Part shown: positions 1-44,053 of the stretch, piece after piece
Layout of the letters: each line of letters opens with the position of its first letter
How positions within the stretch are numbered: position 1 is the first letter of the stretch
IMG/VR virus record: IMGVR_UViG_2597489870_000002
Location: 1-44,053 of that record
Strand: one strand, 5' to 3'
Origin: a virus
Lineage: Duplodnaviria > Heunggongvirae > Uroviricota > Caudoviricetes
Length of the DNA: 44,053 nucleotides
The notes under the pieces: generated by a model
Seen by the model: the letters and a program-made list of their open reading frames with translations, nothing else
Told to the model about the DNA's origin: nothing
Database searches by the model: none
Made by a program: the position numbers and the translations under genes

Positions 1-1257
1 GTGCTTACCGATACAAAATTAAAAAACCTCAAGCCACAGGACAAACTGTACAAAGTTTCCGATCGTGACGGGCTGTATGTAGCTGTGCTTACGTCAGGTA
101 CGGTCTCGTTTCGCTATGACTACCGTATCAACGGTCGCCGCGAAACACTGGTAATCGGGCAGTATGGGCGTGACGGTATCAGCCTGGCAGAAGCGCGAGA
201 AGAACTGATTGCTGCAAAGAAGCTGCTTAAAGCAGGCCAGTCGCCGGCTGCGGCTAAACGTGACGGTATCAAAAAGATTCGTGGTGCCGAGACGTTTGCG
301 GTACATACCGACAGTTATATGAAACACGTCATCCTGGCTGAAAGTACCCGTGCAATGAAGCAGGCGGTGATCGACCGTGACATACTTCCGGTTCTTGGCA
401 ACAAAATGATGGCTGAAATTACCACATCGATGGTTCGTGATTTGTGTGACCGGATTGTCGAACGCGGTGGTCGGGCAACAGCAGTACAGGCCAGGGAGAT
501 CATCAGCAGCGTATACCGTCACGCCAATGACCGTGGTCATGGTTTGTTTAATCCTGCTGCTGACATTAAACCTTCGTCTATCGCCATATTTAAACCACGA
601 GAGCGAACACTGACACCAGAAGAAATTGGTCTGTTCTTCCGCACGCTGGATGCCATTGGTGCTATGGGCACTATGAAAATGGCTTTAAAGCTGGTGCTTA
701 TCACTATGGTTCGTAAAGGCGAATTCACCAATGCAACGTGGGATGAAATAGATTTTAAAAAATGGACATGGACAATTCCTTCAGACCGCATGAAGGGAAG
801 CCGGGCGCATGTTATTTACCTGCCTAAACAGGCTCAGGATATATTGGTCGGGTTGCAGATGTGCGCTGGTGGAAGTGAATATCTGGTTCCTGGTCGTTAC
901 AATTTCAGGAAGCCATTATCTAATGCCGCGCTGAACTCTCTGATCGACAGAACGGTGAAAATAATAAATGAAGATGGTGAGCATATTCAGGACTTCACCG
1001 TACACGATATGCGCCGTACAGCCAGTACGTTGTTGCATGAGGCTGGTTATCCTTCAGACTGGATTGAAAAGGCTCTGGCACATGAGCAGAAAGGTGTGCG
1101 CGCCGTATATAACAAAGCGGAATACGCCAGACAGCGCGCCTACATGTTGCAGCAGTGGTCCGATATGATTGATTCCTGGATTAACGGGGAGCATACGGAT
1201 CTGATTCCGTTCTCCCCGTCGAAGTTTGAGAGGTGGATGGAAGGCAGTAATAAATAA
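1..1257 (+). CDS. int: Phage integrase, tyrosine recombinase (P4-type with N-terminal arm-binding domain)
   Basis: 418-aa ORF with a GTG start at the window edge. N-terminus MLTDTKLKNLKP..YKVSDRDGLYV is typical of P4-like integrases. C-terminal catalytic signature HDMRRT..LAHE..VY. Confidence 0.9.
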   Translation: MLTDTKLKNLKPQDKLYKVSDRDGLYVAVLTSGTVSFRYDYRINGRRETLVIGQYGRDGISLAEAREELIAAKKLLKAGQSPAAAKRDGIKKIRGAETFAVHTDSYMKHVILAESTRAMKQAVIDRDILPVLGNKMMAEITTSMVRDLCDRIVERGGRATAVQAREIISSVYRHANDRGHGLFNPAADIKPSSIAIFKPRERTLTPEEIGLFFRTLDAIGAMGTMKMALKLVLITMVRKGEFTNATWDEIDFKKWTWTIPSDRMKGSRAHVIYLPKQAQDILVGLQMCAGGSEYLVPGRYNFRKPLSNAALNSLIDRTVKIINEDGEHIQDFTVHDMRRTASTLLHEAGYPSDWIEKALAHEQKGVRAVYNKAEYARQRAYMLQQWSDMIDSWINGEHTDLIPFSPSKFERWMEGSNK

Positions 1258-1259
1258 TT

Positions 1260-1919
1260 CTATCCTTCCTGGACTTTGGTAAGCGTCAGATTTCCGCAGA
1301 ACACTGCGCCGGTGTCGATGTACATCTGGTTTGCATACACCAGTGGGTGATGTGCTGGCGTATGACCGAAGATGAACAAATCGGCACCGGTTATCTCCGA
1401 GACAATACCGTCCTGCGCGTCGCTAACCCGCTCACGATTCCATATCACCATTTCTTCCGGTACTGGCTTATCGAATGCGTATTCGTTGTGCGGGTAGTCT
1501 GCGTGGCAGATGACGACCTTCTTATTGCCGGTAACCAGTTCGATAATCATCGGGAGGTTGGTAATCTTTGGCAGAAGGTATTTGAGTTGCACATCCTGCT
1601 CAGAATCAAGTTGGTGCCACCATCCACCGCCGTTTGACATCCAATGTCCGAAACTTCCGCCGTTGACCAGTGCATCCAGCATCATCTGCTCATGGTTGCC
1701 ACGAACAGCTCGGAACCACGGCATAGTAATCAAATCCAGGCATTCGACGTTTTCAGCGCCGCGGTCAACAAGGTCACCAACGGAAATAAGCAAATCTCGC
1801 GCCGGGTCGAATGAAACTTTGTCGAGTTCGTTCATCAGCAGCGTGTAGCACCCATGCAGATCGCCGACGACGAAGATATTGCACCAGTCATCGCCATTGA
1901 TGCGTTGATATAGGTTCAT
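1260..1919 (-). CDS. Ser/Thr protein phosphatase (lambda-PPase / PrpA-like metallophosphoesterase)
   Basis: Motifs GDLHGC, GDLVDRG and RGNHE. The likely ATG at 1919 (MNLYQRING) forms an ATGA overlap with the upstream gene's stop at 1916. Convergent with int, leaving only a 2-nt gap. Confidence 0.85.
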
Positions 1920-2566
1920 GCTACACGCTCCCGCCCCTGGTTGTCTGTTGGTGACAGCGGAGCATTGCTGAATGCATTTGTTAATCTGGCAATATCCAAC
2001 GCGTATCCAGGGTGTAGTTGCACTGCTGGGTCTTCGCACTGATTACCCCAAACATCGAAGCCATGAGACGACTGGCGGGCGAACAGTTCAATGCGAGAAA
2101 CATCGCCTAACAATTGCACAAGTTTTTCACGAACGACATCTGGTTTTCTTGAATGCTCAAGCCGCGGTGCGGTAAATGACTGAACGATACCTGCATTAAT
2201 GCGCGGAGGTAGTTTTCCCTTTACTGCAAACAGGCAATCTTCACTATTGGCGCGAGTCATGTGACCCATACCCATAACCAGTTTATCTGGTTGTCGACTA
2301 CCACATTTTATCCACGTGAATCCCTTCATGGTCATCAGACGGAATCCCCAGGCTTCAACAACTTTTAGTGCTTCGAGTGGTTGTGTTGGCACCCACCACA
2401 TGGCCAACAGACAGTTTTCATCGGCCAAATCCCACACAGGAAGGCGGCAGATATCCAGCACACTCATAACCGGATATTTAAAACCGGCACCGCGATTACC
2501 ATCTGCGGCTTTGTCCCGGTATACCCAGGGTGGATCTGCATAGATTAGTGTGTATTTCTTAGTCAT
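1916..2566 (-). CDS. MT-A70 family DNA N6-adenine methyltransferase
   Basis: DPPW motif in ..[15 protein letters not shown]... The rest of the sequence is MT-A70-like. The ATG at 2566 (MTKKYTL) is preceded by GGGGTGG; the track start at 2578 is a GTG. Confidence 0.8.
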
Positions 2567-2858
2567 AAACCACCCCACAACATCCTATGCCGCTATAGTC
2601 GCCACGGCGAAGGCCGTTACCTTTTGTGATACATTGGTCCCTGCGAACCGCGATCCTTGCACGCTCAACATCACCAGAAGCAACATCCATACACTGAAGC
2701 CAAAGGTGGGCGGCAATGCGGAACTGCCCTTTTTTCTCTCTTTCAATCGCGCGTTTTTCGATCTCTATCGCCGCAGGAGAAACGGCAACAACCTTTGAAG
2801 GGCTGCGCATTGAAACCTTGTTCATGTGATATTTTTCAAGTCTGCTTAACTTTCTCAC
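2559..2858 (-). CDS. Small hypothetical protein, possibly an ANR/PerC-like regulator
   Basis: 99-aa ORF in the leftward operon that overlaps the methylase start. The segment KKGQFRIAAHLWLQCMDVA..ERARIAVRRDQC resembles small ANR-type regulators; this is a weak recollection only. Confidence 0.5.
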   Translation of the reverse strand: MRKLSRLEKYHMNKVSMRSPSKVVAVSPAAIEIEKRAIEREKKGQFRIAAHLWLQCMDVASGDVERARIAVRRDQCITKGNGLRRGDYSGIGCCGVVYD

Positions 2859-2942
2859 TTAATCCAACCCTCTCTGAAAATTAATGCCAGCAGATAAAGC
2901 CATGCTGAAACAGAGGCCAGGAATAAGTACCATCATGACCAT
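2859..2942 (-). CDS. Candidate 27-aa hydrophobic peptide
   Basis: Hand translation gives MVMMVLIPGLCFSMALSAGINFQRGLD. Its TAA stop directly abuts the GTG start at 2858. Too short to appear in the ORF track. Confidence 0.2.
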   Translation of the reverse strand: MVMMVLIPGLCFSMALSAGINFQRGLD

Positions 2943-2967
2943 TTGCTCCAGTGCCTTAGCAGCGCAC

Positions 2968-3216
2968 TCATGCAGCGTTGCTCACAGGACGATAGACACG
3001 TTGCTGAACAGGAGGTTTTTTACCCTGGAACTCTGCCGGGCTTGCTGCCTGACGTTCATCAAGCCAACGCTCAACTTCATCACGGTTCCATGCGCAGCGT
3101 TTATCGGTGATATACCAGCGTTTAGGAAATTCCCCTGCGCGCTCCATACGGTCGATAGTGCTCCATGACAGTGGAACCACCGCCAGGAGTTCCTTCTTAC
3201 CTAATGCACCTTTCAT
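2968..3216 (-). CDS. AlpA-family DNA-binding protein / putative excisionase
   Basis: 82 aa. LSWSTIDRMERAGEFPKRWYITDKRCAWNRDEVERWL matches the AlpA/Xis-type HTH pattern. Confidence 0.75.
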   Translation of the reverse strand: MKGALGKKELLAVVPLSWSTIDRMERAGEFPKRWYITDKRCAWNRDEVERWLDERQAASPAEFQGKKPPVQQRVYRPVSNAA

Positions 3217-3265
3217 AAATACCTCTCTTGGTTGCAGTGCGGCGCGCGTGGCGCCGCGGTGGTGG

Positions 3266-4207
3266 TTACATAGATGTTTCGTTTAATTCTTCCCGACGAA
3301 CGCTGTAAACGTCGGTGGCTTTTGCCAGCAGTTCGTCATCATCTGAAAGTTTTTGTGCAATGTATTTGTAAGCCTTATCCAGTTCGGAGACAGTGCTGTA
3401 ATTCATCGCTGCGCTGGTAAAGGCCATCAGCATTTCTTCTGGATCACGGCTATCCGATTTACGCGTTTGCTCATCAGGCTTTTTCGCTGGTTTAGCGTTG
3501 ATCAGACTGTTCATTCCCGCAGCAGTGGTCGTTTGCGGAGTAATGTCTCGCTCAACGCGCGGTGCCGTTTCCTGTAATTCGTCTGGGGTGTAGACGCCCA
3601 TGATTACGTCAGGACAGTGCAGGCGAGACCAGCGTTTTGTCGCAAGGTATGCGAGTTGTTGTTTCGGATCACTGGCCCAAAGTGTGGAGTTTCTTACCTG
3701 TGCTTGAGACAGCATTAACTCAAGCACTCGAGGTTGATCCTCGCCCTTCATGGTTGCCCATACGCGAACACCGCAGCCTTCTTCGTCTTTTAGAGTCCAG
3801 CCTGGTGCGATATATGGATTGCCGTTTTTGGATGTTTTCTCAACAAACTTACCGATCACGCGTTCCCACGGCCCAAACCACTCGTAGTTGATGCGATCTT
3901 TTGTTGGCGACATCGTTGAGATAACTGCGTTTACTAATTGGGCTTCATAACCTAGCGTGCCGTTCACAACATGGGTTTTCTGAGCCACGGCAAACGGGTT
4001 CATTCCCCACTGCGCAGCCTGCATTGCCACGGCCATGCAATCAGCTGATTTCCCGGCGAGGTGCGCCGGTACCGTTACGCGGCTTTGCGCCATTACCTCG
4101 GCGAATTTCATCAGTTGGTTCAAGCCGTCTGGGCTGAAAATAGTTGCAGCAGTTCCAGCGATTGCTGTGTCTACTGGTGCGTTGATGTTTGCGATGTCGT
4201 TGCTCAT
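3266..4207 (-). CDS. recT: RecT-family single-strand annealing recombinase
   Basis: RecT-like core (AVAMQAAQWGMNPFAVAQKTHVVNGTLGYEAQLVNAVI). The ATG at 4207 (MSNDIAN) overlaps the stop of the upstream exonuclease gene (ATGA). Confidence 0.8.
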   Translation of the reverse strand: MSNDIANINAPVDTAIAGTAATIFSPDGLNQLMKFAEVMAQSRVTVPAHLAGKSADCMAVAMQAAQWGMNPFAVAQKTHVVNGTLGYEAQLVNAVISTMSPTKDRINYEWFGPWERVIGKFVEKTSKNGNPYIAPGWTLKDEEGCGVRVWATMKGEDQPRVLELMLSQAQVRNSTLWASDPKQQLAYLATKRWSRLHCPDVIMGVYTPDELQETAPRVERDITPQTTTAAGMNSLINAKPAKKPDEQTRKSDSRDPEEMLMAFTSAAMNYSTVSELDKAYKYIAQKLSDDDELLAKATDVYSVRREELNETSM

Positions 4208-5025
4208 ATGTACATATCCTGTTTGCGTGCCCACTCAGGGCGTTTAATGATTTCCACACCGCCCCATTCATCATTGATGCGGCATTCGTGATAGGTATTC
4301 AGATCCCGGCGGAACAGAGCGTGCCCGGCATCGACATCCTGCGCATCCAGCTCGAACACGCGTACCGGATACCGACCACAATCAATGCTTTCGCTCACGG
4401 CAAGAAAGAAAAAACCATGCGGCTGACCAGTAACCCTCATTGCGCCTTCGCGGTACATTGCGTCCTGCACGTGGTAGCGGAATTCCTCGATGTGGCGTGC
4501 AAAACGGTCCATATCTGCAACCTTTTTCACGTCGACGATCACGTTGTGCTCGTTCAGCCATTTGTCTGGACGAATTCGGCACAACTCACCCGTCTCTTCA
4601 TCGTTCCAGTACATTGATGCTTCGCAGTAACCAGGTGCTTCCAACATCCAGCGTGCCGCCGGGTGAGCCATTGCGCTATCACGCATCAGCTCCAGTTTCC
4701 GCCACTGCTCGGCATCAAGTACCGTAATCCCCATATCCGCCACATCACGAAGAAATGCCTCTTCGTCAGCTTTACCTTGTTTCGTCCGACGATCGAATTT
4801 CGGTGAAACAATGAAGCGTTTGTCGAACTCTCTAGGCTCCAGAAGCAGACAGTGCAATGCGGTTCCCATATCCAGTGCAGACTTTTTCTCTTCGTCTTCT
4901 GGTGCTGCCTGAACCCATTTAAGAAGCGCCGGATTCTTGGCAACCATGTCCAGTTGCGACTTACTCACGCCGTCACCGGCGTGGTAGTCCTCATTGCTGA
5001 TGTCGAAATAGATGCCAGTATTCAT
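4204..5025 (-). CDS. RecE-like PD-(D/E)XK exonuclease (exonuclease VIII C-terminal domain type)
   Basis: 273 aa. The N-terminus MNTGIYFDISNEDYHAGDGVSKSQL.. is typical of RecE-like / DUF3799 nucleases. Translationally coupled to recT. Confidence 0.7.
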   Translation of the reverse strand: MNTGIYFDISNEDYHAGDGVSKSQLDMVAKNPALLKWVQAAPEDEEKKSALDMGTALHCLLLEPREFDKRFIVSPKFDRRTKQGKADEEAFLRDVADMGITVLDAEQWRKLELMRDSAMAHPAARWMLEAPGYCEASMYWNDEETGELCRIRPDKWLNEHNVIVDVKKVADMDRFARHIEEFRYHVQDAMYREGAMRVTGQPHGFFFLAVSESIDCGRYPVRVFELDAQDVDAGHALFRRDLNTYHECRINDEWGGVEIIKRPEWARKQDMYI

Positions 5026-5228
5026 AACTTAACCTTGTATTCGTTCTGCTTGTTGGAACGGGTTCCATCGTGGAAATATATTGCGCTCCTGGTTACCTCT
5101 ACCCATTTGCGACGTTCAAGCTCAGCGATGAACCAAGAAACCTTCGATCTTGAGATACCAAGAATCTTTGCCATATCTCGGATGCTGTGTTTTCCACCTC
5201 GCAGCAATGAGAGGAGTGTTGGTTTCAT
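5022..5228 (-). CDS. Small winged-HTH protein
   Basis: 68 aa with SIRDMAKILGISRSKVSWFIAELERRKWV. Start and stop both overlap the neighbouring genes. Confidence 0.6.
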   Translation of the reverse strand: MKPTLLSLLRGGKHSIRDMAKILGISRSKVSWFIAELERRKWVEVTRSAIYFHDGTRSNKQNEYKVKL

Positions 5229-5524
5229 GCCGCGTCCCTCTGCCCATCAAGCTGATCAGCCAGATCCCAGCGGGCGATAATTGCCATTGCCTCGCGCCGG
5301 TAGGCATCCATTAGTTCTTCGAACTCAGGGCTGTCTTTAGCGGCCTCCAGTACTTCCTGGCGAACGCCTTTAACTGTTACAACGTCGAAAGTTGATGCCA
5401 GTTGATGAAGCCGGATACTCTCAATCAGTTCGACTTGTCGGTCATATAGCTGTTCTGACAGGCGGTAGTCCTTGTCGAATTCCAGCATGATTTTTTGAAG
5501 ATTTTTCTGCTGATTAACGTTCAT
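5225..5524 (-). CDS. Hypothetical early protein
   Basis: ORF 5225..5539. The ATG at 5524 is preceded by GGGAGGG. Lies in the operon with coupled boundaries. Confidence 0.6.
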   Translation of the reverse strand: MNVNQQKNLQKIMLEFDKDYRLSEQLYDRQVELIESIRLHQLASTFDVVTVKGVRQEVLEAAKDSPEFEELMDAYRREAMAIIARWDLADQLDGQRDAA

Positions 5525-5526
5525 TA

Positions 5527-5679
5527 TCAGCCCTCCCATATCTCGTTATCGTTGGCCACATCGCGAGCTTCTTTGCTGACGAAAGCCCACTTAATGCCTT
5601 CCTGTAAGGTGCGGAACTTCCAGCTCATGAATCCGCATGCAGTAACGCAGTACCAACCGTTGATGATTTTCCACTGCAT
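5527..5679 (-). CDS. Hypothetical 50-aa protein, first gene of the leftward early operon
   Basis: Hand translation begins MQWKIINGWYCVTACGFMSWKF.. The SD GAGGTAA lies 9 nt upstream, and the stop is coupled to the next start (TGATAATG). Below the track's size cut-off. Confidence 0.45.
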   Translation of the reverse strand: MQWKIINGWYCVTACGFMSWKFRTLQEGIKWAFVSKEARDVANDNEIWEG

Positions 5680-5697
5680 AACTTGTTACCTCGGTCT

Positions 5698-5776
5698 GTT
5701 ACCGTTGAGGTAATGATTATGCGTATTTGGTTTGGTGTCAATAGATATGAGTTAAAAAAATTACCCTTAAGGTAAT
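5698..5776. promoter_or_regulatory. Two ATTACC-N5-GGTAAT operators flanking a putative leftward early promoter
   Basis: GTTACCGTTGAGGTAAT (5698-5714) and a perfect ATTACCCTTAAGGTAAT (5760-5776). Between them, GGTGTCAATAG (5734-5744) has a complement containing TTGACA. An ATTTGGTT box lies at 5725-5732. Confidence 0.6.
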
Positions 5777-5786
5777 TGTGCAGGCA

Positions 5787-5811
5787 ATAAAAAAGCCGCC
5801 AGAAGGCGGCT
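5787..5811 (-). terminator. Rho-independent terminator after the repressor gene
   Basis: Stem AGCCGCC / GGCGGCT with loop AGAA. On the minus strand it is followed by a T-run (TTTTTTATT). Confidence 0.8.
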
Positions 5812-5832
5812 TACTTACTGAAAAATATGATT

Positions 5833-6417
5833 TTATTGTTTGTTTTTTTCGTTCTGGTTGATGACAAATTCAATGTAACTTTCGATCTTTGCTTTCTCGG
5901 TTTCGGGTAACAATGCGTAGCGCGAGCGGTCATAGTTGATGGTCGCAGGGTCGTGCGGGTGAATCAGTAATTCATAGCCGTGACGCCCGAATGCGGATGC
6001 AACATTCTCCAGGGTGGAAATGGAAACGCTGACCTCATTGTTTAACAGGCGGCTGATTGTCACCTGGGCGACGCCGGATGCGCGGTGAAGTTTTCCCTGT
6101 GTTGAAAGGTCGCGGCTTTCGCTCATCCAGCGTTCCAGGTTGTGAGCCGCCAGCTGACCTATATCGCTCGGGCCGACAGGCTGAAAACCTTCCTGAGAAA
6201 GCGAGCGATCGATATCAAGCCAGTTACGGGGTTTATTGGCGGCAGCTTCAATTTTTCGCGCAACCTGGTCGCCGATAACCTTCTTGCCAAGAGCCCAGCG
6301 GTTTACCAGATTTGCCTGAGTTCCAAGTTTTTCTGCCATCCGCGTCTGAACACCATTGAATTCACGGTCGATCAAGTCGTTGAGATTTTGCCTGCGGACG
6401 TCCTGGATACTTTTCAT
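5833..6417 (-). CDS. Prophage repressor candidate with two XRE-type HTH domains and no obvious S24 peptidase domain
   Basis: 194 aa. HTH1 is QTRMAEKLGTQANLVNRWALGKK and HTH2 is LHRASGVAQVTISRLLNNEVSVSISTLENVASAF. Divergent from the cro-like gene across an operator-rich spacer. Confidence 0.7.
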   Translation of the reverse strand: MKSIQDVRRQNLNDLIDREFNGVQTRMAEKLGTQANLVNRWALGKKVIGDQVARKIEAAANKPRNWLDIDRSLSQEGFQPVGPSDIGQLAAHNLERWMSESRDLSTQGKLHRASGVAQVTISRLLNNEVSVSISTLENVASAFGRHGYELLIHPHDPATINYDRSRYALLPETEKAKIESYIEFVINQNEKNKQ

Positions 6418-6471
6418 TTTCTGGAAAATCGCCTCATATATGAATCAGTAGATGATTCAATTTAAAGCAAT

Positions 6472-6536
6472 ATTACCCAACAGGTAAATGCACCCCATAG
6501 GTAACTATCCTTGATTTTTGTTACCTTATGGGTGAA
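6472..6536. promoter_or_regulatory. Immunity-region operators (three palindrome copies)
   Basis: ATTACCCAACAGGTAAA (6472-6488) abuts TGCACCCCATAGGTAAC (6489-6505). GTTACCTTATGGGTGAA (6520-6536) lies between a TTGTTA -35-like hexamer and a TATTAT -10-like hexamer for the rightward gene. Confidence 0.6.
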
Positions 6537-6571
6537 TATTTATTATCTGAAATAAATATCAGGCAATAGCT

Positions 6572-6802
6572 ATGAGCGATAACGGACATTTCGATTTCAA
6601 AAAGCACTGGCTTGCACTTACTCCGGATGAGCGTGAAGCCTTCGCACAGGAAGCCGGAACGACGAGTCACTATATCCAGACTCACTTAACAGGTAAGCGC
6701 AAAATGCCAGGTAAGGTATTGATGAATGGGCTTTTTAAAGCCTGTAAAACAAGACAATGGCTGCGCTCAAAAGCAGAACTGGCATACTTCTTCTACTCAT
6801 GA
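6572..6802 (+). CDS. Cro-like small DNA-binding protein
   Basis: 76 aa, divergent from the repressor. AQEAGTTSHYIQTHLTGKRKMP is HTH-like. Confidence 0.6.
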   Translation: MSDNGHFDFKKHWLALTPDEREAFAQEAGTTSHYIQTHLTGKRKMPGKVLMNGLFKACKTRQWLRSKAELAYFFYS

Positions 6803-6823
6803 TATCCAGCCACAACCCTCTGT

Positions 6824-6847
6824 AGACCGCCATCCGGCGGTCTTTTC
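6824..6847 (+). terminator. Rho-independent terminator after the cro-like gene
   Basis: Stem AGACCGCC / GGCGGTCT with loop ATCC, followed by TTTTC. Confidence 0.7.
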
Positions 6848-6856
6848 ATATCTATT

Positions 6857-6891
6857 CGTACCTCAAAGGTAATAAAAAACCAAATGTGGTT
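6857..6891 (+). promoter_or_regulatory. Palindrome plus ATGTGGTT box
   Basis: CGTACCTCAAAGGTAAT (6857-6873), then ATGTGGTT (6884-6891) embedded in AACCAAATGTGGTT. Confidence 0.5.
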
Positions 6892-6953
6892 GATCTTTTT
6901 TTTGTGTCAGCACAAAATAACCGTAATCCCAATACTAATAACAGGGCTTACCA

Positions 6954-7153
6954 TGGAAATCATTACACGTATTGATGCCGCAAAGCGCGGACTTAAACGC
7001 TATTACACCGGAAAACAATGTAAGCACGGACATGACAGTGAACGCTGGGTTTACAACGGACACTGTGTTGAGTGCACCATGGAATCAAACCGTCGCATCA
7101 GGGCAGAGATTAAGCAGATCATGATTAATTCCTCCCCACAACACTCAAGCTGA
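6954..7153 (+). CDS. Small Cys/His-rich (zinc-ribbon-like) protein
   Basis: The internal ATG at 6954 (MEIITRIDAAKRGLKRYYTGKQCKHGHDSERWVYNGHCVECT) is preferred over the track start at 6884, which is part of a regulatory motif. Confidence 0.55.
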
Positions 7154-7168
7154 TAGCGGAGATTAATC

Positions 7169-7984
7169 ATGAGCAGACATGCAACAGATTGGGCTTGGGA
7201 GACAGATCCAGGCAGCTCATCATTAAAGCTCATACTGCTCTCGATGGCTGACAGAGCCGATGAATATAACCTCTGCTACCCCAGCATAGAACGCCTCGTT
7301 AAAGACACTTGCCTGAATAAAAAAACCGTGCAGGCCGGGCTTATATCGCTCATGAAAATGGGGCTTATTTCAGATACCGGAGAGAGAAAGGGAGCGACAA
7401 AAAGAGTGCGGGTTTTCTCTCTTAATATAACCAAAAACGGGAACATTAAAGGCAACCGAGAGGGGGTCAATGAACCCGAAAACGGTAATGTTACCGAAAA
7501 CGGGAATATACCCAAAAACGGGATGTTGAATGATCCCAAAAACGGGATGTTGAATGATCCCAAAAACGGGATCCAGAACCAGTCATATAACCAGTCATTT
7601 AACCAAGAGAGGGAGAGCAGGACAAAAAACGGGGATTCTGTGCATCATGACCCCGGCGCAAACAACGCCGTGATGAATAACTTTGTTCCTCTTGGTGGGC
7701 CAGGGCAATTAGGCAAATTTGTCATGCATGAACAATGGCAGCCATCAGATGACTTTCTTCGGAAAAGCTCATTGCAGGGGATCTACCTGGACAGTCTGCC
7801 AACGGCACAGGAACTTGCAGAGTTCAGAATTTACTGGATGGCTGAGGGTAAGGCATACCATCAGGCACAGTGGGAGCAGAAGCTGGCAAGGCGGCTGCAG
7901 ATTAGCAGACAGAAGCAATCAACATTACCTGATAACAACGTTCCGCACTGGAACAGCCCTGAAGCATGGGAGGATTTCTTGTGA
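7169..7984 (+). CDS. Replication initiator (lambda O-like role) with N-terminal wHTH
   Basis: 271 aa. The N-terminus ATDWAWETD..LKLILLSMADRADEYNLCYPSIERLVKDTCLNKKTV is typical of phage replication-protein HTH domains. The gene contains the iteron array and is followed by a P-like gene. Confidence 0.7.
   Translation: MSRHATDWAWETDPGSSSLKLILLSMADRADEYNLCYPSIERLVKDTCLNKKTVQAGLISLMKMGLISDTGERKGATKRVRVFSLNITKNGNIKGNREGVNEPENGNVTENGNIPKNGMLNDPKNGMLNDPKNGIQNQSYNQSFNQERESRTKNGDSVHHDPGANNAVMNNFVPLGGPGQLGKFVMHEQWQPSDDFLRKSSLQGIYLDSLPTAQELAEFRIYWMAEGKAYHQAQWEQKLARRLQISRQKQSTLPDNNVPHWNSPEAWEDFL
7430..7605 (+). repeat. Origin-type iterons inside the initiator gene
   Basis: Six copies of CC(A/G)AAAACGG(G/T)A, with ACGG at 7437, 7482, 7500, 7518, 7542 and 7566. 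These include a perfect 24-bp tandem CCCAAAAACGGGATGTTGAATGAT x2 (7511-7558) plus a partial third copy. AACCAGTCATWT x2.5 follows at about 7575-7605. Confidence 0.75.
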
Positions 7985-8766
7985 ACAACGTTTTTACCGC
8001 GATACAAAACCGTGACGGAGAAGCCCTTTCTCGCATGTCAGGTTATGAGCATCAGTACACCAACAATGACAACGTGGTGAACATGTCAGCAGAGAGGCTT
8101 GTTGATGCCCTTTTCAAACAGCTGAAACAACTGTTTCCGGCGGCAGTGGTAACCAACCTGAAGACGCCAGAGCAGGAAGTTGCTGCAAAACAGCAGTGGA
8201 TTGCTGCGTTTGCCGAAGGGGGGATCCGAACCCGTGAACAGGTTTCTGCTGGTATGCGCCACGCCCGCGCCAGCGAATCTCCGTTCTGGCCGTCGCCAGG
8301 GCAATTTATCAAGTGGTGCAAAGACAGCAAGATGGTTCTTGGCGTCACCATTGACGATGTGATGGCGGAGTTTCACCGGTACAGCAAGGAAAAAAGTTTA
8401 TATCCTGGTGGTCCCGAAAGATTCCCGTGGCGGCATCCGGTTATGTACTGGGTCGTATGTGATACCCGCCGTGCAATGTATCAGCGCCAGCTTAGCGAGA
8501 TTGAGGTTGAGAAACACGCGCGCAGGCTGCTCGATGATTGGGCGAAAAAGGTGGCTTCCGGACAGCAGATACCCGATCCGGTGATCAGCATACAGGCAAA
8601 GCCAGAGCCCATGAGTACACCTCCGGACACAGGGAGAGACGTTTACCACCCGCCAGGGCGAAGTTTCGGGTGCATGCCTAACGCCGCCACCCTGGGGGGA
8701 ATAACACCGGCGCAGTGGCTGATGGAGGAATACAGGCGGGGAAAGGCGGCAGGATTTATCAAGTAA
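7981..8766 (+). CDS. Lambda P-like replication protein (helicase loader)
   Basis: Collinear similarity to lambda P from memory: QQWIAAFAEGGIRTREQVSAGMRHARASESPFWPSPGQFIKWCK versus lambda RRQWVLAFRENGITTMEQVNAGMRVARRQNRPFLPSPGQFVAWC. The start is uncertain: GTG at 7981 overlapping the upstream TGA, or ATG at 7966. Confidence 0.8.
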   Translation: MNNVFTAIQNRDGEALSRMSGYEHQYTNNDNVVNMSAERLVDALFKQLKQLFPAAVVTNLKTPEQEVAAKQQWIAAFAEGGIRTREQVSAGMRHARASESPFWPSPGQFIKWCKDSKMVLGVTIDDVMAEFHRYSKEKSLYPGGPERFPWRHPVMYWVVCDTRRAMYQRQLSEIEVEKHARRLLDDWAKKVASGQQIPDPVISIQAKPEPMSTPPDTGRDVYHPPGRSFGCMPNAATLGGITPAQWLMEEYRRGKAAGFIK

Positions 8767-8771
8767 TACCA

Positions 8772-8791
8772 GCGCGATAGCGCATTTTTTT
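8772..8791 (+). terminator. Possible short terminator
   Basis: GCGC-GATA-GCGC followed by seven T residues. The stem is short. Confidence 0.4.
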
Positions 8792-8802
8792 ACGTCTCAA
8801 TA

Positions 8803-8881
8803 ATTACCTATGAGGTAATAAAATATTCTAAAATCTATTGATTTCGTGTCTTATGTGGTTTTTAATTACCTCAGGGGTAAA
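8803..8881 (+). promoter_or_regulatory. Two palindromes bracketing a promoter-like region
   Basis: Perfect ATTACCTATGAGGTAAT (8803-8819). TTGATT (8838-8843), a 17-nt spacer containing ATGTGGTT (8853-8860), then TTTAAT (8861-8866). ATTACCTCAGGGGTAAA (8865-8881) ends 3 nt before the ATG at 8884. Confidence 0.55.
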
Positions 8882-8883
8882 TC

Positions 8884-9228
8884 ATGAGAAAACAGATACA
8901 GGCTCTTGGTCGACTCAAAACAGGCCAGATGAACAAAACAGAATCTGCGTATTGTCAGCACCTTGAGATGCGTAAACGTGCAGGAGAAATCGTCTGGTAT
9001 CGATTTGAGGGTATCAAGCTGCGGTTAGCTGACAACACGTTCTATACGCCAGATTTCGCTGTGATGCTCGCCACCGGAGAGATGGAACTGCACGAAGTGA
9101 AAGGTTTCTGGACCGACGACGCCAGGGTGAAAACCAAAGTCGCAGCAGACCAGTACCCGTTTCGCATTATCGGGGTAACGGTTAAGCCAAAGAAAGCGGG
9201 TGGCGGGTGGAACGTCGAAGAGTTCTAA
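8884..9228 (+). CDS. DUF1064-type protein (putative PD-(D/E)XK nuclease/resolvase)
   Basis: 114 aa. The pattern NKTESAYCQHLE..W.FEGIKLRLA..TFYTPDF..ELHEVKG matches DUF1064 as I remember it. Confidence 0.65.
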   Translation: MRKQIQALGRLKTGQMNKTESAYCQHLEMRKRAGEIVWYRFEGIKLRLADNTFYTPDFAVMLATGEMELHEVKGFWTDDARVKTKVAADQYPFRIIGVTVKPKKAGGGWNVEEF

Positions 9229-9289
9229 ATCGACGATCCTTTTTGATATCAACGTAATCAATAACTTATACGGGTAAGCGAGGGTAAAT

Positions 9290-9403
9290 GTGAAGAAGAA
9301 ATATACGGTTGGCGCAAAGGTAATGCTGGCAATCATATTCATAGCCAACATAGTTTCCGTTGCTGCGCTGGTTTGGTACATGGCTAAGGAGCTATCAGCA
9401 TGA
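9290..9403 (+). CDS. Candidate 37-aa membrane peptide
   Basis: Hand translation gives VKKKYTVGAKVMLAIIFIANIVSVAALVWYMAKELSA. GAGGGTAAA lies upstream, and the stop overlaps the next ATG (ATGA at 9400). Confidence 0.35.
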   Translation: MKKKYTVGAKVMLAIIFIANIVSVAALVWYMAKELSA

Positions 9404-9873
9404 AACCAACATACGAAGAACTTGAAGCCAAGTGCGCGGCTCTGGCTGCGGAGAACGCGGGGCTGAAGGCTAAGGGCCGCGAGCTTCTGGGTGAAGCGTG
9501 CGCCGTGTACGCAAAGTTCAATAAACTGATCGACCCGGCGATCGGGGATTTTATCGATGGTCAGACGCTTCATGAATTCCAGTATGTGCTCGACTGCGAA
9601 ACCCCGGCGACGGACGCTTTCCTGGCTGAAGTGCGGGCAAGTGCGCGTAATGAGGGCATCAACTATGCCGCCAGTCGTCTCGCAGCTGCATTCAATCATG
9701 GTTTCGTTGATAAGCCGCTGGCTGAAGTCTGCGACGTGGTACGCATGATTCTGGACACCAAAGAAGAACTGGCAAACTCCACGCTGCCAGCTGCTGATGG
9801 GATATCTGGCGAGTACGCAGAGAAGTTTCTCGCAGAGTTCGCCGCCCAACTTCGCAAAGGCGGTGAGGCATGA
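9400..9873 (+). CDS. Hypothetical protein with N-terminal coiled coil
   Basis: 157-aa ORF with ATGA coupling at both ends. Confidence 0.65.
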   Translation: MKPTYEELEAKCAALAAENAGLKAKGRELLGEACAVYAKFNKLIDPAIGDFIDGQTLHEFQYVLDCETPATDAFLAEVRASARNEGINYAASRLAAAFNHGFVDKPLAEVCDVVRMILDTKEELANSTLPAADGISGEYAEKFLAEFAAQLRKGGEA

Positions 9874-10067
9874 GCGACAACACCAAAGAGCTGAATTATA
9901 ACCCGGAAGACCCTGAAAAAATGCAACTCCCGAATGGTAAGACCTGCGGCGACTGCGCCCATATCCGTCGCTGTAAGGCAATTTTCGGGCATACAGAAAC
10001 GGATACCTATTGCGACTGGTCGCCATCTCGTTTCATTCCCGTGAAGACTGAAGGAGCCGCGCTATGA
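9870..10067 (+). CDS. Hypothetical small Cys-containing protein
   Basis: 65 aa with ATGA coupling at both ends. Confidence 0.6.
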   Translation: MSDNTKELNYNPEDPEKMQLPNGKTCGDCAHIRRCKAIFGHTETDTYCDWSPSRFIPVKTEGAAL

Positions 10068-10378
10068 GTCTATTCCAGTGCGAAAACTGCGGGTGCTGTG
10101 AAAACACGGCGCTCTCATCACAAGGGTGCGTCGGGTTCTTCGAAAAACTATTTGATTGGTCTTATGCGCCAGAGCGAAAAGGAATGCGTTTATGTAGCGC
10201 GTGTGCGCCGGTTAAATACCGCGATGGTAACTCGACGAGATTTGGTGAATGGCATGATGTATTCCCACGGGTATACCTGCCGAAAGGGATGTTCGTAACC
10301 AACGGTGTTGTTAACTTAGCCCATCGAGATACCGGAGATGAAGACTATATGAAATACGCTCTGGAGGTATCCCAATGA
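10064..10378 (+). CDS. Hypothetical Cys-rich protein
   Basis: 104 aa with CENCGCCEN...CSAC. Coupled to its neighbours. Confidence 0.6.
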   Translation: MSLFQCENCGCCENTALSSQGCVGFFEKLFDWSYAPERKGMRLCSACAPVKYRDGNSTRFGEWHDVFPRVYLPKGMFVTNGVVNLAHRDTGDEDYMKYALEVSQ

Positions 10379-10761
10379 CAGCACTCAACAAACAGGCGCT
10401 GCTAATCGAAAACGGTCAACTTGTTGCCGATACTCTACGCCACTTAGCCGATAACGAAATCGACTCTGATTATTTTGCTATCACCTCAACGAGTGAGAAC
10501 GGCACTGAAATTGAGCATGAACTGGTTATAACTGATTATGCTCTACAGGCTGCAGGAACAGTAGACGAATTGGTTAGAGCGCTAGAAGCCGCAGAGAAGC
10601 GCATAGCAGAACTGGAAGCGGTGCGTGAAGTGTTTTTACGTGCAAAGGCTCTGATGTATCAATCTGGCGGTGCGCCCATCGAAAACTCGCTGAATCCGAT
10701 TGATGCGTGGTTGTATGACGCAGAACGCGCTGCCGCTGGCATTGGCGTGAAGGGGGAGTGA
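10375..10761 (+). CDS. Hypothetical protein (ead/Ea22-like coiled coil?)
   Basis: 128 aa. MTALNKQAL...EKRIAELEA resembles Ea22-like proteins; this is a weak call. Confidence 0.55.
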   Translation: MTALNKQALLIENGQLVADTLRHLADNEIDSDYFAITSTSENGTEIEHELVITDYALQAAGTVDELVRALEAAEKRIAELEAVREVFLRAKALMYQSGGAPIENSLNPIDAWLYDAERAAAGIGVKGE

Positions 10762-10762
10762 G

Positions 10763-11128
10763 ATGGCGCTGACGAAAAAACAACGCGCAGAGCTACGCAT
10801 GAAGTTTGGCGGTCGCTGTGCTTATTGCGGGTGCGAGCTTGGTGATAAGTGGCATGCCGACCACGTTAAGCCTGTCATTCGTTTTGATGGGAATATGCTT
10901 CACCAGGAACGTGACGATATATCAAACATGGTTCCAGCATGCCACCCATGCAATCTGCACAAGCATTGCAGTAGCCTGGAAGATTACCGGCGAATTATCG
11001 GCGATGGTCGTCGCGAGTTCCTTGTATCCGGGAAAGGAAAAGCGCTGGTTCGTATGGGATTGGTTGAAATGAAATCTGACCCAGTGGTGTTCTGGTTTGA
11101 AAAATATCAAGAAGGGGCTACGGCATGA
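10763..11128 (+). CDS. HNH endonuclease
   Basis: CAYCGCEL..WHADHVKPV...VPACHPCNLHKH. Confidence 0.85.
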   Translation: MALTKKQRAELRMKFGGRCAYCGCELGDKWHADHVKPVIRFDGNMLHQERDDISNMVPACHPCNLHKHCSSLEDYRRIIGDGRREFLVSGKGKALVRMGLVEMKSDPVVFWFEKYQEGATA

Positions 11129-11979
11129 CAACTAACCACCCGGCGCACGGTCCTGTATCACTCGATCGCCTGCGCCAGATAAGCGAAATACTCAGCAAAG
11201 CAGCAGCACAAAGCGACGGCGGCAATCTTGGCTACGCAATGGCTGATGCTGTGAAGGTGATTGAAGGGGTGATTGCAGCGTTTGGTGCCGAGCCTGTGCT
11301 TTATGCCGCGGAGGAAACTCTTGCTTATGCCAGGATGGGTGAGCTTCACCTTAAGTGCCTGTCTCAGCCAATGGGATATGCGGTAATTCCACTCTACACT
11401 ACCCCGCCAGCGCAGGTAGTGCCGGAGAATTGCGTAACAGCAGAACACCGTCGCGTTATTGAAATGCTGCTCAATGTTTGCGGGGCCGCATTCGAACTCG
11501 CAGATGATAGCTGTCAGCAAGATGTTGATGGCGAAGAGTGCCACGTTGTTCCAGACGACGCATTTCAGAAGCTAAGTGATGCGCTGGACGAAATAGAAAA
11601 CACTCTCCCGACAGAAGATGTCGACAGGCCAGACGTATTTCTTGCCTGGTCGGCAATGCCAAGGGCAGCGCTGAAATCTATTCTCCAGGCTGGCAACTCT
11701 CCGGTAACTCCGGATGACGTACTCCGCATGGACTGGCTGGTATCTAAAACCGTTGATGTTCGTGAGCCTATGGTTTACGGAAGCCATAGCATTTTCTGGT
11801 CGCAGACCATCACGGATGAAGATGACGATTATCACGCGACCAAATTACGTGAGCAAATCGATGCAGCTATGGCAGCTGAGCAGGCAGCAGCCCCGCAGCA
11901 GGGCGTGAAGTCAGCGCTTGAGCATGGAATGCAGCGTTACGCCGGGGCTATGCAAAAACTGTCAGAAGGAGATAAGTGA
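11125..11979 (+). CDS. Hypothetical protein
   Basis: 284-aa ORF with an ATGA overlap to the HNH gene. Confidence 0.65.
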   Translation: MTTNHPAHGPVSLDRLRQISEILSKAAAQSDGGNLGYAMADAVKVIEGVIAAFGAEPVLYAAEETLAYARMGELHLKCLSQPMGYAVIPLYTTPPAQVVPENCVTAEHRRVIEMLLNVCGAAFELADDSCQQDVDGEECHVVPDDAFQKLSDALDEIENTLPTEDVDRPDVFLAWSAMPRAALKSILQAGNSPVTPDDVLRMDWLVSKTVDVREPMVYGSHSIFWSQTITDEDDDYHATKLREQIDAAMAAEQAAAPQQGVKSALEHGMQRYAGAMQKLSEGDK

Positions 11980-12176
11980 TGGATAAATGTCGCGGAGTTT
12001 TAGGCTTTCTGTTCGGTCATTCATATCGTCATGCAATTACCAGAGGCTATCCTTCCGCAAAACTTGGGGAAGTGAAAGGTAGCAGCTCGTTCATCATCAG
12101 TTTGATAGATAAAACAAGGCCAGAGACATTTCATGGCATCTACTGCAAGCGATGCGGGAAGGTGATCAATGGCTAA
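11979..12176 (+). CDS. Hypothetical small protein
   Basis: The ATG at 11979 overlaps the upstream TGA. The track start is a GTG at 11976. Confidence 0.5.
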   Translation: MDKCRGVLGFLFGHSYRHAITRGYPSAKLGEVKGSSSFIISLIDKTRPETFHGIYCKRCGKVING

Positions 12177-12507
12177 ATCCGCAGCAGAACGCAAAAAAGC
12201 GCAGCGGACCCGCCAGGCAGAAGCCGGTAACCGCAAGCTGGAACTGGTGCTCGACGAGCAGGAAATGGAGATGCTGGCGCTAAACTGCGCCGCCCGTCGC
12301 CCTGGTCGTGCGCCGTATGACATGAACGAGTACATCGCGTTGCTTATCCGCCAGGACGATGCGCGAGTGCGTGGCCGTATCAAGTCAATCAGTGCCAACA
12401 AGTGCGGGAAGTGCGGCGATGCGCTGCCAGTTGAGTCGTGTCCGTGCGATGGTGATTCTCAGTGCTGGGTGACACGTGGCTGGCATGAGACTAAATTATC
12501 AGTGTGA
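12169..12507 (+). CDS. Hypothetical protein with RHH-like N-terminus and Cys-rich C-terminus (possible regulator)
   Basis: 112 aa. SAAERKKAQRTRQAEAGNRKLELVLDEQEMEML, then CGKCGD..CPCDGDSQC. The last gene before the packaging module. Confidence 0.6.
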   Translation: MAKSAAERKKAQRTRQAEAGNRKLELVLDEQEMEMLALNCAARRPGRAPYDMNEYIALLIRQDDARVRGRIKSISANKCGKCGDALPVESCPCDGDSQCWVTRGWHETKLSV

Positions 12508-12537
12508 CAGTCACGCTAGCGACAATAAATTGCAATG

Positions 12538-12564
12538 GCCGCCGACTATGGCGGCTTTGTTTTG
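12538..12564 (+). terminator. Rho-independent terminator
   Basis: Stem GCCGCC / GGCGGC with loop GACTAT, followed by TTTGTTTT. Confidence 0.75.
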
Positions 12565-12573
12565 CGTGTTACT

Positions 12574-12608
12574 ATTACCAAAACGGTAATTATTACTTTG
12601 GTGGTAAC
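12574..12608 (+). promoter_or_regulatory. Tandem palindromes immediately upstream of terS
   Basis: Perfect ATTACCAAAACGGTAAT (12574-12590) and ATTACTTTGGTGGTAAC (12592-12608). The ATG is at 12610. Confidence 0.6.
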
Positions 12609-12609
12609 A

Positions 12610-13206
12610 ATGCCCGCAGAACCAAAGGCACCAAAACGCAAATCAACGCAGTACAAGCCACTGACAGCGATGCAGGAGGCTTACGCGCAGGAATATACCA
12701 AATGCCCAGAGAATCAGACGCAGGCAGCGATTAACGCAGGATTCTCACCTAATACGGCAGCGGTCAAAGCCAGCGTCATGATGCGTGATGAGCGCATTCA
12801 GAAACGAATAGCTGAACTGATGGAAGAGCGCAACAAGCGACTGCGCGTCAGTGCTGATTACGTGCTACTCCGTCTGGTGGAAATTGACCAGATGGATGTG
12901 ATGGATATCCTGAACGACGATATGAGCATCAAGCCGGTTTCAGAATGGCCCAAGGTCTGGCGGCAGTACCTGACAGGGTTCGAGCTTGCCGACATGTTCG
13001 AAGGTCGTGGCGACGAGAAAGAATTGGTTGGCATCCTCAAAAAAATAAAATGGCCGGACAAGGTGAAGAACCTTGAGCTTATCGGTAAGCACGTCGACGT
13101 CAACGCGTTCAAAGAGCGCCTTGAGGTATCCGGTACCGTCACCATTGCCGACCGCATGGCGAAGGCCCGCCGTCGTGTGAAAGAGCAGGCTGGTGGTGAA
13201 GAATGA
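12610..13206 (+). CDS. terS: Terminase small subunit
   Basis: Internal ATG at 12610 (MPAEPKAP..). LTAMQEAYAQEYTKCPENQTQAAINAGFSPNTAAVKASVMMRDERIQKRI fits the Terminase_2 small-subunit pattern. ATGA coupling to terL. Confidence 0.8.
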   Translation: MPAEPKAPKRKSTQYKPLTAMQEAYAQEYTKCPENQTQAAINAGFSPNTAAVKASVMMRDERIQKRIAELMEERNKRLRVSADYVLLRLVEIDQMDVMDILNDDMSIKPVSEWPKVWRQYLTGFELADMFEGRGDEKELVGILKKIKWPDKVKNLELIGKHVDVNAFKERLEVSGTVTIADRMAKARRRVKEQAGGEE

Positions 13207-14684
13207 CAGCTGCAGCCATGTCGCCGGAAGAGCAACTCGTCGAGGATATCGCAGGGTTCACGTATGACCCGCTGGGCTATGCGTTGTATGCGTTCCCGTG
13301 GGGAGAAGAGGGCACTGAGCTGGCACATGCCACCGGTCCCCGAAAATGGCAGGCCGACGCATTCCGCGAGATACGCGATCACCTCCAGAATCCGGCAACA
13401 CGTCACCAGCCGATAATGCTGGCTCGCGCATCCGGTCATGGCATCGGTAAATCTGCGTTCATCTCGATGCTGATTAACTGGGGCATGTCGACCTGTGAAG
13501 ACTGCAAGGTAGTGGTGACAGCCAACACCGACAACCAGTTACGCACCAAAACATGGCCGGAAATCATCAAATGGTCGAACCTGGCTATCACAAAAGAATG
13601 GTTTACCTGCACCGCCACGGCGATGTACAGCAACGATCCGGGTCACGACAAACGCTGGCGCGCTGACGCAATCCCATGGTCTGAGCATAACACCGAGGCA
13701 TTTGCCGGACTGCACAACGAGCGAAAGCGCATCATCGTCGTATTCGACGAAGCGTCCAACATTGCCGATCTGGTGTGGGAAGTAGCAGAGGGTGCTCTGA
13801 CGGACGAGGACACCGAGATTATCTGGGTGGCGTTCGGAAACCCGACGCGTAACACCGGGCGTTTCCGCGAATGCTTCCGCAAGTACAAGCACCGCTGGAA
13901 GTGCGCGCAGATTGACAGCCGCACCGTGGAAGGAACCAACAAGGAGCAACTGCAAAAATGGGTGGACGACTACGGCGAGGATAGCGACTTCGTGAAAGTC
14001 CGTGTACGCGGGATCTTCCCTGATGCGTCTGAAAACCAGTTCATCCCATCCGGACTGACGCAACCAGCTGTTGGCAGGGTTATTACTCCGGCACAGGTCC
14101 AGCATGCTGCTGTAGTTCTTGGAGTCGACCCGTCTCACCAGGGTAAAGACCCCGCAGTTATCTACCTGAGGCAGGGGCTGCACTGCAAAAAACTCGGGGA
14201 GTGGCAGCGTACCACTGACGATGTGCTGTTTGCGAAAGTGATTGCCGACTTCGAGGATCAGTACCAGGCTGACGCTGTGTTTATCGATTACGGCTATGGC
14301 ACAGGTCTTAAATCTGTTGGCGATAACTGGGGGCGCAACTGGACGCTGATAATGTTCGGCAGCGGTACGGCAGATCCCGAGATGGGCAACAAACGCGGCG
14401 AGATGTATAAATCCGCCCGTGACGCGCTGAAGCTTGGTGCGCAACTGGATAGCCAGGAACTTGCCGACGAACTGAGCGCACCTGAATACAAAGTCAGGCT
14501 GAAGGACAGCAGGAAGATTTTACAGGACAAGGACGAGGTGAAAGAATTGCTTGGCCGGTCACCGAACAATGCCGACGCCTATGTGCTGACTTATGCCGCT
14601 CCTGTTACCAAAAAACAGTTCAACTATGGGCAGCAGCAAAGCCAGCAGGGTAAGGCTCTCACAGAGTACGATCCCTATGCTTGA
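13203..14684 (+). CDS. terL: Terminase large subunit
   Basis: 493 aa. Walker-A-like ASGHGIGKSAF, VVFDEAS (Walker B-like), and its position after terS. Confidence 0.85.
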   Translation: MTAAAMSPEEQLVEDIAGFTYDPLGYALYAFPWGEEGTELAHATGPRKWQADAFREIRDHLQNPATRHQPIMLARASGHGIGKSAFISMLINWGMSTCEDCKVVVTANTDNQLRTKTWPEIIKWSNLAITKEWFTCTATAMYSNDPGHDKRWRADAIPWSEHNTEAFAGLHNERKRIIVVFDEASNIADLVWEVAEGALTDEDTEIIWVAFGNPTRNTGRFRECFRKYKHRWKCAQIDSRTVEGTNKEQLQKWVDDYGEDSDFVKVRVRGIFPDASENQFIPSGLTQPAVGRVITPAQVQHAAVVLGVDPSHQGKDPAVIYLRQGLHCKKLGEWQRTTDDVLFAKVIADFEDQYQADAVFIDYGYGTGLKSVGDNWGRNWTLIMFGSGTADPEMGNKRGEMYKSARDALKLGAQLDSQELADELSAPEYKVRLKDSRKILQDKDEVKELLGRSPNNADAYVLTYAAPVTKKQFNYGQQQSQQGKALTEYDPYA

Positions 14685-14707
14685 AAAAGCCCGCGAATCG
14701 GCGGGCT
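14684..14707 (-). terminator. Terminator for the reverse-oriented 201-aa gene
   Basis: Stem AGCCCGC / GCGGGCT (14688-14707) with an A-run on the plus strand, which reads as a T-run on the minus strand. Confidence 0.7.
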
Positions 14708-14727
14708 AGTTGTGACATGTCACGGCT

Positions 14728-15333
14728 TTAGTCCTGTAAATATTCTTCGGTGCTCACAGCCAGCCGGCCTTCTAACAGTTCAGCGTGAGTGCTATCAATG
14801 ATAACCGAATGATGCGGGTGAACATTTTGAGCCAGCCATTTAATTACTGGTCTTGTCACTTCTTCGAATGAGTCAGCTAAGGCTTTGTTTGTGTCTGTGA
14901 TATTGCAATCACCAAGATTAATGGCATCAAATCCAGCGTTGATGGCTTCCGCAATATTGGTGGCATTGGTTTTATCGAATTGCCCATTCTGAATAAGCGC
15001 CGCATGCAGACATTGTAACTTCATGTTGTATAAGTGTTCTCGCATGTAATCATCATCACTTTTTTCTTTAGCGTAAACAGCGCGAGAAATATCAAATACA
15101 TTACCTTTTTCCATTTCCGTCCGCTGGGCTGCAATCCAGTCATGACTTGTAACGCTAGTCCCATGGTCTTCACTAAGCGGTAACCCGGCCAGTCGTTCAC
15201 CAGGAATTACCTCGTAATGCATTTCGTTACCGGCAAAAACACCATAAAAAATAGAGTCATCAGCTTGAACGATGCGGGAATATTTTAAAGGCCATTCATT
15301 TAGATATTTAGCCAACATATCAACTGTTTTCAT
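14728..15333 (-). CDS. Hypothetical 201-aa moron protein
   Basis: AT-rich ORF in the opposite orientation between terL and the portal gene. SD AAGGTGAG lies upstream. I recognise no motif in it. Confidence 0.7.
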   Translation of the reverse strand: MKTVDMLAKYLNEWPLKYSRIVQADDSIFYGVFAGNEMHYEVIPGERLAGLPLSEDHGTSVTSHDWIAAQRTEMEKGNVFDISRAVYAKEKSDDDYMREHLYNMKLQCLHAALIQNGQFDKTNATNIAEAINAGFDAINLGDCNITDTNKALADSFEEVTRPVIKWLAQNVHPHHSVIIDSTHAELLEGRLAVSTEEYLQD

Positions 15334-15344
15334 AATCTCACCTT

Positions 15345-15368
15345 AAAAAAATGCCCACCGGAGTGGGC
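15345..15368 (-). terminator. Rho-independent terminator downstream of the tRNA transcript
   Basis: On the minus strand: GCCCAC-TCCG-GTGGGC followed by ATTTTTTT. Confidence 0.75.
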
Positions 15369-15541
15369 GAACTGGAAGCAAGGATGCCTTCCATGGCAGT
15401 TACGGGTTTACAGCGCAACGTCATCGCAATGGCGTTCTGCTGTAAAAGTGACGGTGGTCAGCATCAAGGGAAACTGCCACCGCCAATAGCTACACAGCAT
15501 CGTTCTTATGGGCGCTTCATCACGGTCCTAAGGCGTGATTC

Positions 15542-15618
15542 TGGTGCGGCATGCAGGATTCGAACCTGCGGCCAACCGCTTAGAAGGCGGTTGCTCTATC
15601 CAACTGAGCTAATGCCAC
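15542..15618 (-). tRNA. tRNA-Arg (anticodon UCU), argU-like, with CCA encoded
   Basis: Hand-folded cloverleaf: GTGGCAT-TA-GCTC-AGTTGGATA-GAGC-A-ACCGC-CTTCTAA-GCGGT-TGGCC-GCAGG-TTCGAAT-CCTGC-ATGCCGC-A-CCA. Confidence 0.9.
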
Positions 15619-15881
15619 AACGCTGAGAGCACTCCCATCTTTGCTAATGGGCTTCAAGAGCGGCAGGCCTACCACTTGGAATGCTCTCATCGTTGCATCC
15701 TCGTCTATTCCGAGGTGTCACACCGTATCGCCACGATGGTGAGTCGTCATGTCCGTGCTTACCTGACACTGGCTTGCACATTCCGGCTACCCGGCTGGGG
15801 AAGTAGCATCAAGTGAACCCATCCGGACCGCTGCGGCACATGTGCCATATACCGTACATCCACTGCGTCACATCAACATCA

Positions 15882-15960
15882 ATTACCTAAAAGGTAATAT
15901 CTGATGTTATAGGTGTCAATAGCCTACGCTAAATAAATCATATGTGGTTAAATTGGTAAT
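15882..15960. promoter_or_regulatory. Palindrome and promoter-like elements between the tRNA unit and the head operon
   Basis: Perfect ATTACCTAAAAGGTAAT (15882-15898). GGTGTCAATAG (15912-15922) has a complement containing TTGACA. ATGTGGTT (15942-15949), N5, then GGTAAT (15955-15960). Confidence 0.55.
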
Positions 15961-15987
15961 AATTTAATTGCGTACGGAGCTATTGCT

Positions 15988-16194
15988 ATGTGTATCGGCA
16001 GCAAGCCATCAGTGCCAGCAGCACCAGAAGTACAGGCCGCGCCACAGGAGCAGGATGCAGCAGTTGTCAGTTCTCGTGACGACGAAGAGCGCCGCCGCCG
16101 TGCAGCCGCTGGCCGCAGTTCCACTCTGCTGACTGGTGCACAGGGCGACACCTCAACCGCAAACACCAGCGGTAAAACGCTGCTCGGTCAGTAA
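15988..16194 (+). CDS. Small hypothetical protein preceding the portal gene
   Basis: 68 aa with the SD GGAG upstream. First gene of the head operon. Confidence 0.6.
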   Translation: MCIGSKPSVPAAPEVQAAPQEQDAAVVSSRDDEERRRRAAAGRSSTLLTGAQGDTSTANTSGKTLLGQ

Positions 16195-16208
16195 CGGAGT
16201 AGGCAGAG

Positions 16209-17888
16209 ATGGCGGAAACCGAAAAAGAGCGTCTGCTGAAGCAGCTCGCACAGCTGAAGAGTGAGCGCACATCGTTCGAGTCACACTGGCGTGACCTGAG
16301 CGATTTTATCAATCCGCGCGGTTCCCGCTTTCTGACGTCTGATGTAAACCGTGATGATCGTCGTAACACTAAGATTATTGATCCTACCGGTTCAATGGCT
16401 CAGCGCATTCTGTCCAGCGGCATGATGTCCGGCATCACCAGTCCGGCCCGCCCATGGTTCAAACTGGCAACGCCTGACCCTGACATGATGGATTATGGTC
16501 CGGTTAAGGTGTGGCTTGAAGTCGTGCAGCGCCGTATGAACGAAGTGTTCAACAAGTCGAACCTGTATCAGTCATTGCCTGTCATGTACGCCAGCCTGGG
16601 TACTTTCGGTACCGCTGCAATGGCTGTGCTCGAAGATGACCAGGACGTGATTCGCACAATGCCTTTCCCGATTGGCTGCTACTACCTGGCTAACAGCCCG
16701 CGCGGCAGCGTCGACACATCCTTCCGTCAGTTCTCCATGACTGTTCGTCAACTGGTGCAGGAATTTGGGCTGGATAACGTCAGCTCATCGGTGCAGGGGA
16801 TGTGGCAAAACGGCACGTATGAAACGTGGATCGAAGTTAACCACTGCATCACGCCAAACGTTAACCGCGACACCGGGAAGATGGACAGCAAGAACAAGCC
16901 ATTCCGCTCTGTCTACTTCGAGACTGGCGGCGACGCTGACAAGCTGCTGCGTGAATCCGGCTTTGATGAATTCCCGATCCTTGCTCCGCGCTGGGAAGTG
17001 AACGGCGAAGACGTTTACGCCTCATCCTGCCCTGGCATGCTGGCACTCGGTCAGGTTAAAGCCCTTCAGGTTGAGCAGAAACGTAAAGCGCAACTGATCG
17101 ATAAGGCTACCAACCCGCCAATGGTTGCACCTACCTCGCTAAAAACACAGCGTGTTTCCCTGCTGCCTGGTGATGTGACGTACCTCGACGTGTTGAGCGG
17201 TCAGGACGGTTTCAAACCTGCATATCTGGTAAACCCGAATACTGCAGATCTTCTGGCTGACATTCAGGATACCCGCCAGACCATCAACAGCGCCTACTTC
17301 GTCGACCTCTTCATGATGCTGCAAAACATCAACACCCGCTCGATGCCTGTTGAAGCGGTGATCGAAATGAAAGAAGAAAAACTTCTGATGTTGGGGCCGG
17401 TTCTGGAGCGTCTGAACGACGAATGTCTTAATCCTCTCATTGACCGCGCTTTCTCGATGATGGTGCGTAAAAACATGCTGCCGCCACCGCCTGACGCGAT
17501 GGAAGGCATGCCCCTGAAGGTCGAATACATTTCCGTCATGGCTCAGGCGCAGAAGTCTATCGGCCTGTCCAGTCTGGCGTCCACGGTTAACTTCATTGGT
17601 CAACTTGCGCAAGCGAAACCAGAAGCTCTCGACAAACTCAACGTTGATCAGGCGATCGATGCATTCGCTGATATGTCCGGAGTGTCTCCAACCGTTATTG
17701 TTCCGCAGGAACAGGTTGAGCAGGCCCGCCAGCAACGGGCACAGCAGCAACAGCAGCAACAAATGATGGCGATGGGGATGGCGGCGGCACAGGGTGCCAA
17801 GACGCTAAGCGAAGCTAAAACTTCGGATCCGAGTGTTTTGTCAGCTATGGCGAATGCAGTTAGTGGTCAGGGTGGGCAATCACAATGA
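16209..17888 (+). CDS. Portal protein (by size and position)
   Basis: 559 aa. The first large gene of the head module, with a Gln-rich C-terminal tail. Confidence 0.7.
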   Translation: MAETEKERLLKQLAQLKSERTSFESHWRDLSDFINPRGSRFLTSDVNRDDRRNTKIIDPTGSMAQRILSSGMMSGITSPARPWFKLATPDPDMMDYGPVKVWLEVVQRRMNEVFNKSNLYQSLPVMYASLGTFGTAAMAVLEDDQDVIRTMPFPIGCYYLANSPRGSVDTSFRQFSMTVRQLVQEFGLDNVSSSVQGMWQNGTYETWIEVNHCITPNVNRDTGKMDSKNKPFRSVYFETGGDADKLLRESGFDEFPILAPRWEVNGEDVYASSCPGMLALGQVKALQVEQKRKAQLIDKATNPPMVAPTSLKTQRVSLLPGDVTYLDVLSGQDGFKPAYLVNPNTADLLADIQDTRQTINSAYFVDLFMMLQNINTRSMPVEAVIEMKEEKLLMLGPVLERLNDECLNPLIDRAFSMMVRKNMLPPPPDAMEGMPLKVEYISVMAQAQKSIGLSSLASTVNFIGQLAQAKPEALDKLNVDQAIDAFADMSGVSPTVIVPQEQVEQARQQRAQQQQQQQMMAMGMAAAQGAKTLSEAKTSDPSVLSAMANAVSGQGGQSQ

Positions 17889-18181
17889 CAGATTACGAAG
17901 ACGATCAACTGAAAGAAGAAAACGCCCGTAAGCAACGTGACATGGCGCAGCGTGAAATTGATGACATTCGCTTTGTCATGAGCAGTGAACAGGGGCGTCG
18001 CGTTGTCTGGTCGGTGCTGGAGAAAGGCCGTGTGTTTTCCGCTATCTCACCGATGGACGCTATGGCAATGGCATTTAATGAGGGGCAACGCAATCTGGCG
18101 CTGGAACTGTTTCAGCGCGTTATGGCGCATTGCCCTGAACAGTATTTGAAGATGGCCAAAGAGGCCAGTGAACAGGAGTGA
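17885..18181 (+). CDS. Hypothetical head-module protein
   Basis: 98 aa with an ATGA overlap to the portal gene. Confidence 0.6.
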   Translation: MTDYEDDQLKEENARKQRDMAQREIDDIRFVMSSEQGRRVVWSVLEKGRVFSAISPMDAMAMAFNEGQRNLALELFQRVMAHCPEQYLKMAKEASEQE

Positions 18182-18183
18182 TC

Positions 18184-18879
18184 ATGAGTTTATTTGAGCG
18201 TTTGCTGTATCGCCGTCTTTGCAATGAGCAACCAGTCGATGGTGGAGCAGCTCCGGCTGCGTCAGAACCGTCAGCGCCTGCAGGTGATAACCCTGCTCCA
18301 GTTGGTGATCCATCACAACTGGAAGGTGATAAGCCACAACCTGTTGCTGATGGCGATAAACCTGCTGATGACAAAAAGCCTGAAAACGATAAGCAGGATG
18401 AAAAAAAGGACGGCGATAAACCAGAGGGTGCGCCTGAGAAGTACGAGTTTCAGGCTGCCGAAGGCGTAGAGCTGGATACAGAAGCGTTGAAGGAATTCGA
18501 GCCGGTGGCGCGAGAACTTAACCTGACCAACGAGCAAGCGCAAAAGCTGGTTGATGCTTATCCGAAGATTCTGGCAGGTGTTCAGCAGCGCCAGGCAGAA
18601 GCCTGGCAGAAAACAACCGAGCAGTGGGCTGCGGATGTAAAAGCTGACAAAGAAATCGGTGGCGACAAGTTGATTTCTAACCTTAGCGCCGCACAGCGTG
18701 CGCTTGACCAGTTCGGGACACCTGAACTCAAAGAATATCTGAACACCACCGGACTGGGTAATCACCCTGATCTGGTCAAAACGTTCGTGAAAATCGGAAA
18801 GGCGATGTCTGAAGATGGCATGGTCACCGGTGGTAATGAAGGCCAGCGTAGTGCGGCCGAAGTGCTCTATGGCAAATAA
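18184..18879 (+). CDS. Scaffolding protein candidate
   Basis: ATG at 18184 after AGGAG. Acidic, Pro/Lys-rich GDKP repeats followed by a helical C-terminus. Lies between the portal and capsid genes. Confidence 0.6.
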   Translation: MSLFERLLYRRLCNEQPVDGGAAPAASEPSAPAGDNPAPVGDPSQLEGDKPQPVADGDKPADDKKPENDKQDEKKDGDKPEGAPEKYEFQAAEGVELDTEALKEFEPVARELNLTNEQAQKLVDAYPKILAGVQQRQAEAWQKTTEQWAADVKADKEIGGDKLISNLSAAQRALDQFGTPELKEYLNTTGLGNHPDLVKTFVKIGKAMSEDGMVTGGNEGQRSAAEVLYGK

Positions 18880-18893
18880 GAGAGGAAATGACA

Positions 18894-19880
18894 ATGGCTG
18901 TTAAAGGCTTAACTGCGCTAACGCTGGCTGACTGGGGTAAGCGCGTCGATCCAAACGGGAAAGTCGATAAGATTATCGAGCTTCTCGGTCAAACTAACCC
19001 GATCCTTCAGGATATGCCTTTTGTCGAAGGGAACCTTCCTACGGGACACCGAACCACCATTCGTTCTGGTTTACCTTCAGCTACCTGGCGTTTGCTGAAC
19101 TATGGCGTACAGCCAAGCAAATCAACCACAGTGCAGGTCACCGATTCCGTTGGCATGCTGGAAACCTATGCTGAAGTCGATAAGTCACTGGCTGATCTGA
19201 ACGGCAATACCGCCGAATTCCGCCTGTCTGAAGACCGAGCATTTATTGAAGCGATGAATCAGCAGATGGCGCAGACGCTGTTTTATGGTGATTCCAGCGT
19301 TAACCCTCAGCAGTTTATGGGACTGTCCTCCCGCTATTCCAGCCTGTCTGCGGGTAATGCTCAGAACATCATTGATGCTGGTGGCACGGGTACAGATAAC
19401 ACCTCAATCTGGTTAGTGGTGTGGGGCGAAAACACCGTGCATGGCATCTTCCCGAAAGGGCAGAAGGCTGGCATCCAGATGGAAGATAAAGGCCAGGTGA
19501 CACTGGAAGATGCTAATGGCGGCAAGTACGAAGGCTACCGTACCCATTACAAATGGGACAACGGACTTGCTCTGCGTGACTGGCGTTATGTTGTTCGCAT
19601 TGCAAACATCGATGTCAGCAATCTTTCAGAACCTTCCTCTGCCGCAAATATTGCGAAGTTGATGGTTAAAGCACTACATCGCATTCCAAACCGTGGCATG
19701 GGCCGCCCGGTGTTCTACATGAACCGCACTGTAGGCCAGACTCTTGATCTGCAGTCTCTGGAGAAAACATCCCTGGCTATCAGCGTAAAAGAGACAGAAG
19801 GCGAGTGGTGGACTTCATTCCGTGGTGTACCAATCCGTGAAACTGATGCGCTTCTGGAAACAGAAGCCCGCGTGGTGTAA
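18894..19880 (+). CDS. Major capsid protein (by size and position)
   Basis: About 328 aa, after the scaffold gene, with SD GAGGAAA upstream. A stem-loop at 19897-19916 follows the stop. Confidence 0.7.
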   Translation: MAVKGLTALTLADWGKRVDPNGKVDKIIELLGQTNPILQDMPFVEGNLPTGHRTTIRSGLPSATWRLLNYGVQPSKSTTVQVTDSVGMLETYAEVDKSLADLNGNTAEFRLSEDRAFIEAMNQQMAQTLFYGDSSVNPQQFMGLSSRYSSLSAGNAQNIIDAGGTGTDNTSIWLVVWGENTVHGIFPKGQKAGIQMEDKGQVTLEDANGGKYEGYRTHYKWDNGLALRDWRYVVRIANIDVSNLSEPSSAANIAKLMVKALHRIPNRGMGRPVFYMNRTVGQTLDLQSLEKTSLAISVKETEGEWWTSFRGVPIRETDALLETEARVV

Positions 19881-19931
19881 CGCCTGTTATTAACCTGTGG
19901 GTCGTAACAGACCCACTAATGGAGAAAGAAG

Positions 19932-20369
19932 ATGATCACCGACAAACTGTTGATGTTCTCCGAAGCACAGGCGGTAACTGATACCGCGGCTTCTACTGAC
20001 GTAATCGATCTCGGTCCAATTGATGGGAAACGTCGTGATATCGGCGTGGGTTACCCGCTTGAGTTTTGGGCGCTGGTTAACACAGCCGCCGCAGCAAGCG
20101 GTGATGCAACTGTAAACATCCAGTTGCAGACGAGTGAGGATAACAGCTCATGGACCACTATTTATGATAGTGGTGCACTGGCAAAGACCGCCCTGACAGC
20201 AGGTAAACGAGTTGTTTCTGCAAAGGTGCCTGCCGGTGTTCAGCGATATCTGCGTGTTAACTACTCCGTCGCAACTGGCCCACTAACGGCTGGCGAATTC
20301 ACTGCTGGTATCAGTCTTGATGTTGATGCCAATACGCCGTATCCGATCCGCTCAAAAGTAACTGGTTAA
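19932..20369 (+). CDS. Capsid decoration/cement protein candidate (Bbp16-like?)
   Basis: 145 aa directly after the capsid gene, with SD GGAGAAAG upstream. The family assignment is from memory only. Confidence 0.45.
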   Translation: MITDKLLMFSEAQAVTDTAASTDVIDLGPIDGKRRDIGVGYPLEFWALVNTAAAASGDATVNIQLQTSEDNSSWTTIYDSGALAKTALTAGKRVVSAKVPAGVQRYLRVNYSVATGPLTAGEFTAGISLDVDANTPYPIRSKVTG

Positions 20370-20379
20370 GGTGATATCG

Positions 20380-20715
20380 ATGTCAGGTGAGCAACCAAGA
20401 TACCGCGTTCTGCGCCTCTCTCATATCCATAACACTCTGTGGCCGGAGGGGGCAGAAATCGAATACGAAGGTGAGCCTGGTAGCGCACTGGAACCTGTTA
20501 ACGATGCAGCCAGACAGGCAAAAGCAAAAGTTGCAGGAAAGGTGTCAATGGCAGCAACCAGCACCAAAATCATCAACGATGTGTCAGATGATGGTGAACT
20601 GGATAAGCTCCGTGAAGAGTACGAATTGCTCTTTAACGAGAAGCCACACCATAACGCTAAAGCCGAAACGCTCCGCGAGAAGATCGCAGATAAGCGTAAA
20701 GAACTAGGCGTGTAA
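20380..20715 (+). CDS. Hypothetical head protein
   Basis: ATG at 20380 after AAGGTGA. Its composition looks more protein-like than the overlapping alternative frame at 20387..20707. Confidence 0.6.
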   Translation: MSGEQPRYRVLRLSHIHNTLWPEGAEIEYEGEPGSALEPVNDAARQAKAKVAGKVSMAATSTKIINDVSDDGELDKLREEYELLFNEKPHHNAKAETLREKIADKRKELGV

Positions 20716-20731
20716 GCCTCGCGAATCCGAC

Positions 20732-20754
20732 AAGGGGCTTCGGCCCCTTTATTG
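20732..20754 (+). terminator. Stem-loop / weak terminator
   Basis: AAGGGGC-TTCG-GCCCCTT followed by TATTG. Confidence 0.45.
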
Positions 20755-20765
20755 CAGGAGTGTAT

Positions 20766-21089
20766 ATGGAACTCGTAAACCTCAAAACCGGCACTGACAG
20801 CTACCAGGATGAGAGCGGAGAAACCAGAACTCGCGATGAATACCCGTGGGGGCTGTGCATCACTCTTAATAACGACACATTGAATAAGCTGAAGGCGCAA
20901 CCTAAGGGCGTCGGAACGGAAGTGATGATAACTGCAAAGGCTGTTATTCGAGGCCTGTCTGCCAGAGAAACTGACGATGGCGTTAATCGCAGCGCCGATC
21001 TGCAGATCACTGATATGGCGATCGCTCCTGTTTCCGGGGATGTAGAAAAATCAGCGGCTGAAACTCTGTACGGTAACGGAGGTGAGTGA
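20766..21089 (+). CDS. Hypothetical virion-module protein
   Basis: The ATG at 20766 lies 7 nt after AGGAG. Confidence 0.6.
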   Translation: MELVNLKTGTDSYQDESGETRTRDEYPWGLCITLNNDTLNKLKAQPKGVGTEVMITAKAVIRGLSARETDDGVNRSADLQITDMAIAPVSGDVEKSAAETLYGNGGE

Positions 21090-21694
21090 TGGCCTCTGTA
21101 GTAGAGATCTGTAATCGTGCGCTGTCCAATATTGGCAACAGCCGCAGCATTAACAGCCTGACGGAAGCCAGCAAGGAAGCGGGGGAATGTTCGCTGCACT
21201 TTGAGGCCTGCCGTGATGCTGTGCTTTCTGATTTTGACTGGAACTTTGCTACCAAACGCGTGGCGCTTGCAGATACGAGCAATCCACCGCCTGACTGGGA
21301 ATATGCGTACCAGTACCCGTCAGATTGTCTGCGCATTACTGAAATTATGCTTCCTGGTGTACGCAATCCAACAGCAGCAATGCGCGTTCAGTACGAAGTT
21401 GGTGCAGACACCAACGGAACAGGAAAGTTGATCTACACAGACCAGCCTCAGGCATGGCTCAAGTATGTCTCTCGCGTTACAGATGTGAACATGTTTGATG
21501 CCATTTTTATGGAGGCGTTGGCCTGGCGTCTTGCGGCAGCTATTAACATGGCGCTGACTGGGAATACAGACCTCGGTACGTTTGCCCTCAATATGTACAA
21601 TCGCGTGATTCTTAGTGCTGGCTCGCATAGCCAGAATGAATCACAGGAACCACAGCCACCGGTTGATGAGTTTACCATTGCGAGGTTGTCCTGA
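21089..21694 (+). CDS. Hypothetical head-tail joining candidate
   Basis: About 201 aa, with TGATG coupling at both ends. Confidence 0.55.
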   Translation: MASVVEICNRALSNIGNSRSINSLTEASKEAGECSLHFEACRDAVLSDFDWNFATKRVALADTSNPPPDWEYAYQYPSDCLRITEIMLPGVRNPTAAMRVQYEVGADTNGTGKLIYTDQPQAWLKYVSRVTDVNMFDAIFMEALAWRLAAAINMALTGNTDLGTFALNMYNRVILSAGSHSQNESQEPQPPVDEFTIARLS

Positions 21695-24171
21695 TGGCTA
21701 TCAGTTGGATCCAGCCCAGCTTTGCCGGTGGTGAGATTGGACCGTCGTTGTACGGGCGTATTGACATGGCGAAGTACCAGGTGGCATTGCGCAAGTGCGA
21801 TAACTTTATCGTGCGGCAGTATGGCGGCGTTGAGAATCGCCCGGGAACGCGCTTCGTCGGCGAAGCCAAATACCCGACGCGCAAATGCCGTCTTATTCCT
21901 TTCCAGTTCTCGACCGTCCAGACTTATGCGCTGGAGTTCGGGCACAACTACATGCGCGTTATCAAAGATGGTGCGTATGTGCTGAACAGCAGCAATGTGA
22001 TTTATGAGCTGGCGATGCCATATGCTGATACCGACCTTTTCCGCATAAAATTCACGCAGAGCGCTGACGTTCTGACGCTGGTGCATCCTGCATACCCGCC
22101 GAAAGAACTGCGCCGCTACGCGCACGACAACTGGCAGATCGTCGACGTAACCACCAAAAACGGACCGTTCGAAGATATTAACGTTGACGAAACAGTGAAG
22201 GTATACGCCAGCGCCAGCACCGGAACCATTACGTTGACGGCAAGTTCTGCCATCTTCGGTGCTGAGCAGGTCGGAAAACTGTTCTATCTCGAGCAGCCTG
22301 CTATTGATTCCGTACCGGTATGGGAAACCAGCAAGACCACAGCAATCAACGATGTCCGCCGTGCAGACAGCAACTACTACCGTGCCAATACTTCCGGCAA
22401 GACCGGGACCCTGCGCCCTTCTCACACAGAAGGGATGTCGTGGGATGGGTGGGGCGGAACCGGTGATAGTGATACCGGAATCCAGTGGGAATACCTGCAC
22501 AGCGGTTTCGGCATTGCGCGCATCACTGCGGTATCCAGCGACGGCCTGACCGCCACTGCTACGGTGGTTAGCTACATCCCGTCCCAGGTTGTAGGATCGG
22601 CGAATGGCAGCTACAAGTGGGCACGGTACGCATGGAACAGTGTCAACGGCTACCCGAGCACGGTTGTTTACTATCAGCAGCGCCTGTATTTCGCCGCGTC
22701 CACCGCGTATCCACAAACGATCTGGGCGAGCCGGACCGGAGACTATAAGGACTTCGGCAAGAATAACCCTATTCAGGATGACGATCGCATCATCTACACC
22801 TACGCCGGGCGACAGGTGAATGAGATCCGCCATCTTATTGACGTCGGCAACCTGGTCGCGCTGACATCCGGCGGGGAATATACGATATCCGGAGACCAGA
22901 ATAAGGTCCTCACGCCGTCGGCGTTTTCGTTCAGTTCGCAGGGTAACAACGGCTCCAGCAATGTGCCGCCGATCGCGGTGGCAAACATCGCGCTGTTCAT
23001 CCAGGAAAAGGGGAGCGTGGTGCGCGATCTGGCCTATTCCTTCGACGTCGACGGATACCAAGGTACTGACCTGACCATACTGGCAAACCACCTCTTTCAG
23101 AAGCGCAGCATTGTCGACTGGTCATTCTGCATCGTGCCGTACAGCAGCGCGTTCTGCATTCGTGATGACGGCAAACTGCTGGTGCTGACCTATCTGCGCG
23201 ATCAGCAGGTGTTCGCATGGGCGCCGCAGTCCAGCACCGGAAAGTACGAAAGCACCTGCTCCATCAGCGAAGGCAGCGAGGACGCTGTTTATTTCGTGGT
23301 TAACCGGACCATCAATGGGCAGACGAAACGTTACATCGAGCGCCTGTCCAGCCGCCTGTTTACCAGTGATGAAGATGCATTCTTTGTCGACTGCGGTCTG
23401 AGCTATGACGGACGCAATACCTCAACACGTACTATGACCATCAGCGGAGGCAGTGGTGACTGGAGCTATCAGGTTGACTACCCGGTGACGATAAGCGGCG
23501 GGGCGTATTTCGTTGGCACCGACGTTGGCGCGCAGATCCAGTTCCCGTACTCAGAAACGGATCCTGATACCGGCGAAGTGGTGGCGAAAGAATTGCGTGG
23601 CGACATCATCTCCGTAACGAGTAATACCGCCGTGGTTGTTCGCTTCAACCGTAACGTACCCGCGTTACTGCGCACTGCGGCCACAACTAACTGGCAGATG
23701 GCCCGCCAGACTTTCAGCGGCCTGTCACACCTCGAAGGCCAGACAGTCAACATCCTCTCCGATGCCAGCGTAGAGCCACAGAAAATCGTAACCGGTGGCG
23801 CTGTCACGCTGGAGTCACCTGGCGCGGTGGTGCATATCGGGTTGCCGATCACCGCTGAATTCGAAACGCTGGACATCAACATTAACGGGCAGGAAACGCT
23901 GCTGGATAAAAAGCAGGTGATACCCACTGTCACGATGGTGGTCAACGCCAGCCGAGGCATCTGGGCAACCACACCAGGTGGTGAGTGGTACGAGTATCCG
24001 CAGCGGGAATTCGAGTTCTACGACGATCCGGTTGATGACGCTACCGGGAAGGTGGAAGTGAAGCTCGACAGCAACTGGGACAAGAACGGACGCGTTAAGG
24101 TGCGCCAGCTCGACCCACTGCCGCTTTCTGTTCTGGCGGTCCTGCCGCGATTGACTGTCGGGGGATTCTGA
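21694..24171 (+). CDS. Large virion structural protein (tail hub/tubular candidate)
   Basis: 825 aa, coupled to both neighbours. The role is inferred from position only. Confidence 0.6.
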   Translation: MAISWIQPSFAGGEIGPSLYGRIDMAKYQVALRKCDNFIVRQYGGVENRPGTRFVGEAKYPTRKCRLIPFQFSTVQTYALEFGHNYMRVIKDGAYVLNSSNVIYELAMPYADTDLFRIKFTQSADVLTLVHPAYPPKELRRYAHDNWQIVDVTTKNGPFEDINVDETVKVYASASTGTITLTASSAIFGAEQVGKLFYLEQPAIDSVPVWETSKTTAINDVRRADSNYYRANTSGKTGTLRPSHTEGMSWDGWGGTGDSDTGIQWEYLHSGFGIARITAVSSDGLTATATVVSYIPSQVVGSANGSYKWARYAWNSVNGYPSTVVYYQQRLYFAASTAYPQTIWASRTGDYKDFGKNNPIQDDDRIIYTYAGRQVNEIRHLIDVGNLVALTSGGEYTISGDQNKVLTPSAFSFSSQGNNGSSNVPPIAVANIALFIQEKGSVVRDLAYSFDVDGYQGTDLTILANHLFQKRSIVDWSFCIVPYSSAFCIRDDGKLLVLTYLRDQQVFAWAPQSSTGKYESTCSISEGSEDAVYFVVNRTINGQTKRYIERLSSRLFTSDEDAFFVDCGLSYDGRNTSTRTMTISGGSGDWSYQVDYPVTISGGAYFVGTDVGAQIQFPYSETDPDTGEVVAKELRGDIISVTSNTAVVVRFNRNVPALLRTAATTNWQMARQTFSGLSHLEGQTVNILSDASVEPQKIVTGGAVTLESPGAVVHIGLPITAEFETLDININGQETLLDKKQVIPTVTMVVNASRGIWATTPGGEWYEYPQREFEFYDDPVDDATGKVEVKLDSNWDKNGRVKVRQLDPLPLSVLAVLPRLTVGGF

Positions 24172-24635
24172 TGATTAAAGCTCAGATCGTACCGGCCACC
24201 GCAGCGCATATCGAAGCCATGCTGCCGCATGTCCGCCAGGCTGACGTTGATGAATTTCTGGCAACAAACGGGTGGAGCCCGCGCCGCGTTCTGGAAACCG
24301 GTCTGCGCACGTCAACTTTCTCCTGCGCCGGGCTTATCAACGGGGAAGTGGTGACCATCTTCGGCGTGGCCCCGGCATCAATGATCGGCGGCAACGGTAT
24401 CCCGTGGATGGTGGGCACCGATGCGCTGGAGATATACCAGCGCACTTTCCTGCGCCGCTGCGGGAAAGTGGTCAATGCAATGCTGGCTGTTTACCCGTAT
24501 CTTGAAAACTATGTTGATGCCCGCAACCACACAGCGCGTATCTGGCTGCACTGGCTGGGATTCACCATTGAAGAACCACAGCCGTACGGCATTAACAACC
24601 TACCGTTTCACCGATTCCACATGGAGAGAAAATAA
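24171..24635 (+). CDS. Hypothetical virion-module protein, GNAT-like C-terminal pattern
   Basis: 154 aa. NHTARIWLHWLGFTIEE resembles the acetyltransferase-fold motif seen in some podovirus internal proteins. Low certainty. Confidence 0.45.
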   Translation: MIKAQIVPATAAHIEAMLPHVRQADVDEFLATNGWSPRRVLETGLRTSTFSCAGLINGEVVTIFGVAPASMIGGNGIPWMVGTDALEIYQRTFLRRCGKVVNAMLAVYPYLENYVDARNHTARIWLHWLGFTIEEPQPYGINNLPFHRFHMERK

Positions 24636-25177
24636 TGTGTAGCCCGGCTATAGCAATGGTTGCAGTCACAGTGGCATCAACTGCCGCATCAATGTACAGC
24701 CAAAATCAGCAGGCAAAATACACTTCTGCGGTAGCAGAGAAAAATGCCGATGTGGCAGAGGCTCAGGCTCAGGATTCCATAAACAGAGGTAACGCAGAGG
24801 CAGATCAGCGTCGTAGAGAAATGCGCCAACGACAAGGGACGCAGGCGGCAACCATGGCGGCAACTGGCGCAGAATTGGGCAGCGGTTCATCCCTGGACAT
24901 CTTCGGAGATACTGCGCAATTCGGTGCGCTAGATGCGTTGACTACTGTGAATAATGCCCAGAGAGAGGCCTATGGTTTTCGTGTTCAGGGGGCAAATTAT
25001 CAGTCTCAGGCAGATTCAGCGCGCAGTGCAGGAAGTGCAGGCTTGACTCAGACATTACTAACCGCGCCACTGAAGGCATATGGGGCTTATCAGATGGGCG
25101 GTGGCACTTGGAATCCTTTTTCGCAAAGTAAATCGGCCCCTATATCTGCCGCAATAGGCACGCCAACCGGTCGATAA
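24635..25177 (+). CDS. Hypothetical virion protein
   Basis: 180 aa. Hydrophobic N-terminus, then a Gln/Ala-rich region. Confidence 0.6.
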   Translation: MCSPAIAMVAVTVASTAASMYSQNQQAKYTSAVAEKNADVAEAQAQDSINRGNAEADQRRREMRQRQGTQAATMAATGAELGSGSSLDIFGDTAQFGALDALTTVNNAQREAYGFRVQGANYQSQADSARSAGSAGLTQTLLTAPLKAYGAYQMGGGTWNPFSQSKSAPISAAIGTPTGR

Positions 25178-25189
25178 GGAGATACCGAA

Positions 25190-27700
25190 ATGCCAACAGT
25201 ACCAACAGTCACTGGTCGTCAGGTTGAAAGTCGCGGGTTTCAGTCTCCAGGGCTACAAACATTTAATACTCCACAGATGGGCGATGTTTTAGGAGGGGTT
25301 GCTGATAAATATGTCGATGTTTTTGCACAGGCAAAGCAGCGCGCTGATGTTGCTCAGGCTCAGGATGCATCATTGCAACTCAGCCAGATTTCCAGTGATC
25401 TGCTGACTAACCCGGATACTGGGCTGCTGAATCTCCAGGGTAAAAATGCGCTCGGCAAAGGTCAGGAGTACACCCAGCAGTTCGATGCTCAGGCAGAGCA
25501 GATCGCGATGACACTGCCGGAAGGTGCCAGGGCTGGTTTTATGCAGCAGGCGCAGCAGCAACGCATTCAGTTCACAACCCAGGCTGGTCGACATGAGATT
25601 AGCCAACTTAATGCCTATGAAGAAGGTCAGTTCCAGGCGACGCTGGCGAACAACGGAAAATTAGCCGCATCTGCCTACGGCGACAATGCTAACTATGTAC
25701 TCTACAACCAGCAGACTTTCCAGCAGATTGAAGATTACGGCGCTGCACATGGCTGGAGTTCTGAACAGATTCAAGCCAAAAAAATTGAGTTCAAAGAGAA
25801 GGTTGCTGATGCGTCACTGTCGCAGTGGTCGGCTAACAACTCCATTGAGTTCATTCAGAGCAATGGCGAGTTAAGCGATACGGTTACCGGCTCCCGCCGT
25901 GCAGTATCAGAAGGTGGTTCTGGTGATAGCGCTCGTGGCATTCGCAACAATAACCCCGGCAACCTCGAGTACAGCAAAACCAATCCGTGGGTAGGCCAGA
26001 CCGGTGATGATGGTCGCTTTGCCAAATTCGAAACGCCAGAGCACGGCATTCGCGCGCTAGGGCGCAACCTGCTTTCGTACCAACGCCAGGGGATTGATAC
26101 CGTCAACGACATCATTAACCGCTGGGCGCCGCCGTCTGACAATAACAACACCGACACCTATATCCAGGCAGTATGTGCGCAGCTCGGCGTGACTCCTGAC
26201 CAGCCTCTTGATGCATCAAACCCTGACACACTAAAGGCTTTGTGTGCCTCAATTATCCAGCATGAGAACGGCAGCCAGCCATACAGCGATCAGCAACTTG
26301 CTACTGGTGTTAGCGCGGCTATTGGCCTCTCTCAGCTTCCAACCAGCACAAAACGTTACACAGGTAATGCGGCATTCGATGCTGCATCTCCGGAGGCGCA
26401 GGCGACATTCCTTCGCCAGGCTGATCAGATCCGCAAACAGCAGCAGGCTGAATACCGCACCAATATCGACAGCCGTGTACGTGATGCCAGCGCGGCATAC
26501 ATGCGCGGCGTCGATTTCCCCAATGCGCCTACGCAGAACGACTTTATGGCGGCGTACGGCGTGCGTGAAGGAAACCTGCGTTACACCGAGTTCAGGAATA
26601 CGCAGATCGCCGGGCAATACATTGGTTCATTCCGTAATATGCCGACCAGTAGCATTCAGGCGGCAGTAGAAAACCTGAAGCCAGACACCGGTGAAACTGG
26701 TGAAGGATATGCAGCGCGCGCCCAAACCTATGATGCCGTTGTCTCTGCTGCCAGTACTGTTCTTGCGCAACGTAAAGCAGACCCAATTCAGTTTTCACTT
26801 TCTTCCGGGCAAACAAAGCCTATCGATATGACCAACCAGAACAATTTCAGCCAGACGATTGCCCTTCGTGCCTCTCAGGCTGCAGAACTGGCTAAATCAT
26901 ACGGCACGCCGCTGACATTCTTTTCCAAAGATGAAGCTAATCAGATCGGTGCTTTCTTCCGTGATGCACCAGTTTCTCAGCAGTCTGCATACCTCGACAC
27001 CATTCGGCAGAGTACTGGCGGTGGTCAGGTATATATGTCGGCGCTTCAGCAGATCAGCACCAATGCCCCATCGGCAGCTGTCGCCGGGATCCTTATGGAT
27101 AAGCCTGGCGGTGTTGTGGCTGAGAAAAACTGGTTTAACCCTGATGTTTCTGTATCACCTGAATCGGCAGCACAAACAATCCTTTCTGGTGCTGCAGCTC
27201 GCAAAGGTACAGGTGATGTGAAAGGCATACCAATGCCGAAAGATAACGATCTTCGTCTTGAGTTCTCTGACATGGTGAAGGATGCGTTTGCCGGTGACGC
27301 GCATGGCGCATCAATGGCCTACGAAATAGCGAAGGACTATTACGCTGGCGTGATGGCGAAGAAGGGCGTTGTATCAGGTGAGATTGACAGTGACACATGG
27401 AAGCAGGCTGTTAACGTAGCTACTGGCGGCGTACATGACTATAACGGCATGGGAAGCGTGCTGTTACCGTGGGGTATGTCTGCCGAGCAATTTGATAAAC
27501 AAGTTGATCAGGCCTGGAAAACACAGGTGACTGATGCAGGAATAAAAGCCCCACCAGGGCAGTATGGGCTGCAAAGCTATGGAGATAGCCAGTATCTGGT
27601 GAAGCTCGGCACCGGGTATTTGCTGAAAGATGATGGAACTCCTGTCGTTATCGATCTCACACAACAGCGCCAGAGGTTCTCAGGGGGGATCCCGCAATGA
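25190..27700 (+). CDS. Large internal/ejection protein with a putative cell-wall-active domain
   Basis: 836 aa with SD AAGGAG upstream. The segment ARGIRNNNPGNLEYSKTNPWVGQ..FAKFETPEHGIRALGRNLLSY recurs in phage structural proteins that have been linked to peptidoglycan; this is from memory. Confidence 0.6.
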   Translation: MPTVPTVTGRQVESRGFQSPGLQTFNTPQMGDVLGGVADKYVDVFAQAKQRADVAQAQDASLQLSQISSDLLTNPDTGLLNLQGKNALGKGQEYTQQFDAQAEQIAMTLPEGARAGFMQQAQQQRIQFTTQAGRHEISQLNAYEEGQFQATLANNGKLAASAYGDNANYVLYNQQTFQQIEDYGAAHGWSSEQIQAKKIEFKEKVADASLSQWSANNSIEFIQSNGELSDTVTGSRRAVSEGGSGDSARGIRNNNPGNLEYSKTNPWVGQTGDDGRFAKFETPEHGIRALGRNLLSYQRQGIDTVNDIINRWAPPSDNNNTDTYIQAVCAQLGVTPDQPLDASNPDTLKALCASIIQHENGSQPYSDQQLATGVSAAIGLSQLPTSTKRYTGNAAFDAASPEAQATFLRQADQIRKQQQAEYRTNIDSRVRDASAAYMRGVDFPNAPTQNDFMAAYGVREGNLRYTEFRNTQIAGQYIGSFRNMPTSSIQAAVENLKPDTGETGEGYAARAQTYDAVVSAASTVLAQRKADPIQFSLSSGQTKPIDMTNQNNFSQTIALRASQAAELAKSYGTPLTFFSKDEANQIGAFFRDAPVSQQSAYLDTIRQSTGGGQVYMSALQQISTNAPSAAVAGILMDKPGGVVAEKNWFNPDVSVSPESAAQTILSGAAARKGTGDVKGIPMPKDNDLRLEFSDMVKDAFAGDAHGASMAYEIAKDYYAGVMAKKGVVSGEIDSDTWKQAVNVATGGVHDYNGMGSVLLPWGMSAEQFDKQVDQAWKTQVTDAGIKAPPGQYGLQSYGDSQYLVKLGTGYLLKDDGTPVVIDLTQQRQRFSGGIPQ

Positions 27701-29499
27701 GTTACTTTGGTCTTAACGCTGTTAACCAGAATCAGCAACTGGATGAAGCAGCGTCTAACCCAGCAGGATTTAATACCGATGTCGGCTTCTTCGATAACTC
27801 AGGTACCGCTGCGGTATCAGGTCTGTATTCTGGACTGGTTGCCAAACCTGACCAGCTTCTATGGGCTGGAATGGATAAGATCGTCTCGCCCATCGCGAAG
27901 TTCGTTAACGAAAATACTTCCATTAACGACACTTCTGCCGAGTACATTGCGGAACAGCGTAAGCTCGCAGAGCAACAGGTTAAACGCCTGACGCCTGACG
28001 CAGCAACAACAGGCACCGCTGGTCAGGTTCTTCATGGTCTGTTCGACATGGGCGGGCAGGCGGTCGTTGGTACACTGCTTTCTGGTCCTGCCGGCGGGGC
28101 TGCCGCCGTCACTGCGTTGCAGGGTTTCTCTGAGTTTGAACGCTTGACTGCTCAGGGAGTAGATTTCAGGACTGCTCAGGAAGCTGGTCTGGTGCAGGGT
28201 GTCACTGCTGGCGCTGGCACATTGATCCCTATGAGCCTAGGTCTACGCGCTGGTGGTGCGCTGGCAGAAAGTGTTGGCGCACAACTGGCGAGAACAGGTG
28301 AAAGTGCTGTGCGTAATGTTGCAGCTACTGCTGTTCGCGCCGCTCCAGACATCGCATATGCAGCCGGAACTAACATTGCCTTTGGCATGGCGCAGCGTGG
28401 TCTAACAGCAAAGACACTGCGTGATGGCGGTTATAACGAAATGGCGAATCAATATGATGTATTTGATCGCCAGTCTATCGCCATTGATGCTGTTCTTGGT
28501 GTGGCGTTTGGTGGTGTAGGTCGGTTCCTTAACGCCCGCGGTGAGAGCGCTGCAGCTCCTGAATTTTCCCCGGCTGAGGTGGATGCTGCGCTGGCGGCTA
28601 ATGCCTCACATCACGCTGAGATTGATGTAGCCCCTGGCGTTCCTGTTAATGTCCTGTCACGTGATGCGCATATCCAGGCACTACAGAAGGCTATGAATGA
28701 CGTAAGCCAGGGCCGTGCAGTTGATGTGACCAGCATTGCCGAACCAGCATCATTTAGTGATATTCCAGGTCGGAGAAACCTTATTTCTCAGGCTATCGAT
28801 GAAACCTTGTATCGTACTGAAGAGGGAAGCACACAAGTTGCGGTTGATACCAGAGCGCTGGAACAGCAAGCGGCTCAGGCTTTAGATGTTGAGCAAGTTA
28901 ATCAATTGCAGTCTGATATCACTGGCATCGAGAGATCCATTGAAACTCTCAACCAGGAGCGTGCTGGAGTGCTGAACGAACAACCATCTGGTAGCGGGAA
29001 AGAGTTGTCACGTGCACGTTCAGCGCGTCAGGAAAGACTGCGTGATATTGACCAGCGAATCAATGACGAGTCGGTCAGGCTACAGACTGCAAAAGATAAT
29101 CTGGCGGCGAATGTAGAGGGTGGCGTTAACTTCGAGGCGCGGGCAGAACTTGTACGGCGTCAGCAGGCAGAAAGCGATCTGAACGCACAGGCCATGTCAT
29201 TCTATAAAACAGCAGAAGTGCGCACTTCTGATGAAACAGCACCTTTTGAACCAAGCGCCGTATTGCGACAGGCAGAGCAAAGGCCAACGGCGGAACAGGC
29301 CGGGGATATGGATCTTCGTATCGCTGAAGATTCACTGGTTGAGTCTCCGGACATGATGATCACCGTCCTTGATGATGAAGGAAACCCGCAGTCGCGAAGC
29401 GCTCGGGAAGTGCTGGACGAAGCAAGCAGAGAGAACGAACAGGCAATACAGGATTCCAGCCTCTTTGATGTGGCTGTCTCGTGTTTCTTGAGAGGGTAA
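27697..29499 (+). CDS. Internal/ejection protein candidate
   Basis: 600 aa with an ATGA overlap. Gly/Ala-rich hydrophobic central segment. Confidence 0.6.
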   Translation: MSYFGLNAVNQNQQLDEAASNPAGFNTDVGFFDNSGTAAVSGLYSGLVAKPDQLLWAGMDKIVSPIAKFVNENTSINDTSAEYIAEQRKLAEQQVKRLTPDAATTGTAGQVLHGLFDMGGQAVVGTLLSGPAGGAAAVTALQGFSEFERLTAQGVDFRTAQEAGLVQGVTAGAGTLIPMSLGLRAGGALAESVGAQLARTGESAVRNVAATAVRAAPDIAYAAGTNIAFGMAQRGLTAKTLRDGGYNEMANQYDVFDRQSIAIDAVLGVAFGGVGRFLNARGESAAAPEFSPAEVDAALAANASHHAEIDVAPGVPVNVLSRDAHIQALQKAMNDVSQGRAVDVTSIAEPASFSDIPGRRNLISQAIDETLYRTEEGSTQVAVDTRALEQQAAQALDVEQVNQLQSDITGIERSIETLNQERAGVLNEQPSGSGKELSRARSARQERLRDIDQRINDESVRLQTAKDNLAANVEGGVNFEARAELVRRQQAESDLNAQAMSFYKTAEVRTSDETAPFEPSAVLRQAEQRPTAEQAGDMDLRIAEDSLVESPDMMITVLDDEGNPQSRSAREVLDEASRENEQAIQDSSLFDVAVSCFLRG

Positions 29500-29503
29500 T
29501 TTG

Positions 29504-31978
29504 ATGAGACAGGAATGTATTCAGGCAGTACAGCAGGCAGCTAAGCGCACACTGACAGCGCGCGAGATTCAGGATATTGAAGATCGTATCTACCGCAACA
29601 TGCGTTCACTTGCCAGAGATGACCCAGCGTCGTGGCGTCAGCTTACTGATGCTGAGAGATTACGCCGCGCCGGGCAACTGGCATCCGATGAACTTCAGCG
29701 AGAGGCTGCTCTCAAAAAACGCCGTGTCGCTTTGACCATTTCTGCCAGACAGCGCTTGGACAACTTCATTAACAACTATCAAGGCGCAGATGGAAAATTG
29801 GGTGCGCTCAATCGAACTATCGCTTTCAGTGCTGATGGTAAATCGAATTTTTTGTCTGTTGAGTCGCGTACGAAAGCTACCCGTGATTACGCATTAAGCC
29901 AGTTACAGGAGGCTTTCGAAGCTGTTGACCCTCGTTTCTTTGGCCTGTTTGAAGATGAAGCAGGCGTGCGCGATCTGGTGTTCGAGATGCGTGGGCAGAA
30001 TACCGGCAATGCTAAGGCCAGAAAAGGGGCGAAAGCGTGGGGAGAAGTTACTGAACTGCTGCGACGTCGGTTCAATGATGCTGGTGGTGATATCGGGTAC
30101 CTGGAAAACTGGGGTATTCCACAACATCACTCGATGGAAAAGGTTGGTGCAGTAACAAAGGATAAATGGGTCAGTGACGTGATCGGAAAACTTGACCGAA
30201 AATATTACACCCGCTCCGACGGTCAGTTGATGAGTGATTCTGAGCTTACTGCCTTTCTTGGCGAAGCATATAACACCATCGCCACTGGTGGGCTGAATAA
30301 GCTTACTGATACTGGAATGCGAATTTCCGGTGCACGTGCTAACCGTGGTAATGCATCACGACAGATACATTTCAAAGATGCAGATTCCTATCTGCAATAT
30401 CAGCAACTTTATGGCGATCGCTCTCTATGGGAAATCATGGTCGGTCACCTTGAAGGTATCAGTAAAGATATTGCACTGGTGGAAACATATGGCCCAAACC
30501 CCGATCATGTTTTCCGCTCTCTTCTTGATCAGGTGAAGGCAGAAACGGCAACAGCTAACCCGAGTAAAACCGGTAAAGTCGAGCGGCTGGCGAACAACAC
30601 AGAGAATCTGTACAACTTTATTTCCGGAAAGACACAGCCTGTAGCGAATCCGCACATCGCGCGATGGTCTGACAATATCCGCAACTGGCTGGTTGCCAGC
30701 AGACTCGGATCCGCGTTGCTGTCATCGTTCTCTGATCTTGGAACCATGTATCTGTCTGCGAAGGTTACCAACCTTCCAATGAACCAGTTATTCCGCAACC
30801 AGCTTGAAGCTATGGACCCAACGAACCGTACAGAACTTGCGCTGGCGCGCCGCGCTGGTCTGGCGATGGAATCTCTACTTGGCAGCGTTAACCGCTGGGC
30901 GATGGATAATATGGGGCCGTCTGTGTCTCGTTGGGCGGCAACGGCGGTAATGCGTGCCAGTGGGCTTACAGCATGGTCAGATGCGCACAAGCGCGCCTAT
31001 GGCGTAACTATGATGGGAAGCCTGGGAGAAGTAGTGTCACGGACACCAGACCTTCGTAGCCTCGATGACTCTGATTTTCGTATCCTTAAAAGCAAAGGGA
31101 TTACTGACACAGACTGGAGCGTATGGAAGCTGGCGCAACAGGAGGACTGGGGGAACGGTAATAATACGATGCTGACACCGGAAAGCATTATGCGTATCCC
31201 TGATTCAGCAGTTAAACATCTTGGTGAGCCTGAACGTGTGAAATTTGAGGCAATGCGTAAACTGCTCGGTGCCGTAACTGAAGAAGTTGATATGGCTGTT
31301 ATTACACCGGGCGCACGTGAACAGATGTTCGTAGGGTCTGGTCTTCAGCGTGGAACATGGAAAGGTGAATTAACGAGAAGTGTTTTCCTGTTTAAATCGT
31401 TCCCTATCTCGGTTGTTATGCGTCACTGGTCACGCGCTATGGGTATGCCGTCTGCTGGTGGGCGTGCAGCATATATAGCAACGTTTTTAGCAAGCACAAC
31501 CATGCTTGGTGCTCTTTCCATGCAGATTACTGATCTTATTAATGGGAGAAATCCAAAGGAAATGACCGGTGACCACATGGTTAAATTCTGGATAAATGCA
31601 TTTTTAAAAGGTGGTGGAGCTGGGTTGTACGGTGATTTTCTTTTCTCTGACCACACTAGGTACGGGAGCGGCGCGCTGGCGTCGATGCTTGGCCCGGTAG
31701 CTGGTCTGGTTGATGACGTAGTGAAGATAGCTCAGGGCATACCTCTAAATGCTGTGGAAGGGAAGAACGAGCAGACTGGTGGTGATCTGGTTAAGCTGGG
31801 GAAGGGTCTGATGCCAGGTGCGAATCTCTGGTACTTGAAGGCGGCTCTCGATCACATGATCTTTAACCAGATGCAGGAGTATTTTTCACCAGGCTATTTG
31901 CGTAAAATGGAGCAACGTTCGAAGAAAGAGTTTAATCAGACATACTGGTGGCGACCTCAGGATGTCACTCCGCAATAA
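29504..31978 (+). CDS. Large internal/ejection protein candidate
   Basis: About 824 aa with hydrophobic segments near the C-terminus. The last gene of the rightward structural block before the accessory island. Confidence 0.6.
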   Translation: MRQECIQAVQQAAKRTLTAREIQDIEDRIYRNMRSLARDDPASWRQLTDAERLRRAGQLASDELQREAALKKRRVALTISARQRLDNFINNYQGADGKLGALNRTIAFSADGKSNFLSVESRTKATRDYALSQLQEAFEAVDPRFFGLFEDEAGVRDLVFEMRGQNTGNAKARKGAKAWGEVTELLRRRFNDAGGDIGYLENWGIPQHHSMEKVGAVTKDKWVSDVIGKLDRKYYTRSDGQLMSDSELTAFLGEAYNTIATGGLNKLTDTGMRISGARANRGNASRQIHFKDADSYLQYQQLYGDRSLWEIMVGHLEGISKDIALVETYGPNPDHVFRSLLDQVKAETATANPSKTGKVERLANNTENLYNFISGKTQPVANPHIARWSDNIRNWLVASRLGSALLSSFSDLGTMYLSAKVTNLPMNQLFRNQLEAMDPTNRTELALARRAGLAMESLLGSVNRWAMDNMGPSVSRWAATAVMRASGLTAWSDAHKRAYGVTMMGSLGEVVSRTPDLRSLDDSDFRILKSKGITDTDWSVWKLAQQEDWGNGNNTMLTPESIMRIPDSAVKHLGEPERVKFEAMRKLLGAVTEEVDMAVITPGAREQMFVGSGLQRGTWKGELTRSVFLFKSFPISVVMRHWSRAMGMPSAGGRAAYIATFLASTTMLGALSMQITDLINGRNPKEMTGDHMVKFWINAFLKGGGAGLYGDFLFSDHTRYGSGALASMLGPVAGLVDDVVKIAQGIPLNAVEGKNEQTGGDLVKLGKGLMPGANLWYLKAALDHMIFNQMQEYFSPGYLRKMEQRSKKEFNQTYWWRPQDVTPQ

Positions 31979-31987
31979 GGAAGTGTT

Positions 31988-32161
31988 GTGTTTTTAATTA
32001 TTTTGAGTGTGATAATTTCTGGTGGGTTGTTATTTATTGACCGCTACAAATATTTTCTTAACCCTCAGACTCAAGCTATTTGCTGGTTCATCTTTGTTGT
32101 GCAGGGAATAGTTCTTGTTGCAAGCCTTATTGAGGGGAGGCCTCTGATTTTTACTGGGTAA
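31988..32161 (+). CDS. Candidate 57-aa two-TM membrane protein
   Basis: Hand translation gives VFLIILSVIISGGLLFIDRYKYFLNPQTQAICWFIFVVQGIVLVASLIEGRPLIFTG. GTG start after AAGGAAG. Below the track's size cut-off. Confidence 0.35.
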   Translation: MFLIILSVIISGGLLFIDRYKYFLNPQTQAICWFIFVVQGIVLVASLIEGRPLIFTG

Positions 32162-32173
32162 ATAGGTGACTAC

Positions 32174-32470
32174 ATGCAAGCGATAGGATTCATTGTTTAT
32201 ATCGTCGTTGGCCTTTTTCAGTTGGCAGCAATTATGGCTGGGCTTGAATCATGGTGGGGATTGCATTGGATAATTGCAGCCCCCATTGCTTTCATCGTGA
32301 GCTATATTCCATTTGTTGGAGCGATTGTTGGTATGGTTGGTGCTGTGGATGTATGGCGGTGGGAGTGGTGGCAGGCTGGCCTTCTCTTCTTTGGTGGGAT
32401 CATCTTTGCTATTGTCTGCGGTGGAATGTCATCATTTTTCGAATGGCTATCATTCAGAAAAAGAGTGTGA
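32174..32470 (+). CDS. 98-aa polytopic membrane protein (moron)
   Basis: Three to four hydrophobic segments and Trp-rich loops. Followed by a terminator. Confidence 0.65.
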   Translation: MQAIGFIVYIVVGLFQLAAIMAGLESWWGLHWIIAAPIAFIVSYIPFVGAIVGMVGAVDVWRWEWWQAGLLFFGGIIFAIVCGGMSSFFEWLSFRKRV

Positions 32471-32478
32471 CATGTCAC

Positions 32479-32503
32479 AGGCCGCTTTCGCGGCCTTGTT
32501 TTT
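32479..32503 (+). terminator. Rho-independent terminator
   Basis: AGGCCGC-TTTC-GCGGCCT followed by TGTTTTT. Directly preceded by the palindrome TGTGACATGTCACA (32466-32479). Confidence 0.8.
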
Positions 32504-32663
32504 AACGAATGCCACCGCCGCCCGGGCGGGAATCCGCAGAACGCCCACCGCAGCGGGAGCCGTCAGCGGCAGTATCGCTGTCGTGCTGACAACGACCGGC
32601 AAAGGCCTGAGTTGAAGCTACCAGAGACAACAAAACGAACAGTGCAGCAAATGCTTTTTTCAT
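32502..32663 (-). CDS. Small secreted peptide (signal peptide plus a 31-aa Cys/Gly/Arg-rich mature part)
   Basis: Internal ATG at 32663. The product is MKKAFAALFVLLSLVASTQAFA | GRCQHDSDTAADGSRCGGRSADSRPGGGGIR. Confidence 0.45.
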   Translation of the reverse strand: MKKAFAALFVLLSLVASTQAFAGRCQHDSDTAADGSRCGGRSADSRPGGGGIR

Positions 32664-32734
32664 TGTGAAATTTCCATCTATAAGCCACCTCAATGTGGCG
32701 TCAATGAGTGTAGCACTGACTTTTGTTTCGTCCA

Positions 32735-32758
32735 CAAAAAAGCCCGCGGCGCGGGCTT
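32735..32758 (-). terminator. Rho-independent terminator after the 125-aa gene
   Basis: AAGCCCGC-GGC-GCGGGCTT. An A-run on the plus strand gives a T-run on the minus strand. Confidence 0.7.
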
Positions 32759-33134
32759 AATTAACTTCGAGGATAATAGAATCTTTAGACTTGAATCCCA
32801 CTTTCCTCATGGCTGTAATGACGTTTTGGATAATCCACGTTTTCCCAAACTCTCTTTCGTGTACAATGGCGCAAGGAAAATGAAGGGCGCTTTTGTTGCA
32901 CTTTATGGTGAAAGTTGTACCTTCGGCAAAATCCAAAACAGTCTGCAGATGTGCAGATATAAACGATTTAAACACATCTTCAAGCTCAGCAAGAGTAATT
33001 GGCGGTTTGTTCCTCTCGTCGTTCAGGCGTTCATATGCTGCATGAAATGAAAAGTGAATTCTTGCCGCATCTTCTTGCAAGATCTCGTTAATCTCATCCT
33101 CAAGATCAATGAGTTGTTGTTCTGTTATAGACAT
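32757..33134 (-). CDS. Hypothetical 125-aa protein, second gene of a bicistronic moron
   Basis: AT-rich. Its start overlaps the upstream gene by 10 nt. The acidic N-terminal helix is followed by IHFSFHAAYERLNDER..ITLAELEDVF, which is loosely reminiscent of small toxin folds. Confidence 0.65.
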   Translation of the reverse strand: MSITEQQLIDLEDEINEILQEDAARIHFSFHAAYERLNDERNKPPITLAELEDVFKSFISAHLQTVLDFAEGTTFTIKCNKSALHFPCAIVHEREFGKTWIIQNVITAMRKVGFKSKDSIILEVN

Positions 33135-33343
33135 AGATAACGGGATGTCGCCTCACTTATTTTTTGATTTAATTCATCATCATTGGATGCGCGTACAGTA
33201 GCAACATGCTTACTTTGGCGTAGGGTCCCAATTCTGATATCAAATTCTTCATTATCGAAAGAGTCAACGAAAACAGCTTTACCAGTTTCTGGATGGTAAA
33301 AAGAGGCATAGTTTTGGTTGAGTTGCATATCAAATTTAAACAT
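33125..33343 (-). CDS. Hypothetical 72-aa protein, first gene of a bicistronic moron
   Basis: 72-aa ORF with the SD GGGAGGATG upstream. A palindrome operator lies about 120 nt upstream. Confidence 0.6.
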   Translation of the reverse strand: MFKFDMQLNQNYASFYHPETGKAVFVDSFDNEEFDIRIGTLRQSKHVATVRASNDDELNQKISEATSRYLCL

Positions 33344-33459
33344 ATCATCCTCCCATACGGGAACAGACGTGACTTACATACGGTGTGATTTTGACTAGTT
33401 AACTTTCTGCAGCAAAACCATCACGGTAACTACAAACTAAAATGTTACAAATCAACTTT

Positions 33460-33476
33460 CTTACCTTTGGGGTAAT
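33460..33476. promoter_or_regulatory. Palindrome operator upstream of the 72/125-aa operon
   Basis: CTTACCTTTGGGGTAAT. Confidence 0.5.
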
Positions 33477-33540
33477 AGTACGCTATTCACCTGCAATCTG
33501 TACAGAATTATTTAAAGGCACATCCCTGTGCCGCCGCCCG

Positions 33541-34233
33541 TCAGAAGAACCCTGCCTTGTCGTTGATGTACTCCGCGTGCGTCTGGATATCACGCAGGCA
33601 TTTGCTCACACCGACGATGTAGCAGAACATGGTGGTCAGTTCCGCCGCCGCGCCCGATACATCATGCCCGTCGTCCTGCAACTGGTTTAGCAGATTCATC
33701 AGCAGTGAGTTCTCCGTCAGGCCGAGAACACCAGACGGCGAGTGAATCAGGCTACGGTAGCCTGGCTTCAGTGGGGCACTGTAGGTTTTGTTCTCTATCT
33801 TCATTGCCTGCATCACTGCTGATGCTGTGGCGTTGGCTACCTGGTCGGCAACCATCTTTATGCGCTCTTCCTGCGGGAGCGAGTTTTTAATGTAGCTTCC
33901 GGTGCGGCGGATCTGAGGAAGAACCTCACCTGTAACCCATTCAAGAAATCTGAATGCTCTCGTTCCCTCAGTCATTGCCTCTTTGCAACGCAGAATAAGG
34001 ATGTAGAGACCTGATTCTGAAACGATGGATAGTTCTTGTATTCCACCAGGGGTCTGTATTGAATACAGCCCCTTTTTGTTCCAGCCTTTTTTATCAAGTT
34101 TTCTCGCTTGTGTAACATCAATATTCAAAGCATTGCACACATCTTTGGTGACAAACCAAGGTTCTCCGTCAATCATGAACATACGGATCTGGCAGGATGA
34201 CTCAAAGGAAAAGATGGAAGGTTTGGTATTCAT
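33541..34233 (-). CDS. Bro-N/KilA-N-type antirepressor
   Basis: ATG at 34233 (MNTKPSIFSFESSCQIRMFMIDGEPWFVTKDVCNALNI = BRO-N pattern). The C-terminal roughly 75 aa are paralogous to ORF 35379..35636. Confidence 0.75.
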   Translation of the reverse strand: MNTKPSIFSFESSCQIRMFMIDGEPWFVTKDVCNALNIDVTQARKLDKKGWNKKGLYSIQTPGGIQELSIVSESGLYILILRCKEAMTEGTRAFRFLEWVTGEVLPQIRRTGSYIKNSLPQEERIKMVADQVANATASAVMQAMKIENKTYSAPLKPGYRSLIHSPSGVLGLTENSLLMNLLNQLQDDGHDVSGAAAELTTMFCYIVGVSKCLRDIQTHAEYINDKAGFF

Positions 34234-34499
34234 GGCGATCACCTTTGTAGTTAGGTTAATCACCACCGCTGAGACCAATCAGATGGTGGTGAACTGTGCA
34301 GAGTTGGTCTTACCGGCTACAAAGGAACCCGGCGCACCTTTCGGTGCCCCCACACAGCCCACCATAGAATAGGTGCGCTTTACACATAAAAAAACCGCTT
34401 ATGCGGCGTATGTGCCTCTGTAGTAATCCGGGAGACCAATCCCGGCACTGGATTTTGCCAGTGCCTGATTACTATGGCACAAGAGGAGTGCGATGTAAA

Positions 34500-34609
34500 T
34501 TTACCGCAAAGGTAATGATAAGCGAGGAGAAATATCAAAATCAACCGTATTTGGTTGATGGAGTTTAACGCTTGATCACCTGAAAGCAAGATATTACCTT
34601 TAAGGTAAT
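34500..34609. promoter_or_regulatory. Two palindromes and an ATTTGGTT box in the ant / 242-aa divergent region
   Basis: TTTACCGCAAAGGTAAT (34500-34516). TCAACCGTATTTGGTTGA (34541-34558), an inverted repeat containing ATTTGGTT (34549-34556). Perfect ATTACCTTTAAGGTAAT (34593-34609). Confidence 0.55.
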
Positions 34610-34628
34610 GTTATTGTGAGGAAAAGCA

Positions 34629-35357
34629 ATGGAAGTTTTCTGGATAGTTGTTGGTGTGGTTGCGGTGATTATTTACGTTATCAACCAGAACAAGACTAAG
34701 ATCTCTGATCGTACGGTCGTTAATCAGAACAAAACGATAAAGACCGAAGATGGGGAGATAACGATTAATCGTACACAGGTGATAGACCGCACCTCCACTC
34801 AGTTTCACAAAGCTGGAGGTGATGCGCCTAATATTTCCGTACCTCCTGATTATGATAGTGCGGTAATCCAGACATATTATAAACAGCAGGAGTTAGCAAA
34901 AGAGAGGCAACTGATTCAGCCAAAGCCATTTACAGCAGAGCTGCCACCTGGTGTGTCAACGCGTCCGACATATCATGGAAGATTCCCTGGTGATGACATA
35001 TCGTCTCAGTCACCTAAAAAAGCACTTCAGGTAGTATCAGAGCCAGCAAGAATACCTTCTGTGTCGCCGCCAAAAGAAGAATCAGCTAACAGAGTTTCAA
35101 GTGGTAGCAAGCAGTGTTTGCGATGCAGAATAAACCTTCCATATGAAAAATTCAGGAAATCTTCAAAAAATCCAGATGGATTGACTAAGTGGTGTGCAAG
35201 GTGTCTCGATGGCCCAAAGAATACACGCCATATGAAGTGGTGCCCAATTTGTAATGTCCGCAGAAAACGAACCAGCTTTTACCCTAATAATCAAAATGCG
35301 GATGGCTTAATGGCATGGTGCAAAACGTGCTGGGACGAGCACAAAGCGAAACGATAG
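34629..35357 (+). CDS. Membrane-anchored protein with two C-terminal zinc-ribbon repeats
   Basis: 242 aa. N-terminal TM MEVFWIVVGVVAVIIYVI. Repeats CLRCRINLPYEKFRKSSKNPDGLTKWCARC and CPICNVRRKRTSFYPNNQNADGLMAWCKTC. Confidence 0.7.
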   Translation: MEVFWIVVGVVAVIIYVINQNKTKISDRTVVNQNKTIKTEDGEITINRTQVIDRTSTQFHKAGGDAPNISVPPDYDSAVIQTYYKQQELAKERQLIQPKPFTAELPPGVSTRPTYHGRFPGDDISSQSPKKALQVVSEPARIPSVSPPKEESANRVSSGSKQCLRCRINLPYEKFRKSSKNPDGLTKWCARCLDGPKNTRHMKWCPICNVRRKRTSFYPNNQNADGLMAWCKTCWDEHKAKR

Positions 35358-35380
35358 GCCGCTCTTGCGGCCTTTTCTTT
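35356..35380 (+). terminator. Rho-independent terminator
   Basis: AGGCCGC-TCTT-GCGGCCT followed by TTTCTTT. Confidence 0.8.
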
Positions 35381-35636
35381 ATGTGGTTTGTTTTCGTAAT
35401 TGTTCAGCACAATAGTCGAGATGTGTTTGCAGATCCTGCATAGACATCTGTGAGCTGGTGACGTAGTTAATCAGTGCAGTCAGTTCGGCAAGTGGGCCAT
35501 CGACATTAAATCCATCCTTATCGAGATCCCGGAGTAATTTCATCAAGTGCGATCCCTCCACCAGTGACCTGACGCCTCCCGGCGTGTGAATCCTTTCGGT
35601 AAATCCGTCTTCCAGTGGATAGTGATACTGCTGCAT
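35379..35636 (-). CDS. Small antirepressor-like protein, paralog of the Bro-N antirepressor C-terminal domain
   Basis: ATG at 35636 after GGGGAAGA (the track start is a TTG at 35654). About 40% identity by eye over about 77 aa: IHTPGGVRSLVEGSHLMKLLRDLDKDGFNVDGPLAELT..DLQTH versus IHSPSGVLGLTENSLLMNLLNQLQDDGHDVSGAAAELT..DIQTH. Confidence 0.7.
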   Translation of the reverse strand: MQQYHYPLEDGFTERIHTPGGVRSLVEGSHLMKLLRDLDKDGFNVDGPLAELTALINYVTSSQMSMQDLQTHLDYCAEQLRKQTT

Positions 35637-35655
35637 CTTATCTTCCCCATGCAAT

Positions 35656-35675
35656 AACTGTATATTTATACAGTA
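35656..35675. promoter_or_regulatory. LexA (SOS) box
   Basis: AACTGTATATTTATACAGTA matches 18/20 positions of TACTGTATATATATACAGTA, with CTGT-N8-ACAG intact. It lies 20-39 nt upstream of the 85-aa gene's start. Confidence 0.8.
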
Positions 35676-35711
35676 TCAAATAATTTGTTTGCTATCCAGC
35701 ACGTTTTGCGA

Positions 35712-35783
35712 ATCACCTGAAAGGTAATATCTGTTCGTATTTATGGGTTATCTATCCATATGTGGTTTTTCAGGTAATAGAAT
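35712..35783 (+). promoter_or_regulatory. Palindrome, ATGTGGTT box and -10-like element upstream of the tailspike gene
   Basis: ATCACCTGAAAGGTAAT (35712-35728). ATGTGGTT (35760-35767), N5, GGTAAT (35773-35778), overlapping TAGAAT (35778-35783). Confidence 0.55.
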
Positions 35784-36635
35784 AACCGGATATGCGGCGC
35801 AACGGGTGCTGCGACTATCTGGAGATTTAACATGACGGTCTCAACCGAAGTTGACCACAACGAATACACAGGTAACGGCGTTACGACATCATTTCCTTAT
35901 ACCTTTAGGGTTTTCAATAAATCTGATCTGGTAGTGCAGGTGATTGACCCTGACGAGAATATCACTGTGCTGGCTCTTGATACTGATTACACGGTGACGG
36001 GGGCTGGAGGATATACTGGCGGGAATGTCATCCTCACAACTGCTCTGGAGAATGGATTTCGTATTTCGATAGCACGTGAACTCCCAGTTACGCAGGAAAC
36101 CGATCTGCGCAATCAAGGCAAGTTCTTTGCAGAGGTGCATGAGGATGCTTTTGATAAGTTAACTATGCTGCTTCAACAGGTTAGAAGTTGGTTTAGTCTG
36201 GCGCTGCGCAAGCCGTCGTTTGTCGCAAACTACTATGATGCTCTTGGTAACTACATCCGCAATCTTCGTGACCCGTCACGTCCTCAGGATGCGGCCACCA
36301 AGAATTATGTCGACTCACTGGCAAGCATTAATCTGTCTAAAACGCTGAGAATGCCAGAGGCAGTACCAGAGCTTCCAAGCGCTGAGCTGAGAAAAAACAA
36401 AATTGTAGCAATGGATGATTCAGGAAATCCTATCATGGTTCTGCCTGAATCTGGTTCCGCTTCAGATGTAATGATTCAACTTGCATCAAGCAATGGTTTA
36501 AAGTTTATAGGTGATGTTCAGTCTGTTATAAAATTAAATGATGCTATCGGAAACATAGGTGATAAGATTTTTTTAAAGTCTTATGTTGAAGGTGAGAATA
36601 AAGGTGGTGGGATTCTTGTTGCTGTTGATAACTCA

Positions 36636-36643
36636 CTATTAGC
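36636..36643. repeat. Target-site duplication, left copy
   Basis: CTATTAGC, identical to 39343-39350. Confidence 0.9.
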
Positions 36644-36696
36644 GTAACCGGCTCATTTAAACCGTCTGGTCTGTTTCCTCCGGCTCTACAAAAATA

Positions 36697-37374
36697 ATGT
36701 CCATCATTTTTAATGGACACTATCGTATGAAACACCGGACCTGGATCACTGAAGCTTTACGTCTTCACTTTGAAGAACATTTACCCCGGGTTGTGGCCGG
36801 GCGTCGCCTGGGTGTACCAAAATCAACAGTTTGTAGTATGTTCGTGCGCTTTCGGAGAGCTGGCCTTTCGTGGCCTTTGCCCGCAGGCATGTCGGAGCAG
36901 GAACTTGATGCCTGCCTTTACGGACAATTTTCCACGGTACCAGTCGTACGTCCTGAAAGCACCGTTATATCCGAAGCCCCCGTGGTAAAAAAACGTCCCC
37001 GGCGGCCCAACTTCCCTTATGAGTTTAAAATCGCCTTAGTGGAGCAGTCACTGCAGCCCGGAGCCTGTGTGGCGCAGATCGCCCGGGAAAACGGAATCAA
37101 CGATAACCTGCTCTTCAACTGGCGCCATCAATACCGGAAAGGTGGCCTGCTGCCTTCCGGAAAAAATATGCCGGCACTGCTTCCCGTGACGTTAACGCCG
37201 GAGCCGGATAATAAAATCCCGGCCCCCGCACAGGAACCAGAGCAGATAAATACACCGTCCGACAGTCTGTGTTGTGAGCTGGTTCTGCCGGCCGGAACTC
37301 TCAGGCTTAAAGGTAAACTGACGCCGGCGTTATTACAGACACTTATCCGCGAAATAAAAGGGAGCAGCCACTGA
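36697..37374 (+). CDS. tnpA: IS66-family accessory protein TnpA (orfA)
   Basis: RRPNFPYEFKIALVEQSLQPGACVAQIARENGINDNLLFNWRHQYRKG. The start is uncertain (an alternative ATG lies at 36727). Confidence 0.75.
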   Translation: MSIIFNGHYRMKHRTWITEALRLHFEEHLPRVVAGRRLGVPKSTVCSMFVRFRRAGLSWPLPAGMSEQELDACLYGQFSTVPVVRPESTVISEAPVVKKRPRRPNFPYEFKIALVEQSLQPGACVAQIARENGINDNLLFNWRHQYRKGGLLPSGKNMPALLPVTLTPEPDNKIPAPAQEPEQINTPSDSLCCELVLPAGTLRLKGKLTPALLQTLIREIKGSSH

Positions 37375-37721
37375 TGATATCTCTCCCTGCAGGTTCGCGT
37401 ATCTGGCTGGTTGCAGGTATCACCGATATGCGAAATGGCTTTAACGGCCTGGCATCAAAAGTTCAGAACGTCCTGAAGGATGACCCGTTCTCCGGACACC
37501 TGTTCATCTTCCGCGGACGCCGGGGTGACCAGATAAAAGTGTTGTGGGCTGACAGTGACGGACTGTGCCTCTTCACCAAACGCCTGGAGCGGGGCCGCTT
37601 CGTCTGGCCAGTCACCCGTGACGGCAAGGTGCACCTTACTCCGGCTCAGTTATCCATGCTTCTTGAAGGTATCAACTGGAAGCACCCGAAACGAACGGAA
37701 CGCGCTGGAATCCGCATATAA
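37374..37721 (+). CDS. tnpB: IS66-family TnpB (orfB)
   Basis: 115 aa. ..RIWLVAGITDMRNGFNGLASKVQ..DPFSGHLFIFRGRRGDQIKVLWAD is the classic IS66 orf2. ATGA-type coupling to orfA. Confidence 0.9.
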   Translation: MISLPAGSRIWLVAGITDMRNGFNGLASKVQNVLKDDPFSGHLFIFRGRRGDQIKVLWADSDGLCLFTKRLERGRFVWPVTRDGKVHLTPAQLSMLLEGINWKHPKRTERAGIRI

Positions 37722-37740
37722 CCCGTTGTAAAGTGAGGAT

Positions 37741-39312
37741 ATGGACACCTCACTTGCTCATGAGAACGCCCGCCTGCGGGCACTGTTGCAGACGCAACAG
37801 GACACCATCCGCCAGATGGCTGAATACAACCGCCTGCTCTCACAGCGGGTGGCGGCTTATGCTTCCGAAATCAACCGGCTGAAGGCGCTGGTTGCGAAAC
37901 TGCAACGTATGCAGTTCGGTAAAAGCTCAGAAAAACTTCGTGCAAAAACCGAACGGCAGATACAGGAAGCACAGGAGCGAATCAGCGCACTTCAGGAAGA
38001 AATGGCGGAAACGCTGGGTGAGCAATATGACCCGGTACTGCCATCCGCCCTGCGCCAGTCTTCAGCCCGTAAACCGTTACCGGCCTCACTTCCCCGTGAA
38101 ACCCGGGTTATCCGGCCGGAAGAGGAATGCTGTCCTGCCTGTGGTGGTGAACTCAGTTCTCTGGGATGTGATGTGTCAGAGCAACTGGAGCTTATCAGCA
38201 GCGCCTTTAAGGTTATCGAAACACAACGTCCGAAACAGGCCTGTTGCCGGTGCGACCATATCGTGCAGGCACCAGTACCTTCAAAACCCATTGCACGCAG
38301 TTATGCCGGAGCGGGGCTTCTGGCCCATGTTGTCACCGGGAAATATGCAGACCATCTGCCGTTATACCGCCAGTCAGAAATATACCGTCGTCAGGGAGTG
38401 GAGCTGAGCCGTGCCACACTGGGGCGCTGGACAGGTGCTGTTGCTGAACTGCTGGAGCCGCTGTATGACGTCCTGCGCCAGTATGTGCTGATGCCCGGTA
38501 AAGTCCATGCTGATGATATCCCCGTCCCGGTCCAGGAGCCGGGCAGCGGTAAAACCCGGACAGCCCGGCTGTGGGTCTACGTCCGTGATGACCGTAACGC
38601 CGGTTCACAGATGCCCCCGGCGGTCTGGTTCGCGTACAGTCCGGACCGGAAAGGTATCCATCCACAAAATCACCTGGCCGGTTACAGCGGTGTGCTTCAG
38701 GCCGATGCTTACGGTGGTTACCGGGCGTTATACGAATCCGGCAGAATAACGGAAGCCGCGTGTATGGCTCATGCCCGGAGAAAAATCCACGATGTGCATG
38801 CAAGAGCGCCCACCTACATCACCACGGAAGCCCTGCAGCGTATCGGTGAACTGTATGCCATCGAGGCAGAGGTCCGGGGCTGTTCAGCAGAACAGCGTCT
38901 GGCGGCAAGAAAAGCCAGAGCCGCGCCACTGATGCAGTCACTGTATGACTGGATACAGCAACAGATGAAAACACTGTCGCGTCACTCAGATACGGCAAAA
39001 GCGTTCGCATACCTGCTGAAACAGTGGGATGCACTGAACGTGTACTGCAGTAATGGCTGGGTGGAAATCGACAACAACATCGCAGAGAACGCCTTACGGG
39101 GAGTGGCCGTAGGCCGGAAAAACTGGATGTTCGCGGGTTCCGACAGCGGTGGTGAACATGCGGCGGTGTTGTACTCGCTGATCGGCACATGCCGTCTGAA
39201 CAATGTGGAGCCAGAAAAGTGGCTGCGTTACGTCATTGAACATATCCAGGACTGGCCGGCAAACCGGGTACGCGATCTGTTGCCCTGGAAAGTTGATCTG
39301 AGCTCTCAGTAA
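37741..39312 (+). CDS. tnpC: IS66-family transposase TnpC (orfC)
   Basis: 523 aa with an N-terminal leucine-zipper-like coil, a CPACGG zinc motif and a DDE-type core (..LQADAYGGY..). Confidence 0.9.
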
Positions 39313-39342
39313 ATATCAATACGGTTCTGACGAGTCGCTTAC

Positions 39343-39350
39343 CTATTAGC
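39343..39350. repeat. Target-site duplication, right copy
   Basis: CTATTAGC. Confidence 0.9.
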
Positions 39351-40848
39351 AGATGATATAGTTATATTTAATGGTAATGGAGTGAAATGGAGACGTCTAT
39401 TTTTTACTGGTGAAGTAACTGTATTCGACGCTGGTTATACAGGCTCTGGCGACATTGCTCAATATATAAACAAAATAAATTCAGCAGGATATGACTGCGT
39501 TATTCCATGCTCAGGTGATTTTTCGAGTGCTATTGCAATAGATGTAAGCAAGGGCAGCGTAAGGGGGGTAAATAAATGCATACTTACCGAGATTCCAGGC
39601 GTATCTGGAGATTATGCGCTGACGATTGTTAACTCAAATACAGATTATGCTGACCGTGATGCAATTAATGCTACAGCTATCATTGACGGAGTAGCATTTA
39701 ATTTCATGGGCACCAAAAAAGTTGGTTTGGGAGGGGTAGGTACTGGGGATCTTTCAGAGTTGCGGATCAGTAACGTGGGTATGATTGGTTCCGCTGGTGT
39801 AGAATTCCTGGAAAATTCATATCGTTTGATGTTCGATAAATTTGCTATATCGAGAAGCTTTACCAACACTATCATTTTTAACTCGCCAGCAAATTCTGGT
39901 GAGGTTATTAAATTCAGTCACGGTTGGATGGTTGATAATGGTGGACCGCTAACATTTAATAACGGTCAATTTATTTTTGACTCATGCTCAATGCCTGCCG
40001 GGAAGAAAGTGGGTTATTTAGAGCCAAGTGTAATTATGCATGGCAACGCTCACGTTGTTTATGCTAACGGTAATGTCGAATTCCAGCCCGGGCAGAGCTT
40101 TGTAGCCTTTGTTGTGGATGGCAGTTCAAGGCTGTCAATCAAGGACACCACCATACTTACGCCTACTGGTTATTCAGCCATACCAATAATCGCAAATGAT
40201 GATGGGGTTGTGTCACTGACAAACTGCTCTCTTCCATTATATGACCAGAAGGATCTGGCTGCTGGCGCTGCTACTCGTCAAGTGATTGGTGGAAATAGTA
40301 AGAAGGTTATCTCCCGTGGATGCTACCCTCGGGCAGGTTTTATAACATCCAACTGGGATAAGGGTAATATAGTTAGTCCATTTATCAACGCGCTAAGTAA
40401 TGGTAGTGGTCAGTTCTCAAACTATTCCAACTGGGTTTTGGCACAAAAAGGTACAGGTGTCGTAACTGCGGGTACTGATACGGATGTCCCTAACACTGTT
40501 ATGTTTTCCAGATCACTGTATGTGAATATTCCATCGGTTGGGGCTGCTGCTGATTTTTATCAGGAATGCTTAGAATGCGAGCCAGGGCGGTATTTCCAGT
40601 TAGGTTTCTGGGCTAAAAATCAAGTTACAACAATTTCTGGAATTGAATTTTTTGATAAAGAAGGTAACTCAGTACAAGGTAAAGGAACATTTACAATTCC
40701 AACTGGTTCTACATTTAATTTCTACGCATTAATAGATGTTGTTCCTCCTGGTGCAAGTAAGGTTAGGATTGGATTTGATGTATCAGGATCGGTTGGTTCT
40801 CTTCATATCCATAATGCTATTTATGGATTGATATAAACACTAAATTTC

Positions 40849-40908
40849 CTTACCTTTAAGGTAAAGATTTTAAGATGCATTTAAGGTAATTATTACTCAT
40901 ATATGGTT
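40849..40908 (+). promoter_or_regulatory. Palindrome and ATATGGTT box upstream of the lysis cassette
   Basis: CTTACCTTTAAGGTAAA (40849-40865). GGTAATTATTACT (40885-40897) is the same 13-mer as at 12585-12597. ATATGGTT (40901-40908), then TGTGTATGAT. Confidence 0.5.
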
Positions 40909-40970
40909 TATTGTGTATGATGAACTCACCAACTAAGGGGGTTCATTATGCGCAGTAAACGGTGGTTGAT

Positions 40971-41375
40971 ATGTCAGCTCAGCTAACCAGTGAGTCTTTA
41001 AATCAGTGGCTTAGTATGGGTTCTCTGGCTGCGGTTATCGCCGGAGTTCCTCCCGAGGTGGCTCTTGGTGCTTTATCAGGCGCGGTAATATTTATTACCT
41101 CTGCCGTTGAGTACCCAATACGCCGCCGGGTTCTTCTGTCGATGCTCAGCTTTCTATGCGGGCTTCTATTCTACAAACCAACTGCATCAATCCTTATCGG
41201 CGTAGCCAGCCTGATCCCAACTATCACGCAGGATTCATTCGAGAAAGGGATCGTCTTCTCTGCTGGCGCGTTCGTGTCGGCAATCGTCGCAGTACGTATT
41301 GGTATCTGGCTCTATCACCGTTCCGACAATCCACGCGATTTAATCCCGGGGAGAAAAGACGATGACAACTCATGA
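40971..41375 (+). CDS. Holin candidate (multi-TM)
   Basis: 134 aa from the ATG at 40971 (an alternative GTG start lies at 40962). Three to four TM segments and a charged C-terminus. First gene of the lysis cassette. Confidence 0.65.
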   Translation: MSAQLTSESLNQWLSMGSLAAVIAGVPPEVALGALSGAVIFITSAVEYPIRRRVLLSMLSFLCGLLFYKPTASILIGVASLIPTITQDSFEKGIVFSAGAFVSAIVAVRIGIWLYHRSDNPRDLIPGRKDDDNS

Positions 41376-41670
41376 GCTGCTTTTACTCATTGCCAATGCG
41401 GTTATCTGTTCTGCGATAGCAATCCGCGTCGGAACCTTCCGGCGTAATGGATCGCAACACCGGCGGTGGGGTGGGTGGATAGCCTACTTCCTTATCGTAG
41501 CGTCAGCCAGCATCCCCGTACGCGCCGCATATGCAATCTGGTATCACACACCAATGGTCGCTGATTTATCAGAGGTAATTATCAATGCTGTCATGCTTGC
41601 CGCCGTTCTGAAGACGCGCGGTAACGTCGTGCAGATATTTAAAATATCGAGGTCTCAACATGGACATTAA
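41362..41670 (+). CDS. Second holin/antiholin-like membrane protein
   Basis: 102 aa with three TM segments. Overlaps both neighbouring genes. Confidence 0.6.
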   Translation: MTTHELLLLIANAVICSAIAIRVGTFRRNGSQHRRWGGWIAYFLIVASASIPVRAAYAIWYHTPMVADLSEVIINAVMLAAVLKTRGNVVQIFKISRSQHGH

Positions 41671-42286
41671 CCAGTTCCGGCGGGCAGCCGGTATTACTGA
41701 ACAACAGGCCACGCGCTGGTATTCACATATCTCCGCAGCCATGAAAGAGTTTGGCATTACCAAGCCAGATGATCAGGCGATGTTTATTGCGCAGGTCGGG
41801 CATGAGTCAGGAGGGTTTACTCGGTTACAGGAGAACTTCAACTACAACGTAAACGGGCTGTCCGGGTTTATCCGCGCCGGACGCATCACTCAGGACCAGG
41901 CCAACGCGCTGGGCCGAAAAACATATGAGAAGTCTCTGCCTCTGGAACGCCAGCGCGCGATCGCCAACCTAGTGTACAGCAAGCGCTACGGTAACAATGC
42001 GCCTGGTGATGGATGGAAATACCGTGCGCGTGGACTCATCGGTATTACGTTCCTCGATAACTACCGGGATTGCGGAAACGGTCTGAAGGTTGATCTGGTA
42101 GCACAGCCTGAACTGCTAGCGCAGGATGAGTATGCGGCCCGCAGCGCGGCGTGGTTCTTCGCCACTAAAGGCTGCATGAAGTACACCGGAGACATGGTGC
42201 GTGTAACGCAGATCATCAATGGCGGCCAGAACGGTATCGACGACCGGCGCGCGCGGTACATCACCGCCAGCAAGGTGCTTTTATGA
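41660..42286 (+). CDS. Endolysin, glycoside hydrolase family 19 (chitinase-like)
   Basis: FIAQVGHESGGFTRLQENFNY..YGNNAPGDGWKYRARGLIGITFLDNY is the GH19 phage-lysin pattern. Confidence 0.85.
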   Translation: MDINQFRRAAGITEQQATRWYSHISAAMKEFGITKPDDQAMFIAQVGHESGGFTRLQENFNYNVNGLSGFIRAGRITQDQANALGRKTYEKSLPLERQRAIANLVYSKRYGNNAPGDGWKYRARGLIGITFLDNYRDCGNGLKVDLVAQPELLAQDEYAARSAAWFFATKGCMKYTGDMVRVTQIINGGQNGIDDRRARYITASKVLL

Positions 42287-42765
42287 TCTGGGCGCTCGTC
42301 AAAGCGTACTGGAAACAGTTGCTTATCGTGTTGATGCTTGCTGCTCTGGTCATCAGTGGAGTTGTTGCCTGGAATGTACACGGCAGCCGCCAGTACGATG
42401 CTGGTTATGCAAAGGCAAAAGCAGACCGCAAAGCAGAAGATGATAAAGCTCGTCAGCACGACGAACAGGAGAAAGCGACCAATGAACGTGAAGCGCAGCA
42501 GAGGATCGACCAGGCGCGCAATGATGCTCTTGATGCTGCCGCTCGCGCTGGCAGGTTGCAGCAACAGCTCGTTGCCATCCGTGAGCAGCTCAGGCAGTAT
42601 AACGCCACTGTCGGCACTGGGTCGTCAGCCGCAGACACCGGAGTTTTGCTTACCGACGTGCTCAGCAAATCTCTCGAGCGAAACCGTCAGCTGGCAGAGT
42701 ACGCTGACCGGGCAGCCGAAGCCGGACGAGTCTGTGAAAAGCAGTACGATTCGTTGACCAGGTGA
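42283..42765 (+). CDS. Rz: i-spanin (Rz-like)
   Basis: 160 aa. N-terminal TM followed by a long coiled coil. ATGA overlap with the endolysin gene. Confidence 0.8.
   Translation: MIWALVKAYWKQLLIVLMLAALVISGVVAWNVHGSRQYDAGYAKAKADRKAEDDKARQHDEQEKATNEREAQQRIDQARNDALDAAARAGRLQQQLVAIREQLRQYNATVGTGSSAADTGVLLTDVLSKSLERNRQLAEYADRAAEAGRVCEKQYDSLTR
42482..42757 (+). CDS. Rz1: o-spanin (Rz1-like lipoprotein), embedded in the +1 frame of Rz
   Basis: Lipobox LALAGC|S followed by a Pro/Ser-rich mature part. AGGAG lies 10 nt before the ATG at 42482. Entirely inside the Rz gene. Confidence 0.75.
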   Translation: MNVKRSRGSTRRAMMLLMLPLALAGCSNSSLPSVSSSGSITPLSALGRQPQTPEFCLPTCSANLSSETVSWQSTLTGQPKPDESVKSSTIR

Positions 42766-42914
42766 CATGGCATTTTTCATGGTACTGATTTCCGGTGACG
42801 GTATATAAAACGGTACGGGAAAAATCAGGTTTAAGAAAGTTGTTACCAGTCAATTGCTTATGTTGTCCGTAAATAATTGAGTGGGAATGATTTGACCCTG
42901 CACTATGAATGAAC

Positions 42915-42944
42915 AAAACCCTCTGTTACTACAGAGGGTTTTTT
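42915..42944. terminator. Bidirectional rho-independent terminator at the prophage/host junction
   Basis: AAAACCCTCTG-TTACTA-CAGAGGGTTTT, with A-runs and T-runs on both sides. Confidence 0.8.
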
Positions 42945-42982
42945 ATCTTCAAGAATTATAGGATTGAAGTTACTAACATCGA

Positions 42983-43522
42983 TTAATTAAACCAGCTGTC
43001 CGATTTGTTCTCTTCTGCTTTGCCCACGCTTTTCATCAGATCGCGACCGCCTTCAGTCATATTTCTGTTGGCGTCAGCTTCAGATTGCACCACATCGGTT
43101 TGCGCAGCTTTGTGCTTCAGTTCCTGATCGATAAATTCGTTTTCTCGCTTAACGCGGGCTTCTTCTTTCGCCAGCGCCAGTTTTTGTTTCTGAATCTCTA
43201 AGCTGCGTAGCTCATCTTCATAACTTTGATCGCGTTTTTTGTCCGCAGAGGCTTCGGCGTCCAGTTTATCCTGACGAGCTTTCTTATTTGCCGCTGCCGT
43301 TGCCGCTCTTTTGTTAGCGGCGGCCTGGGCATTTGCGCGACGTTGCTTCTCTTGCTGGATTTCCCTGTTGCGCTCCGCGACCCATTCGTCATGCTGCCTT
43401 TGCTCTTCATTTTTACCTTGCTGTTCCGCTTCTGCGACAGCAGAGAGTTGATCCTGCAATGATGAGGCGATAGCCGGATAGCTTAAGGAGGCTAAGATGG
43501 CGCAAAGAAAAACTTTCTTCAT
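42983..43522 (-). CDS. yfgI: Host periplasmic coiled-coil protein, YfgI-like
   Basis: 179 aa with the signal peptide MKKVFLCAILASLSYPAIA. I recognise the sequence as E. coli YfgI from memory; this is unverified. Confidence 0.6.
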   Translation of the reverse strand: MKKVFLCAILASLSYPAIASSLQDQLSAVAEAEQQGKNEEQRQHDEWVAERNREIQQEKQRRANAQAAANKRAATAAANKKARQDKLDAEASADKKRDQSYEDELRSLEIQKQKLALAKEEARVKRENEFIDQELKHKAAQTDVVQSEADANRNMTEGGRDLMKSVGKAEENKSDSWFN

Positions 43523-43537
43523 GACTCCTCCTGATTA

Positions 43538-44053
43538 TTAGCTCTTTTCAGGACATTTGGTATTTGGCTGAATACGCGTTTCGTTATACGTCGTGGTAAT
43601 AACAACGGCTAAACCTGTCGTAAACTGGCACTCTTTACCCACCTGGGTAGAGGTATACACTTTGGTGCCTTCCTTATAGGTTAAAGAAACACCTTCCACT
43701 AAGGTTTTATCATTCACCATAGAACCCGCTGCCGCGCCTACAGCTCCGCCGCCAACTGCACCTGCCGTCGTTCCGGAATTGCTGCCAGACCCGACGTTGT
43801 GGCCGATAACACCGCCAGCGACTGCGCCAATAAGCGCGCCGAAGGCTTGTGCGTTCCGTTTATTTTGGGAGTTGTCTACGTCAACTTTTGCGGGAAGAAT
43901 GGAAATAATATTAACGGTTTTAGTTTCTTGTTTGGTATTCAGTTGATCGGTTTGATAAACATCGGCGGCATGATCGTCAGCATTTGACTGGCATCCTGCC
44001 AGAGTGAATGACGCTAACATTGCTACAGGCAGAAGACATTTTTTAAATTTCAT
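43538..44053 (-). CDS. yfgH: Host outer-membrane lipoprotein with glycine-zipper domain, YfgH-like
   Basis: 171 aa, lipobox LAGC, and GALIGAVAGGVIGH..GAVGGGAVGAAAG. Recognised as E. coli YfgH from memory; unverified. The start lies at the window edge. Confidence 0.6.
   Translation of the reverse strand: MKFKKCLLPVAMLASFTLAGCQSNADDHAADVYQTDQLNTKQETKTVNIISILPAKVDVDNSQNKRNAQAFGALIGAVAGGVIGHNVGSGSNSGTTAGAVGGGAVGAAAGSMVNDKTLVEGVSLTYKEGTKVYTSTQVGKECQFTTGLAVVITTTYNETRIQPNTKCPEKS

Follow-up and report, generated by a model that had tools for sequence, protein, structure and literature searches.

A LexA box, a small antirepressor gene and a paralogue with an antisense-RNA leader in an epsilon15-like prophage of Escherichia coli

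How a temperate phage responds to DNA damage when its immunity repressor has no self-cleavage domain is the question raised by the 44,053-nt stretch of DNA analysed here over its full length (the window), which is an epsilon15-like prophage (Uetakevirus, phiV10/TL-2011b group) of E. coli ETEC H10407. A sequence-only reading of the window had proposed that DNA damage leads to cleavage of LexA, expression of an 85-aa protein and removal of a non-cleavable repressor. This order of events is supported by the published Rep/Ant mechanism of the Salmonella phage SPC32H, both chains of whose complex (PDB 5D50) are matched over their full length by proteins of the window, and the ant gene and LexA operator found here very probably constitute the same switch. 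The proposal is not novel, because SPC32H, which was overlooked at the time, provides a direct precedent that is already characterised; as a re-derivation from raw sequence of a switch whose genetics were worked out in 2013 and whose structure followed in 2016, the core finding has little value as a discovery. The less-charted part of the locus is a larger paralogue controlled by small antisense RNAs, whose isrK/C4 leader is new relative to the earlier reading. The SPC32H switch was described by Kim and Ryu (2013, J Virol 87:11775) and by Kim et al. (2016, PNAS 113:E2480), with the structures PDB 5D50 and 5D4Z.

The LexA box and the 85-aa ant gene

The following features surround the small gene, which is divergent from the tailspike gene and occupies the same position as in SPC32H and SPC32N, whose GenBank records label the orthologues ant and rep.

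35356..35373, no strand assigned: GC-rich terminator-like hairpin, flanked by the ant stop codon and the end of a 242-aa plus-strand ORF
35379..35636, minus strand: ant, 85-aa antirepressor, orthologue of SPC32H Ant, with its ATG at 35636
35656..35675, no strand assigned: LexA (SOS) box AACTGTATATTTATACAGTA, matching 18 of 20 consensus positions
35670..35698, minus strand: putative ant promoter, with -35 TGGATA (35698-35693), a 17-nt spacer and -10 TACTGT (35675-35670)
35712..35728, no strand assigned: Rep-type palindrome ATCACCTGAAAGGTAAT, 13 nt upstream of the putative ant -35

The match of the box to the consensus and its location 20-39 nt upstream of the 85-aa gene, both noted earlier, are confirmed; on the minus strand the box has the sequence TACTGTATAAATATACAGTT, and it ends 19 nt ahead of the ant start. 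It is the single site in the 44-kb window with three or fewer mismatches to TACTGTATATATATACAGTA, and no such site arose in any of 100 shuffles. The core CTGT-N8-ACAG by itself is found three times in the window against 0.7 expected, which is not significant; the other two occurrences (19895 and 38880), which have GC-rich spacers and lack the consensus flanks, were dismissed. In 12 related loci, drawn from E. coli, Salmonella, Enterobacter and Klebsiella, the distance from the end of the box to the ant start is 18-22 nt; conservation is 97% in the CTGT/ACAG arms, compared with 75% for the remaining intergenic region, and both the small ant gene and the box are kept in every member examined. 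In an alignment of nine phages the box coincides with that of SPC32H, from which SPC32N differs at two positions in 1052 nt, one of them a C-to-A change in the ACAG arm of the box. SPC32N is said to be the variant of the 2013 study that makes Ant constitutively.

The ant promoter was not called by a consensus promoter scan, and we infer from conserved sequence blocks that it overlaps the LexA box; of the nine phages, most keep CTGGATAG, and the seven that have a canonical box keep TACTGT, the putative -10 that falls within the box. The palindrome at 35712-35728 is kept in all nine, and the equivalent site in epsilon15 carries a GenBank annotation as a repressor binding site. The presence of a Rep-type palindrome at this position suggests that control of ant may not be exerted by LexA alone.

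The 85-aa protein (mini Ant) matches chain E of 5D50 over residues 2-85 (E 1.3e-47) and is 89.4% identical to SPC32H Ant and 96.5% identical to phiV10 gp24. No family was matched in Pfam (E up to 0.1) or NCBIfam (E up to 0.01), a below-threshold Pfam match to DUF724 being spurious. With 59 clusters at 50% identity, the family of Ant-like domains is small, and all the contexts examined were Uetakevirus-like prophages. Pairing of a non-cleavable repressor with a small inactivator held by LexA is the logic described for Tum of coliphage 186, GfoA/GfhA of the Gifsy phages and AntC of N15 in the accounts given by PMC7380047 and PMC3121763, although no sequence relationship between these proteins and the Ant of the window was detected (Pfam, NCBIfam), nor was homology to a Tum or DinI-like domain found in the same two collections. 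Mini Ant would work like the LexA-controlled antirepressors of the Tum/DinI type but, judged by its sequence, is not a member of that group; the action of SPC32H Ant, for comparison, is reported in PMC9638917 as disassembly of the Rep tetramer.

The repressor and its palindromes

The candidate repressor and further Rep-type palindromes are as follows.

5698..5776, no strand assigned: two Rep-type palindromes (5698-5714 and 5760-5776) on the downstream side of rep, at a distance of 62 bp from each other
5833..6417, minus strand: rep, 194-aa immunity repressor, homologue of SPC32H Rep
6472..6488, no strand assigned: Rep-type palindrome between rep and a divergent cro-like gene (6572-6802)
34593..34609, no strand assigned: perfect Rep-type palindrome ATTACCTTTAAGGTAAT, 93 bp from that at 34500-34516

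The description of this repressor as a protein of two HTH-type domains with no S24 domain holds, with the addition that the strand, previously left out, is minus, the ORF being present on that strand only. Its Pfam domains are HTH_3 (residues 106-147) and a weak YdaS-type HTH (residues 21-61); Peptidase_S24 gave no match (Pfam, E up to 0.1), and no LexA-like family was matched in Pfam or NCBIfam. Rep matches chain A of 5D50 over residues 1-190 (E 4e-42) and 5D4Z, which holds the C-terminal domain (Rep residues 92-198), with E 4e-20, so that Rep and mini Ant are orthologous to the two members of the crystallised pair. It is identical to phiV10 gp40 and to ORF21 of phage vB_EcoP_ZX5 and 42.7% identical to SPC32H Rep (38.5% in the C-terminal domain). 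Homologues of Rep occur in 36 phage records and the Ant-like domain in 35, in a near-identical set of Uetakevirus genomes.

Palindromes of the form ATTACC-N5-GGTAAT number 16 in the window (up to two mismatches) against 1.08 expected, and the same sequence is over-represented in SPC32H and phiV10, both of which likewise have 62-bp pairs. The product of the gene at 6572-6802 matches phrog_35 (transcriptional repressor), and the perfect palindrome at 34593-34609 precedes the 242-aa ORF of the plus strand by 20 nt.

The synthesis of SPC32H Ant is SOS/LexA-dependent according to PMC7380047 (citing Kim and Ryu 2013), and PMC9638917 (citing Kim et al. 2016) describes Rep as a tetramer on DNA that is broken by an Ant tetramer binding two Rep dimers. 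SPC32H and the prophage of the window belong to the same genus, place ant divergently from the tailspike gene with the LexA box equally far from the start codon, and have Ant proteins that are 89% identical, Rep proteins of one two-domain plan, homologous along their entire length and both lacking an S24 domain, and the same ATTACC-N5-GGTAAT palindromes; they differ in that Rep is only 43% identical and the host here is E. coli. By analogy with SPC32H, host LexA in the lysogen would occupy 35656-35675, overlapping the putative ant -10, and ant would be silent, while Rep, predicted to have an HTH for DNA binding at its N-terminus, a domain for oligomerisation at its C-terminus and no protease domain, would sit on its palindromes, presumably as a tetramer. 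DNA damage would activate RecA and induce LexA self-cleavage and ant transcription, after which Ant would bind Rep, the DNA-binding tetramer would be broken up and the lytic genes would be derepressed. LexA control and Rep disassembly are taken over in this scheme from the SPC32H literature, and the same interactions would be expected in this prophage; with Rep so much less similar than Ant, it is by inference that the Ant-Rep contact is transferred.

The Bro-N paralogue and its isrK/C4 leader

The sequence-only reading had also noted collinear identity of about 40% between the 85-aa protein and the C-terminal domain of a 230-aa Bro-N protein. BLASTP bears this out (31/74 identities, 42%, ungapped, E 1e-15, residues 2-75 against 149-222), and the gene for the larger protein, 1.1 kb from the small ant, is preceded by an array of RNA elements.

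33541..34233, minus strand: gene for the 230-aa Bro-N::Ant-like protein, with Bro-N at residues 16-106 and the Ant-like domain at residues 149-226 (33556-33789)
34242..34278, minus strand: downstream C4 targets, a2 UUGGUCU (34278-34272) and b2 CUACAAAGG (34250-34242)
34282..34369, minus strand: C4 antisense RNA (Rfam RF01695), full-length model, 78.6 bits (gathering score 45)
34310-34304, minus strand: C4 junction a′ AGACCAA, from fold and complementarity
34325-34317, minus strand: C4 loop b′ CCUUUGUAG, from fold and complementarity
34388..34464, minus strand: isrK-like RNA (RF01394), equivalent of the a1/b1 target element, 73 bits against 50, ending in an intrinsic terminator
34423-34415, minus strand: b1 CUACAGAGG, in the isrK-like RNA
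34439-34433, minus strand: a1 UUGGUCU, in the isrK-like RNA
34471..34516, minus strand: putative isrK promoter from a promoter scan, with -35 TTTACA (34499-34494) and -10 CATAGT (34476-34471) with TG

The Bro-N domain (PF02498) scores 51.4 bits against a cutoff of 25.6, whereas P22_AR_N remains below threshold (17.6 bits against 30.7). The protein matches 5D50_E with E 1.6e-13 and, like mini Ant, phrog_450, and between 22 and 23 invariant positions are common to the mini Ants and the fused domain. An AlphaFold2 monomer model of the C-terminal domain was of moderate confidence (pLDDT 69.6, pTM 0.46) and gave no matches in a Foldseek search of the PDB, an outcome that probably reflects the obligate tetramer formed by Ant together with the shallow alignment. 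The homology of this domain to Ant is argued on the sequence matches to 5D50_E and mini Ant given above. In relatives the same domain is fused to an N-terminal Bro-N, AntA or Rha domain, and it is consistent with such fusion to three different partners that the 85-aa protein may represent a stand-alone repressor-targeting module, as had been suggested. A third Ant-like copy, for which the mention of "3 places" for TL-2011b gave reason to look, was not found in the window.

The isrK model starts at 34464, 7 nt past the -10, its intrinsic terminator is at 34407-34394, and the c4-a1b1 Rfam model scores 38.4 bits over the same element, below its gathering score. A Rep-type palindrome (34500-34516) abuts the putative -35, and this layout of promoter and palindrome is the same in ZX5 and in the related loci L014 and L015. 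Fold and complementarity analysis gives 9-nt and 7-nt duplexes between C4 and its targets, with b2 spanning the Shine-Dalgarno sequence of the Bro-N gene, 9-17 nt ahead of the ATG at 34233. In a comparison of five phages and L014 the loops and targets of C4 co-vary: changes in the loops are matched in the two copies of the target, giving three specificity types, two of which (a′/b′) are AGACCAA/CCUUUGUAG and ACGCCAA/CCUUUUAG; co-variation of this kind is likewise reported for P1 versus P7. The type of ZX5 is different from that of the window. Types were assigned from the explicit loop and target sequences and not from a cross-pairing matrix of the longest contiguous duplexes, which did not discriminate between them and in which unrelated stem sequences also paired.

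The Bro-N paralogue is set apart, at the level of sequence, by the absence of a LexA box and by its predicted isrK/C4 antisense-RNA leader. It would be transcribed from a promoter abutting a Rep-type palindrome, through an isrK-like leader with a terminator, and its translation would be gated by the C4 antisense RNA through pairing of a C4 loop with the ribosome-binding site. The palindromes upstream of the Bro-N gene, which had earlier been given as the reason for placing the two antirepressor genes under different control, do not separate them because one (35712-35728) is also located upstream of ant in all nine phages.

For this paralogue only, the closest likeness is to the immI regions of P1 and P7 (c4, icd, ant) and to isrK-orf45-anrP of Gifsy-1, which share the order of an a1/b1 (isrK) element with terminator, C4, and a2/b2 on the antirepressor ribosome-binding site. 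P1 Ant is controlled by C4 and Icd (PMC8201110), and read-through of IsrK and activation of anrP translation have been described for Gifsy-1 (PMC4825925). The window differs in that b2 directly overlies the Shine-Dalgarno sequence of the antirepressor gene itself, the leader offers as a candidate for a small coupled ORF of the icd/orf45 kind only a 28-codon frame (34279-34365) inside C4, the antirepressor has a C-terminal domain of the SPC32H Ant type, and a Rep-type palindrome lies at the promoter.

In P22 immI, where Ant is under the control of Mnt, Arc and sar, the antirepressor gene of a short-tailed temperate phage likewise lies beside the tailspike gene and has an antisense-RNA layer of control. 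The likeness extends to both of these points, but mnt and arc genes are absent from the window and P22_AR_N is below threshold; P22, moreover, is still SOS-inducible without ant (PMC7380047).

Experimental work on an E. coli member is limited to a single paper, on vB_EcoP_ZX5 (Li et al. 2022, Pathogens; PMC9782041), whose ORF21 corresponds to the Rep of the window and whose ORF4, identified there as an anti-repressor, corresponds to the Bro-N::Ant-like protein (80% identity overall and 98.9% over the last 90 residues). Overexpression phenotypes fit both roles, and overexpression of ORF4 lowered lysogeny. The study tested the Bro-N protein only and is silent on mini Ant, the LexA box, the C4/isrK RNAs and the homology to SPC32H Ant, so that the paralogue is the more useful part of the present analysis.

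One repressor and two candidate antirepressors

Most likely, the Bro-N paralogue acts on the repressor targeted by mini Ant as a separate input. Relatives in E. coli, Enterobacter and Klebsiella likewise pair a LexA-controlled mini Ant with an RNA-controlled fusion, whereas SPC32H and epsilon15 lack a second, RNA-controlled Ant-like gene. A tentative reading, which we put forward as a possibility rather than as the expected outcome, is that the branch in these three host genera has one non-cleavable repressor and two antirepressors with the same Rep-binding domain that respond to different signals: mini Ant to DNA damage via LexA, and the fusion protein (Bro-N, AntA or Rha) to infection or immunity status via an IsrK/C4 gate with at least three pairing specificities, as in the heteroimmunity of P1/P7 immI. 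Inactivation of Rep by mini Ant could feed forward into the second antirepressor and latch the switch, because the promoter of the fusion gene abuts a Rep-type palindrome, and the two proteins might co-assemble through their homologous domains. If both act on the same Rep, the locus would be a compact natural case in which SOS and RNA-based immunity converge via a shared portable module.

An unlikely alternative is that the Bro-N::Ant-like protein is the operative antirepressor and the 85-aa protein is redundant or a co-assembling modulator, co-assembly being conceivable because Ant is a tetramer in SPC32H. When the ZX5 protein, nearly identical to that of the window in its last 90 residues, was overexpressed, prophage counts fell from 1e9 to 1e6 and repressor mRNA dropped by 75% (PMC9782041), and the domain with its invariant positions is common to both proteins. 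The small number of comparisons to hand show the fused domain diverging at about the pace of Rep (79% against 78% in Tyrion, 53% against 45% in Klebsiella), while mini Ant is out of step with it (88% against 42% in Salmonella). However, the Salmonella members epsilon15 and SPC32H have mini Ant only, and their induction runs through it; in phiV10 and two O157 typing phages the Bro-N gene has its Ant-like domain broken up between two reading frames, which suggests that the large protein is dispensable; and the LexA box and mini ant are present in every member examined.

The disparity between Ant (89%) and the C-terminal domain of Rep (38.5%) in comparison with SPC32H could also mean that Ant no longer recognises its own diverged Rep and acts mainly in trans on the repressors of other resident prophages, in the manner of the Gifsy crosstalk that PMC3121763 and PMC7380047 document for antirepressors in Salmonella. 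This is very improbable in view of the strict co-occurrence of Rep and Ant within Uetakevirus genomes and the restriction of all examined contexts of the 59 Ant-like clusters to Uetakevirus-like prophages. That the LexA box is a chance match or belongs to the divergent tailspike gene, as the non-significant excess of the core and the shared intergenic region would allow, can hardly be credited against a full 20-mer that is unique in the window and absent from the shuffles, a near-fixed distance to the ant start in four host genera, a tailspike ATG 157 nt from the box, and the single base by which the box of SPC32N, reported to be constitutive for Ant, departs from that of SPC32H.

For the switch shared with SPC32H, the practical value of the analysis is in annotation, as ant is still a "hypothetical protein" with neither a Pfam nor an NCBIfam model; the orthologue bears this label in RefSeq H10407, phiV10, TL-2011b and most relatives. 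The tailspike gene of the H10407 prophage holds an IS element, because of which induction would probably not be expected to yield infectious particles. Part of this prophage region is found in about one-tenth of complete E. coli genomes.

The LexA-controlled antirepressor switch

The window carries a Rep/Ant/LexA switch already known from epsilon15-like phages, with these components:

35379-35636, minus strand: ant, 85-codon ORF, ATG at 35636
5833-6417, minus strand: rep, 194-aa repressor
35656-35675: LexA box AACTGTATATTTATACAGTA, 20-mer
35675-35670: candidate ant -10 (TACTGT)
35698-35693: candidate ant -35 (TGGATA), 17 nt from the -10
35712-35728: Rep-type palindrome

Both proteins have counterparts in PDB 5D50, the Rep-Ant complex from Salmonella phage SPC32H: the 85-aa protein aligns with chain E ('Anti-repressor protein') over residues 2-85 (E 1.3e-47), and the 194-aa protein with chain A ('Repressor') over residues 1-190 (E 4e-42) as well as with 5D4Z, the C-terminal domain alone (E 4e-20). 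The genes are named ant and rep in the SPC32H GenBank record, where ant is divergent from the tailspike gene, as it is in the window. According to a review citing Kim and Ryu (2013), several Salmonella prophages make an antirepressor once the SOS response is induced and LexA cleaves itself, and that antirepressor blocks the lytic repressor via protein-protein contact (PMC7380047). In the summary of Kim et al. (2016) in PMC9638917, DNA is bound by a Rep tetramer, which is broken when an Ant tetramer binds two Rep dimers. The headline claim of the sequence-only reading, a LexA-controlled small antirepressor acting against a non-cleavable repressor, was therefore a correct reading, given the match of both proteins to 5D50 and the conservation of the box, of a system already known.

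Rep had been described as a two-HTH repressor without an S24 domain, in agreement with its Pfam matches to HTH_3 (residues 106-147) and, weakly, a YdaS-type HTH (residues 21-61); no Peptidase_S24 was detected in Rep by Pfam at E values up to 0.1, and NCBIfam added none. Rep is 100% identical to phiV10 gp40. Since Ant is 89.4% identical to SPC32H Ant but Rep only 42.7% identical to SPC32H Rep (52% in the N-terminal domain and 38.5% in the C-terminal one), a cognate Ant-Rep interaction in the E. coli group is something we infer from sequence; either Rep has kept its contact surface while diverging, or Ant tolerates Rep variation to an unusual degree.

The LexA box lies 20-39 nt upstream of ant, position and ORF start agreeing with the earlier placement, and is the window's only match to the palindromic LexA consensus when up to three mismatches are allowed (0 in 100 shuffles); the core CTGT-N8-ACAG by itself gives three sites in the window against 0.7 expected, which is not significant. 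The box was compared in an alignment of the ant-tailspike intergenic region from nine phages of four host genera, and the best box was scored at twelve loci. At all twelve, the box ends 18-22 nt upstream of the ant start and agrees with the consensus at 15-18 of 20 positions, and conservation is 97% in the CTGT/ACAG arms but 75% in the remaining intergenic region. SPC32H and SPC32N show only two differences in 1052 nt, one of them in the right arm of the box, where SPC32H ATACAG reads ATAAAG in SPC32N. SPC32N is reportedly two nucleotides off SPC32H, one change falling where the LexA site overlaps the ant promoter and being said to make Ant constitutive, and the right-arm difference agrees with this published mutant. 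In the Klebsiella-type loci (L008, L009) and the related locus L015 the left arm is ATGT, not CTGT (15-17 of 20 positions), and LexA control may be weaker or different there. The candidate ant -35 and -10 are conserved blocks that were not called by a consensus promoter scan.

Candidate operators at both antirepressor genes

The Rep-type palindrome ATTACC-N5-GGTAAT, with at most two mismatches, occurs 16 times in the window against 1.08 expected; there are 18 copies in SPC32H and 15 in phiV10, grouped around rep, and the equivalent upstream of the epsilon15 ant homologue is annotated in GenBank as a repressor binding site. A Rep homologue occurs in 36 phage records and an Ant-like domain in 35, near-identical sets that are all Uetakevirus. 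The palindromes had been taken as a mark of different control of the larger Bro-N paralog; they do not separate the two antirepressor genes, because the copy at 35712-35728 lies 13 nt upstream of the inferred ant -35 and is conserved in nine of nine aligned phages, its spacing to the LexA box being constant.

Palindromes also occur in pairs in three phages, with a spacing of exactly 62 bp, or some six helical turns, and this would suit a tetrameric repressor touching two operators simultaneously.

Palindrome pairs 62 bp apart
Window: 5698/5760; 8803/8865
SPC32H: 33603/33665; 35971/36033
phiV10: 31952/32014; 35069/35131

Between ant and the isrK promoter lies a 242-aa ORF (34629-35357, plus strand; phrog_6762, unknown function), whose start lies 20 nt downstream of a perfect Rep-type palindrome (34593-34609). 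Its N-terminus is hydrophobic and its C-terminal Cys-rich repeats resemble zinc ribbons of the endonuclease VII or HNH kind. With no counterpart at the corresponding position in phiV10 and ZX5, the ORF looks like an accessory insertion.

The Bro-N paralog and its RNA leader

33541-34233, minus strand: Bro-N gene, 230 aa, ATG at 34233
34282-34369, minus strand: C4 antisense RNA (Rfam, 78.6 bits, gathering score 45)
34388-34464, minus strand: isrK-like RNA (Rfam, 73 bits, gathering score 50)
upstream of isrK, its end 7 nt away: promoter-like site (TTTACA and CATAGT with TG, 17 nt between them)
34500-34516: palindrome abutting the -35 of this site

The Bro-N domain scores 51.4 bits against a cutoff of 25.6, and the C-terminal domain matches 5D50_E (E 1.6e-13). 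BLASTP aligned 74 residues of the 85-aa protein with this protein without gaps, 42% of them identical (E 1e-15), bearing out the collinear identity of about 40% to its C-terminal domain estimated earlier. The isrK element is closed by an intrinsic terminator. The hairpin loop of C4, CCUUUGUAG, has a complement in CUACAAAGG (34250-34242), which covers the Bro-N gene Shine-Dalgarno sequence, and pairs also with CUACAGAGG of the isrK element, while the C4 junction AGACCAA is complementary to UUGGUCU, found in a downstream copy (34278-34272) and an isrK hairpin copy. The plan of upstream and downstream targets around C4 (a1/b1 - c4 - a2/b2) is the same as in the P1 immI region, and the layout matches the Gifsy-1 isrK-orf45-anrP locus. 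P1 Ant is under the control of C4 RNA and Icd (PMC8201110); in Gifsy-1, transcripts that run through the IsrK terminator are inactive as mRNA, and the short form of IsrK turns on antirepressor translation (PMC4825925).

Pairing of the C4 junction (a') and loop (b') with their targets
Window, Tyrion: a' AGACCAA with UUGGUCU; b' CCUUUGUAG with CUACAAAGG
TL-2011b, phiV10, ZX5: a' ACGCCAA with UUGGCGU; b' CCUUUUAG with CUAAAAGG
L014 (related locus): a' as window; b' CCACUUAG with CUAAGUGG

At least three pairing specificities occur among the relatives, each change being seen in C4 and in both target copies, and this covariation of the C4 loops with both targets supports a working C4/isrK RNA system. 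A like difference in C4 pairing between P1 and P7 is the basis of immI heteroimmunity.

A 28-codon ORF (34279-34365), a putative frame, lies inside the window C4 in a position analogous to Gifsy-1 orf45. Gene callers can swallow these RNAs: in L015, isrK and C4 form a false N-terminal extension of a 319-aa call (10001-10960), and in ZX5 an 'ash family protein' CDS (1259-1372) overlaps C4.

Recurrence of the pair and source of the window

The mini/fused antirepressor pair is a recurrent architecture, found in the E. coli group, Enterobacter phage Tyrion and three Klebsiella phages and absent from the Salmonella members. The isrK and C4 RNAs were found in phiV10, TL-2011b, ZX5 and Tyrion, and neither in SPC32H. 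When 1.84 billion representative proteins were searched with a profile, only 59 clusters had the Ant-like domain, the longer members carrying Bro-N, AntA or Phage_pRha as N-terminal domain; this constant C-terminal domain with swappable N-terminal domains fits the proposed portable repressor-targeting module. AntA and Rha examples share the layout of tailspike gene, LexA box, mini ant, palindrome by a TTTACA promoter, isrK, C4 and fusion gene.

When the ZX5 Bro-N protein was overexpressed, prophage counts fell from 1e9 to 1e6 and repressor mRNA dropped by 75%, and overexpression of the ZX5 repressor, which is identical to window Rep, abolished free phage; the study mentions neither the small gene, LexA, the RNAs nor SPC32H (PMC9782041). 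It is plausible that the paralog, with its predicted RNA gate, would act on the same Rep. The large Bro-N protein appears not to be essential for viable phage, because its Ant-like domain is split into two frames, by either frameshift or sequencing error, in phiV10 (19551-20230; gp23, 194 aa, and gp22, 29 aa) and two O157 typing phages (9, 10). 

Positions 33500-35900 match the E. coli ETEC H10407 chromosome (NC_017633.1) with 100% identity. Among 5426 complete E. coli genomes, 544 carry some of this region and 109 carry at least 80% of it. A 601-base stretch around the finding shares 95-98% identity with E. coli phages TL-2011b, phiV10 and vB_EcoP_ZX5 and 76-77% with Uetakevirus phages of Salmonella and Enterobacter, and these identities indicate that the window is an epsilon15-like prophage. 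An insertion element was observed inside its tailspike gene:

35832-36516: tailspike remnant (RefSeq: pseudogene)
~36517-39381: IS66-family element ISCro1
36697-37374: tnpA
37374-37721: tnpB
37741-39312: transposase

Because this element breaks the tailspike gene, the H10407 prophage, even when induced, probably yields no infectious particles. A tRNA gene (15545-15618, minus strand; 71 bits) has counterparts at the matching position in SPC32H, where it is annotated as tRNA-Arg, and phiV10.

Follow-up and report, generated by a model that had tools for sequence, protein, structure and literature searches.

Interruption by ISCro1 of the only tailspike gene in a Uetakevirus prophage of enterotoxigenic Escherichia coli H10407

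The 44-kb window (the whole stretch of DNA that was analysed) holds a prophage of the enterotoxigenic E. coli (ETEC) strain H10407 (O78:H11), a reference strain for diarrhoeal disease, in which the tailspike gene is split by an insertion sequence (IS). We conclude with high confidence that this Uetakevirus prophage, which has one tailspike gene, was hit by ISCro1 in codon 271 of that gene, with duplication of the 8-bp target CTATTAGC, and that the prophage is likely to be non-adsorbing. The event is real but ordinary, in a well-annotated genome. The inactivation of prophage genes by insertion sequences is common, and the case of H10407 opens no conceptual question.

The prophage is of the phiV10/epsilon15-like type and sits at the 3' end of guaA, where the attachment region is that of phiV10. 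An 11-bp repeat of the end of guaA (TGGGAATGATT), which we regard as the putative att core, is present at both prophage ends. The structural region shows 84-85% nucleotide identity to phiv142-3 and phiV10, and the gene order is common to phiV10 and the H10407 prophage. In both, the tailspike gene follows a divergent p24 homologue, precedes the lysis cassette, and encodes the only receptor-binding protein (RBP), which is the conserved position of the Uetakevirus tailspike. The anchor of the protein is homologous to those of phiV10 gp25 (YP_512279.1) and epsilon15 gp20. Residues 1-266 of the restored protein are 75% identical to gp25 (BLASTP, E 4e-142), which agrees with the sequence-only reading, where a phiV10/epsilon15-type tailspike had been named as the target. 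Uetakevirus tailspikes are recognised by an anchor homologous to the first ~205 aa of YP_512279.1 (PMC10408124), and the H10407 protein has such an anchor. The two phages differ beyond it: the phiV10 spike has 875 aa, targets O157, and carries a receptor-binding module unrelated to the O78/TSP4-type module of the 765-aa H10407 spike. phiV10 also has an O-acetyltransferase gene after the spike, which the H10407 prophage lacks, and its gp25 gene is uninterrupted, unlike the one studied here.

The inserted element, a member of the IS66 family, occupies positions 36644..39342 of the plus strand (2699 bp) and is co-oriented with the tailspike gene. It is flanked by two perfect copies of CTATTAGC, one on the left (36636..36643) and one on the right (39343..39350), which are the only occurrences of this octamer on either strand of the window; the chance that a specific 8-mer recurs exactly at the opposite end of an IS is about 1/65,536. 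The inverted ends are 22 bp long and imperfect, with matches at 16 of the 22 positions, and both begin with GTAA (left, GTAACCGGCTCATTTAAACCGT, 36644..36665, plus strand; right, 39321..39342, minus strand, with the reverse complement GTAAGCGACTCGTCAGAACCGT). Terminal repeats of ~20-30 bp that start with GTAA(G/C)CG are characteristic of IS66/ISCro1. Between them lie three genes on the plus strand: tnpA (36697..37374, 225 aa), encoding an IS66 accessory protein (Pfam HTH_Tnp_1; NCBIfam IS66_access_TnpA, 296 bits); tnpB (37374..37721, 115 aa), encoding another (Pfam TnpB_IS66, E 5e-40; NCBIfam IS66_TnpB); and tnpC (37741..39312, 523 aa), encoding the IS66-family DDE transposase (NCBIfam transpos_IS66, 478 bits; Pfam DDE_Tnp_IS66, E 2.5e-103, zf-IS66, LZ_Tnp_IS66, and DDE_Tnp_IS66_C). 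The NCBIfam equivalogs of all three exceed their cut-offs. The tnpB product is the IS66 accessory protein and not the TnpB nuclease of IS200/IS605. The limits of the element are independently confirmed because homology to a second ISCro1 copy of H10407, which differs at 5 of 2699 positions, starts exactly at GTAACCGG and stops exactly at ...CGCTTAC. Hence, the coordinates, length, ends, and direct repeat given for the element from the sequence alone were exact, and the duplication length, the GTAA ends, and the tnpA-tnpB-tnpC order bear out its assignment to the IS66 family.

That reading had suggested a comparison with ISEc8-type elements, but the element is ISCro1, an identity that rests on 100% identical copies named so by RefSeq ('ISCro1 family'). 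Such full-length copies occur in many E. coli genomes, annotated as 'IS66-like element ISCro1 family transposase', and the RefSeq annotation of the H10407 locus also points to ISCro1. The GC content of the element is 0.55, versus 0.35-0.41 in the flanks. ISCro1 was first named in Citrobacter rodentium ICC168 (PMC3072379), is widespread in E. coli, and has documented insertions that alter gene expression, e.g., in the afa/dr promoter of ST131 (PMC8764528). The copy in the tailspike gene agrees with the known ones in gene order, IS66 DDE domains, GTAA ends, and 8-bp duplication; it has no structural difference, only a new site. Its intact open reading frames (ORFs) are consistent with transposition activity.

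The 5' part of the tailspike gene (35832..36643, plus strand) comprises codons 1-270 and the first two nucleotides of codon 271. In situ it runs into the IS and ends at a TAA at 36645-36647, giving a 271-aa product whose exact sequence is recorded as CBJ02124.1 ('phage tail-fibre protein'). The 3' part (39351..40836, plus strand) begins with the last nucleotide of codon 271 and runs through codons 272-765 to the stop. Of the O78-type receptor-binding/depolymerase module, it encodes the beta-helix, the C-terminal beta-sandwich, and what remains of a small post-neck domain. Joining 36643 to 39351, which removes the IS and one copy of the repeat, results in 2298 nt, or 765 codons and a stop. Codon 271 (GC|A, Ala) straddles the junction, so the earlier count of 270 + 1 + 494 codons is correct, and the restored frame has the length of the intact alleles described below. 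There are no further stops or frameshifts in either half.

Two readings in which the tailspike gene was never interrupted in the cell have to be weighed against these data. The two ORFs could be naturally separate genes, for an adaptor and a separate spike, with the IS merely lying between them and nothing destroyed. Anchor and spike are split into two proteins in some phages, and in RefSeq the 3' part appears as a gene in its own right, a 484-aa 'hypothetical protein' with GTG 39382 as its start. This reading is already contradicted, and we regard it as close to untenable. The record L011 carries an intact 2298-nt gene with 16 nucleotide differences (99.3% identical) from the excised H10407 sequence; the two agree at all 60 nt spanning the junction of the in silico excision, and CTATTAGC is present once in L011, at nt 805-812. 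L011 is a true empty site. The E7 allele is collinear and gapless, with 32 nucleotide and 12 amino acid differences, so that the continuity across the junction that the sequence-only reading had proposed to check by alignment is found in both L011 and E7. The TW14425 allele has 765 aa and 79% amino acid identity, and the members of three protein clusters (P0001-P0003, of which P0003 is a Salmonella diarizonae cluster) all have 765 aa. The alleles of L011, E7, TW14425, and the S. diarizonae cluster are single ORFs, gapless across the junction. The exact restored H10407 protein was not found in a collection of 15 billion proteins, and the intact allele closest to it has 5 residue differences. 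Furthermore, the break falls inside a domain that is confidently folded in the structural model, and the GGAG upstream of GTG 39382 directly adjoins it, with zero spacer. Alternatively, the insertion could be an assembly artefact, a repeat misplaced into the prophage: IS copies are a classic source of misassembly, and sequences similar to this one occur at 13 places in the H10407 chromosome. We give this almost no weight in view of the perfect target duplication and of both junctions being exact in the original H10407 record (L007), its RefSeq copy (L002), and a separate assembly of different length (5,167,819 bp, L008), with the left junction also exact in a metagenome scaffold (L009). The diagnostic 271-aa product takes its last codon and its stop from the end of the IS; it occurs on 50 contigs and in 111 blocks of the contig index. 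Every H10407-derived record seen carries the interrupted allele.

In the sequence-only reading, the insertion separated the N-terminal domain from the receptor-binding part, but the data put it within the latter. The GC content drops from 0.47 to 0.35 at ~aa 190 (~position 36400), the homology to phiV10 fades past ~aa 226, the homology to CBA120 TSP4 begins at aa 215 (phmmer, PDB 5w6h, E 5e-228, aa 215-765), and the anchor published for Uetakevirus tailspikes covers their first 205 aa (PMC10408124). Because all four place the boundary upstream, codon 271 is inside the receptor-binding module, ~45-65 residues from its start: ~aa 1-205/226 are the phiV10-type particle-binding anchor, and ~aa 210-270 already belong to the module. 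The AlphaFold2 model has a pLDDT of ~90 for aa 230-765 and sets codon 271 between two strands of the small domain (pLDDT ~94-95). The N-terminal anchor, modelled as a monomer, has a pLDDT below 50, and its fold (~aa 1-205/226) is supported by sequence homology only. An uninterrupted gene would give a 765-aa trimeric tailspike, with an anchor (~aa 1-205) fixing the spike to the tail, a neck helix, the small domain, the beta-helix, and the C-terminal sandwich.

The receptor-binding module is of the O78 type and matches the serogroup of the host. Residues 215-765 are 61% identical to CBA120 TSP4 (orf213; PDB 5W6H) and 75% identical to the depolymerase of phage vB_EcoM_ECOO78. The best Foldseek match of the AlphaFold model is 5w6h_A (E 1.5e-71, TM 0.70/0.76), and the model has the beta-helix body and C-terminal domain of that structure. 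The module is homologous to TSP4, which cleaves the O78 O-antigen (PMC8825819), and to the O78 RBP subtype (vB_EcoM_ECOO78 depolymerase, PhaxI, AVIO78A, and others), defined by at least 30% identity over at least 60% of the receptor-binding domain to an experimentally validated O78 RBP (PMC10408124); the H10407 module falls within this definition, and depolymerase activity is predicted for it. The N-termini differ, since TSP4 has T4 gp10-like XD domains and a D1-D2 head, whereas the H10407 spike has the podovirus phiV10-type anchor. H10407 itself carries the O78 wzx and wzy. Only five complete genomes match the 812-nt 5' part at a level of at least 97.9%: H10407, SEC470, E7, TW14425, and APEC17. 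The O78 wzx occurs in 40 of 5426 genomes, and this set includes the five.

The tailspike gene is the only split gene of the prophage when compared with that of E7. The E7 prophage genes with a counterpart in the window all match at full length, from the integrase to Rz (5 accessory genes are without counterpart), and the proteins of the early region are 100% identical, in line with the earlier impression that the rest of the prophage looks intact. The lysis cassette (40962..42765, plus strand) includes two holins, a GH19 endolysin, and an Rz-like spanin, all full length according to annotation and E7 matches. We found no second copy of the anchor domain in the H10407 chromosome, which has a single place with it. 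With its other genes at full length and the putative att core at each end, the prophage should still excise, replicate, package, and possibly lyse the cell. Translation of the tailspike would stop after residue 271, leaving an anchor without the receptor-binding body, and the remaining 494 codons would have neither an anchor nor a good start site. Released particles would lack the tailspike and be unable to bind or cut O78 lipopolysaccharide, which would make the prophage non-transmissible. Given the full-length genes and the lack of a second anchor copy, a tailspike-less, non-adsorbing phage is the best inference, and the prophage is probably non-infectious. In P22, gene 9 mutants produce 'heads' that are DNA-filled, spikeless, and non-infectious, and that are activated by adding purified tailspike. 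By analogy, spikeless, non-infectious particles are the expected phenotype here, although P22 belongs to another genus (Lederbergvirus) and its gene 9 lesions are point or amber mutations rather than an IS insertion. A polar effect of the IS on the downstream lysis genes is also conceivable if they are co-transcribed with the tailspike, in which case the predicted phenotype would be 'no lysis' instead of the release of spikeless particles.

The insertion might be old and the prophage a decaying remnant with further defects besides the tailspike lesion. H10407 has many IS elements and pseudogenes, including an IS-riddled island, and the competence of the other prophage genes is judged by length and similarity only. 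We consider this unlikely, given the unbroken alignment to the E7 genes, the identical early proteins, the guaA-end repeat at both ends, and the lack of other lesions in both tailspike halves. The intact ORFs of the IS and its 100% identical copies elsewhere also speak against it. These two observations, the perfect repeats, and the lack of other lesions in the gene halves are consistent with a recent insertion, as proposed from the sequence alone. The split could also be less than fully inactivating, if both fragments were made and reassembled or if the free 484-aa C-terminal fragment acted as a soluble O78 depolymerase useful to the host. Read-through transcription is conceivable from the co-orientation of IS and gene, and tailspikes truncated at the N-terminus are able to fold, as in the case of TSP4dN, which was crystallised (5w6h). 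Yet the neck helix and ~60 residues at the start of the module, which 5w6h keeps, are absent from the C-terminal piece, its start context is poor, a search of the plus strand at the right end of the IS found no promoter-like site, and the fragment cannot join the virion because the anchor is missing. Such residual function seems very improbable to us. We put similarly little faith in a selected domestication, in which the immunity, the PerC-like regulator, and the accessory genes would be kept while spread is lost, and/or read-through from the IS would release the 484-aa depolymerase fragment to trim the cell's own O-antigen, with rare precise excision between the 8-bp repeats as a reversible switch to infectious phage.

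An ISCro1 insertion that abolishes adsorption would have some practical consequences. H10407 is a standard ETEC challenge and reference strain, and whether its guaA-site prophage can spread bears on prophage induction, phage/defence work, and biosafety; with its one receptor-binding protein disrupted, this prophage is probably non-transmissible. The annotation can be corrected: a single O78-type tailspike is divided between WP_000872050.1 ('hypothetical protein') and the pseudogene ETEC_RS14250. Together with its intact relatives in E7 and L011, the restored sequence offers candidate O78-specific depolymerases or RBPs for typing reagents, engineered tailocins, and phages against O78 ETEC and avian pathogenic E. 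coli (APEC).

Removing the inserted element and one copy of its flanking 8-bp repeat from the window restores an ORF of 2298 nt, or 765 codons, in which the junction falls within codon 271 (GC before it, A after it). The sequence-only reading had counted 270 + 1 + 494 codons, and this is correct, codon 271 being the one that straddles the junction. In situ, the 5' part extends by one codon into the IS before a TAA (36645-36647) ends it, giving a 271-aa product. In the original annotation, the 5' fragment is entered as "phage tail-fibre protein" and the 3' fragment as "hypothetical protein ETEC_2613C"; RefSeq annotates the IS and treats the 5' fragment as a pseudogene, but does not connect the 3' fragment with it and calls this a "hypothetical protein".

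Whether these are halves of one gene or naturally separate genes depends on intact homologues, whose continuity across the junction the sequence-only reading had made its test; the outcome favours a single split gene. In strain E7, the same site is occupied by a close relative of the prophage whose integrase is identical; the "putative phage tail protein" of this relative has 765 aa, and its gene aligns without gaps to that restored for H10407, differing by 32 nt and 12 aa, with CTATCAGC present once at the target. TW14425 and APEC17 have collinear tailspike genes of equal length, the TW14425 product being 79% identical to the restored protein. A wider protein search gave three full-length 765-aa clusters, one of them from Salmonella diarizonae. 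The cluster member P0144, on GCA_958315745.1, differs from the restored H10407 gene by 16 nt and 5 aa; across the junction, 60 nt of its gene are 100% identical to the H10407 sequence excised in silico, and the gene has exactly one CTATTAGC, at nt 805-812. Judged by these identities, it is a true empty site and the strongest evidence for a single gene. Naturally separate genes are therefore rejected, since the intact alleles are single collinear 765-aa genes. The exact restored H10407 protein was not found in a collection of 15 billion proteins. The differences between the H10407 and E7 alleles are unevenly spread: 21 of the 32 lie in a 190-nt patch around the insertion site (window 36502-36689 region, nt 671-858 of the restored ORF), where the P0144 allele (L011), which differs at 16 of 2298 nt, agrees with H10407. 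The pattern resembles a small recombination tract close to the junction of anchor and receptor-binding domain.

The split could also have been an assembly artefact. The original H10407 record and a separate 5.168-Mb assembly (L008, GCA_052953355.1) show both junctions exactly, and a metagenome scaffold does so for the left one; the record name of this scaffold (ETEC16-1...) points to a study on ETEC. A 271-aa product, which only this insertion can yield, is listed on 50 contigs. Together, the exact junctions in separate assemblies and these contigs reject an artefact. The disrupted allele is shown in three places (the H10407 records, another near-identical assembly, and the metagenome scaffold), a spread that is uninformative on the age of the insertion. 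In L008 (4557-6967), the ORFs called for the IS and its neighbours are shortened (161, 33, and 519 aa) and a Bro-N gene is split, which suggests uncorrected assembly indel errors, not real differences.

All coordinates of the sequence-only reading hold when checked on the window sequence. The inserted segment (36644-39342, 2699 bp) lies between two copies of CTATTAGC (36636-36643 and 39343-39350), a repeat with no other occurrence in the window on either strand. The ends of the element, GTAACCGGCTCATTTAAACCGT and the reverse complement GTAAGCGACTCGTCAGAACCGT, are identical at 16 of 22 positions. Inside are three co-oriented ORFs (225, 115, and 523 aa), matched in Pfam and NCBIfam by HTH_Tnp_1/IS66 TnpA, TnpB_IS66, and an IS66 DDE transposase with zinc-finger, leucine-zipper, and C-terminal modules. 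The element is labelled ISCro1 (IS66 family) in RefSeq, and the ISEc8-type identity raised earlier is rejected. Many E. coli genomes carry 100% identical full-length copies, a copy covering at least 80% of the element is present in 1493 of 5426 genomes, and 13 places in the H10407 chromosome resemble it. One of these, an ISCro1-like copy at 2306-2309 kb close to tibA, can be aligned with that of the window exactly from GTAACCGG to CGCTTAC, with 5 mismatches. Because it aligns between exactly the same end sequences, it independently confirms the limits of the IS. The tibA island (NC_017633.1 2290-2314 kb; L010 1-24300) is crowded with IS66-family copies (ISEc23-like, ISCro1-like, and others) and also holds IS3, IS30, IS600, and IS100, several IS being truncated. 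It is a likely reservoir for the copy that entered the prophage.

The insertion had been placed between the particle-binding anchor and the receptor-binding part of the protein. This is not borne out, as four independent markers place that boundary upstream of codon 271. The GC content of the gene drops from 0.47 to 0.35 at about aa 190, similarity to phiV10 wanes past about aa 226, and similarity to TSP4 begins at aa 215; the published Uetakevirus anchor comprises the first 205 aa (PMC10408124). An AlphaFold2 model shows a neck helix at aa 210-218 and, after it, a small domain that would be the counterpart of D3', which comes after the neck in TSP4. Within this domain, residue 271 separates strand 260-265 from strand 276-278, in a stretch where pLDDT is 94-95. 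The boundary markers and the position of residue 271 inside a folded domain reject an insertion at an inter-module linker. On this model, the IS breaks a folded domain about 45-65 residues into the receptor-binding module, which makes reassembly of the two fragments unlikely.

Searches of the restored and E7 proteins against Pfam-A and NCBIfam returned no family (PF27114, a precomputed assignment, is not in the Pfam-A copy searched), and homology was drawn from PDB, PHROGs, and tblastn against phages. The phiV10 tailspike shares 75% identity with residues 1-266, and the identity is high up to about residue 226. Residues 215-765 match CBA120 TSP4 (PDB 5W6H; E 5e-228; 61% identity by tblastn) and, with 75% identity, the depolymerase of the O78 phage vB_EcoM_ECOO78. 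The AlphaFold2 model, made for the E7-type allele, is confident at residues 230-765, and its top structural match is 5w6h (TM 0.70/0.76). The O78 O-antigen is the substrate cleaved by TSP4 (PMC8825819), and an RBP subtype for O78 has been described (PMC10408124). H10407 has the O78 wzx and wzy, and the five complete genomes with this tailspike type (H10407, its duplicate SEC470, E7, TW14425, and APEC17) are all among the 40 of 5426 that have O78 wzx. Given the TSP4/O78 homology and the O78 wzx in all five genomes, the prophage would formerly have had a spike specific for the serogroup of its own host, as expected of Uetakevirus prophages. In TW14425 and APEC17, an acyltransferase gene lies 3' of the tailspike gene (6357-7460 in both loci), in the position of the phiV10 O-acetyltransferase; it is absent from window 40837-40961. 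In TW14425, the one of the two that was compared, the receptor-binding part shares no more than about 50-80% identity with the H10407/E7 type despite the common O78 serogroup. The spike may co-vary with an acetylated O78 antigen.

The window is the reverse complement of about 2.840-2.884 Mb of NC_017633.1, the chromosome of E. coli ETEC H10407, where guaA and yfgI flank the prophage. The prophage is a Uetakevirus (phiV10/epsilon15-like), with the gene order of phiV10 and DNA 84-85% identical to phiv142-3 and phiV10 over the structural genes. An 11-bp guaA-end sequence, TGGGAATGATT, is found at both ends (window 42882-42892; RefSeq locus 45030-45040) and is likely the att core, 11 bp being the identity read directly. 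Along with the guaA 3' end, a guaA-terminator-like hairpin is duplicated at the two ends, likely as a restored terminator. That the rest of the prophage looks intact was upheld: from integrase to Rz, all E7 prophage proteins with a window counterpart match over their full length, five accessory genes of the E7 prophage having none. A single protein differs in length: the internal virion/ejection-type protein (25190-27700, + strand) has 836 aa, against 935 in E7 and 837 in phiV10; the difference maps to E7 residues about 255-346 and reads as mosaicism, not truncation.

Spikeless, non-adsorbing particles have a precedent in P22 gene-9 mutants. In H10407, the 271-aa fragment would retain the anchor and lack the receptor-binding body, and the 3' part would be left without anchor, neck, or credible start. 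At the GTG at 39382, a GGAG abuts with zero spacer, and a scan for promoters and terminators found no outward promoter-like site on the + strand at the right end of the IS (shuffled sequences gave more promoter-like sites and about as many terminator-like ones). Since Uetakeviruses have a single RBP (PMC10408124) and only one place in H10407 matches the tailspike anchor, no trans-complementation is expected. The most likely outcome would be an inducible prophage releasing spikeless, non-adsorbing particles. The 2.7-kb insert may also be polar on the holin, endolysin, and Rz genes that lie downstream. A recent insertion, as proposed from the sequence, would be in keeping with repeats that are still perfect, IS ORFs that are intact, IS copies elsewhere with 100% identity, and gene halves free of further damage. 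Every component is from a described family (ISCro1, phiV10-type anchor, TSP4/O78 receptor-binding module). A literature search, which did not include the H10407 genome paper, found no paper discussing the disruption and no relevant one combining H10407, prophage, and IS66 or tailspike. Prophage genes are commonly inactivated by IS elements, and the finding, correct and of low general interest, gives a small annotation fix and a practical note on H10407.

Three further features of the prophage were recorded. A 242-aa Cys-rich ORF (phrog_6762; 34629-35357, + strand), weakly similar to endonuclease VII and to Lar-like zinc motifs, is found in the H10407 and L011 prophages, the E7 prophage having different genes in the interval. 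A tRNA-Arg (anticodon TCT; 15542-15618, - strand) between the terminase and portal regions has counterparts in the E7 prophage and in two relatives of phiV10, the O157 typing phages 9 and 10. Adjoining the integrase on the - strand are a PerC-family transcriptional regulator (2559-2810), an MT-A70 DNA methyltransferase (1916-2578), and a Ser/Thr phosphatase (1260-2039), all 100% identical to E7 prophage proteins.
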